In this document: positions 1-64,000 of the stretch, in pieces
How the letters are laid out: the number at the start of each line of letters is the position of its first letter
Position numbering within the stretch: the stretch's first letter is position 1
DNA from: the human T2T-CHM13v2.0 reference genome, Homo sapiens
Reading direction: 5' to 3' (one strand)
Length of the DNA stretch: 64,000 nucleotides
NCBI RefSeq assembly: GCF_009914755.1
Contig: NC_060934.1
Translations under genes and position numbers: made by a program
The notes under the pieces: generated by a model
Databases searched by the model: none
What the model was told of the DNA's origin: nothing
Seen by the model: the letters and a program-made list of their open reading frames with translations, nothing else

Positions 1-647
1 GATTTACTAGGGACGGGACTGGCTGAGGAACAAGATATCATTTTGTGAAATAATTTCCAACGTTCAAATTCTCCTCACTCTTGTGGCTAGTCCCTTTCTA
101 AATTGAATGGGGCCCTCTCAATTCCCACCAGGATTATGGACAGGCAGAGTTCAGGCCCACAGCACCACAGACATGAGTCAATGCAATAAGCCTAATGATT
201 CTAGACTCTTTTCCTAGTCTCACCTCTGCAATGTTGCCAAATTAATTTAATTAAAAATGTCATTCATCCACCATCACGGTCCCTGCCTGTTTCATATAGT
301 AACTCTAAGCCTGGCTAGGAAGAATTTCTAAAACCTAAACTCATTCTACATCTCTTACTTTATTTTCTACTATGTTTCAGTCCAAACCCTTGCCTTCATT
401 ATTTCATGAATGTGACCCATGTATTCCCTAATTTTAAATCTATGCCTTCTCTGTGGCCTCTTCAACTGCTGATTACTCTTTGTGTTCAAACCTTGGGCAG
501 TCTTCGAGGCCAACCTCCAGGCTTGATTCAGCAAACTACTTGTGCCCTCATTGACCTCTCCCATCTCTGAATTCCCATGCTACTGGGAGGAAAAAAATTC
601 TAAACTGCCTCATTATGTTCATATTCAATTATTCTTCAATTCAATGT

Positions 648-835
648 AATAATACCTGACAATTGTATAAAATTTACATATGCTATTGCATTTGGTCCTC
701 ACAAAATGGCAGAATAAAGTAGATATTGTACTATAATCCCCATTTTACAGACAGAGAAGCAGAGGCTCAGATATCCAATCAAGACCCTGCAGCTATGTGG
801 TAGAGTTAGGATAGAGACCCACTAGCCTTGTGCCA
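648..835 (-). mobile_element. MIR
   Basis: Core ccccattttacagacagagaagcagaggctcag. Confidence 0.7.
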
Positions 836-2859
836 TACCACTTCCTCTCCAGATGGAGTGCAGCCTTCTTGGAGAGGAAGAGGAAGCATAAGACATAGTG
901 TCTGCTATCTACAGAGCCTCGCCTGGGGCTCATGCAAAAATGATGGGGGTTGACTGATTCATAAATCCTTCATAGAGGAGGACAAACTGCCCTAGAAAAT
1001 AACTGATGTGTCTGTTGGGTGGTCTAGGAAAATGCAGAGGAAGCAGATGTATTCAACCTGTACCTAACCCTAACCCTGCTCTGTAGAGACTGTCATGTGG
1101 GACACTAATAATCCCCAGAAGTCCTCTCTGGGACCCCGTGTGGGGTGGTGGTATCAGGAAGACTGATCCCATCGGCTGAGGGGAAGTTCTTCTGCTTATA
1201 GAGGGATAACTCCTAGTTATCCAACTGATTAAAGATGAATGACCCTTCAAGTGGCCCAATTTTCCCTCACCCTCTCCTATTCTAGGAGAACAAGGATGAA
1301 GATAATGAAAGCTGATAATACTTAGACACTCTGAAGACTCTTAATTATGAACTAGATGATTAATAAGCTTTGCATCCCATTTGATCCAATCAAAATAAAT
1401 AAAAAAGATGATATCATATGGATATGGATTTTTATGGAATCTATCTATAACCAAGAGAGTAGGTCTAAGTGATTTGAAGCTTTCCTGGCTACCTCTGGAT
1501 ATCCTGGATAAACTGCCTACACTGGAATAAAAGCATCTAGCCAGCCAGAATATTATGAGACAGACTAATTTTAAAAGGAGGCAAGTCTTTGCAATGTACT
1601 TCAAATTAGAAACTGATATTATTATTCATAAAATTTAAGATCACAGAAAAATATTTTGTGAGCTAATAACAATAATGGATTTAGTGTGAATGACATGATA
1701 TGAATTCATCATTGAGAAAGCAATAATATTTATATAGAACATTTTCTCCTGAACTTGGGACAACACCCCAAGACTGCCCTGAACCTGATGGGATCCAAGC
1801 TGAAAGCTTTGTATTCTTTTGGTTTTCTTCATGCTGCCATTTTACTTATCTTATCAGAGCTGTGTACCTAAGAGTTTATCTTTCTAATATCGATTCTTCT
1901 CATGTTTACACTGGACGGGGCATGTGTGTTCAATAAGTTGTGTAGTTTTTAGTTTTACCAAACAGAATAAAGCCTCTTCACTTTATCCCAGACATCATGG
2001 AATAGTTATCTTCTAAGATGTGGTCACCTTTGATGGGTCAGTTTGTGGTCAATCATCCATCAATAGTAATGATGATAACATCAAAATGGGCCCCCCTTTT
2101 TTAATCTTAAAACATTTTTCTTAGACCTTGAAATGACTCTAATGTAAATAGAAAACAGTTTTTGTTACTCTGCAGTACTGATCGATTATGATCCCATGCC
2201 AGCTGGTTGTTTAACTGGCTTTACTGGGAAGTCATCAGTTATGGGTTTGTATCAACAGGACTATTAATCCTTTTGATGGCAGCAGGCTTCTAATTATAGC
2301 TCTGCTCAGTTGAAGAGATGTGATCCAATAGCCACAAATATATGTATTCCATGTTGAAATGAATTGGAGCATACCGGAAAGTAGTATAAAAACCCTAACA
2401 ACTCTTTAGCATCCATATACACTCTGTATTCTTGAGCTTTGAGTAATATGGAGACTCCTGAAACAATGATAGCAGTTGACTTCAGAGCAGTTGTAAGGCT
2501 CAGGATGTCTACCTGAATAATTATTCCTAAGAGTAAAACATTCTTCTAGGAGACAAAGAAAATGACATAGATTGCTAACAGAGAGAATGGAATATGTCAA
2601 TTCTTTATAAATTTCTCAATAAAACACACACAGATCATTTGCTTTCAAGAAACTCAGGTGGCGAGAACCCTTTTGTTTGTTATGAAGTTCTTTTAAATTT
2701 TATCTAACAAGACTTCAATATTATATCTGAACTAAGAGTCTCCTTTCCCATCTTCATTCCATATTTCTTATCCACGATAGACCTAGATAGGTATAGCAAA
2801 AGCAAAATACGGGCATTACAAGTTGACCTCAAAAGTGGTTGGCAGCTAGGTAGTTTTAG

Positions 2860-3015
2860 AATTCAATGGAAGAGCTAAAGTTCCAGCCCTATCACCTCCT
2901 AGCTATAGGATCTTAAGCAAATAATTTGACCTCTTCAAGTCTTTGTTTTCTCTTCTGTAAACTGGGGATAAGGTTACGAATTCCCAACGTTGTTCTAAGA
3001 CTGAATCAGATGACT
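2860..3015 (+). mobile_element. MIR
   Basis: Core ttttctcttctgtaaactggggataa. Confidence 0.6.
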
Positions 3016-3020
3016 CAGCA
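3010..3020 (+). promoter_or_regulatory. Consensus ARE/MARE (ATGACTCAGCA)
   Basis: Exact NRF2/NF-E2-sMAF consensus at the end of a MIR. Confidence 0.3.
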
Positions 3021-5407
3021 CTCAAAAGTGATAGTAATTTCCAAAACTAAGGTAATAATAATAGTGATAATAGTAACTGTTTGTAGAAAATGCCCCCAAA
3101 AGGCAATCATTCAACTGAACAAAAACTGATAGGATCAATTGTTTCTATTTTTTTCATTTGTATCTGCTTTACTGCCTCTTTATCTGGTGTTGCACTGTAA
3201 TCCAAATGCCCAACAGGCTGTGCATTGGGCTACTGTAAGATTTCACAAATGCCTAGTATAATTCTATAGAGTATTAAAGAAGAAAAAGTGAAAATTATAT
3301 TTCCATGAAGGCAGCCACACAGTCTCATAAATGCTAAATAATTAGCCAAGATTTCTTGACAGAGAAAGCCATAAGTCACTTTAATGAGTGGCCACAGGAG
3401 TTTGTTATTCTCCTTTTTTCCTAGTTTTTTTTTTTAGAGATGAGAGCTTTCCTTGCCTGGTTGGCTTAGCACGGATCTACATAAGAGGCAGAGATCTGAA
3501 CCAGTCATATGTCTTGTAAATATCTCTTGTAAGTTTTCTTCTCTAAGAGCACGTACTTTTTCACTGTTACACTTTTGGAATGATGTCCAAGACAACCTAC
3601 CCACTAATGCTTGTTTTCTCCAGCTTATCTGCAGACTACAATTATTTCAATCACAGTTGTTACCAGAGTAGAATTAGTGTTCATATTTGCCAGCAACTTC
3701 TATGTAATAAATCAGAGCTAAGCTACTACATAAAACAGAGTCTTTCCAAACAAGTATTGCTTGATTTTAGTTTTCACTAAACTGTCTTAGGAATCATGAC
3801 TGACCAATTCTACTCACTCGTTCCACTCCCTCCACTGATTCTAGCCATCCCTTTTTTTTAGGGAACCCTTATTTATCTAGAAAAGGAATGGGATGGAGTA
3901 GGTGATTCAAATAGCACTAAATGCATATGCACTTATGCACATATACCAGAAGACAGAGTGAAAGTTCTTCGAGGGCAGGGTCAATGAGCCATGTATAGGT
4001 ATGGAGTGGTTCATGTGGGTGGGCACCCACACAACGTGTACACACAAACATCCCCAGCCTCCCAGCACAAATATATGCTCTCCATCCAACCCCAACCCCA
4101 CTCTGGGACCACTCACAAAACAGGACAGCCTAGATGAGGTGATTAGAAATGGGGGAAAGGAAAGAGAAGAGAAGTCCCAGGTCTGAATGGAGAGCTGAGA
4201 ATCTAGACACAAATGCTGGCATGGGGAATGGAACCTCTGACCCCTGGATCCATACTCCTCTCACATCTACAGGAATTTAGTCCTAGGGAAACAAGAATAG
4301 ACTATTCATGTAACCACTACATTCTGCTTCCTATGCCTTTTTTTTCTGGATATTAAAATTGCCACCTATGTGCTAGGAGGCTGATAAACAATAATCTATA
4401 ACCAGGGATAGCCAACAACCCCTAGCCATTGGGGAGCAACAGCCTGGAGCTCACATTTCTGAAAGAGAGGGCATCCTAGAGAAAGTAGCTCAGGGTACAG
4501 TTTCAAGGCACTTCATATCAAGGCTTCCCAAATAAGAAGCCCTCATATTCATACAGGGGATGGCAGAGGCTCCTAAGAGAAAAGAAGAGCTCTCTATTTG
4601 CCAAAGGCTGGCCAATCAGGGCACGGTTGGGCAGGTAGGCTGGTACTCCCATAGCATAACAGACTGTCAAATCACTGTGGGACTTCTTTGGGCTGTTACT
4701 AGATGCAGACTTCAAAATTCTGTCTGAGCCTTCTCCAGATGTTTGCCTTGGACTCTTTGGGCCTCCCCTGGTCATCTCACCAGTCCCCTATTTAACTTAT
4801 GCCTTATACTCCCTTTTCTTGCCCTCCTACCTGGCTTTGACATAGTCCTGTCATACCTGGATGGCATGACCCTGGCAATGGCACCTTGCTATGGGTCTAC
4901 CTGTAAGGATTTGGAGTACAGAAGCTAAAACTATTGAATCGACAGCTAGAACCAGCCTGTTCTGAGTTCCGGACTGACAGTTGCGGATAATGAGATGCCT
5001 GAGACGTATCTCTTTCTTATTCTGAACCTTAGTATTTCAGCCAGTAGCCTAAGAGGTCTATTACAGTTCCAACTCTTGTACCTCTTGGCACATCTGCACT
5101 CAAGCAGAATGGCACACAAGCCCCTCAGCAGGGCACTCAAGGTCTACACTAACAAAGAGTACCAATGCTGAAGACTTGCTGATCCTGAATGTAGGAAGCC
5201 TGAGAACATCTGGAAAAAAAAATAATTATGTTTAAAAAACAGTTGTTCCATTTATCTGCTGCTTCACTTTGACGAACAGAAAACAATGTCACATAACATA
5301 GATAGTCACCACAAGGACACCAGCTTGTTTAAAGTTACACATGAATTTATATGTGATGCTGAAGGATAATTATAATGGCTTATATCTATTTCTAACATCT
5401 TGAAGTT

Positions 5408-5446
5408 TTGTTGTTGTTGTTGTTGTTATTGTTGTTGTTGTTGTTG
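5408..5446. repeat. (TTG)n microsatellite
   Basis: About 13 units with one interruption. Confidence 0.95.
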
Positions 5447-6025
5447 AGGATTTTTTTTAAGAACACACAGAGAAAGACCTGGTAGAAGTCTTTCTGACAT
5501 CTGGCATAGAAGACAATTATACCTTTATTGCACAAGGAAATAAAATAGCTGTGTCTTAGCTCCGTCTTTGGCTGACAGCTAAGGCCTGGAAGTTTTGTAA
5601 GTTTTCCTATTTAGGAGTTTTGTTGAGAGCCTAGCAGCCTCACAGCCAAAACGGAGTGTCTGAGATGCTGCTGATTAGAAGTCATGGGTCTGCTGAGTAC
5701 AAGGCTAGAGTCACTCCTTAGGAATGTCATAAAGGACCTGGGCAGTAGAAACCAACACCACCATGGAAAATCAGACAGGATGAGTTACCTTTAAAACAAA
5801 CTGTCATCATTAATAGGGAAAATGGCAATGACTTATTAACCCCTATGATTATACAATCATATCTTCAAGTATGCACACTTTTCATTTCCTTCTTGACAAC
5901 TTCATGAAAGTAATGTCTCATCTCCTGGAACATTTCTTTTCCTTTTTTTTTCTTTCCTTCTTGCTTCTAATTAACATTGAAAATCATTTATTTATCAAAA
6001 TTAGGTTTCCCCTGCCCATGTTTCA

Positions 6026-6347
<322 letters not shown>

Positions 6348-7998
6348 CTATTTCCACCATATCAATGACATCCACTAGATTTTTGGGTATAAATTTGGAA
6401 AGAAATATGATGAATTACCTGCTCAGTGGGGTGAAGTGTCTTTCTCCTTGCTTCCTCCTGCAGGCCCTTCTTTTAATTTTATTGTCCTATCTTTGAACTT
6501 CTCTAGAGATGTTATTCCTATCATTATAAAAACATCTCTGTGAGAGGCCTAGGATGGCCCCAGGAAGCCGATTTCTTAGGATTTTCTCTTCTGTCTCTGT
6601 GAATGGATCTCTGTATCCCCACTTTCTGTTGGGCTTCAGAAATCCTTTCATTTTATGAGGAATCACTGTGTTTTTCTGGGAAAGAGGAATGGGTCTCTGT
6701 ACTGAAGAATCTCACAAAAGAGAATCAGATGTTTCCTTCGCCAAGCCCCCAGATGAAAACGTTCATAAAGTGAGAATATGCCAACGTGCTGGGCAGGATC
6801 GCCTGCCTGCACAGGTCTGTACTGTAATTACATTTAAGCTCCTTTCAAAAAGCGAAATGCTCCCATTCAAAGGATCTTTTTACTGGTTACCAAAAGAACA
6901 TGTTATGAAATTCTAAGCAAAGTCCATTTCAATATAATACATGGGATATGGTTAATAGAATAGGAGGAAAAAGGACTGTGGGAAGAGCTTCAATCTACTA
7001 AGCCCCCAGATTGTAGAAGATCAGATTTCATGAAGAAAACCTAAAAATAAGATAAGAAGCATTCGGCTTTGTTTCATTCTGACTGCTTAGTGCCTACTCT
7101 TGGGCTAAGGGATGCTGACAAGCTAGTATCATCAAGAATTGTCTAGGAACTGTTATTCCTACCCTAGGATTATCACAGCTTGGAATGCCTCGCCTTTCAT
7201 TTTTCTCAGCTTACAACCAAGGCATGTCTAAAATGCAAAGTATCTATTTGAAATGACAAAAAAAGAAATGCAGTGAGAAAACAGATCCTGACAGTTGTGT
7301 TTTATAAAAGTCCATTCTGAGAATACAAGAAAGAAGTATACAAGTTTAAAAAAAATAAGGAAAAGAAAGCAGTTTTAAAGTAAGTCATTAGACAGCCCTA
7401 AGGCAAAAAAAAAATATTTCAAGGAGAGAAAATGATCACAATTTACTAATCAATGATGTTGAATGCAGTGCCAACATGCTTTAACAAATGCGATATTTCT
7501 TCCTAGTAGTACCATTTCATTTCTTTTAAAGTTGAATTAATAGTTTTACTAAACACTATGAAAACGATCAATAATTGCATTTCCTGAGGCATTTAGCCCA
7601 AGAAGTGCTTTTAAAAGGTATATCTTTTTATTTAGATATTTGTTAGATCTAAGCAAAATCAAATCAGGTAACATTATTCAGAAAGACATGAAAGGGTATC
7701 ATCATCCTGGTCACTTGGTGCACACCCAGGTGGAGTCAGGAACATGTAGGACTGATGATCAGGTAGGTTGTTACTTGGAAAACTGGTCCTAGCTTCTAAT
7801 TATTTGTCATTAGTCTTTGCTCAGCATAAACCTAAAAACGGGAGATTTATCTCTCTCTTTTCCAATGTCCTAGTCTTGAATTTTCAAGGGACATGGTGGC
7901 CTTTGTGATATCACAGCAAACTGAGGGCCCACAGGGATGATCCAGGAGAAGCCTCAGGCCCAGTGCTTCAGTGTATTGGAATGCTCGCTGCTTTAATT

Positions 7999-8162
7999 CA
8001 TGCATGCGTCCAGTGCTCACCACGTTCAGGGCCATCGGGGAAAGCACGTCAACATGCTTGGGCAGTGCAGGAAAAGAATCTGGTTAACCTGGAGGCGACA
8101 ACCGAAAGGGGGAGGTTGCATCATGCAAATGAAAACCACAGCTTGGCCTTAGCTGCCATGCA
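7999..8162 (-). promoter_or_regulatory. RBFOX (UGCAUG) splicing-element cluster
   Basis: CATGCA on + (UGCAUG in pre-mRNA) at 7999-8004, 8122-8127 and 8157-8162; extra GCAUG at 8003-8007 and 8053-8057. Confidence 0.6.
8021..8088 (-). other. Candidate 68-nt alternative (poison) cassette exon in KCNMA1 intron 3
   Basis: Minus strand: cctccccctttcggttgtcgcctccag|GTTAACCAG...CCTGAACGTG|gtgagc. Lies in a non-repetitive CpG-rich island with RBFOX motifs on both sides. TGA at 8049-8051 is in the exon-3 frame. Confidence 0.65.
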
Positions 8163-8940
8163 GAAAGGACCTACATCAAAGAGTCTGCAGTGCGGCTCCT
8201 GGGTAAGAGTCGATATGAGAGAGGTGAGTTACTTCAGCAATGAGAGACACAGGCAGAAAAATGTTCAAACCACTCTAAACAGAACACTGTACAGAGCGCT
8301 GGCATTACACGCGAGAAGAGGCAGCTTTGGGGACGAGGAGGGGCGAGACAGAGGGAAGGTGAGGACAGAACTGGCCGTTACTCAATGAAATGGCTTCCCT
8401 GGCCATCCTTTCATATGCATGTATTTTTATAATGTATTTCACTTCAACAAATAACCTCATGAGAGTTTTTAACATCAACCATAATTGTTAAGATGTTGTG
8501 AAAATTCAGGAGAAACAAGGCATCAGTTACATAAAGATACACACCATGGTTTCCTGTAGTTACAGTTCATTATAGAAGCAGAGCTGAAGCGGGTCAGATA
8601 AATAAGAGACAGTTAAGTGCCAACATCCTTAACACTTTGGTTACAGAGCTCATGATGACTCTCAAGGCGTAATGTAGTGTTGAAGGAACCCAACAGTCGT
8701 GAAAGCTCGGGTGGTGCAAGGGTAGGGACTCTATGCATCTATACCCCTGAAAGCCATTTATAACCCTGAAGTTAACCACGCTCTCAAGTGAAGCCATCTT
8801 TTCTTCATCTCAGCATGAATGACAGGTGAACAGTGAGCTCACCTCATACATATTGACCATTTAGCAGAACCCTAGTTACGAGCAAGATTCTCAAAGGTAT
8901 TTCTTATCAAAATCAATTCATCAGCAAAAAGCATATATAT

Positions 8941-8943
<3 letters not shown>

Positions 8944-8973
<30 letters not shown>
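8944..8973. repeat. (AT)15 microsatellite
   Basis: Read directly from the sequence. Confidence 0.95.
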
Positions 8974-8975
<2 letters not shown>

Positions 8976-9789
8976 CTTAACATTTCTCTTAAAGGAGTAA
9001 TAATACTGTTTTAAATTCAGTAGAGATTCATCAAGCTTCGCTCTAATGTCAAGGCTACACTGGATATCTAAAAACTAGTTTCCTGTAAACTCCCTGCTTA
9101 ATATAAGGCTTGTTATCATTTTTCTTGCCTCTTCTGCCTTTTATGATCTCTGGTACATTGAACACAACTCAAAAAATGGTACGGTCTAGTCCTAACTCAC
9201 AATTCCTGCCTCCTAGTTCTGACAGGGGAAGAGCAAGCCCCGTGCTTATAAATTACTCCTTCTAAAATGTTCTCCAGGAGTTCAGCCTTCTGATTCCCTG
9301 CGTGTATGATGGAGGCCTTGATAGGGAACTTAGGTCCAGTGTGAATGAGCAGTGCACTGCCTCACTTTCCACACTCAGTGAGACCTTAACATACCCACTG
9401 AAACTTGAGCACCACCCAGAACATGGGAGTGAATGCAGGTAGAAGCAAAACACAGGATTCCTCCCGACACTACCTTCCTCATTCCTTGAGATGCAGCTGT
9501 TTCCACTTGATCACAATTTATTCTCTCTTATAGATTAAAAACTCAGAGGCTTAGTTGAATGACATCTTTTCAAAGGATTATCTTTTTGAACAAAAACATA
9601 ATAGTCTGTACATTCATTCAACAAATGTCTCTGAGTTTTTTTCTTTGGTGACAGGCACTATGCTGGTTTTGGAGACATATAATTCAATAAGACATGATTC
9701 TTGCTCTGGAGTAGTTTTCCATTTAGCAGAGAAGTCTACCCAGATTTTAATTTCTGGCAGCAGATATGCAAGAGCAGCTTGTTTAAAAA

Positions 9790-9975
9790 TTCTACTGATT
9801 ACCTTGTATGACCTTGGATAAGATATTTAATCATGCTGTGCCTCAGTGTCCTCATTTATAAAATGCAAATAATACCTACCTCCTGAGGTTGTTGAGAGAA
9901 ATAAATGAGTTAGTAAACGTGAACTGCTTTGTTAGTGGCCAGCACATGATGGATGCTATGTCAGTGGTAGCTATT
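9790..9975 (+). mobile_element. MIR
   Basis: tgtatgaccttgg...gtgcctcagtgtcctcatttataaaatg. Confidence 0.75.
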
Positions 9976-10305
9976 ATGATCAGTAGTACTCAAATATAAG
10001 TAAGAAGCAAAGGACTCTGGAAGCAGAAGATCGCCTCTGCCTAACTTTTGCAGTAGGCCTTGAGTGAGGATTAGAAACTCATCAGCGTGAGAAGGCAGGG
10101 GAAGGGATGGAAGCAGAGGGCTAAGCTTGGGCAGAGAGACAGAAGCACAGAGAACACAGTGCATTCTGGGAGTGGAAGGACACCTCGTATAGAGCCTAAG
10201 TAGATTGTAAGGTTGGCAAGAAACAAGGCCAGACAGGAGACGGTGAAGCATCTGTGTGCCCTGGAAGCATGTCTGCTCTTTATCCTATAGGAAATAGGGA
10301 GCTGA

Positions 10306-10675
<370 letters not shown>

Positions 10676-11960
10676 TAGCAAGTTAATTCTGGGGACAATA
10701 TAGAGTAGGAATTGGAAGCAGAAGGTTGTGAAGACAGAGGTCAATTAGTCAAATTAAATCCCCACGGAAAAAAGTAACCTATGCACATACTAAGATGAGC
10801 ATCATTGTTGCCATATAATTACAGTATCTTAATATCCTGGGAAATACCCCTTCTTCAGGGCCTGCTGCTGTCAGAGTTCTTTAGGAAGAGGGGATTAGGT
10901 CCACAGTATCACTGAAGCAATTTCCTAAACCACATGGTTCTCTCTCCTACCACGGCCCCCATGTCTATTGCAGGAATCTGTGTCATGAAGAAATGACAGC
11001 ACATGTCTCTTAATCTTCTGGAAAAAAAAAAACCCACCCTAGTAAGAAGCTGTTCTTTCTGCTATTTGGAGAGCAGTCTCTAAATTATAGTTAGAATCGA
11101 CATAAAATGAACATATTTCAGTACCTCAAATAGGGGTACCTGGACATAGTAGACACATGCCAACAATTATAGACAAATTACAGATAACAGATTATAGACA
11201 AATTGTATACATGTGTTCACACCCAGGCACATAGAAAAATTACAGTGAACACTTCTGCTGCATCCACTATTAATTACCTAAAGAACTTGGTTAGTCATAC
11301 CGTCAAGCCATCAATTTAACTGCCTTTTAAGTGTCCATCCAACCCTGTGCACAGTTAGGATTTCATGAGCATGTTGGACTGGTTTTCTCTCACAGAATCC
11401 TGACCTTTAGATTTAGATGTCCTTAGTTTCCAGAGGGCTGCCTGAAAGTATGAATTCTGGGGTGTGCAGGGGGTAGGGGGTGAGGCTTTCTTTTGGCAGG
11501 AGTTGACAAGAGGAAAGATGCCATTTTCAGGTAATGTGCTTTCTCTTTAAAAAGTGACCAAGTGTGTTTGATACTCACTTAGCTCAATTTTAACCGTGGT
11601 GGGAGCTCTGTACCCTATGTTGGTAAATCAGAAACAGGAAAGTTCTGTCTGTGTGCTGCTGTGACCATGCGGTCATATTTGTTTGGTGGATTTCCATTTG
11701 TTCCAAGTCCATTCTAGTTTGGAGTTTCCATGAAGCCAGGCCAAGTGTACAAATGCTAACACAGGGAAAAAGAACCCTCTATACATGGACTTACGGAGAA
11801 GACAATACACACTGAACTTGGAAAAGGAGCACAGGCTGAGATTCCCTAAAGTGGCAGCCACCTTGCTGCACAGCAGACACTCAGGGAGATGCTCCAGGCA
11901 GCAATTGCTCAGCAGGAAGGCATGCTGGGGAAGGACCTCATTTCAAAGGAGAGTAGAACA

Positions 11961-12004
11961 GGCCTAAGTGCTGGGATTACAGGCGTGAGGCACCGCACCC
12001 AGCC
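11961..12004 (-). mobile_element. Alu 5'-end stub (~40 nt)
   Basis: aagtgctgggattacaggcgtgaggcaccgcacccagcc is the reverse complement of the Alu 5' end; the rest of the element is absent. Confidence 0.85.
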
Positions 12005-12254
12005 TGAAATTAGTATTATTTTAAAGTTCACGCATGTGACCTTATAAAAATGTTGGTGCTTATTTTTAAGTTATTTCTTTTTCTTTTTAAAATTTGGTTT
12101 CTCACAAGAGAATTTCATTGTGCTGATGGAAGAGTTCTGTATACTGACTGGAGAGGTAATAAAACAAATTTATGTGGGATAAAATGTCTTGGATCTACAC
12201 AGCAAAAAAAAAAAAGTGCTTGTAAAAACTGGCAAAACATCTGTACTTGAGTTT

Positions 12255-12425
12255 ACAGCAGTACGCCAATATCAATTTCCTGGTTTTGATAACATACCAT
12301 GCATGCCTATGTAGCATATAGCACTATCATGGGGAAAGCTTGGAAAGGATACAGAAACTCTGTCCTGTTTTTGCAACTTCTTGTGAATCTTAAACTATTT
12401 CAAAATGAAGTTCTAATTTTAAAAA
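12255..12425 (+). mobile_element. L1M (MC/MD-like) 3' end fragment
   Basis: ...tttttgcaacttcttgtgaatcttaaactatttcaaaat is a typical old L1 3' terminus. Confidence 0.65.
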
Positions 12426-13729
12426 ACAGTTATTCTCCTGTTTGGTTTTACTGTAGCCAGACATCAGGCTAGTGGTCTATTTCTGGTGATATGTGCCTCT
12501 AAATGTCTACAGACTGATTTCTTTAACAAACATTTACTCAGCACCTGTTATAGGTATAATACTGTGTTCAATTCCAAAAGATATAAAAGAGGGATAAGAA
12601 ACCACAGTGATACAAATCAACATTAACTATCTTAGTTCCTTTCTCAAAGGAGTGCTAATTGAGGCAAAGACATCATTTACCTACTGCACAAATTCTCAGA
12701 GACAATCCCCCAAGATAATCAGCTGTCAATAAATGTAGGTCGTTAATGTAATAAGCAAGCTTCTAGAATTAACCCACAGTAATCTCTTCAGGTAAGCAGA
12801 TATCAGGTAACAAGCTGTGCTGAATAATGCAACTGATGTGATAATGACTCTCTTCCTTCACGTACAGTTGGTGCAGGCTAAGCCATCCTTTTCCTTAGTT
12901 TTTCAGTCCCTGTTTTGTCCTTCCCAGAACTCAGTGCTCACCACACTGAGGAGCCAACAAGTGATACCTGCTTAATGAAGGTGCAGGGTGACACTAAGAG
13001 CTACTTAGATTTTAAGAAACAACTGAAAAGGCTTCAAGAATGAATGTCTAATTGGTGGAATTTCAGGTACTTTGCAAGTTAGAAGAGATGTTTTGGAGTA
13101 TAGGAGTATTTACAGCACCCTCAAACTCACCCAAGGATGGCCATCTACCACACTCTCTACTAAAATAAGTTGTCATGGGCAATTATATTGGAAGTAAAGT
13201 CAAGGCCAAATGAGGCAATAAGGATGGATCCTTAGAATGCCAAAGACTTTGCAAGGAACATGTCAACAGTTTTTATCATTCTGAGAAGCTGCCTCTAACA
13301 GGAACAAAAAGAAAACAGAGAAATGTGCAAAGAATAAAATCTCCTGGAATTGAAGCCTCAGCAAATGAATATCCAGGAAGAGCCAATTCAATCCTTCCTG
13401 AAATAGAAGATGTGTCACTGCTGTTAACCTGACACCGTTATTACCTGCAAGTGGCTTGGGCTTTTAAGAAGTCTGGAAGTACCATCTTTTTCTTGCTGTT
13501 TAAAGGATAAACAACTAGAACAGCTCAATCCGGGAACAAATGAATTTTTCAAAGCATTCCCCAAAGAACTGGGAAACTCCTGCTATGAAGAAGGGTCCTA
13601 TCCTAATCACAACAATTTTTAAAGAAGTTTTGTAACAGTGGAAGACAGAAGACTCCCAGAAATATTTGACATCTGTAAGAATGAACAGCAGCTAAGAATG
13701 GACGGGCTGCTGCATTCACTCCTCTGTTT

Positions 13730-14065
13730 CACACCCATGCTATTCCCTTGCAAGCTCTTACTCATCCACCTTTGAACACTCAACTCAGTGGCTGCCTCCT
13801 CCAGAAAGCCTCCCCTGATCCTCCTCCCACCCAGAGGTAACTGAACCTTTTTCTAGGCTTTTCTTCCTGGGTGCTTCTGTTGTGGCGCTCATCACTCATG
13901 AAGTGGTAATTTATTTGTTTGTGTATCTGTCTCCCTTCCCTGCTAGACTGTGAGCTCCTGAGGGGAGAGCCTTGGTGTTTTGTGTCTGGGTTCCCATCAT
14001 CATGGTACCCGCAAAATAGGCCCTCAATACATGTTTAAGGAGGAGGAGAAAAATAAATGAATTGA
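13730..14065 (+). mobile_element. L2 3' end
   Basis: ctagactgtgagctcctgagggg...ccctcaatacatgttt. Confidence 0.75.
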
Positions 14066-14193
14066 GGGAGAAAATAGACAAACCTGGAGGAAACTGATTA
14101 TAATTCAACAGTACCAAGATACTAGGGAAGTCCCATCTCCCAACATGGTTTCAAATGGCCCCATAGTCCCATACCAATTCAGAACTTAAATTA

Positions 14194-14505
14194 GGCTAGG
14201 CGTGATGGCTCACACCTGTAATCCCAGCACTTTGGGAGGCTGAGGCGGGCAGATCACTTGAAGTCAGGAATCCGAGACCAGTCTGGCCAACATAGTGAAA
14301 CCTCATCTCTAATAGAATACAAAAATTAGCTGGGCATGGTGGCGGGTTCCTATAATCCCAGCTACTTGGGAGACTGAGTCAGGAGAATCACTTGAATCCA
14401 TGAGGTGGAAGTTGCAGCAAGCCAAGATCACATCACTGCATTCCAGCCTGGGGGACACAGTGAGACTCCCTCTCAGGAAAAAAAAAAAAAAGAAAGAAAG
14501 AAAAA
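14194..14505 (+). mobile_element. AluS (Sz/Sx-like), full length
   Basis: Alu dimer; 13-bp TSD agaacttaaatta at 14181-14193 and 14506-14518. Confidence 0.95.
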
Positions 14506-14922
14506 AGAACTTAAATTATATGACAATTACATCAGTTACAATATTACTACAATCCCTAGAGGATGAGGTGCATTCAAAGGACTGATTTGTGTGCTCTTCC
14601 CGTGTTTCAGGGGAGTTTCAGGTTATCTCACCTCATGTGTGCAAGAAGAAGAATGGGAATGACCTTGGAGGTAACAAGATTCACCACTCAGCAAAGCCAT
14701 TTGACCTCACTAGCCATGAGAGGTCCAAGACCTGAGAAGGCTATGGGATAGTTAAAATTCCACAGGAGAGTCTCCCCGAGGGCATTCAATTTCTGTGTCA
14801 TTAGGCATCACAAAATCTAAATGCCTAAAACTAAAAAAAAGTCATTCCTCTGAAACTAATGAGTATGCACTTTTCTCCTTCTATGAGGGTTATCTTCTAT
14901 AACTGGGAAACCAAGATTGAAA

Positions 14923-15553
14923 TGAAGTTGCCCCTGTAAACATTATAAAATTAATCAGGGAAGAAGAAAGGGGAAAAAATAAATTAATAAACCAAGCTTG
15001 AAGCACATTCAGCATTAAGCATGAGGTCAACTCATTCTCTGACCTGCTTCCTCGACATGGTTTGGTGCCTATTGTCCTAGAATCATGTAGACTCTGTGAT
15101 AAGATGATAGTTCCCCTTAAGTGCTCTATAGATAACAACTTGAACATTAAGAAATGTTAAGCTTTCCCCGTGAGGTAGTCTTTCAGGTCCTGCATACGAG
15201 TGAAACTACTACATCAGCTGATCTGAATGAAAGACCCCATGGGTGACCCCAGGAAGGTCTGAGGAACACCACAAGAAGCTGACTCACCAAAGAACACAAT
15301 TTCCACATTCTGATGATTTAATCCCCCTTCCCCTGATCAGTCAACAACCCCAATTTTCCAGCCCATCACGCTCCATGATGTTCTTAAAAACCACAGCCCA
15401 GAGCTCCTCAGAAAGATGAATTTGAGGCTCTCCTCCCATCTCCTCCCTTGGTGCCCTGAGATAGTTAAACCCTTCTCTGCTGCAAACCTGCTGTCTCAGG
15501 GTAATGGGTCTGTTACTATGCAGTGGGCACACAAACTTATTGGTTCTATATCA
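14923..15553 (+). mobile_element. Solo ERV1 LTR (LTR26-like)
   Basis: TG...CA termini with 4-bp TSD GAAA (14919-14922, 15554-15557); matches recalled LTR26 start; AP-1 site at 15280-15286. Confidence 0.85.
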
Positions 15554-16959
15554 GAAATAATACACAGAGGTGATTGAAGCCCCAGTTCGTTCTTCTCTCT
15601 TTGCTTCAAATGATATATTTTTTTGTGCTCTAGCTCAGGAAGCTGGACCTAAACTTGACACGAAGCATACTAGGAGCAAAGCTAAAAATCTAGAGATGTG
15701 TGCATATCAAATAGGAGGAAGTCAGCTCATGTTTCTCTTGCTGATTCATTTCTCCAGGAAGCCAACCCAAGGAATCAGGTGTTCAAGCAACAATGGAAAA
15801 AGATGAATTAAAATCTCCACATAAGAATACATAGATGAAGAGGAGTGTGGGTGAGGATTTTAACCCAAAGGGTCTCCTTGGAGAGTAACTTATCTTACTG
15901 GATATAAATCAACATGCTCTAATTTTTCCAGTAAGGCTGAATATATTTAAACCTTCAAAAAATATAGTAATTTTTAATGCAGTCTTAGATTGATGAAGGT
16001 TTCTTATAGTTTTTACTCCATGCTGCATATATGATGAAGATTCCATTAGGAAGTCCATCTGAACCAAGTATTTAAATCACTTAACATTAACTTTCCTTTG
16101 AATTTGTCCTCTCATATCAGCCTAGATTTTGATAACCTGCTCCTTCTAGTCATCACTCTCCCTAAATATAAAACCATTTTTTAAAAAATCAGGACGACTT
16201 TTTAAAAGTCTATGAAATTGTAAAAATTTGTAGAGTTATCACTAGCTTCTGAAGTGACACCTCTGGGTAGGCAATTCTACAAAGACTATTTGTAACTATA
16301 TGAGCTAATAGTATAGAAGCAGTGATGTAAAACTGTATTATTTGTTTATTATGAGCAACAGAATAATGGAATGAATTAATGCACCAATCTCGCTCTAATG
16401 AATCTATGGACAACATGACAGTATGGTGTGAACAGAACAAAATAAAACCATTGAGTGGGTCCATTTGCAAATAAGCCCATTTCCCCATAAGGCGAGAGAA
16501 CATTTGTTTAATTTAAAGCTTAAGAACAATCTCTTTACATACAAAATACTTTTTCTCAGTTAAAAAATTATAAGTGCTAAGACAATTAAATTAATACAGC
16601 ATCACCATTTTTAAAACTGAAAAAAAGAGGTTTAATTAATCTCATTGTGTTCTAACTCACTGTTAAATCAATAAAAGAGTTTGAAAAAAATGTGTCAACC
16701 TGACGTTGGATTCATTGTTTTTCTATTTAGTAGATATGTTTAAGAATTCATTGAGTGGTGTTGTGGAGTTTAAATGAGTTAAAACAGGACAAGGGCTTAG
16801 ACAGTCACTGGCACTGATTAAGGGCTCATTAACTGTTACCTGTTGTCAAATGTAAAGTCATGCGCCAAACTTCTATCTGCTCTTGGTTTTTCGTCTAACT
16901 GGGAACTGGACCTCTTGCCTCTACGTAAGTCTCCTACCACCCGTATTACTCTCTCTCTT

Positions 16960-17158
16960 TCCCACTGAGCTCTAACCATACTCATCTTCTTTCTGTTTCT
17001 TCAACTGTCCAAGTTTTTGGCCATCTCCACTGGAATGCAAGGCCCATAAAAGCAGAAAACATGTGTGTTTTGTTCACTGTTTCACCAAAACCTACACAAG
17101 TGCCTGACACAGACTAAGTACTCAATAAACTTTGCTAAACAAGTAAATAAATAAATGG
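16960..17158 (+). mobile_element. L2a 3' end
   Basis: ttttgttcactg...gtgcctgacacag...tactcaataaac. Confidence 0.7.
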
Positions 17159-17179
17159 AGAGCCAAAGGAAGGAATAAA

Positions 17180-17208
17180 GGGAGGCAGGGAGGGGGGGGG
17201 GGGGCGGG
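17180..17208 (+). repeat. G13 run within a G-quadruplex-capable motif
   Basis: GGG-AGGCA-GGG-A-G13-C-GGG. Confidence 0.8.
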
Positions 17209-17689
17209 TCTTAGTTCATTCTCACTAAGATTAAGTCTATGGTCAATACTAGTTTGCTAGTGTTTCCTTTATCAAACCATGCTTGTTATTAGGATCAGGC
17301 TGCTCCCACCTCACTTCCTATGTCTATATGATTTTTTTGTACTCACAAAAAGGATTTTCCTCTCTTGCATTCCAACACAAGGAGTTCCTTGACAATTTAA
17401 TATTATATAATATATGCACCTGGAAAGATGTTTGACATCTAATTTTTGACTTACACTTAACCACATATTTCCGCTTTCATTTGAAGGCAAAATGGAACAT
17501 TTTCTTGTCAATTTTTTTTTCTAGATTATGTGAAGAAGAAATTAATAGTCTTGTCCCATGTTAATCTAAAGCTCTTCTGATTACATAAATTTAATAGAGG
17601 ACTCTCCCTAAACAAACTTTAATTCCACACTTAAAGTATCTTTACAATGACAAAATTGTTCTGCATTCTATAGATATTGGAATATAACA

Positions 17690-17910
17690 CATTGCATAAT
17701 TTAGAGGTTAAGAAAATGGACTCTGGATTCAGACCAGGGGTTCAAACTCTAGTTCCTATTACTAACCATGTGGACATTGAAACCTTCTGAGGTGTTCTTT
17801 CTTCATCAAGCAAATAAAGAAAATCGTAGTAGTGCTACTAAGTAGAATAATAAGTTTGTAAAAGGCTTATCATGGCACTTTGCACCTAGTAAGTACTCAA
17901 TAAATACAGA
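17690..17910 (+). mobile_element. MIR
   Basis: gaggttaagaaaatggactctgg...gggttcaaact...tagtaagtactcaataaat. Confidence 0.7.
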
Positions 17911-18723
17911 AGCTGCTTGTAGACCTAGAGAGAGCAAACTAGAACTAAGATCAGAATCCCCTAATGATAGCCAGGCAAGCCAGTACCTGACCTATTGAAC
18001 ATCTGGTAGAGATCCACTGAGTGAACGGCTGCTACTGGTGACTAACTGCATGACAGCCTTTCCTTGTCTTCCTCGCTAATGTCTGTTCAGGTTGTGTGGC
18101 CCTTCCTATACTGATGTGATGTATTTTGTAGAATCCCTCTCCTTGAGCCTGTGATGGCCAAAATTGCGTGCATACCATAAATGCTTAACTAGGTAAAATG
18201 CCTTTGTAAGACTCTGATGTTAGTCCCTGCTGACAACTTTCTACCTCACTACAATCCACTTTAATCTTTGCATTGACATTTCTGTTTAGAAGAGCAAGCC
18301 AGGAATGATGGCTCTGGGCTGAGAATCTGGAATGCAGATTATAACTGCTCAGCAAGTTCGCTTGCTTTGTGTAAACTGGCCGCACTTCTTTTGTCCTCAT
18401 TTGGAAAATAGCTTTGGCTGCTTGATATCGCCACATCTTCCATTTTACACATTCTCAGTTTCTGACAAGAAAAGTAGAGAGTGGAATGCCACACTGTTGC
18501 AAATCTGCGGATACGCATCAGCTTAACCTTATTTGTTCTGGTGGATTTTTGTAGATGAGAATGAATATTTGGGCTACAAACTTCCAGCTTGATTCCCTTC
18601 TCTTAGTTCCAATTTCCCAGGGTTTGTTTGCTCAAATGCCCAATGTAAGAGCACTACTCTATTCTAGGGGCCACCTTCCACTGCTGTGGGTTGACCTCAA
18701 CAGGCATTAAACCTGTATGCAGA

Positions 18724-18897
18724 GCCAGGCATGGTGGCACATGCTTATAATCCCGGCTCCTTGGAGGCTGAGGCGGGACGATCACTTGAGCCCAGAAGTT
18801 TGAGACTGCAGTAAGTTATGATCACACAACTCCAGCCTGGGCAACATAGCAAGACCTTGTCTCTAAAAATAAATAATAAGTAAATAAAACGTTTTAA
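18724..18897 (+). mobile_element. Free Alu monomer (FRAM/FAM-like)
   Basis: Single right-arm-type monomer with A-rich tail; diverged TSD aaacctgtatgcaga / aaacctgtgcgcaga. Confidence 0.85.
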
Positions 18898-19985
18898 AAA
18901 CCTGTGCGCAGAAATGAAAGCCCATGAACAGCAAAAAAATCAAATGCAATCCTGGAGCTATGCATAAACCAAAGGAGAGATGAATATGTCTAGATTAAAG
19001 TTCTTTAGCATCTACTGTCCATCTTATGGGATTCCATAGACAAACATACAGTAGAAAAGCTCAAAATAAAATGGCTTTATTCTATATTTAAAACTACATT
19101 TTTTCCTTATTTGTGTTATTGCAGACTATTAGTTTTTCATGCACAGGCAAGAGCTAAACAAATACACTGATTCCCCAATGTGACCCTCTATAGCATCAAG
19201 ACCTATTTTTATAGCAGTGTAAGTACATGCACCAACTATTATGTGTTCTTATGAAGTAATCCTCATCCTGTCAACTGCTGTAAGATCCTGGGGAACATGC
19301 TGAGCAATGCTGGTGTTCTATGGTTATGCAGTACTTGGCCAAGCTCAGTGGGTAATTTCTCCTAAGTATATATATGCTTAAATGGCACCTACCAATTATC
19401 TCTCTTTGGAAGAGTGCAAGTGTAGCATGCCCACTCTCCCAGATGTGTGCACATTCCCGCCTCCACAGAGCTGTCTCTTCGCCTCTCCTCTCTAGAAGCT
19501 CTGGGTTAGTCCTTTCTCCAGGCACAGAGGCAGCTGAGTGAACTCAGCCTAGGGGAGCTATCACTGTTCTTTTCTTACCTCTAGGAGTTACAACAGAGAA
19601 AACCTGTTCTCCAGAAAAAGACCACCCTCTACAATGTCTTCATAGGAAAAAAAATGGTCACACCTGTGACACAGCCCTAATTGAATTCTTATAGGCACCT
19701 CAGATCAAAGCTACCCAATAACCTGAGGTAATGGAAAAGAAAAACAATAGAGTATGACATTTATTCATGTACCAAATTCTTGGTTTCTCACCTATTAATT
19801 TTTGGTCTTGCAAATTTTGCTGGAACAGAACATGATAGAGTACTGGCTCTGAAGTTCTAGGTTCAGATAACAAACTCAAAAGGGGTTTAGGAAACTAATC
19901 CAAGGGAGAATCATAAATTTGAACCTTAACATGGACTCTGTTCTCCACATTAAAATATATTGTACTACCTTTTTTCATATAACAT

Positions 19986-22960
19986 ATCAAAGAAACCAAG
20001 AGTTGGCTCTTCGAAAGAATATACAAGAATGCTAGACAGCTGGCCAGATTAACAAAAAAAGAAGATTCAAATAAGTGCAATCAGAAATGACACAGATGAC
20101 ATTACAACTGATCCCACAGAATTACAAAAGATTCTCGAAGACTATTATGAATACCTCTATGCACATAAATTAGGAAATCTAGAGGAGATAGATAAATTCC
20201 TGGAAACACACAACCTCCCAAGATTGAACCAGGAAGAAAGTGAAAACCTGAACAGACCAATAACAAGCTCTGAAATGGAATCAGTAATTTAAAAAAAACC
20301 TACCAACCAAAAAAAAAAAAAAAAGTCCTGGACCAGATGGGTTCACAACCAAATTCTACCAGATGTGCAAGGAACTGGTACCAATCCTACTGCAACTATG
20401 CCAAAACACTGAGGAGGAAGGGCTCCTCCCTGATGCATTCTATGAAGCCAGCATCATCTTTATACCAGAAGATGGCAGAGACACAACAAAAAAAGAAAAA
20501 CATTAGGCCAATATCCCTGATGAACATAGATGCAAAAATCCTCAATAAAATACTGGCAAATCAAATCCAGTGGCACATCAAAAAGTTAATTCACCACAAA
20601 CCAAGTAGGCTTTATCCCTGGGATGCAAGGTTGGTTCAGTATATGCAAATCAATAAATGCGATTAGCATTATAAACAGAATTAAAAGCAAAAACACATGA
20701 TCATCTCAATAGCCTCAGAAAAAGATTTTGATTAAATCTAACATCCCTTCATGATAGAAACTCTGAAAAGAGTAAGCATCAAAGGAACATACCTCAAAAT
20801 AATAAAAACCATCTATGACAAACCCACAACCAACATTATACTGAATGGGCAAAGCTACAAGCATTCCCCTTGAGAAGAGGAACAAAGCAAAGACTCCCGC
20901 TCTCATTACTCCTATTCAATATGGCATTGCAAGTCCTAGCCAGAGCAACCAGGCAAGAGAAAGAAAGAAAAGGCAACCAAATAGGAAAAGAAGAAGTCAA
21001 ACTACCTCTCTTCACTGATAATATTACTCTTTACTTAGAAAACCCTAAAGATTCTTATAAAAGGCTGTTATAACTGATCAATGATTTTAGCAAGGTTTCA
21101 GAATACAAAATCAATGTACAAAAATCAGTAGCATTTCTACACACCAACAACATCCATGCTGAGAGTCAAATCAAGAACACAGTCCCATTGACAATAGCCA
21201 CACAGAAAATAAAATACCTAGGAGCACAGCTAAAAAAGGAAGTGAAAGATCTCTATGTGGAGAACTACAAAACACTGCTGAAAGAAGTCAGAGACAACAC
21301 AAATAAATGGAAAAACATTTCATGCTCATGGATAGGAAGACTGAATATTGTTAAAATGGCCATACTACCTAAAGCAATTTACAGATTCAACACTATTCCT
21401 ATCAAACTACCAATAACATTCTTCACAGAATTAGAAAAAACTATTCTAAAGTTCATATGACTCCATAAAAGAGCCTGAGTGGCCAAAGCAATTCTAAACA
21501 ACAAAAACAAAAACAAAAAAACAAAGCTGGAGGCATCAAACTACCAACAAAGCTGGAGGCATCAAACTACCTGACTTCAAATATACTATAAGGCTACAGT
21601 AACCAAAACAGCATGGTATTGGTAAAAAAAACAGACATATAGATCAGTGGGACTGAACAGAGAACACAGAAATAAAGCCGCACATCTAGAGCCATCTGAT
21701 TTTCAACAAGGCTGACAAAAACAAGCAGTGGGGAAGGGACTCTCTATTAAATAAATGGTGTGGGTATAACTGGCTAACCATACGTAGAAGAATGAAACTG
21801 GACTCTTACCTTTCACCATGTACAAAAATTAACTCAAAATGGATTAAAGATTTAAATAGAAGACCTCAAACTATAAAATCTTTGAAGAAAACCTAGGAAA
21901 TACCCATCTCAACATCAGCCTTGGCAAAGAATTTTTTACTAAGTTCCTAAAAGCAACTATAACAAAAACAAAAATTGACAAGTGGGACCTAATTAAACTA
22001 AAGAGCTTTTGCACAGCAAAAGAAACTATCAACAAAGTAAAAAGACAACCTATAGAATGGGAGAAAATATTCGCAAACTATGCATCTGACAAAGGTCTAA
22101 TAACTAGGATCTATAAGGAACTTAAAAAAATTGACAAGCAAATAATCCCACTAAAAAATGGACAAAAGACATGAAATGACACTTCTCAAAAGAAGACATA
22201 CAAGTGGCTAACAAACATGAAAAACTGCTCATCATCACTAATCGTCAGAGAAATTCAAATTTAAACCACAATGAGATACCGTCTCACACCAGTTAGAATG
22301 GCTATTACTAAAAAATCAAAAAACAACAGATGCTGGCAAGGCTGCGGAGAAAAGGGAATGTTTACACACTGTTGGTGGGAATGTAAATTTGTTCAGCCAA
22401 TGTGGAAAGCAGTTTGGAAATTTCTCAAAACACTTAAATCAGAGCTACCATTCAACCCAACAATCCCACTACTGGGTATATACCCAAAGGAAACTAGATA
22501 ATTATACCAAAAAAACACATGCACCTACATGCTCATTGCCATGAAATTTCACAGTAGCAAATACATTGAATCAACCTAGGTGCCCATCAATGGTGGACTA
22601 AATAAAGAAAATGTGGTACATACACATCATGGAATATTAAAAAGCCATAAAAAAGGGTGAAATCAAGTCTTTTGTGGTAACGGGAATGGAGCTGGAGGCC
22701 ATAATCCTAAGCAAATTAACACAAAAACAGAAAACCAAACACTGCGTGTTCTCACTTATAAGTGGGAGCTGAGCACTGAGCACACATGGACATAAACATG
22801 GGAACAATATATACTATGGACTACTAGAGAGGGGAGGGAAAGGACCGTGGGTTGAAAAACTACCTATTGGGTACTATGCTCGCTACCTGGGTGCAATATA
22901 TTCACATAACAAACCTGCATATGTACCCCCTGTATCTAAAATAAAAACTGAAATTAAAAA
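19986..22960 (+). mobile_element. 5'-truncated L1PA16/17-like LINE-1 (degenerate ORF2 RT + C-terminal domain + 3'UTR)
   Basis: ORF fragments [34 protein letters not shown] (decayed FADD motif) and [20 protein letters not shown]; old L1PA 3'UTR and A-tail; many stops and frameshifts. Confidence 0.95.
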
Positions 22961-23366
22961 TATATATTTTTAAAAGTACTGTATGTATACTACTTTTAAT
23001 TATGAAATGCCAATTTGTTATATTCTCTCTCTCTCCTTCTCTCCCTCCCCTGCTCAGTGTCTCTTGCTCTTTTCTCTCTCTTGCTGTCTTCTCTTCCCTC
23101 TTCCTCATTAAGCTGTATGGTTAAGGAAATGAGAGCAATCTCTGCTTCAAGGCACAGCCAAGAGGAATCAGCGCTCTTGACTTTGACATCTTCAATTCCT
23201 ACTACCACACTTCGTCAGAGAAAAAAAATGACAGGAAACTTCTAGACAAGATGATTCCCTGCCATTATCCTTAAAGATCTATCCAAATCACATCATTCCT
23301 TTCACTTGCTAATTGGTTTCGTAAGCCTTCTTCCCTTCCTTATGTTTTCTATTCTTATTTTTGGGA

Positions 23367-23578
23367 CAATTGCCGACGTATGCATAGTTCTGGATTTTTT
23401 TTTTAAGTAATTTGTAGTTGACTATCGTTTATTTCTGCAATTGGTGTAATTAAATCTAATTACATAATCGGTGAAAGACTGAGTAATTACATAATTAGAA
23501 TGTGCAATAATAACAGTTGAAATCCTATTGTTATGACGTGTAATGATACAATTATGATGTATAACATTCACAGGGTAC
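23367..23578. mobile_element. MER135-like ancient conserved repeat
   Basis: tgccgacgtatgcatagttctggatttt...taattacataat...gtaattacataatt resembles the recalled MER135 consensus. Confidence 0.5.
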
Positions 23579-23989
23579 TCTGCAACGAGCAAAAACGGCT
23601 CTAACCCTGGCTGAATGGAGCACAGCTAAAGTTGGAGACCTGGAAAGTAGCTTTCAGCACCTATACTTGGACTTGCTTATCATCCTTATCCCCCTAATGT
23701 ATCCTTTGACTTTTATACTCCACAGGAATCAAAGGCAGTAGGCGAGGTCTAAGGAAGGTCCTCATGAGGGCAGGAGCACTCACATCTCCAAGAACCAAAT
23801 CACCAATACAATCAGCCCTTAGACAGAAAGGAGCAGCAAGAGATGGACTCACATTTCTGAAACAGTCACTCCTGCATGTCAGTTTTAAGTTTGAAACTGT
23901 AATCAGGAGACAAAAAGTTAGGGTTGGAGAATGTCTGGTGATCACACACACAATTACAAGTGGGCCTAGTGATTATGGCCTGGGACATA

Positions 23990-25910
23990 GCTCCCAGCTC
24001 TCAGTCTGCCCTCTCCACCCCAACTCCAGTCATCTTAATCACCAGGACATAGACCAACCACCAGAAGTGCTGGCCTCCCAGGTCCTTGCTCTGCTGATTG
24101 TCGGTGACCCTTTCCTTTCCTCCACGCCACCCACCCACTCCCATGATCTTGCTCTGGACCCGAAGAAAGCAGCAACTATAGTGTTTCTGATATCTCGGCC
24201 TCAAACACCCCATTCATCAACAGCAACCTCTCATCCTTGTGCTCGCCTGTTCACGTGCTCCCCACTGGGACCCTTCCCCAACCTCAGAGAAATCTCCAAA
24301 TTCTGGACACCTCCCCCGACATCCCACCCCTGGCCAGTCATCTGCTCCCTGCCTTGCCTTGCAACGCTCCTTGTCCAGCCTAATTCCCATAGTCCACCAT
24401 TGTCATCACCCCTGGGCAGCACCCTCCTTCCATAACAGAAGCCCTCAGCCCTACTTCACACCAGCTCTGGAAAGCTGAAAGTTCCTGAATAAAACCACAC
24501 AAGGGAAATGACTGGTTTCGCTTTAAATTCATGATCTCAAACTGCAAATTGACACTCCATACTGACTGGCAAACTGCTATTTTTCTTGAATTGGTTTGCT
24601 TTCCAATTTTCCAAGGCCACTATTTCACAGTTTTCCTTCTCTCCTCCAACCTCCCATGTTCTTTTCTGCACCATCAGGCTCAGTGGATGGCCTCGCCTCA
24701 TCATGTCATTAAAAGTCACATAAAAGAATCAGGCCAGTTACACTTTTTTTCCTACCAGCAGCTCTCCAACACTGCACTTACAGGCGCCCAGCACATCCTC
24801 TGCCTCTTCATTCATAACACACCATGCCCTCCACAGACACTCTTTCAGCCCTGTACTGTCTAACTGTACTGTGTTGCTATAGCAAGCTCTCCCTTGCTGC
24901 TGGAGCTCTGCTGCCAAAATATAAGCTTGCTCAACTGTCCTCCATAGCCAACCACATTTCCAGAGACTACTGCAGGCTCCATCCTTTAGCCCACTTTGAT
25001 CAGGCCCTCCCTCCACTCACTAGAGCTTCAATGTCAAAGAAACCAGCAACATCCCTGTCACAAACTCCACAGATGACCCTAGACCCTTACCTTCCCTCTG
25101 TCTCAACAGTGCTTGGCAATTGGCCACTCCCTCTGCCTGAAACCCTCTCCTCCCTAGGCTTCTGCCATCTCCTTGCCCTGTGTGTGCCCTTCCTCAGTTT
25201 CCCATCCAGCCTCCTCCTGCTTTACTCACCCTCTAAATGTTGGGCATCCTCTTGCCTTCACCTGGGGCACCTTCTCTCCTCTCCCTACACTCTTTCCCCA
25301 GATGGTACCATCAACTCACAGGCATTCAAAGTCATCTTTGTAATTTCCAAATGTAATATGATTCCTCTCTTCTGAGTTCTGGACTCAATTATCTACCCTG
25401 CTGTTTGACATCTTCTCTTTCAGGTGTCACAGACTTCTTAAACTGAACATATCCAAGATGGAAATCCTGATTTCTCCCTAGTGCAGCCCTTAGCCCCCAG
25501 TGCAGCCCCTCCCTTCCCAGTAAATGCTACCACCAGCGACTTGTCATTGAAGCCAAACACTAGAAGGCTAGAAGGACCCTGATTCCTCCTTCCATTCACT
25601 CCACATCCAATTCATCATGGAGTCCTGTCCAAAATGTCTTTCTCCTCTTTAATTTCCCTACTTCACCACCCCACTAGATCAGGCCAGTGCCCTCTTCTGT
25701 CGGGATGGTCTTTTCTTTATCTTCTGAACATGATTACAGATTGCACCTGTTTTGTTTTGTTTTGTTTTGTCTGTCTTTTATTTTTGCTTTTTTTTTTTTT
25801 GCCTGTCTCCTCCTCTAGACTGTGTTCCCTGATTACATTTATTGTTTTACTTATTTACAGTTTCCAGCATAGATCAGGTAATTAACTTTCATTAGATAAA
25901 TAAATAAATG
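23990..25910 (+). mobile_element. L2 LINE, long degenerate fragment
   Basis: C/T-rich L2 ORF-region motifs (ctggcctcccagg..., cacccactcccatg...) ending in an L2 3' end with taaataaatg. Confidence 0.75.
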
Positions 25911-26058
25911 ACTATGGTATTGGCATCTATAATATGCAGACTATGAGCCTCATGGTAAACTTATAAGGGCCAAGATGAAAGCCAGGGCCAGAGCAGAGAT
26001 AATAAACTTAGCTGAAAGCTACTCAAAAAGTTAAACATCGAGATACCATATCTTGATG

Positions 26059-26278
26059 TGCTATGAACTGGATTGCATTCCCCCAAAATTCATATGTTGA
26101 AGCCCCAGTCCCCAGTGTTATGGCATTTGGAGGTGGAGCCTTTGGGAGATAATTAGGTCTAATGAGGTCATCATAAGAGTGGGGCCTTATGATGGGATTA
26201 ATGTCCTTGTAAGAACAGATACCAGTGAGCAGTGAGCTTGCCCCTCCCCCCCACCTGTCTCTCTCTCTCTCCTCTCTC

Positions 26279-26309
<31 letters not shown>

Positions 26310-26415
26310 GCCGTGTGAGGACACAGCAAGAAGGTGGCCATCTGCAACCCTGGAAGAGAGCCCTCACCAGAAATTGACCATGCTGTTGCCTTGATCTTAG
26401 ACTTCTTAGCCTCTA
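26059..26415 (+). mobile_element. MaLR LTR (MLT1A-like), 3' end lost, internal (CT)n
   Basis: tgctatg...ccccaaaattcatatgttgaag...gaggacacagcaagaaggtggccatctgcaa MLT1 motifs. Confidence 0.85.
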
Positions 26416-26421
26416 TTTCTA

Positions 26422-26737
26422 TCTTGAAAACATCATGCTAATTGAAAGAAGGAAGTCACAAAAAGCCACATATTACAAAATTCAATTTATATGAAATGTC
26501 TAGAACAGGCAACTCTATAGAGACAGAAAGTAGATGAGTAGTTGCCTAGGGCTGAGAAGACTGGGGGACTGGGAGAATGTGGAATGATTGCCAATTGATA
26601 TAGGGTTTCTTTCGGGGGTGTTGAAAATTTTCTGGAATTAGATTGCAGCGATAGTTGCACAAATCTGTGACTATACTAGAAACCACTTTAAATGAGTGAA
26701 TTCTATGGTATATAAAACATATTTCAATAAAACTATG
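26422..26737 (+). mobile_element. L1MB-like 3' end
   Basis: L1MB 3'UTR motifs tctatagagacagaaagtagat...ggtttctttcggggg...tttcaataaaact. Confidence 0.8.
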
Positions 26738-26944
26738 AAGAAGAAGGGGGGAAGAGGAGAAGTGGGAAGGAAGGGTGAGAGAAGCGGGAGGAAGAGAAGG
26801 CAAACAGCAGCAGCTCAAATTAGTTAACCTAGCTGAGTTAGTCTATGGAATCTAAGTTGCCACCAACAAAAAAGTAAGCCACTGCTTTATATGCCACCAA
26901 GAAAGAAAATATTTACCAATTATAGCCATAAGAAGTCATGAATG

Positions 26945-27016
26945 ATGAGACACTTCCTGATTTTGGAGATTTTAAACTATGAAAAAATTGTATCTTAGAA
27001 TTAGTAAAATACAGTA
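26945..27016. mobile_element. TcMar-Tigger-like terminal fragment
   Basis: tatcttagaattagtaaaatacagta is a Tigger-type terminus ending in TA. Confidence 0.4.
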
Positions 27017-27149
27017 CACGTAGCTGTTGTCAGATCTAGGTACCAGCTTCTGAAGGCTTCTAAATTTGAATTACTTCTTTAAAGATAATTTATTAACCAT
27101 GAACTCATTCATTCATAAGAAAAAATTTTATCAAATGAGTATTATAAGC

Positions 27150-27330
27150 TGGATATTGGCTTTATATATGGTTTTGACTCTGTGCACATCATTCATTTAA
27201 TCTTCAACAACTACCCTTCAAGATAAACATTATATTCCTCATTTTATAGATAAGGGTGTGGGCTACAGAAAGGTCCCATAGTTCTTAAGTGGCACAGCCA
27301 GGATCCTAAGCCATGTCTCCAGGTCTCTGC
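27150..27330 (-). mobile_element. MIR
   Basis: cattcatttaatcttcaacaac...cctcattttatagataagg. Confidence 0.6.
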
Positions 27331-27395
27331 TCTGTCCCTGTGTTATGAATGAACAGTTCAGATGCAGAAACCTTGTGAGCAAAAACTGAATTTTT

Positions 27396-27799
<404 letters not shown>

Positions 27800-28664
27800 T
27801 CACATGGCCAACTTCTCCCAACATCAACTGGTATGTATTAAAGGAATAGGAATTACAGTACATTTCTGGAGAATATTCTTGGCCACCCTGGAATTTCCTG
27901 CATTCAATATGTTGGTTTGCCATGAAGTCTCCAGGAGCTGCCGAATGAAAACATGGAGATACTTACAGATGACACAGACAGAACAAAGTGGAAAATGAGA
28001 AACAAAAGGAGAAAAAAAGTGGTATGAAGTGCAGTTGCACCTCAATTTATGCTGCAGATGCTTTCTTGAAAATTATGTGTAGATCAAATTGATTTATGAA
28101 CTAAACCCTATCATAAATTCAACAAAAGCATTGTGATGGAAACTTTTGTAATCAGAAAAATTTATTTGTGCTGAGAATAGTTGATTCTCAGCCTCTCTTT
28201 TGAATTTACTTGTTATTCTTCTCAAGGGGAGCCTACCTGCACATAAAAGTTCGATAACCACCAGGGATTCTTGATGTGCAGGAATGTCATGAGACCAAAA
28301 TGCTTTACAAAGGCTTAAAAATATAAACTATCTATGCCATTTATAATAGCCATTTCCATAATACTTTAAATATATATCTCAACATAATGGGAGGGTTGAG
28401 AAGATCCTTCTCAGGGATGGAATTCTAGGACCACTATTGAAGGAGATTATTTGCGTGGGTGGGGAAGTTCAGAGGAGATAAGTATCTCCCCTGGGTAACC
28501 AAAAGCCCTGAACCCTTCTCTCTTGACAGTTGAGAGGGAGGGAGAAGTTGAAGGAGTCCAGCACTCCATTTCCAAATGACTCCCATGGCCTCCTTGCAAA
28601 TTACAACGTCACTAGCTCCCTGGTCTTCCATAGCCAAAGGTTACAAAATGGCCACCCATACAGG

Positions 28665-28700
28665 CCATTTAAACCATTTAAACCATTTAAACCATTTAAA
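28665..28700. repeat. (CCATTTAAA)4 tandem repeat
   Basis: Four exact 9-mers flanked by ccatacagg copies. Confidence 0.95.
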
Positions 28701-29053
28701 ACCATACAGGTTTTAAAAATCAAGTGTTACATTTCTTAAAATGGATTTGCAGAATTACTTGAATGAATAAAAGATCTGCAAGACATGCTCCATATTCCCA
28801 CTGGGGAATAACTCACTGGAGCTGGGTAGATGCTCCTGAAGACGTGTCTCCTGGTCCCCACTACTTCTTAAGCCTTGCATCCAGCCTGGCTCCTGCAGGC
28901 ATTTTCACTTGCACCCCAGTAGAAGTCTCCTCTGAGCTAAGGGTCACCACCACACGACTCACCCAATCCCATGTAGAGCCCGCAAATATCCATGATCCCA
29001 AGAGCACCCTTTCTTTAATGTGGTCTCATTTCAAAATATATGAGACTGTTGGA

Positions 29054-29645
<592 letters not shown>

Positions 29646-29936
29646 TGACGACATGCTTCTAAGAAGGATCCTAAGACGTTCATTTCTTTGAAGCACTATT
29701 ACCAGTGGAGCTGACAACAAAAAGTTAATAGACATAGGACTCAGGCACTCAGGCTCACTCTGCTTAAACTAGCGGAGTGGGGAAGAAGAGAGACGTGTAC
29801 ATTCCATATCCATACCAGCCTGGGGTCTTGGGTTCTAAGAGGGGTGGTGGCTTTTCCCTGAGCCCTAAACCCAGCAGCTGCAGTTAGTGCCAAAGATTAT
29901 GAGGGTACAGAAAGTAAAGAAAGATCAGTGTTTTAA

Positions 29937-30727
<791 letters not shown>

Positions 30728-31698
30728 ACAGGGGCAGCCATGTGCTCTGCGGCCTGCTTAGATGTTCATGGGGTCAGATTTCCTCTGCAGTGGCTCCAAC
30801 GGCTGGCAGCAGGGTCTGGGATGGATGTACTGCCTTTCTCAGAGCTAGGCTGGGAAAAACATTTCCTTGTCATTTATTTTTTAAATGTCAGGAGATTTTA
30901 AAACTTCTAGGAGAGCAGATAAGTGATAAGAAGAAAATCTGGGTCGTTTTTGTGCATACAAAGGGGCCATTCTAATAGTGGTTTCAAGGGGTCTTTTCTA
31001 GACAAAAGGGGAGGAGATTGTTTTAGTAGCCCTCTCTTCCTTTCCTGGGGAGTTTGAAACTATCTAGTTTTGAAATCTAAAAATCCCCAAGCTCTTGGAT
31101 CTGGTCCTTTTTACCCCCTTAGCCATATATTCCAGTTTCTGCTAAAAAAAGTCTGCCTCAAGATATAAGTGACATCCAACTGTTGGGGCTGTTTTCTCTT
31201 TTCATAGAAACCAGAGCTTCTGGGGTTCTGAGATGTCTCTAGCGGTCACTGACCTAACCATTAGCAACTGGGTTCTACAAATAATGTCCCTGGGGAACTC
31301 AATAAAATTATCAATCGCTAGCCCCCACAGGTCTTAATAGAGAGTGGATAGGTGGAAGGTTTATAAATCAGGATGAGTCATTTGATTCACCAAGGGAAAA
31401 GATAAATAAACCAACACTCCAATTAATTTTAACCTGAAAAGAAACTGCTAGTGAATGGTGCGTTAGCCAAGTCCGTAGGGTCTTAACAACCTTAATTATT
31501 CACAAATGCAAATTGCTTTTACTGCTTGCTAATTTCTTCATGTCTTCCATCCAGTTCCTCTTCCCCTCACCATCCTCCTCTCTCCTCACCCAGTCTCTTT
31601 ATTCCTGAAGAGCCAAAAGGAAATTTCTGGAAATGACCTTCTAATCACTCAAGCTTTTTCTCTAAAAAAATTTAATGAATCTTCCCAAGACCCTAATT

Positions 31699-32195
31699 AG
31701 CTTAACCTGGGATCCAAGGACTGCCCTAGGCCTAAATAATCCATAGATGCGCTTCAGGGACCCCATGAGCTAGCTGAAATTATATGCAAAATTGTGGGGG
31801 TGGGTGCAAAAAAAATCAGAAAGAATGAATAAGACCTACTATTTGATAGCACAAGAGGGTGACTATAGTCAATAGTAACTTAATTGTACCTTTTAAAATT
31901 AACTGCAAGAGTGTAATTGGATTGTTTGCAACACAAACGATAAGTGCTCTAGGGGATGGATACCCCATTCTCCATGATGTGATTATTACATAATAAGTGC
32001 CTGTATCAAAACAGGTCATGTATGCCACAGATATATACACTTGCTATATACCCGCAAAAATTAAAAATTAAAAACAAACAAAAAATTGTGAGGGTAGGGT
32101 ACTTCCTGGCTCCCTGCCCACCCAAGAGGTCCAATTTTCATCAAATTCTCAAGAAAGTCTATGTTCTCCCCAACCCCCTAAAACAGCATTAAGCA
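31699..32195 (+). mobile_element. Charlie4z-like DNA transposon, split by L1MA
   Basis: cttaacctggg...gcttcaggg...ctgaaattatatgcaaaatt, then ttttcatcaaattctcaag after the L1. Confidence 0.55.
31808..32081 (+). mobile_element. L1MA1-3-like 3' end inserted in Charlie4z
   Basis: agaatgaataagacctactatttgatagcac...ggggatggataccccattctccatgatgtg; approximate TSD aaaattgtgggggtgggtgc / aaaattgtgagggtagggtac. Confidence 0.85.
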
Positions 32196-32244
32196 TTAAA
32201 GGACTAGACTGTACCCACCTAAACACTGCATCACAAGGAATATT

Positions 32245-32460
32245 TATGATGCAGAGTGAGACAGCCCAGGCTTAGGAGCCAGACAGATGCAGGTTCAAAT
32301 CCCAGCTCTGTCACTTACGAGCTGCATGAATTTAGACAAATGTCAAATTCTCTGAGCCTATTTCATCATCTGTAAAATGGTGATCATAACTCCTTCAGTA
32401 CAGGATTATTGGGTGACTATACAAAATAATACGAGAAAGCACAAAGCATTTGTACATAGA
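32245..32460 (+). mobile_element. MIR
   Basis: ggttcaaatcccagctctgtcacttac...catctgtaaaatgg. Confidence 0.8.
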
Positions 32461-33326
32461 AAGGGCAAAATGAAAATCCTCCCTACAAGAGAGAGAAAAA
32501 AAGGCAGATCTAGGCTCAGGAGTAGAGACGCTGCTCTCCCATCTTTGGGAACTGCATTTCTGGCTTTGCTAAAGATGAAGGTCACTGTACTACAAAGACA
32601 ATCAGATTGGGATCACCCCTGGGAAATCCATAAGAATCAGATTGGAAGAGCACTCTTTATGAGCATCATATTAGATTATAAACCTTTTTATAGATCTTAT
32701 AGTGACATGCCCAATCTGATTTAAAATAAGCCTCTAACCCTCTATTCTCCTACTGTCTCTACCTACTACTCCCAACATAATGTGATAAGCAAAGCCTAAA
32801 CATTTCAATCATGTACAATGTGAAGTTGCACCACAGTAAGGGCACTGAAATGACCTCAGGAAGCCCGCATAGCCAGATGTCTGCAGTCCTTCTGCAAGAT
32901 CCCAATATTTTCAGGTTCTACCTGGGTCAGTTCGCTGCTCTGGGGTAAATATCAATTAGAGGCTTCTAGATCCTTTGGCTGTTGGGACTTCCAGAACAGC
33001 ATCAATGACTTCAAAAACATCCTGAAGTCGATTAATCTGCTCCTGTTGTATGGGCTAGATTCCTGATTCCAGAGAACAGGCCAACAGAACGCAGGCCAAG
33101 AGGACCCCACCTTTGCATTTCTATTTCTCATGGCAAGGTTGCCTCACTCCCAGAAAAAAGAACTTTAGCTTTATTATCTGAGACAGGCAGAGGATTGAAG
33201 CTGATTGCCATTCTCTACATATCTGATTTTATATTATGATTGTATTGTGGGGCATGCTACTGCAGAGTTTAACTGCATTGAAATCATTATATCATTTCTC
33301 TTTGGCTATAAAGAATTTTAATTTGG

Positions 33327-33628
<302 letters not shown>

Positions 33629-35109
33629 TTAATTTGGAAGCCATTCATAGTGGTTGTAGTTTTTGCTCAGACCATGTTGTGACACACAGTGTATTGGCTT
33701 TTCAGATGACATTAACCCAGCCACCTGCTCATCTTGGTCCTGCTCAGTTAACCTGCACATCTGTATTTTTGTCTTTAAAGTCTTTATTATCAACCTCACT
33801 CCCCAGCTATAAAAGCTGTTTGTCCCCCAAACAAGTTGAAAAGAAAGTGCAGAATAATCAGAGTGTATCTAGAATGAATAAAAAATGAGAATCCCATGAC
33901 ATCCAAGATGGGATACAGTCTTGATTGGACATACAGACAGACATGGTGACAGAAAACTCAGAAGCCGGGAGGGTCAGAGCGATGGAGCTTACTAGAACAC
34001 AAGTTCATTTTCTCAAATGTGAGTGTTTTGCCCTCTCTGATTGGCATGCCTTTTTTCCTTCCTCAATTGTGGGGCACTGTCCTCTAACCACAGATGACTT
34101 CTTTACACCGCACGGTTGCAGATAGCACAGTTTCAAGGAGGGTGTGCTTGGATCTGGTAGAGGTCATGGACGAAGTGAAGACAAAAGTGAAGTCTTGGTG
34201 GTACTGGTTCACGCAAGGAATCAAACAGCCCAATGAGTCAGAGATCTGCTAAGTATATGGAAGCCTTCATGACTTAAAATATCCAACTGCCACGAGAGAA
34301 GTTCCAGAACAGAGGAGCCTCTTCCAGCATGGACCCAGCAGCTACAGGAGGGCTCAGATTGCTTGCTCTGCCACGCCTCTGCCATCTGCCCCCTGCTGAA
34401 GTCAGGCCAGGGAAGAGGTGCTGCCCATGAGTCAGCCATTCTCAACTGCTGCTTCTGCCTTCTCACTTTGCCATATTTGCTCCCTATCTGGGATGGTACA
34501 GTTCCACAGACCCTGATACACCTGGGGTTCAGCAGACCTAATTAGCCTTACATGTGTCTGCTCCCAAAATAGAGAGTCATTTATTCCAGTTTCTGTCCTG
34601 ATCAGCAAGGTGTGACCTAGGCCCATGGCCCATAGCCCCAGACTGGGAGAGGAGCCACATTCCTTCTGAACAGTTTCTAAAAAACTTTCAGTCCCAAATG
34701 AGTGACTTTAGAAGTGGAGTTTTGAGGATGGAGCTGAGCACGTGGATTTCACATCTTCTCCTCTTTTCAGTATAGCTCTCAAGCCCCCTGGATGCAAAGG
34801 CAGGACCCTGATGAACTTGCCTTTTCTATGACAGTCTTTACACTACAAGAAAGGGGCTGCAGGACAATCCCAGCTCCCAAAGACCCAGCCCAGAGCTCAG
34901 GAAAGCCAGGCTGCTTCTCACCAAAACTGAAAACCAGGACACCTTGGGAACACTCAGGACCCCACTCAGGCACCAGCTCCTTCCGGCAGCTCTTCCTTAC
35001 CCTGCTGAAGTGCTGACCATCCCTGCCCTTGACTCACTCCCATTGCAGTGCCAACTCAGAGCATCTATCCCCAAAGCCAGAGTTTCTGGGATTCAGATCT
35101 TGGAGGTGT

Positions 35110-35300
35110 CACCCATTCCCTATGTGACTCTGTGGGAGCTACTTAGTTAATCTGCACCCTAATGTCCTCATCCATCAAATGTCGATGATGACAGCACCCA
35201 TCTCACAGACTTGGGTAAGGCTCAGAAGAGCTAATATAAAGAAAATGCTTAGAACGTGGACTAGAATAGTAAGCACTCAACATACTTCCCATGCTGTTGT
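35110..35300 (+). mobile_element. MIR
   Basis: ctatgtgactctg...tagtaagcactcaa. Confidence 0.55.
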
Positions 35301-35329
35301 TGGCGCCGCTGCTCCCACTTGTCAGATAC

Positions 35330-35455
35330 CATGTGAGACCAGGAGCCCCTTGAAGGTGGGAAACTTTTTCTGTTTACTTCTATGGTCCCAGCACCCAGCA
35401 CAGAGCATGGTGCAGAAAAGGCTCAAAATGTTTTATGAGTGAATGAATAAAGCGA
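35330..35455 (+). mobile_element. L2 3' end
   Basis: cccagcacccagcacagagcatgg...gagtgaatgaataaa. Confidence 0.6.
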
Positions 35456-36254
35456 ATCCAGTTGGCAATGCTGGACTATATACAGCTTGACTTGGTGATG
35501 GTTACCTTACAGACTCCTCCCCTGCAATGTTCTGAAAGAGGGCAGAATGTCAACGGGCAGGCACACTGGCCAGAGAGAAACTGAGCAATGTGAGAATGGC
35601 CAGGGGAGACTGGGCATTACAGCAAAAAAGACTGGCATTGAAGCTCACCAACTGGGTTGTCTTGAGCACATCCATTTCCTCTTGGGCTTCAGTCTGGCCA
35701 TCTGTGTGTCTAAACAAAGGCAGGAACTACTAGAAAGATGGGGTATCATTTCAGCAAGAACAGGTGGAGAGGTGAAACATGACTCATCTTTCTCCACCTG
35801 CCCCAGGGGACTCCCCCTGGCCAGGAAAAAACAGAAGCTCTAAACAGACCCTGCTTCTGAAGTCACAGCAAAAACCATGTCCAGTGTCCCCAGTAATTCT
35901 CTAGAATTCTCCCACCTGAGAGCCTCCTCCTCCCCACACAGGCCTGCGGAGTGCAGTGTAAATACCTCACCTCTCTCTGAACCACACGGCAGGAAGCATG
36001 GGAAACTCCTGCGGCTGTCGTAGGTGCCCACGGGACTGCTGGGCACTGTGCCACCACCACTGAAGAGGCCTTTGTGGCCTTCTTCCTGTGGCCCCAGGAG
36101 GAGACAGGAACTGGGAGCTAGCAGGCACCAAGGGGCCATGGAGGCCACATGCCGAATGGAGGAGCGTGGCAACCTTCCTTGAAGCCAGAACTGCCGAGGT
36201 CTGTCTATAGCTCAGACAGTGCTGTGGGCCCCTCTTGCAGGCCAGTCGTCTCAC

Positions 36255-36407
36255 CTGGACCCTGGGCTCTGAGTAAACAATCCAATGATGCTACCCACAA
36301 AGGCCGCAGATCCAAGCTTAGGAGGCATCTTCCCGTCAATGCCCTGGGGGCCCCTGTTGCCAAGTGACATGTGTCTGTGATTGCAGAAGGCCCTATTCTC
36401 CCAGAAT
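36255..36407 (-). other. Weak candidate in-frame 153-nt cassette exon
   Basis: cccccttcctcccctag| acceptor and CAG|gtgaga donor; open in the phase-2 KCNMA1 frame. No independent support. Confidence 0.25.
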
Positions 36408-37883
36408 CTAGGGGAGGAAGGGGGACTTTATGCAGCTGGAAAAGGCAAATTCTAACAGTCCTTTGTGATTTTAGACATGGTATTTAATCTCTTTTGAAAT
36501 GCCAAATAATATTAAAAGAGGGCATGCTGCTTTTATGATTTTTCAGGAAGGGTCATGGACTAATAACAGGTTGCAAACATTGCAACATTGCTGGGAGGGT
36601 TCTTGCCCTTGCTGTAGGTACATATTGCTGTTCTATTTATAACCAACATGAAAACAATGTAATAATCAGAACTAAGAGATGTATACATCCCTTTAGCCTA
36701 CCTATTTTTCTTGGATCTGGAATATTTTGGGTCTCACTTGTTGATTTTTAGCAGCAGTTGAAAGGAGCTGACCAAATGCACATTAACGAGACGACATTCC
36801 TGTCTCTTTCTGTCTTCACTGGGAGACGTCCTATTTGAGCCATCCTGGTTTGAGATCCCAGCCTCCCACCCCTCAAGCATGAGACAGCCACGAGAAGGCC
36901 CCCTGCAGCCACAAACATTTGTCAGAGTGATTTGGTGAAGTTCAGCAGTGAAAGCAATTTCTTACTCGGAAAATCATTTATCATGGATAGCCTGTCGAAA
37001 ACAATCTCATTTCAAACCCTTCCCAGGGAGAAAAGAACTGACAACTGGCACTAAGTAATCTACAACAGAGCCATGGGAGTCATTCATCTTTCCTTTGCCC
37101 AGCCCAGGACTTGATGCTTTCAGAAGAGAAGTGGAATCAATCATAACTGCTCTGAGGGGCTTCAGGTAAAAGAGGAGGGGGCTACCGGGACAGCCACATA
37201 CTCCTGAGTGCACAATGGGAGATTGTTCAGTCTCTATTTTACTAATAGCCAAAAACCAGAAGAGTAGTTGTAGGGGTCTTTGAGGGAGGTGTGCCTCCTT
37301 CATTACAAAACATGTTCTTTTTGTACTTTTAGCTCATCTTAAATGCCAGAATCCTCCTTCTTAGGGAGCAATTAAGGAAAAGCTTATTGCTTTTTTATAT
37401 AAGCTGACTTCCCCTTTGCCTGGGGCAGTCTTTTCTTTGCCAGACCATAGCATGGAGCTTGTGGCATAGTAGATAATGATTCTGTGCATGCCATTTCCAC
37501 TGACATCAACACCCTGGAAACAGAATATCTAGCAATTTGAGGCTCATGGAGAAAAGCAGAAGAGGGAAAATTTTTCCCCATTAAGTTCCCTGCTTTTTTA
37601 AAAATACAATTAGTTACAGATAGGAAAAGCAATTGATCACTTTCCTTACTGAATGTCTGATTAAACCCAGGTTCTGGTTTTGAGGTTCACCAAGCCCCAG
37701 AAGAAGCTAATGAATTTCAGGGCTCCATCATTCTCATGTTTTGGCATTAACCAGTGACTCAGAAGGTACTGCCAGATGCAAATTATGACATCAATGCTAT
37801 ACTTCCTGGGAACCAAATAAAACAGAACCACCTTTGTAGATGGGTAGCTCCCACCAGTTCCCAGAAATATTTATATTATGGAT

Positions 37884-37909
37884 ATTAGTACTTCATTAGT
37901 ACTTCATTA
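37884..37909. repeat. 11-bp tandem duplication (attagtacttc) x2.4
   Basis: Read directly from the sequence. Confidence 0.9.
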
Positions 37910-38169
37910 TTATACCAATCTTAACTCAGAAATAAATCACCAGGTTTAGCACATATGATGCTTTAAGATAAAACTGTCCTCAAACTGCTTTCATTTCTCT
38001 GTCATTATCAGGGGTCTGAAATCCTGACTATTTTGGAAAGAAGTGTTATGCTATTTTGCCCAAGCCAAATGCAGGCATTAACGGTAAAGTTCTGGGATAA
38101 AATGCTCCATTTGAACTGAATTGTTCACATAAAATGGCTAATTTCTATTAGCCATTTGGGAGTACTTCT

Positions 38170-38340
38170 CCACTTCCCAGCTGTCACTTTAAGCAAGATA
38201 CTTTAGCCTCTCTGTGCCTTGGTCTTCTCATCTGTAAGAAGGGGGTAATACTGCTACCTACCCTGTAAGATGTTATGAGGATTAAATGAGGTGATACTTA
38301 CAAGGGCCACAGCGCCTGCCAAAAAGCAAGCATTTAATTT
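38170..38340 (+). mobile_element. MIR
   Basis: cctctctgtgccttggtcttctcatctgtaa...tgaggattaaatgag. Confidence 0.75.
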
Positions 38341-38342
38341 AA

Positions 38343-38686
<344 letters not shown>

Positions 38687-39844
38687 TAGGGGGTAAGCCA
38701 ACCACTCGGTTTCCTGGTAGCCAATCTATAAAGTCCCCAGGAGATCACTGGAAAAGTAACAAGATGGAAAAATGAGATTTTCAGGGTGAGCACTCACTAT
38801 ACATGATCGAGAAGAGCACTATAAAAAGCCAGGTGTGAGGAGGTAAAGCTCCCATAAGGACAAGATCAGAGATAAACAAAGAGTCTCTGAACTGCTAAAG
38901 AGGCTTGCCAGGGTCCCTGAGCCACCTCTACAACAGTTTTCTTCCTCCTCCGCTTCCCCAACACAAAGGTTAGTTTCTCTGCTAAATAAATATTGAATAC
39001 TTACGTAACAAATATCAATTTGAAGGCACATAAAATTATGAGCCTGCCCAAGTGTCTTCTTGGCCTACCATGCTCTGAGCTAACTGGGGCACTGAGTGTA
39101 AACACTCTCCCGGCTACTGCTTTGCTCTTTCCCTCCCTCATTATTCACCACATTCAGTGAACAGAAATTCCAGCTTGAGCCACCTGTAGTCATGTGGCAT
39201 TGGTCCAAAGCCCTCACTACCATGGGCGCCAACCCTAAGGGGAGGTATCCTCAGCACTCACTACGTGAAAACCTACTTTGCTTGGGACCAAGAAAAGAAT
39301 AATTCAGCATGAATACGACATCACTGGAACTTGTTAGTGTTATTTGAAAGATGTGGCTGAAGTTTTACATAGGGAATGTGTGCTTCCATCACAAGTAACA
39401 CAGTGTATACAAAACTAACAAAGCAGTTTGTGGCCAAGAGGTTTTTGTTTTCTAGGATGAATAAGAAGGCCATGTTCTTGAAGGAACTTGAGGAACAATG
39501 ACTACTTCAAGTCCACCCTGAAATATGGACACGATGGAAAAGCAAACAAAGGTGGGTCATCCACCTGGGAATCTCTAGTTCAATGGTTAGCTCAGTAAAT
39601 CTTCCCAATTTACCATGCAGATCCATCTCCCTTAACCCCATAAACTGGTCTAAAGAATAAACATATTGCAATTTGGGTATTAATTTAATCAGGCATGATT
39701 TTGCAGAGAAGCCCATGGCAAAAAAAAAAAAAAAACTTTCTATAATGAGGTCCAATACCAAAAATAGTAGTAACAATAATTTAAAAGCAGATTGTTTAAA
39801 ATCCATCTCTTCCTCTCTGTTTCTATCCATAATTGAGGAGGAAG

Positions 39845-40060
39845 AGCATTTGTTCAGCCTACTGTCTGCCAGGCATGTGCCAGGAGCTTCACTCATCTCT
39901 TCACCCCAGTATATTATTGCTGTTGTATGGATGGAGAAACCAAGATTTGCAGAGATTATCACCTGCCCAAGGCTACCTTCCTGGGAAGAGGGAGATCTGG
40001 ATTTGAACCCCACCTCGGTCTGAGTCCAAAGCCTGTGCTCTTCCCACATTGTGCTGCTGG
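39845..40060 (-). mobile_element. MIR
   Basis: gatggagaaacc...cctgcccaagg...ggatttgaaccc. Confidence 0.6.
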
Positions 40061-40159
40061 CCATCCCTGAAGCTGCCGCTGTAGGTGGAGCATACTCCCT
40101 GAGACGAACCAAGGGAGTAGTGGCTATATATATATATATATGTACACACACACAAAGCA

Positions 40160-40850
40160 AACAAACAAAAACAAAATAAGTTGGCGAGGATGTGGACAAA
40201 TTGCAACCCCCGCATGTTGTTGGTGGAAATGTAAAATGGTACAGCCATTGTGGAAAACAGTTTAGTGATTCATCAAAAAGCTAAACATTGAATTCCTAAA
40301 TGACCCTGCAATTCCACTCCTATGCATATAAGAATTGAAAACAGGAATTCAAACAGATACTTGTGCACAACTGTTTATTGGAGCATTATTCACAATAGCC
40401 AAAAGGTAGAAACAATCTACATGTTCATTGACAAATGAATGGATAAACAAAATGTGTGGCAGACATAAAATGGAATATTATTCAGCCATCAAAGGGAATT
40501 AAGTACTGATACGTGCTACAACGTGGATGAACCTTGAAAGCATTATGTCAATGAAGGAAGCCAGACACAAAGGTCGCAAATATATGATTCCATTTAGATG
40601 AAACATCTAGAAGAGGTAAATCCATAGAGACAGAAAGCAGATCAGTGGTTGTCAGGGCCTAGGAGGACAGAGGAATGGGGAGTGACTCTGATGAGTATGG
40701 GGTTTCCTTTTGGGTTTACAGAAATGTCTTGACTAAATAGAAGTGATGGTTGCATAACATTGTGAAGGTACGAATCACCACTGTATCGTACACATTAAAA
40801 TGGCTAATAGTTACTTTTATGCTCTGTGAATTTTGCCAGGATTAAGAAAA
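40160..40850 (+). mobile_element. L1MB-like 3' fragment
   Basis: ORF2-end and 3'UTR motifs (ggtggaaatgtaaaatggtacagcc...; tccatagagacagaaagcagat). Confidence 0.85.
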
Positions 40851-42184
40851 CAAAAGAGTGGTAAAGTTAGAAGATATTTCACAAGTTCTCTATTGCACTG
40901 CATTCTTTGTGGATGAGGAAAATGAGCTGTCAGTCTGTCCAGTGCGGAATTACATAGCTAAAGTTTGCCGGTGAAGTTGGGGTTAGAAATCAACCCTCTG
41001 TCAATTAATTTATCAGAGCTTGCACCCAGGCTCACACTGGGGCTCTGGAGGAAAAGAAGAACAATATTGAGAGAAATAATTCTTTCTCAAGTGTAACTGA
41101 GAGCCTCCCAGTTCCTGCCTCTTTGGCTCAAAGCTCATATTCCTGGGAAGTCATCCTCCCTTCCACTCCAGGGAAAATGGCTTCCTACTTTTATGTGAAA
41201 AGGAGCCACAAAGAATTCAGCATCATGAAACACCCTTAGCTCTATCAATAGAGAAATTTCTGTCTTCAAGGGAAGTCCACTTGATTTGCTTCTGCTTGAA
41301 GTGAAGCAGATAACCTCAATCAACATCTGATTACTTCTTTAATTTCCAGAGCTTGCTCATTACCGAAGCCACACTGTCTCTAGAGAAGGACCTAGAGTAA
41401 CTCAGATTTTAACACACCTGGGCTGACAAGTTACTTAGCTTGGGCTTTAATTGAGAAATCAGTTATTTTACCCATTATTTTGCTAACATTATCAAAATCC
41501 TGTGATACTCAAGGCCCTGAAATGACATTTTCCTCTCCTTTATCATTTGTACATGTGACTAGGAGAAAATTATGTGTGATGGACATGTCGAAGATACATA
41601 AGTTCTTGAAGAGATTCTTTCCTACTTGCTCTACTCACTGATCCGTTTCCACTGAACAAATTGAGTATCAGCATGAGAAGTCACAAGGCAGGGGGTTCAT
41701 TCTTTCTTCCCTGGCTTGGCTTTCTAAAGCGTGTGAGTTTTATATTGTTGCTTTTCAAGATGTGAAGTTGTGTGTAAATTTGTGTGCATGTATGATGAAT
41801 ATTTTTCCCTGCTAAAAGGTACAATGAAATTGATAGTGAAACTTTGCAAACCAACTCTCCGATAAGCTTCTAGTGTTTTTCTTTTTTTTAGGTTTGCCAC
41901 TAATCCTCCCAGCATTTCTGCAGATTGTAACTGAAGCTCAGCTTTTCTAGGAGGAAAATACCTGTTATGGTCAACAACCTAAGAGTCACTCTTGATTCCT
42001 CTCCATTTTCAACTAAACAGCTGCTCTGTCTGTGACGCCTCCAGCATGTGCTCACACCCCAACGGCCTCGGACCTCTCCCAAGGCAGCATCCTCTCAGTT
42101 GAGACCTAAGAAAACTGCCTCCCAAATATTTTCCTTGCTTTTGTCTTTCCCTGAACTCTATTCTCCACATCACAGTCATTATTT

Positions 42185-43612
<1,428 letters not shown>

Positions 43613-43698
43613 CCAGAATGACTGTTTAAAAGTGGAAATTGCATTATTACTCTTTCTAAAGTAATAGCCTAATGCCCAATACAAGTCATTCTCTATCC

Positions 43699-44695
43699 CA
43701 AGGATTCTTCACTTGGGGCCATATACTTCCAAGAGGTCCTTGTGCAGTACTCAGGGAGTCCATGATTTGGACCAAAAAAATTACATCTTTATTTTTATTA
43801 ACCTCTAATTCAAATTTGGCATTTCCTTTAATTATGAATATAGCAATAAACTGTAGGGAGCCAAAGGCCCATGGGACATGACCAACTCAGCATTCCACTG
43901 GAGGCTATATGATCAAACAGCAAACTGTTTATCGTGAATGCAGAATGTGAGCAAACTCAGGACTGCGCATGCCTCCAGGAGGTTTGCTAAGGGCCAGGAG
44001 GTTTGCTGGGCTCCTTAAAGTTATCTACTGGGAAATCTAGTGCCTATTGTTTGAAGAATGCAGTCTTGCAAGCCTGCTGTGATTCAAACTGCTGGCCGAC
44101 AACCACCTGCCCCTTTCTCGTTATCTCTTTTACCTAATAAATTCGGAGGACCGAAACAGCTCAGGGCCCTTGTCCACTAGAGGCGAGGTGCCCCCAACCC
44201 CTTCTTCCAAATATACTCTCTTGTCTTTGACTTTTATTCCCCAGTTAGCCCCACTTTGTTCAGTCCACCAGGGATCATGGCAGGTTACAAGTGGCACCCC
44301 GAACAGTGACAGAATCAGGTGTTCTACAATAAATTAGAACAGTATTAATGACACTTGTAACTTTTTTTAGCAACAGAAATCTCAGATATTTACATATAAG
44401 ATTACAATTGTTACAGGTATCTCAAAGTATTACTTATATTAATCCTACTTTAAAATGATGGTGGTATATTAGAATTATTGCTGGATCTTCATAAAAATGC
44501 CCTAATCAAGAAGCAAGCAGACTTTATCATAATTTGTTTTTTATAATCTGATAACTGATTTTAACATAATCTATTTTCTTATAATCCAATGTTTTTATAT
44601 TATGCCTTTATAAATAATATTTTTCTGAGAAAGGGGTCATAGTCTTCACCAGACTGCCAAAGAAGTCCTCAGCACAAAACATTTAAGAAACCCTG
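43699..44695 (+). mobile_element. hAT-Charlie DNA transposon (Charlie4a-like), split by LTR3B
   Basis: Terminal inverted ends caaggattctt...aagaaaccctg; 8-bp TSD ctctatcc/ctttttcc; internal sequence resumes after the LTR. Confidence 0.8.
43852..44328 (+). mobile_element. Solo HERV-K(HML-6) LTR (LTR3B-like) containing a tRNA-Lys PBS-like sequence
   Basis: gaccaactcagcattccactggaggctatatgatcaaacagc LTR3 motif; TG...CA termini; 6-bp TSD ataaac/ataaat; tggcaccccgaacagtgac at 44292-44310. Confidence 0.85.
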
Positions 44696-45009
44696 CTTTT
44701 TCCATTACCAGTTTTATTTTCTTCCCAGCACATGGCATCAACTGAATTTATCTTATTTACTTGTCAACTTGTTTACGGTCTGTCTCTTTCTGATACTGGA
44801 ATGTAAGTGCTTAGGGCTTAAAATAGTGTCAGGCACATAATAGCCATTCAATAAATATTTATTGAGTTAATTACGGAATCAGCAGCAATTTTCTAAACAA
44901 GAGCTAAATCATTGGCTTAATGAAAATAAAGACTACTGATACCAAATTAGTGACATGTAATCCATACTGAAAATTATTTTACATTTATGCCATCATCATC
45001 ATTAGATTT

Positions 45010-45245
45010 AATAAATGCCAGCATGTCCTATGTGCTGTATTAAGTGTTTGATGCACAGTATCTCATTCACTATTCTCCATACTAACAACCAAGAATATCA
45101 TTAACCATACTTACAGTTAAGGGAACTAAGCCTCAGAGAGGTTAATTTCTCACTCAAGGTCACATAGCTAACAAATGACAGAGTTGGGATTTGCAACCAA
45201 GCCTACCTGCCTTCAGAGTATTGATTTTTAACTACAATAAAACAC
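45010..45245 (-). mobile_element. MIR
   Basis: aactaagcctcagagaggttaa...caaggtcacatagctaa. Confidence 0.75.
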
Positions 45246-46206
45246 TTCTAAGAGAGGAGGAATTTTCTTCCTGTTCAACTGAGAAAGCTAAGATCCTGTG
45301 AAGTTAAGAAATGTGGCCCAGAACGCAGAGTTCAGCAGAGATTTCCAATAAAATGTTCTTTCCACTGTTCTCCTTATGAGCCACAGCAGGAAAACCCCTT
45401 AGCAGAACTGGGTGCTATCAGGTTGCCTCCTACGAGAAGATGAATTTTGGAAGAAGCATAATTAATACTAGCAGGCATTAACTGAAGCCTGTTCTTTTCT
45501 TTCCTGGGGTCCAGTCTGCTTCTCTAAATATTAGGGCTTGGCCTCATTCAGGGCATTAAGGACTTCATTAGGCTGAAATCCAAGTTAATTTGATTGCACA
45601 ATTATAAACTGTCCCTGGCTGGAGGTTGTCTCATTTGCCAGGTTGCAAGGGGGCAGCATGGCTGGATGACATGCTTTTGATCCCCAGCTTGAAGTTTCAG
45701 TGCTTTCTGGCTTTGACCTCATCAAGTTTTACAGAAAGGAAGTTAAATTGGAGCAGGGAGACAGATATTCTCCTTACTAAAGTTGTCACGGGCACACAGA
45801 GGACCATTCATCAGGTCTGCAAAGAAACAAGGCACAGGAAAAGTCCTGGTCACCCGGAGGTGGCAGCAAATGAGATCTAACCAAAGGTCCATTATGCCCA
45901 AGGTCACTCACCCACATGGCAAGCATACATCCAGGCTGACCCCTTTCCTCTTTCCTGTGCCTCATTTTCCCCTTACTGGCTAACAGGTTATTCAGCCCGG
46001 GTATGCAGAGGAGCCAAGGGAAGGAATAAATCGCTTCGTTTTCAACAGGGATTTTGTTGACATTAGTAGAATCTGGAAGCATCCACTTCATGGAGTAGCA
46101 TTTTCCTCTCCTCTGCTATTCATGCAAGTGATCAAAGGACCCACTTCCAGCCTTCCTCAAGAGAGGCCTCTCCTCCAGCCAACAAAGTCCCTTCACTGAC
46201 TATTTT

Positions 46207-46835
46207 TGTAAAGACATTAACTTTGCCCAAAGAGAGGCCTGGCCTTGTCCTGAGCTTCTGGGAGGCAATGTCTAAGCCCTTGGAGTGTCATGCCTGATAA
46301 AAGTGTCTTTTCCAGGGGTCTTGGGCTGGCCAGATAGTAACAGTGTTATTTTGGGTAGGGGCTGACCATGCCAGAAAGTCTAACAATGTCATTTATGATG
46401 GAGGCTTTGGGTTACATGGTATCCATCCACCTCCAGGGGAGCAGGGGACTGAGGCTGGCCATGAGGGCAGTCATTCAAGTTTACATGATCCAGTCCCAGT
46501 AAAAACTTTGAACTCCGAGGCCCGGGCGAACTTTCTCGATTGACAGTACTCCTTGCGTGTAGTCACACATTGATGCTGGGAGGTAACACGATCCATGACT
46601 CCACATGGAGGAGATAATGAAAGCACCATATTTGGATCTTTCCCAGACTCTGGCCTATGTACTTTGTCCTTTGGTTGATTTTAATCTGTATCTTTTCCCT
46701 GTAATAAATTGTAACCGTGAGTATAATAGCCTTCAGTGAGCTCTGCAGTCCTATGCATTATCGAACCTGAAGGTGACTTGGGGAACGTGCCAAACCTGCA
46801 GTTGATGTCAGAGGGAGGATGGTCTTGGGGACTGC
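46207..46835 (+). mobile_element. ERVL LTR (MER77-like)
   Basis: tgta...actttgcccaaagagagg...gtaataaattgtaaccgtgagtataatagc MER21/MER77-group motifs. Confidence 0.75.
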
Positions 46836-46967
46836 TCACCCCATGCCCCTCTTCTGCAGCATCCAAATTCTACCCATGCCTTGGGACCCAACTCTAGCCT
46901 GCCATCCTTCCTTAAAGTTCCCTGGATTACTGCAACCAGCAAGTATGCTGGCTTCTACACTAAAAGC

Positions 46968-47150
46968 TAGTGTTTCTTAAACGCTTTTTAGCAAATTCCA
47001 CAGTAAGAAACAGAGTTTACGTCACAAATCAGTACATTTATACAGTATACATACGTTTATACAGTATATATACATTTATACAGTACATAGATCTATATAT
47101 GTAATGGAAACAAAAGTTTCATAAAATCAAATTGAACTTCTCTAGCTATA
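46968..47150 (+). mobile_element. MER113-like hAT fragment with 19-bp x3 tandem repeat (47033-47089)
   Basis: ccacagtaagaaa...gaaacaaaagtttca motifs; repeat unit tacatttatacagtataca. Confidence 0.6.
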
Positions 47151-47178
47151 TTTCCATCTTGGGCTGATCAATCTCATG

Positions 47179-47321
47179 TTTTATTTATTTATGTATGTAC
47201 TTTTAGAGACAAGGTCCCACTCTGTTTCCCAGGCTGATCTCAAACTCTTGGCCTCAAGCCATACTCTTGACTCAGCCTCCTGAGTAGCTGGGATTATAGG
47301 TACAAGCCACCATGCCCAGCT
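47179..47321 (-). mobile_element. FLAM free left Alu monomer
   Basis: Single antisense monomer with (TTTA)n tail. Confidence 0.85.
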
Positions 47322-47549
47322 GTGTCATCTTTTTTAAATGCTTGTTTTTCCTTTCACAAACCATGAATGAGTTGAGATTGCAGTTTTCAGAAGCACAGGT
47401 CTCGTCCATTATTCTGATAACCGATCTCTTTACTGCCTTACAATACATCTTATTTTGTTTCTTAACTTCACTGTGTTTATATCTCATCTCTCTCAAGACC
47501 TGATTAAAAGTTTCAAAACAGACCTCAAAAAGAACAATACCAATAATAT

Positions 47550-47815
47550 CTAATACTTTTTTTGGTCATGTTCAAGCTGGGCACTGTACTAAGAGCCTTT
47601 CCATGCAGTGTCTAATTGTTTCCACACACTACTATCAGGTAGGTATTATCCACTATGACATCTCTCATCACCACTTTCACCCCATGTGACAAAGGAAAGA
47701 CTTCATAGCTTGGAAAGGTTAACTGGCTTGCCCAGGACAGCTACAAAGTAGTAGAGCCAAGTAAGCCAAGAAGGTCTGGTCTGATTCCAAACCCTGGTGT
47801 TCACCACTAGGCTCC
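47550..47815 (-). mobile_element. MIR
   Basis: gggcactgtactaagag...aggttaactggcttgcccagg. Confidence 0.55.
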
Positions 47816-47844
47816 TTCCTCCCCACTTTCTTTTTGCAAAATTG

Positions 47845-48103
47845 TTTTTTTAAAGACAGGGTCTCACTCTGTCACTCAGGCTGGAACACAGTGGTGCAAC
47901 CAGGGCTCACTTCTGCCTCAAACTCCTGTGCTGAAGTCATGCTCCCACCTCAGGCTCTTGAGTAGCTGAGACTATAGGCACATACCACCATGACCAGCTA
48001 ATCTTTAAAACATTTTCCAGGGCCTCACTACATTGCCCAGGCTGGTCTTGAACTCCTGGGCTCAAGTGATCCTCTTACCTCATGTGAGCCACCCTGCCCA
48101 GCT
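47845..48103 (-). mobile_element. AluJ with internal deletions
   Basis: Diverged antisense Alu dimer with J-type diagnostics. Confidence 0.85.
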
Positions 48104-50912
48104 ACATTCCCACCCATTTTCATTCCCCGCCAGAGCTGCCCAGCAGACCTTTTTGCCCCAGAGTGGAAAGGGCACAGATGACAAATATGAATATACAATT
48201 CTGGCCCAGTGGGCTCAAAGAGGAGGGAGTTCGCAATGTTTCCTCTTCAGCCAGCATTCTTTTCAAGCAAAGCTCTGTGACCTTCTACCCGAAGGCAGCG
48301 CTCTCAGGCCTGTCTGTTGCGGTTCCCCTCACTCATCTCAGGAGAGTCTCCTTCCAGAATGCCAGGCACCCCTGCCTGCCTCCCCACTGCCTCGCCTTCC
48401 CTGCACCAATTAAACTGTCACAGTCGGCTGGCTTGGAGGCAGGTGAGGTCAGGAAGAAATCTGAAGGAAGCTGGGAATTCAGATGAGATGAGGCCTCCTT
48501 GTGCTGAAGCTCCTCTTCTGTTTTCTGTCAAACTGGTCTGAAGACTGATTGGATGAGCCCATAGAGATCCCTGGCGACTCTCTACACTCACCTCTTCCTC
48601 TCCAATGGAGGGTGAGAAATACGGCCTTGTACAGAAGTGGCAGCTTTTGCATCTGTTTGGGTACCCAGTGGTCCCTAGTTCCTGGTGCAACAGCAGTGGG
48701 TCTCGGGTGGAATGATTTTGGCTGGAGATTGTTTGCATCCTGGAATCATTGCCTAAAGAGGAATTTGTCCTCTACAAACAAGTGCTAACCCACAATACAC
48801 AAGAGAAGCAAATCAAAGAGCTCTTAGGCTTGGCCTAATAGATGCATCTTGTCTTACCTACCCCTTTTAGTGTTGTCTGTTATTGGAGGAAGAGGTAGGA
48901 AGCCCAGGGCCTCCCTCCCAGAGTTTCCTTAGCATCACCTGTCATTGTTGAGATTTTGAATGCATTGCAGGTTAAGGGACACTTGATCAAGAAGGGAAAA
49001 CACAGCAGAGACTTTCACTTAGACATGTTTTGTATGTCATGCAGGGAAAAGTTCCCAGTCAACCTCTGCTTAACCTTCGGGTTTGAAGATGGCCCTCTGG
49101 CAGTCACCTGATCTTCATGGCAGAAGAAACAGGAGTGAATGAGCAGATGAATCCATCTTAAGAGAATAGAAATCCTTAGTTTGGGTTTCATTGACCAACT
49201 ATAGGGTACCTGGCAGGCAAAATTTTTGCAGCTTTCATCCAATTCCCAAATGGGTGTTTGACCCACAAAAGAACCACCACCAGTCTACATGGTAATATAC
49301 ATACATTGCCTTCTATAATTTTACTTGCTGTAGCTGCCAAATCTTATTCATACTTCCTCCAAGCATAAGCACATGCATGCACACAGACACAGCCGCCAAA
49401 TGCACCCTCCTTGTCTACTCCTCAGCCTCACCTCGTACCTGATAACAGATTGTACTCAAAGGCACTGGAAGACCACATGGCTGCCTGGAGCACCTTTCAA
49501 TTATTAATGCTGTTCTTTAAAGGCCTTGCCTTATTATTTCTACTCATGCTATTATGAAGAGGGCAAACTCCTTAATGCACTCCTGTGCCACTTCCTCCCA
49601 CTGCTAGAGGAAAAGCACATGCTAGGTACAGTCATCTAATAGCATCCACGTTATTTTCACCTTCTCTGCACACTGTCCCTGCAGTTCTCTCTGGGGCCTC
49701 AAGATCAATTGTATCTCAAACTGGGCCATGGGTTCATTTTCTGCATTTTCTGGCATGGAGTGAGGGTAGCGGGTGTATGGAAATTCCAGCTCTCAAATTA
49801 CAAGGTGGCAGGTCTCTGCATGGGTGTGATGAGCAACATGAGATAGGTATCCTTGTTAAGGACAACTGCCTTCTAGTAGATTCCACCATCAGAGGTCCTG
49901 GAGCCCTACCTACTATTTCTTCCTGAGAGTGTCCTGATAGGTAAAAGGTGGTGTGAGTGTCTTCCACGGGGAAAAGAGACTGATGAGGCAGCTCTACTGA
50001 AATGGCAGTTGATATTAATAGGGCCATCTACTTCCTACTTTGAAAATATCTGAGCTATAAGCTCAGACGCTACCTATCACTAACTGCCAAATTTCCATGA
50101 AAAAGGGTCAGTGATGAAGTTGTAGCCTAGACTTGGGACCATGTCTCAGGGGAAAAGTCTAAGTATGCCTCCGATTTTGTTTTGGAAGGGACGACACCGT
50201 AAGAATTTCATCAGTAAATATTAAATACAAAGTTCAGCAAATTGTGAACTTCAGGGTTCATGAAAACTAAAGCCAGGATTTATCCATGTCAACCTGTACC
50301 TTATACCTACATATGCTAGAAACTAAATCAAGTTTCATACAATGTGCCCATTTAGCTAAGTAAGTCAGAGGATAGTTTCCAATAATTACTAACACTTACA
50401 CACTTAGTATAATCAACTCTTCTTTGGTCAAGTTAATATCCTGGCAGAACAGACAGATTTGGGCCTCTCTTCTTATAAAAAAAGAATCTGACAATTTAAG
50501 GGGCATATGTTCACTTCCATTTATGTCCTGGAAAATATGCCCTGTGACTTAGCAACCATGTTTTAAAAGCTCTTGCAGTTCTTAAACAAACAGAGTGTAT
50601 GTTTATGAGCTTCTAACGACGTTATTTTCAGAGATGATGTAGAGTTAGTGATATGTAGCTCTGGGGCTTACAGTAAGCTGTAGATGATTTATTGGTGTGG
50701 CATACAGTATTTGCCTCGAGAAAAATGGAAATTTAAGCAGTGTTTGAAAATGTGTTAGATGGCAAACGACCCGGGGCACCCTGAGACCAAAGGCTTCCCA
50801 TCTTAGAGAGAGAAGGGGTCCTTTTTGGCAGATGGAGGAGCAAGGGTTAAGAACGTTTCCTGGCACTCAGGGAGCACAGCCAATTCAAGACCAGAAAGAG
50901 AGACAGTTTAGA

Positions 50913-51227
50913 ATAGAGGCTGAAAACAGGAGGCCCAAATCTGGCCTGCAGAGGTGTTTTGCTTGGCCTGCAAGTACTTTAAGAGTTTTGGATTTGAGGC
51001 CAATATTTTAAAATTGGAGATTCAACATAAAATGCAGTATTCTGTCTCCTCTTTGAAACACAGGAAGATCTGGCCACTAGAGCCTGCATTTCTGCATAGG
51101 AACAATCAGCTGGACCTGGGAAGCCACTTCAGGTGAGGCTTCAGCTCTCATTGCAGTCCTCACCAGATCCGCCTCACTCATTTCCAATGTCTGCCCTTCC
51201 CTGTCCAGATGAATTTGCAAACATCAG
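50913..51227 (+). mobile_element. MER102-like hAT-Charlie element
   Basis: ccaaatctggcctgcagaggtgttttgcttggcc...ggaagatctggccac motifs. Confidence 0.65.
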
Positions 51228-51738
51228 ATGAAAAAAATGTTATTTTGTACTGTTGCACTCTCAGCGAACAGATCTCTTAAACCAGTAAGACTCATTGTCA
51301 GATAAAAGAATGGAAAAGGCACATGTTTTTCCAAAACTCGGGAGAAAAGCAAGACTATTAAGTTGTCTTAAAATTTTTGTTGTATCCATTGTTTTGAATG
51401 CTGGGTTGCTGAAGTTCCTATTTCCCAAAGCCAAGTTATCAGACAGGGCTTAAAATAAAATGCTTATTTTAATTTTCTCATTTGAAACAATTAGACCACA
51501 TTGAAGGGGTTTAGTATAAGGCATCTGTCTCTGAGCATGTTTTCTTATCTGTGAAAATTTCCAGAAGGATGGGGCTGTTGGAAAGGGAGAAATAAAGTCA
51601 ATTTCTCCAGCAGGCAGTGCAGGCACAGTGCCTGAGGCCACTGTACTTATGGGACACAAAAAAGTCTAAATTTTAACTTCTTTAAAATCAGAAGAAAATA
51701 AATATAATAATAAATGACGAATAATAACAACGAATCCA

Positions 51739-52213
51739 GGCTGGGCACAGTGGCTCACGCCTGCAATGCCAACACTTTGGGAAGCTGAGGTGGGAGGATT
51801 GCTAGAGCACAGGAGCTTAAAACCAGTCTGGGCAACACAGTGAGACCCCCCCATCTCTACAATAATTTTTTTTTAATTAGCTGGGCATGATGGTGCCCAG
51901 CTGTAGTCCCAGCTACTCTGAAAGCTAAGGCAGGAAGATTACTTGAGCCCTGGAGGCAGAGGTTGTTGTGAGCCATGATTGCACCACTGCACTCCAGTCT
52001 GGGAAACAGAGTGAGACCCTGTCTCAAAGAAAAAAAAAAAATTTGCCAGCCATGGTGGTGCATTCCTGTAATCCCAACTACTCAGGAGACTGAGACTGAA
52101 GGATCACTTGAGCCAAAGAGGTCAAGGTTACAGTGAGCTATGATCATGTCAGTACACTTCAGCCTGGGTGACAGAGTGAGACCGTGTCTCTAAAAATAAT
52201 AGTAATAATAACA
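51739..52213 (+). mobile_element. AluJ with three arms (left + two right arms)
   Basis: Left arm 51739-~51878, right arm ~51879-52041 with A-tail, second right arm ~52042-52200 with A-rich tail. Confidence 0.85.
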
Positions 52214-53275
52214 ACAATAATAAATCCAGCCTGGATTATATTCATTCTTATACCAATGCAGCCGCAAAATATAATATTTAATATTCTTATGGAAGAATTG
52301 GCTCAACAAAGCCAACGTACCTAGAGTCCATGGAAATCACAGCACGGAGCTGGAGGCAAATGCTGGTCTTCAGGCCAACAACCATGCCCACACTGTGGCC
52401 TGTTTGCGAGCAGCACAAGCTCATTTTACTGCAGACTCTCCTCCCCATCATGCCCCTGTGATGCTCTGTATGTGGCAAGTTCGTAACAAGACCCCTGCAA
52501 AGCACGTCGCACACTGACCTCAGTTTCAAAAAGATGGAGTGGATGCCATTCAGATGCTTCTGGAAATTTCCAAATAAAAATTTCCAAAAGTTTTAATCAT
52601 CTATCATTGGACAACAGGTATTACTGCCACTGGATAGAGTCCGCTTCTCTGATTATTTTATGCCGTCCCTGAAGCATTCTCAATCCCTAATCTCAGTAGC
52701 TGATTTCAAGGCAAGGTTTTGCTTGACTTTAGCGTATACTGAAAATCACAAAGCCCGAGTACAGGCCATAATGAGAGTCTTCTCTTGTGGACTCCTAGAG
52801 TTGAGGGCAGACTGAGTTTTCTGTCTATTCAACTCAAAATCTCCCCTACAGCCAAAACATGTTATAGCATCCAGCTATCTTTTCAACTCCTCAACCTTCA
52901 GCACTTACTGTGTGCAATGCTCATATTAGTCATTGATATATTGCTTAGCGATGCCTTACTTGTTCTTGTTTTGTTATCTTATTTTTCCTTTATATATGGC
53001 TGGACTTCCTGCCCCTTGTAAAAATATGTATAATTTAAATGTCTTAATGGAAAAGATCTAGCATTATACATAAGTACTCAAAATTCCCCAGTACCTAGCA
53101 AAATGCCTTATACACAGTTTGTACTCAGTGGAGAGCTATTATCTGATTGGTACCTTTAAGGCCACAGGTACACAGACAGCTCTCAGCCTCATCTCTGCTA
53201 CTGTGATGAGCCTGGTGGCCAATTCCCCCATGCTCTTCTTCTCCACTTAATTTTTAGGCAGGACATAATTGTTTC

Positions 53276-53277
<2 letters not shown>

Positions 53278-53320
<43 letters not shown>
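53278..53320. repeat. (AC)21 microsatellite
   Basis: Read directly; reads (UG)n in the minus-strand pre-mRNA. Confidence 0.95.
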
Positions 53321-53324
<4 letters not shown>

Positions 53325-56300
53325 CTTTCTCTCCCTCTCTCTCTTTTCTCCCAAATTCTATGAACAAAGACATATGCATCAAAAAGTCCCAAGGGCATTG
53401 TTGCTTTGAGAGTTCTATTTTTAAGCCACAAATGACTCATCACCAACCAGGGTCTCCCCAAAGCTACATGTGTCAGGCTGTCAGGTCAAAAGACAAGGGG
53501 TAAAAGACAAGGAAGAGTTCACATCTCCTCCAGCCCATGAACCCCATGATAAAGCTGTAAAAGCTGCCACCACTCCACACACCACACACCACACCACACC
53601 CCTACCACAGTTGTGTTAGGCACAAGCACTGCCCTTGTGTTTGGATTAAACTGTTCTGAGCTATAACATTTCGCTCCAGCTGGCTCCTATCCTGATCTCT
53701 CAGCAGTCTCTGAATGCATGTCAGCCTGTGACTATAGGGAAAGGCCCAGTGCCATGTGACAGGGAGGAGATGCAGCCCTCTTGCGGTATAAACTCAGGCT
53801 TGTTGTAGAGGACAGAAGTAACTAGTGGGCTAGTGGGTCTGAAAGGGAATGCATTTCTTCATTTGCCCTGAAACAATTATTCTTTTAAAAAGAATAAGAG
53901 AGGGCTGAGAGAGTGCCAGGTTGTCCAAAGCATTCTTTTTAAGTTTTGGAGAGTGGCGAGAAGGGAAGAAATAATTCATCCTAATTTTGGAAGGCAAAGT
54001 AGATAGGGATGTATAGACATAGTTATCAGATAGTGTTTCCACAGGGGAAACAAGTGAGCAATTGGGCAAAATGTCCTCAAAAGTTATGCATAACAAATTC
54101 CAAACAGGCCAAAACAATGTGTTCAGCTCTTCAATGCGTTCAGCCCTGTGTTACCCTTCCACAGTGGAGCTGAACTCTTAACTCTTATCCATCCCCAACT
54201 CCATGCTGAAACAGTACAAAAAAGAGAGGGAGACAGTGGGGAGGGAGAGAGAGAGATTAGTAGGAGGGTCATAAAATCAAGGAATTCAAGGCCTCTCACC
54301 AGTGAGGATGAAATAAACTAATCCCACGCAGCCACCTGGCTGGATTTGATCTTTTCCACCTGGGATTATCTTTGTTCTTTCCCATGGCCCTAAAGTTTCC
54401 CCCATGATAAGGGCCTAGAAGTCCAGAATTGGCATAAAAAGACAATATATACTTTGCTATTCAATGAGTAGGTTATCATGTCTTTGTTCATTTCTGTATT
54501 TAGTAGAAAGAACCCAGGAGATCAAGTAGAAAAGGACTGGGAGAGAAAAGTTCTATCTTCCAGCTCCAGCTCTGCCCCTGGCTGGTCGGATGACCTTGAG
54601 GAGGTCCCTCATCCTCATTCCTCAGGAAAGGATGCTGAGGCTCAGAGAACAGTGGCACCAGTTGGGATCCAATGCCTCTTTGACTCTAATACTATATTCT
54701 ACAGTTGTCTTTTGTGGCAGACCTGAAAGGTTCAGCTCAGTCCTCCTGTCCTTTCCTAGCATAGTCCCTGATTTCCCCAATGAAAGCCAAAGATAAGCAG
54801 TTCCCTTAATGCTTCTAGATGCCATTGCCTACGATGCCTAGGTACCACTTGTGCAATGACAAATAAGCAAGGAAGACAAGATTTCCTCACCAATGTGGAA
54901 GGGAGAAGGAGGAAGGGTGCTAATGCTCTGAACTTTGACGTAAATGAAACCAATCTGTTTGACAACCAAAGAACAGATCCTGTCCCCAAAATCTACCTAT
55001 ATGGAGACAAGGACATATAAAGAAGTTGACTCTGTTCCTTGGCATACTCTCCACCTGTCTTCTCTACCAGGCTTTCACTCGATTCCTGAACAAATGGCAA
55101 TATGGAAGGTCAGATGAGCTAGGAAGGCTGAGTTAGAGTTACTCTCATATCAGAGCACCAAGTGTTGCTATTAAAGGGTACATTCTGAAGGGAGACAAGG
55201 ACTTCCCATTGGAGTTATTTACAGCCTCTTTGCCCTGAAGGCATCTTCTCTTCCACCATCCCTGAGTGGGCTCGGCTCCTCTACCATCTGACATTCCATT
55301 CTTTCAACAGCTGCTGGCTCTCCTGTTGTGTTCCCTTCACAGATGTGCAGTGCCGTTCTGAACATCCTGCCCTTGAACTTTCCCTACCCATAATTTTCCA
55401 AACCAAAGCCTGGCAATAAAAATGTCAGTGAGGGATGGAGAAAACTGGGGGGAGTATTTTAAAAGGAAAAAAAAAAACAGGGAGGTGCTTTGCACACAGT
55501 GATTTGTGTTGACTTCTTCAACAAAGGTTAAATGCATGCCGTGACTTCTCAAAAAAGGGCATGAAGGCAGACAGCTGGAGCTAATTTTCCAGAACACTAC
55601 CTAGAAAGGCTGTATTCCATAAAGGAACTGGTTACAGAGTAGGCTGGTGAGCTTCCTTTTCCATGTCACAGGCTGCCCATCTCATCATGCTGCAGGATGG
55701 GGTACACTAAAGGGGATAGTGAAAGCTGGTATACACAGTCCTTTACAGTTTAAAATGCGCTGTCATGAATGGGATGGGATCTGTGCTGTCCTCACAGCTC
55801 TCCCAGGTGCCTGTCTTGGGGCTGAGCACAGGAGAGGCAGTGGGTCTACACCTGTGCCTAGTCAGTTTGAACAAGGCTGGAGAAGGAAGCCAGATACTTT
55901 ATGACATTTCAAAGACCTCCATCCTATGTGGCTCCATTCTTTGGGGCCAAATTTTCCTGAAGTCCATTAGTTTGATAATACCAACTCTCTGGGCATATAA
56001 ACATTGCATAACATAATGCAAAACTATAACAAATCAACTAATTCTGTAACTCTCTAAAAGAGATAAAAGAATGTATCTCATGGGGAAACAGCATTTCTCA
56101 TATCTATTTCAGTATGCCAAATCACAAGGACAGATTAGGTAAGGATAGGAAGGCCAAAGAGTCTTTCTACTTGGAAAGACACCCCTAGGTGGTGGAAGCT
56201 AATGAGGAACAATCAGCTCTCCTTGTTTTTTGTTCATTTGATCCTATCTCATTGCAAAATGCTGCCACTCCACTGAGATAACAGAGAAGCTGGTCTCATC

Positions 56301-56574
56301 AAGCCATTATTAGGAAGAACTGAATCAAGGCCCAAACAGACATCAGACAGCACCTGACCCAGGGCAGTGTCTTACATGGAAGGCCTGTGATAGGAGCCTC
56401 CTACGTACCCACAACTGCACACTTGGTTCTCAGGGTGAGAAATGGAGAAAGGGAGAACAAAAGAGAAAACAAGACCAGTGCATTGGCAGGATGAGGTGAT
56501 GCAACTTCCCATTCTTGCAACATCTCATTAAACCCCATCAGTTACTTCCACAATCTGGAAATTTACTTCTTGAC

Positions 56575-56810
56575 ACTTAGAAGAGAGATGGCTTTAGAAT
56601 GAGCCATGCTGGAATCTAATCCTGGCTCTACTGCTTACTAGCTACATAGCTTGGGCTATGCCTGCAGCTTCAGCCTCCTCATCTGTAAGTGGGAATAGTA
56701 ATACCTATCCTAAGAAGTTGTTAGGGGAATTCAATGAGGTTGCATGTGCTATTTTTGGTAAAGTGCCTAGCTCTGTAGCTCACAGACAGTACATAATCAG
56801 TGAATGTTAG
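56575..56810 (+). mobile_element. MIR
   Basis: aatcctggctctactgcttactagct...cctcatctgtaagtgggaatag. Confidence 0.75.
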
Positions 56811-57498
56811 TTCCCTCCAACGACTTGCCCTCTCTTCCCTTTTGAAACAGAATTTCTAGGCCAAGGGATGAGAGACCAGGCTATGTGAAGACAGGGGAGG
56901 GAGAAACTACTGGGCAACTAAACCAGTTCTGCTAAAGCTCTGGACATCCCCAATACATCAATGGTGCCAGTTTTATTTTCAGAGACTATGAAAACAATCT
57001 GGTCAATTTCTATCGCAATCTTAAAGATAGTTTTCCTTAACCATAAGCAATTTTACTGCCTGGAAAATATTCAGCATTATCACATTTGAAGATGTTACAA
57101 ACTAATAAATGAATACAAAATGAATAAATGGGTGAGTGGATGCAAAAGTAACATTTTAAAAGACTGGGGAGAGGCCATTTTCCAATCGTAACCCCACTGT
57201 TGCCTTGGCAATTGTGCCCTTGGATGAGATGCTCTACAAAATTTGTGCTGCCATTTCCTGCTCCTTCCTAACGTCCATATCCCCAAAACAGCAGTGCTGA
57301 TACCAGAAGCCAAGAGCAAAGACTGGCAAAATCAGCAAGTGCCCCCATTGTGTGCCAGCCATTTTGGAGCAGATAAAGTCATTAAGGAAACATTTAACAA
57401 CGTATAACCTTTCAGCTTTACTCTGCAAACAGCAGGTAGCTTCCCTTTCAGAGACAAGAGCCTGCATTGAAGTCACCAGTGAGCAGGACTTGACCTTC

Positions 57499-57659
57499 AT
57501 TTTCAGTATACGCCACATTAAATATTCATAATCCGCGTAACCGTAGCATAAGAAGTAGCAGCGTTTAAACATGAATCAAAGGAATAAATATCTTCACACA
57601 TGTGAGTCATCCTTTCCCAGAATGCCCCTGGTGAAAATGCAAATACCCAGAGCTCTGGG
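57499..57659. promoter_or_regulatory. Putative enhancer: CpG cluster with AP-1, STAT and octamer motifs
   Basis: 5 CpGs in ~55 AT-rich bp; TGAGTCA at 57603, TTCCCAGAA at 57614, ATGCAAAT at 57637. Confidence 0.35.
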
Positions 57660-60600
57660 CCTCTGTCTCTTCCAACTTTCTCTTGAAATTCTGAAAGCTA
57701 CAGGGACTGCTGCATTATGCAATCCATGAATCTCGCTCTCATGCTGACACTGGTGGGTCTTTGTTTTTTTTCCTTATCTGTTAGATAAGAATTGCTGTTC
57801 TTGTGTCAAAGGGAGGAAATAGACAAGGATGGAAGCAGCAATGGTGACATTAGCACCCACAGGGCGTCTGCAGGCACTCTTGACTTGGTTGTACAATTTC
57901 TAAAAAATCTTTGCTTCACAAGGATCAGAATATGTGGGAGGACAGGGTTGGCGTTGGTGTCGGGAGACATCAGAATTAGGAACTAAAGTGACGTGTGACA
58001 TAAATTGGGCAGGAGTCCTTTTAAAAAGAATGCAAAAGAAAGGGAGCTTTTTGTACACAATCCACCTCGTGTGGCTAATTGGAGATCTTTGGGGAGATGG
58101 TGTGTGGAGGGCTCAATGCTTGTCTGTGCTTGTTAAGGCACTAACATGATGTCTGACCAAAGACTCAGTCCAGAGGCATCTTCCTCTGCTTGGGTGTTTC
58201 TAGAGAGTCTACTGCTGGGATGATAAAGCATCATTTTAGTAAGGTTTAACGTAATTATCTTTGGTTTTCAATTCCAGGAGCTCTGAGGACAATCTGTCTT
58301 AGCCAGATAGTAATCACTTGCAGCTACACAAATGAGTCTTCCCTCACAACCACCCTAGGTTCATTAAGATCAGACCCAAAGAAAACGCCCTATGCTGGGA
58401 TCTGTCTTTGCCTAATGGCCAAAAATGAAAGGTGTGCAGCTGTCTTTGGAAGTGACTTATCCATCACCTCTGGATAGTAAAAAGAGCTTTAAAAGGTTAA
58501 AAAGATCATAAACCACCAATGATGACCTTTCTCTGAGCTGTATTGCTAATGGACAGAAGTAAAATAACTACCTAGCCTGCTTGTCCACTTGCACAACTGG
58601 AGCTGGCCTGCCTCGAGACATAGCTGGTCCAGCAGACCTAGGGAGCCTGTTTTATACATTAATCGGCATTCCTTGCACTTTTCAAAGGGCTGGGTGCAGA
58701 GAGCCTGGAATCTCAAACTTGTGCTACAGGATAGTCCTCAGCATTCTGGAGGGGAGGGGCAGCTCTGGCTAAAATTCACTGAGACAAGCCATTTCACGCA
58801 TGTCTGTTGGTTTAGATTCACTTGTGGGAAAGCCTATAGACTGTCCCCTGATTCATTTATTTGAAGGGTGTAAATACTAGCTACAATTCATCTGGAGAAT
58901 TCTGGGTGCTTTTTTTCCAGGGTGATGATTTAGTATAACTTCCACGAGAAGTTTAAAGCTGTCTTTCCAAAATACCCAGATGGCCAGCCAAACCATGAAT
59001 GTGTAAAACTGGTAACAGTTTTGAATGAAAGACATGGATTTTAAGAATGTACATTCTACTTTCTCACTTTCTTTCCATTTGCATCTTATATGTGGATAGA
59101 ACTTCATTTTTTTTTCTCATTCACTAAGCTCGATTATAATTTTTTAATAGGTTTCACTGTGTTTTATTCCTGGAAATCTATGGACTTACCATAGAGATGG
59201 CTTTAGAGATTCTACACTAATTCTCTCCCAAACTAAAACTGAGCTTGCTTGCCGTCTTTCCCAAGGAAGATGGAAAACTCCCTTGTGCTGAATCCACTGA
59301 TTGGGCCTGCCACCGGACAGAATCTTCGGATATGCTCTCAGAACAAAATGAAGTCATGAAAATGAAAAGTTTCTATATAAATAACCAGAAGGTCTTCTTA
59401 TAAACAAAGCCTTGCTATGCCAAATCACACAGTTTAGCAACAGAGAAGAAAGGCTAAAGCTGGGATGAGGCTACGACAGTCCTCAGGCAGAATGGGAATA
59501 GCCTTGTTTCTAACCTTATGGGCATTTTTGCCAGGAAAAGGTGAGGACAGGACTGAAGTTCCATCCTTGGGATAGACTATTTGCAAGTTCATAAAAGAAA
59601 CCAGAATCAGAGAGGACTCCCAGTGCCATCTTCGCCAAGGCCTAGAAGGATCACAATTAAAGCCAAAGGACATTGAGATGGTGTAGGACATTAGGGGAAG
59701 AGGGTGCATTGGGGAATTTCATTCCTTTTCATCTTCTCACACGGAAACAGAGAACACCAGGATCTACAGAACAAAAGACTGCCTCATAGTAGACTGTAAA
59801 AAAAGACACAATCCAAATCCATCTAAAGAGCATTTTATTTCTGAGAAATACAGAGGGACAAAAGGTTAAAAAAATAAAAAAAATAAAAAAACGAAAAGGG
59901 AAGGAAGGTGCTGGCTGAGGCATCTGGACTTCTAACCCATCAACACACTCACCTCCACATTAGGGTTTTCTTTCTCTGGGACATACAAGCTTCAAGCCCA
60001 AACCTCTTTCCTGAGTCTCAGCATGGAAGTTGGCAGGGTCTGCACCCCACGACATGTAAGAACACCCCTGGAGAGAGATTGGAGAAATAAGACCAGGGGC
60101 TTTAGAGGATCTTCAGTTCAATACAAATAGGATCCAGAATCATTAACAGTAAATATTTAAAAGGGGGCTTACCTTCAATGACATGCCAATGGGAGTCTTC
60201 CAAACTTAAACAAGCTCTTCTCTTTCTTGGCTCGGGAGAGCTGATGGAGGGAGCATGTGGAATCTTGTCTCCTGACAGCGTTTAAAGGACTCTCCATCTG
60301 AGATGGGTGAGGGCAGCCCAGCCTCGCATGTGGGGTGGGCTGAAGGACCTCTGATAGGCTTAAACTTGGCTGATTCCCAGAGACAGGTTATTAAAGGAGA
60401 TATTTGCTTTGTTTTCCCTGACTGACATTTTGGCCTCTCCACCCAAATGCACAAAATCCTTGGCCGGTGACCAGATGGCTCTGAGAAATTCTGAGTTTAG
60501 CTGTGCATGAAATTACCACCATCCCAAGCCACAGGAAAGGAGCACTAAGCTCAGAATTCAGGCACACCAGAGTCTGAGCCAACAGGCACACCAAGCAGGT

Positions 60601-61582
60601 TTCCTAGTATCAAAGTCTAGTAGCCAACCATGCCAGGGATAGAGTTTAAAGTTGAAAACACTCACACAGTGGACAATAAAGGCAACAAGCTCAAGGCCAT
60701 TGTCACCAGAGTTGCCAAGTTCACGCCACAACAGAAAATGAGTTAGACTCCAGCTTGTTTCCCAGATGCCATCAACTTCATGATTTGCAATAGTATAGTT
60801 GGAACAAATTATTTCCTCAGGGTTGGCACCTGCAGGAATCAGGGCAGAACTGGCTGCAACATTGCAGTTCTAGTCTGTGCCCTCTTCATCCTTCTGCAAG
60901 GTCTTTATCATCTGTCACCCAGGCTCACTCTGGAGCACCAGTCCATTCGGCTGGCACCCAAGGAGTCTGCATGAGTGTCCACTCTAGAAGTCCTCAAATG
61001 GCCAGGGCCTCCACCTCTGGGGGTCATGATGAACTCCTCCATCCATCTCCTTACCTTCACAAGTCAAGAAGCACCAGCGTGCAATGCTTCAGCTGAATAC
61101 CCGATTGGCAGGTGAAAGGATAGCATCATGCTTTCTAATCTGACCTCCAGTAAGATCAAAGCATTGGAAACCCAATTGAGAAAAGGATCCTACAACCATA
61201 GCAAGAATGGCTCAGACCCTCATCTGTGGGAAACTGTCACCCTCCCAGAAGTTGCAAATTCCCATCAAGTCATCTTAACTACTTGACATCTTCAGTGCAA
61301 ATACATCATTAGGAAACAGCTCTTTAAAAATAAGTAATACCCAGCAAGAAGACTTGACCTCATATACCTCACCCTCCTATGCCAGCAGACTCAAAATAGC
61401 CTTCCTTCTGAGAACTTTCTTTCCCATTTAGAAAATCAGTACAGTACAGCACTAGCTTCCTCCAAAATCTTCTGCACTCAGAAGGTCTTGCAAAGGTTGG
61501 TGTCAAGGTAAATAAATGGATCAATGTAAAGGCTCATGATTGTTTATGAAACGAGGGCAAGAAAGTATATTTGAATACTCAC

Positions 61583-61644
61583 TTTGATGAATCTATGAAG
61601 TATATTACAAGTGCACCGATGCTGAGAGCAAAGACTAAGACAAC
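61583..61644 (-). CDS. KCNMA1: KCNMA1 (BK/Slo1 Ca2+-activated K+ channel alpha subunit) coding exon 3, 62 nt, S1 helix
   Basis: Minus strand reads ctcctcttcttttacag|GTTGTCTTAGTCTTTGCTCTCAGCATCGGTGCACTTGTAATATACTTCATAGATTCATCAAA|gtgagt. It has a strong acceptor and a consensus donor, and translates VVLVFALSIGALVIYFIDSS-(N), recognised as Slo1 S1. Phase 0 in, phase 2 out. Confidence 0.95.
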
Positions 61645-62046
61645 CTGTAAAAGAAGAGGAGAATGCCATCACTTAAGAGTTGGACCTCAGGATGTTTGGG
61701 TTTTTTGACACATACCGAAGCAGCTTTGAAATACGGTGCCCATTGCCCTTGGGGACCTGCTTGGAAATCTCACCCTCATCCCCAGCCCCCCATTACTGCT
61801 TCAGGTTTGGCTCTTCATACAGCAATGGGCAGCAACCTCGCTCCTTGCCAATAGGGGTCAGGGTAGCCTTTTATGTCTCAGGGCACTGGGTTTTTATCTG
61901 ACCCTGTTATCTCGAAGTCCAGCTTCTCTGCAATTGTAGTTGATAAACTTCAGTGGGAAAAAAGCAGGTGAAAATTTAGGGTGATACAATTTTTAATATT
62001 ATATGTAGTCTAGGATCTGCAGGAACTCCAATAGAGGAATATCAAC

Positions 62047-62272
62047 TTTAACAGCTTCATTGAGGCATAATTTACATACCACAATATTCACCCATTTAAA
62101 AAGTACAATTCATCAATGACTTTAGTAAATCTACTAAGTTATGCAATCATCACTGTAATCCAGTTTCAGAACATTTTCATCATCCCAGTAAGATCCCTCA
62201 TGCCTGTTAAATCAATCCCCTTTCCCATTTCCAAGCCCCAGACCACACTAATCTACTTTCTGTCACTACATA
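62047..62272 (-). mobile_element. L1MB/ME 3' end
   Basis: acagcttcattgaggcataatttacatacc...attcacccatttaaa is an old L1 terminus. Confidence 0.8.
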
Positions 62273-62911
62273 AGAGATACCAATTTGAAGATCACAAATT
62301 TGCTCGTACAAATGTCCGTGTGTGTATGTGTGGACATACATAAAGATATATTCACTGCATGTATGATCTATATGATTAGAACACTTCTGAAATATTTAGG
62401 AAAGTAGTTCCAGTTCAGGAAGTCAATTAGGCAATCCATTAGGCCAGTTATGTGACAATCCTTGTCCTACTTTACACTCTTCACTCAAAATTAATCTCCA
62501 TGGATGGAAGACAGTTTTGGCATCTCCTTCAGTGGATACCTGTCATGCTAAGGTCCATAGAATGAATATGTAGCAGATTAGGCTGACACTGACACTTCTG
62601 TCCTCAGTACACATTCTACTTTCTTTAATCTTTCACAGAGGAGACTATTAATGCAAATAAAGGATAGTCAGAAATAAAGAAGATGCTTTCAGCCAACAAT
62701 TAAGCCTGAGAATAAAAAGTAAGCACCACCATTACACACAATGCCTGGCTGCTAGGTCAACCTTTCCAGGTATGCTAATACCCTGAAGAGACTGCAGGCT
62801 GAAGGGCATTGGAAGTCAGTCTCCTCAGTGTCCATCTATTGACATCTCTCAGGCCTTGGCTGGTGGGTAGAGAGGAATCCCAATTTATGTAAAGACTAAG
62901 CATGATCAAGC

Positions 62912-62913
<2 letters not shown>

Positions 62914-62951
<38 letters not shown>
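62914..62951. repeat. (TG)19 microsatellite
   Basis: Read directly; an imperfect (CA)n follows at ~63000-63023. Confidence 0.95.
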
Positions 62952-62953
<2 letters not shown>

Positions 62954-64000
62954 GGCACGTGTGCCTGTGTATGTATGAGAGACAGAATCTCTCTCTTTTA
63001 CACCCACCCACACACACACACACCCCTGTATTTTTTATGTGTGCCAAAGTGGCTGACAGAAAATGAAATCTGCATGAGATACTCATTTAAAGCATTGCAA
63101 AACTCCATGGAGCTCCTGGGGCAGAATGGTGGCTTGCACAGCCCAGAAAATGACCATTAAAAACAATTGGACACTGTAAAAGGAATATGCAGTTTCATAG
63201 CAACTGATAAAATCTCCATATAAAGGGAGGTGCTAAAACAATACACCACTGAGGTTTATTTCATTCTGCCATTTAAAAAAAAAAACAACTAAAACATGCT
63301 CCAATTGAATGCTGCAGTCTATCAGTAATTATCACCCGCCCAGCACTAATCCCTCTTAGCTGCCTCACCTCAACCCCTCCCATCACACATATTCATTCAT
63401 ATGTTCCTTTCAAAGGTACACACAAAAACAAGCAAACAAAAACATGAGCAGGCCTTCGCTTTTTCCTCTATTATCTAAAGGAGGCAGCAAAACAAAAAGC
63501 TTAAGATTAATTTTGATCTGTGCTGCTATTTCTGAGGCATAAGCAGTTAGATCCTGGCCCTGACCTCATTCTCAAAAAGCTGCAAAGAGAAGGGGTGTGG
63601 CCAGAACCCAGGAGAAGGGCCTCTTCTCCATTCATAAACAGCTGATTTAAGACTAATCCCTGTCCATTTGGCTCCCTGTGTGTGTATCTGTGAATGCTGA
63701 GCATCTGTCAGAGCTGGCTATATAGGCCTATGCCACCCAAAGCCACTGTTGCAGAAAAGGACTGGAAAGAAGCCCTTGCAAATGGCATCTACATCATTCT
63801 GTAAGGAACTCAAAATCTAAGACCCCTGCAATGGCAATGATTTCGCAGCATCCAGATGGCCAATGTAGCTGATCCTAATTTGCTCCAGCTGCCTCCACTT
63901 GGAGTCAGTGATGGGGACTAATGCATTCCTTATTTAAGCAAATCAGCCAGTGACAGGAGGAGGCCAGGAATCCTGCTACCCTCTGAAGATGAAAACTCAA

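What the first reader, a model, noticed from the sequence alone, without database searches (positions are those of the whole stretch)
8021..8088. Candidate poison exon in KCNMA1 intron 3
Seen: a clean minus-strand acceptor (pyrimidine tract + CAG|G) and donor (GTG|gtgagc) enclose 68 nt. The exon sits in a non-repetitive island with about 15 CpGs in 7980-8390, far denser than the flanks. Spliced to exon 3 (ends AA, phase 2) it reads K-L-T-R-F-F-S-C-T-A-Q-A-C-stop, with TGA at 8049-8051; the other two frames also stop. Known: a stop upstream of many exon junctions triggers NMD, and ion-channel genes such as SCN1A (20N) and SCN8A (18N) use such exons as expression switches. Inference: a regulated AS-NMD switch for BK channel dosage, relevant to KCNMA1 channelopathy and ASO targeting. 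I cannot tell whether it is already annotated.
Basis: partly seen in the sequence, partly recalled or inferred. Interest (0 to 1): 0.85.

Follow-up and report, generated by a model that had tools for sequence, protein, structure and literature searches.

The report
Unproven exon-like unit in KCNMA1 intron
A 68-base stretch deep in a BK potassium-channel gene intron is shaped like a decay-triggering "poison" exon and sits in an unusual island rich in RBFOX splicing-factor motifs, but nothing available shows it is ever spliced in.

Summary
On the minus strand, 8021-8088 is a 68-nt AG..GT unit. Joined to the upstream coding exon it reads K-L-T-R-F-F-S-C-T-A-Q-A-C-stop, and it lies in a 15-CpG island.

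The splice motifs alone are at chance level. In 264 kb of KCNMA1, 29 sense and 26 antisense AG..GT pairs score at least as well. A premature stop is the default: 5 of 6 comparable units in this intron have one.

The exon is not in the hub's RefSeq table. It is also missing from three published NMD-exon lists that do list other KCNMA1 events, including a 115-nt exon in the same intron at 59953-60067.

The setting is not random. This is the only non-repeat CpG-dense stretch in 264 kb. It also holds the tightest sense-strand GCAUG (RBFOX-type) cluster, five motifs flanking the unit. That cluster is already listed in a published table of deep-intronic RBFOX clusters.

Best reading: a deep-intronic RBFOX-type element containing a latent exon. 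A regulated dosage switch is possible but unshown. Conservation and junction reads could not be tested.

The parts
8021..8088 (-). 68-nt exon-shaped unit (candidate cassette exon); length is 2 mod 3, so it shifts the frame
   Evidence: best acceptor and only donor with PWM >= 2 between 8400 and 7700
8089..8120 (-). Acceptor region: pyrimidine-rich tract ending ccag, with no other AG in the last 41 nt
   Evidence: PWM 7.3, reached by 24 of 4867 AG sites on this strand of the window
8012..8020 (-). Intron side of the donor, GTG|gtgagcact
   Evidence: PWM 4.6, equal to the real donor of exon 61583-61644 (4.5); reached by 44 of 3435 GT sites
8049..8051 (-). In-frame TGA when spliced after exon 61583-61644
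8157..8162 (-). UGCAUG motif, 73 nt upstream of the acceptor
8122..8127 (-). UGCAUG motif, 38 nt upstream of the acceptor, in the likely branch-point zone
8053..8057 (-). GCAUG motif inside the unit
7999..8007 (-). GCAUGCAUG, two overlapping motifs starting 14 and 18 nt downstream of the donor
7966..8396 (.). Unique-sequence CpG-dense island (15 CpG per 411 nt, GC 0.51); 16 sub-windows of 200 bp starting at 8178-8193 just meet GC > 0.5 and o/e > 0.6
61583..61644 (-). Upstream constitutive coding exon (BK S1 segment, residues 116-135), ends in phase 2; would be the splice partner
   Evidence: hub annotation

Best explanation
The 430-bp island is a real functional element of the KCNMA1 intron. 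It is most likely a deep-intronic binding platform for RBFOX-type splicing factors on the pre-mRNA. The 68-nt unit inside it is a latent (cryptic) exon that is normally spliced in rarely or not at all. If included, it would shift the frame, stop translation after 13 codons and send the mRNA to nonsense-mediated decay. Shown: the sequence anatomy, the rarity of the island and of the motif cluster, and the absence from the annotation and lists consulted. Inferred: RBFOX binding, low usage and the NMD outcome.
For: Splice motifs are at chance level. In 264 kb, 29 sense and 26 antisense AG..GT pairs of 30-300 nt reach both of the candidate's PWM scores, and the window alone has 8 on this strand.

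A premature stop is the default. Of the 6 such units lying in this intron, 5 carry an in-frame stop after the upstream exon.

There is no exon here in the hub's RefSeq table (61 transcripts). It is also absent from three lists:
- Felker et al.'s supplement, whose only KCNMA1 poison exon is chr10:77108286-77108377.
- Lim et al. 2020, with 3 KCNMA1 events, none here.
- The JCI 2026 AS-NMD tables, whose pipeline also rebuilds unannotated events.

The island is the only one of 3 stretches with at least 15 CpG per 411 nt in 264 kb that is not a dispersed repeat. Five sense GCATG lie within 163 nt, the only sense cluster of at least 4 per 170 nt in 264 kb. In simulation, 6 of 200 Markov-simulated 64-kb sequences reached 4 per 160 nt. 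The cluster appears in the S2 table of PMC12435732 as chr10:77197623-77197786, KCNMA1, distal intron. A passage in PMC5577181 calls Kcnma1 a major RBFOX target.
Against: The layout is what a genuine RBFOX-controlled cassette exon looks like, with motifs at +14 and +18 past the donor and at -38 and -73 before the acceptor. The unit also has the best acceptor and the only usable donor within about 900 nt.

Steady-state lists under-report NMD targets. GENCODE, which a supplement row suggests carries 91 KCNMA1 transcripts, could not be inspected.

The LASR-type GU-, G- and U-rich motifs that PMC12435732 reports around such clusters are not enriched here: 8 vs 5.2, 0 vs 2.0, 4 vs 4.7.

No CLIP data were seen. 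I noticed the GCATG cluster after looking at the site, so its significance is post hoc.
Confidence: 0.5

Rival explanations
1. One reading: a genuine cassette poison exon whose inclusion is set by RBFOX proteins. Downstream GCAUG would activate it and the upstream or branch-point GCAUG would repress it, tuning BK channel mRNA dosage through NMD.
For: The unit has intact AG/GT sites, an AG-free pyrimidine tract, an in-frame stop and a frameshift. They are the best local sites. It sits in the tightest sense GCAUG cluster of 264 kb, placed on both sides of the unit, and in a unique CpG-retaining island. Of the 29 equally good sense pairs, only this one has more than 2 GCATG within 100 nt. KCNMA1 already has listed NMD exons, so the gene does use this route.
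Against: No transcript evidence was found anywhere I could look: the hub's RefSeq table. The main texts of two poison-exon preprints do not mention KCNMA1, and their supplements are closed. No paper found links KCNMA1 with poison, cryptic or NMD exons at this site. The donor is only moderate (PWM 4.6).
Confidence: 0.25
2. The island is a DNA-level regulatory element, such as a weak orphan CpG island, an enhancer or an unannotated internal promoter. On this reading both the exon shape and the GCATG motifs are incidental, for example parts of octamer-like ATTTGCAT / TGATGCAA transcription-factor sites (motif identities recalled, not tested).
For: CpG retention and a GC step (0.51 against 0.34-0.43 in the flanks) in unique sequence are typical of germline-unmethylated regulatory DNA. 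Sixteen 200-bp windows just meet the classic CpG-island criteria. RefSeq annotates an enhancer 3.3 kb away at 11648-12176, and an alternative exon at 27862-27938 behaves like an internal first exon (hub table). No RNA structure or Rfam family was found.
Against: The GCATG cluster is strand-biased. The sense strand reaches 4 per 160 nt here, while the plus strand of the window never exceeds 2. The CpG-island criteria are met only marginally. No chromatin, CAGE or methylation data were available.
Confidence: 0.15
3. Nothing functional: a chance pseudoexon in a chance patch of CpG and GCATG.
For: Pseudoexons of this quality occur about once per 9 kb on either strand. By the looser published definition, GCATG clusters are common: 19,977 in human genes, and at least 8 rows in KCNMA1.
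Against: Three independent rarities coincide within 430 bp: a unique CpG-dense island (1 of 1 non-repeat in 264 kb), the only tight sense GCATG cluster in 264 kb, and a complete AG..GT unit.
Confidence: 0.1

Closest known systems
KCNMA1 115-nt NMD-inducing cassette exon, hg38 chr10:77249565-77249679 (Lim et al. 2020, Nat Commun, supplement; window 59953-60067, minus strand)
   Same: It lies in the same intron, is an AG..GT cassette, shifts the frame and brings an in-frame stop after the same upstream exon.
   Different: It is catalogued as an exon-inclusion NMD event and has stronger sites (PWM 9.8 and 7.5, against 7.3 and 4.6). It has only 1 GCATG and 2 CpG within 150 nt. The candidate is in no list I could search.
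SCN1A exon 20N / SCN8A exon 18N poison exons
   Same: These are ion-channel genes with an intronic cassette that brings a premature stop and lowers productive mRNA. A passage on 20N was seen. The RBFOX control of SCN8A 18N/18A is recalled, not checked.
   Different: Those exons have transcript, conservation, patient-variant and ASO evidence. This one has sequence shape only.
Deep-intronic (U)GCAUG clusters that mediate RbFox1 control of NTrk2/TrkB isoforms (Tomassoni-Ardori et al. 2025, PLoS Genet, PMC12435732)
   Same: There are at least 4 motifs within 500 nt, far from annotated exons, in a long intron of a neuronal gene. This very cluster is a row of their human table.
   Different: It is much tighter (164 nt), is made of unique sequence rather than GU-repeat-like sequence, and the LASR-type motifs are not enriched. 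It encloses a complete exon-shaped unit. No CLIP or mutagenesis has been done here.

Membership tests
Poison (NMD-inducing) cassette exon | AG- and GT-bounded unit on the sense strand within an intron | tested here: met
Poison (NMD-inducing) cassette exon | Inclusion creates a stop codon upstream of later exon junctions (the 50-55 nt rule is recalled) | tested here: met
   TGA at 8049-8051 in the verified frame. The transcript has 28 exons per the hub table, so many junctions follow.
Poison (NMD-inducing) cassette exon | Transcript or junction evidence that the exon is spliced in | tested here: inconclusive
   Absent from the hub's RefSeq table and from three lists. Raw junction data and GENCODE could not be reached.
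Poison (NMD-inducing) cassette exon | Inclusion isoform rises when NMD is blocked | not testable with these tools
   No RNA-seq access.
Poison (NMD-inducing) cassette exon | Conservation of the exon and its splice sites (for the regulated, conserved class) | not testable with these tools
   No vertebrate genomes are held. The mouse table has 14 Kcnma1 GCATG clusters, but orthology could not be decided.
Deep-intronic (T)GCATG cluster (PMC12435732) | At least 4 (T)GCATG within 500 nt | tested here: met
   5 motifs in 163 nt; listed as chr10:77197623-77197786 with 4 motifs
Deep-intronic (T)GCATG cluster (PMC12435732) | Distal intron, more than 500 nt from annotated exons | tested here: met
   Labelled distal_intron. 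The nearest annotated exon in the hub table is at 27862.
Deep-intronic (T)GCATG cluster (PMC12435732) | Embedded in LASR-binding GU-, G- or U-rich sequence | tested here: not met
   GU pentamers 8 vs 5.2 +/- 4.4; G-runs 0 vs 2.0; U-runs 4 vs 4.7, compared with 5000 random 264-nt windows
Deep-intronic (T)GCATG cluster (PMC12435732) | RBFOX CLIP peak on the cluster | not testable with these tools
   KCNMA1 does not occur in the paper's third supplementary file. No brain CLIP data were available.
Recursive splice site with RS-exon | The acceptor is followed directly by a strong 5' splice-site sequence, rebuilt after the first splicing step | tested here: not met
   The rebuilt site AAA|GTTAAC scores PWM -4.5.
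CpG island (GC > 0.5, o/e > 0.6, at least 200 bp; criteria recalled) | Composition thresholds | tested here: inconclusive
   Only 16 overlapping 200-bp windows pass, and barely (GC 0.51-0.53, o/e 0.64-0.67). The whole island has o/e 0.57.

The most novel reading that the evidence does not exclude
An uncatalogued, RBFOX-gated poison exon of KCNMA1. RBFOX bound at the branch-point UGCAUG would keep it silent where BK channels are needed, and the twin GCAUG just past the donor would drive it in under other conditions. BK mRNA dosage would then be set by NMD from a conserved 430-bp intronic module, which would give an ASO handle for loss-of-function KCNMA1 channelopathy.
Probability: 0.12. Interest if true: 0.6.

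Novelty: new member of a known kind. Interest (0 to 1): 0.35.

Why it matters
KCNMA1 variants cause epilepsy and movement disorders. For loss-of-function alleles, a naturally used poison exon would be a target for oligonucleotides that raise expression, and a place where deep-intronic patient variants could act. This site is not yet such a target, because no usage is shown and the same intron already holds a catalogued NMD exon. The island is nevertheless the one clearly non-random stretch in 264 kb of intron, so variants in it deserve a look whichever mechanism holds.

Tried and rejected
- **Recursive splicing:** the rebuilt donor is poor, PWM -4.5.
- **Known RNA family or structured RNA:** there is one sub-threshold Rfam match nearby (snoR113, 22 bits against a gathering score of 47, E 0.17, at 7816-7919). 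The fold z-score is 0.24.
- **Hidden coding sequence:** the plus-strand 159-codon open frame across the island has no Pfam match. It is only the fifth longest of 16 open frames of at least 120 codons in the window.
- **Repeat origin of the island:** the only hit is to itself, both in the whole genome and in 264 kb.
- **Orthologous mouse GCATG cluster:** the mouse table has 14 Kcnma1 clusters, and some lie at roughly proportional positions. At one cluster per about 37 kb and without an alignment, this decides nothing. The numeric search was uninformative.
- **Rat SV1 insert exon, via its recalled CVLF motif:** 3 hits in 264 kb, none followed further.
- **Literature:** KCNMA1 with 'poison exon' gave 6 papers (listing only; a passage of one read). 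With Rbfox and nonsense-mediated it gave 8 (listing; one passage). With 'cryptic exon' it gave 7 (listing; passages of three). With AS-NMD terms, none of the 15 listed papers held KCNMA1. None describes this site.
- **Earlier findings of this scan** were not open.

Full report
**1. The observation**

On the minus strand the sequence reads ...ctttcggttgtcgcctccag|GTTAACCAG...CTGAACGTG|gtgagcactgg. This gives a 68-nt unit at 8021-8088. The annotated upstream exon, 61583-61644, ends in AA. Its translation [20 protein letters not shown] is identical to residues 116-135 of solved BK alpha-subunit chains, which fixes the frame.

Joined to that exon, the unit reads K-L-T-R-F-F-S-C-T-A-Q-A-C-stop, with TGA at 8049-8051. 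The other two frames also stop, and 68 nt shifts the frame in any case.

The region 7980-8390 holds 15 CpG (GC 0.51, observed/expected 0.57). The whole window has o/e 0.17, and the flanking 400-nt bins hold 1-5 CpG each. The stretch is single copy in its genome.

I did not verify that the upstream exon is number 3.

**2. Is it more than chance?**

I ranked all AG and GT sites with a simple position-weight matrix. Its frequencies are recalled textbook-style values, so it serves only for ranking within this DNA.

- The acceptor scores 7.3, reached by 24 of 4867 AG sites on this strand of the window.
- The donor scores 4.6, reached by 44 of 3435 GT sites. The real donor of the upstream exon scores 4.5.
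- Eight AG..GT pairs of 30-300 nt on this strand reach both scores, the candidate included.

I then added 200 kb of neighbouring KCNMA1 sequence. In the resulting 264 kb there are 29 such pairs on the sense strand and 26 on the antisense strand, where they cannot be KCNMA1 exons. The splice motifs by themselves are therefore what chance gives, about one per 9 kb.

The premature stop adds nothing either. Of the six such units in this intron, five have an in-frame stop after the upstream exon.

The ranking has some power, though. One of the eight pairs, 59953-60067, is 115 nt long. That length matches the event chr10:77249565-77249679 listed as an exon-inclusion NMD event of KCNMA1 in the supplement of Lim et al. 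2020.

**3. What is not chance**

Two features of the setting stand out.

*The CpG island.* In 264 kb only three stretches reach 15 CpG per 411 nt. The other two are dispersed repeats, with 126 and 74 BLAST hits of about 300 bp at 84-89% identity. The island at 7966-8396 hits only itself.

*The GCATG cluster.* The sense strand carries five GCATG motifs within 163 nt:
- two UGCAUG at 73 and 38 nt upstream of the acceptor, the latter in the likely branch-point zone;
- one inside the unit;
- a GCAUGCAUG starting 14 nt past the donor.

This is the only sense-strand cluster of at least 4 per 170 nt in 264 kb. The single comparable antisense cluster is a TG-repeat derivative. In simulation, 6 of 200 Markov-simulated 64-kb sequences reached 4 per 160 nt anywhere. 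Among the 29 equally good sense pairs, none of the others has more than 2 GCATG within 100 nt.

I noticed the motif after looking at the site, so this is a post-hoc statistic.

GCAUG is the RBFOX binding element. A passage in PMC5577181 describes Kcnma1 as a major RBFOX target in a HITS-CLIP study.

**4. The cluster is already in print**

Tomassoni-Ardori et al. 2025 (PMC12435732; abstract and sections 8 and 20 read) define clusters as at least four (T)GCATG within 500 nt. They count 19,977 in human genes.

Their human table has the row chr10 77197623-77197786, 4 motifs, distal intron, KCNMA1, minus strand. Its 164-nt span equals my 7999-8162. From that match I estimate the candidate at about hg38 chr10:77,197,645-77,197,712. 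This is inferred, not lifted over.

At least 8 KCNMA1 rows are visible in that table, so by their looser definition clusters are common. This one is the tightest of those seen.

Their further feature, embedding in GU-, G- or U-rich LASR-binding sequence, is not met here: 8 vs 5.2, 0 vs 2.0 and 4 vs 4.7.

The mouse table has 14 Kcnma1 clusters. Whether one is orthologous cannot be decided without an alignment.

**5. Evidence on usage**

- The hub's RefSeq table (61 transcripts) has no exon here.
- Felker et al.'s poison-exon supplement has a single KCNMA1 row, chr10:77108286-77108377.
- Lim et al. list three KCNMA1 events, none here.
- The JCI 2026 study rebuilds unannotated events and used NMD-blocked neurons. 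In its tables the KCNMA1 rows shown were all non-NMD events elsewhere.
- A search of those tables for coordinates beginning 77196-77198 and 77250-77252 gave 17 occurrences. The 15 passages shown were decimals or other chromosomes. The other two were not shown: one is in a table whose visible rows are mouse genes, the other in a file where the visible rows carry the same decimal.
- A supplement row in Steward et al. 2019 reads 'KCNMA1 24 91'. I take these to be transcript counts before and after GENCODE re-annotation, but I did not see the header. That annotation could not be inspected.
- Four literature searches found no paper on this site.
- Fair et al. 2024 (abstract only) report that unproductive splicing is pervasive. 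Finding a few junction reads would therefore not by itself show regulation.

**6. Rejected alternatives**

- Recursive splicing: the rebuilt donor AAA|GTTAAC scores -4.5.
- Known RNA family or stable fold.
- Hidden coding sequence.
- Repeat origin.

**7. Reading**

The island is probably functional. The most economical account is a deep-intronic RBFOX-type element on the pre-mRNA that contains a latent exon used rarely or never (confidence about 0.5).

The motif layout and the locally best splice sites fit it. I put the full 'dosage switch' claim at about 0.12.

A DNA-level element (weak CpG island, enhancer or promoter) gets about 0.15. Pure chance gets about 0.1.

**8. Novelty**

Poison exons in ion-channel genes are a known kind. 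KCNMA1 already has listed NMD events, one of them in this intron, and the motif cluster is already tabulated. What would be new is the exon itself and its coupling to the cluster. That would make it a new member of a known kind, of modest interest until usage is shown.

Noticed in passing
window 59953-60067 (-): A 115-nt cassette with strong sites (tctctctccag|G ... GAG|gtgagt) that brings a stop 25 codons after the upstream exon. Its length and position match the KCNMA1 exon-inclusion NMD event chr10:77249565-77249679 in Lim et al. 2020's supplement. It is not in the hub's RefSeq exon list.
   Followed up: partly
window 27862-27938 (-): The annotated alternative exon has weak motifs (acceptor PWM 4.2, donor AAT|gtactg at -3.6). 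The 77-nt form starts after CA rather than AG, so it looks like a transcript start. The exon contains an ATG whose frame ends in phase 2 and would run into the next coding exon. It is therefore probably an internal first exon giving an N-terminally short BK protein. If spliced after the upstream exon instead, it brings a stop.
   Followed up: partly
window 36255-36407 (-): A 153-nt AG..GT unit with good sites (PWM 7.5 and 7.2) in unique sequence. It stays open for all 51 codons in the frame of the upstream exon, so it would be an in-frame insert after the S1 segment. It has no Pfam match, and chance openness is roughly 9%.
   Followed up: partly
L011:6798-6910 (+) (218798-218910 of the 264-kb window+L002-L021 join, counted from the window start): A TG-repeat-like stretch with five GCATG on the plus strand, antisense to KCNMA1. 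It is the GU-rich kind of cluster described in PMC12435732 but on the wrong strand for this gene.
   Followed up: no
window 39510-40280 (-), 23710-24432 (+), 29070-29645 (+), 24818-25372 (+): Stop-free stretches of 185-257 codons with no Pfam match. The origin was not determined.
   Followed up: partly
window 8115-8130 (-): The sequence ATTTGCATGATGCAA contains an octamer-like ATTTGCAT and a TGATGCAA element in inverted arrangement. The motif identities are recalled and not tested. This could point to transcription-factor binding rather than RBFOX binding.
   Followed up: no
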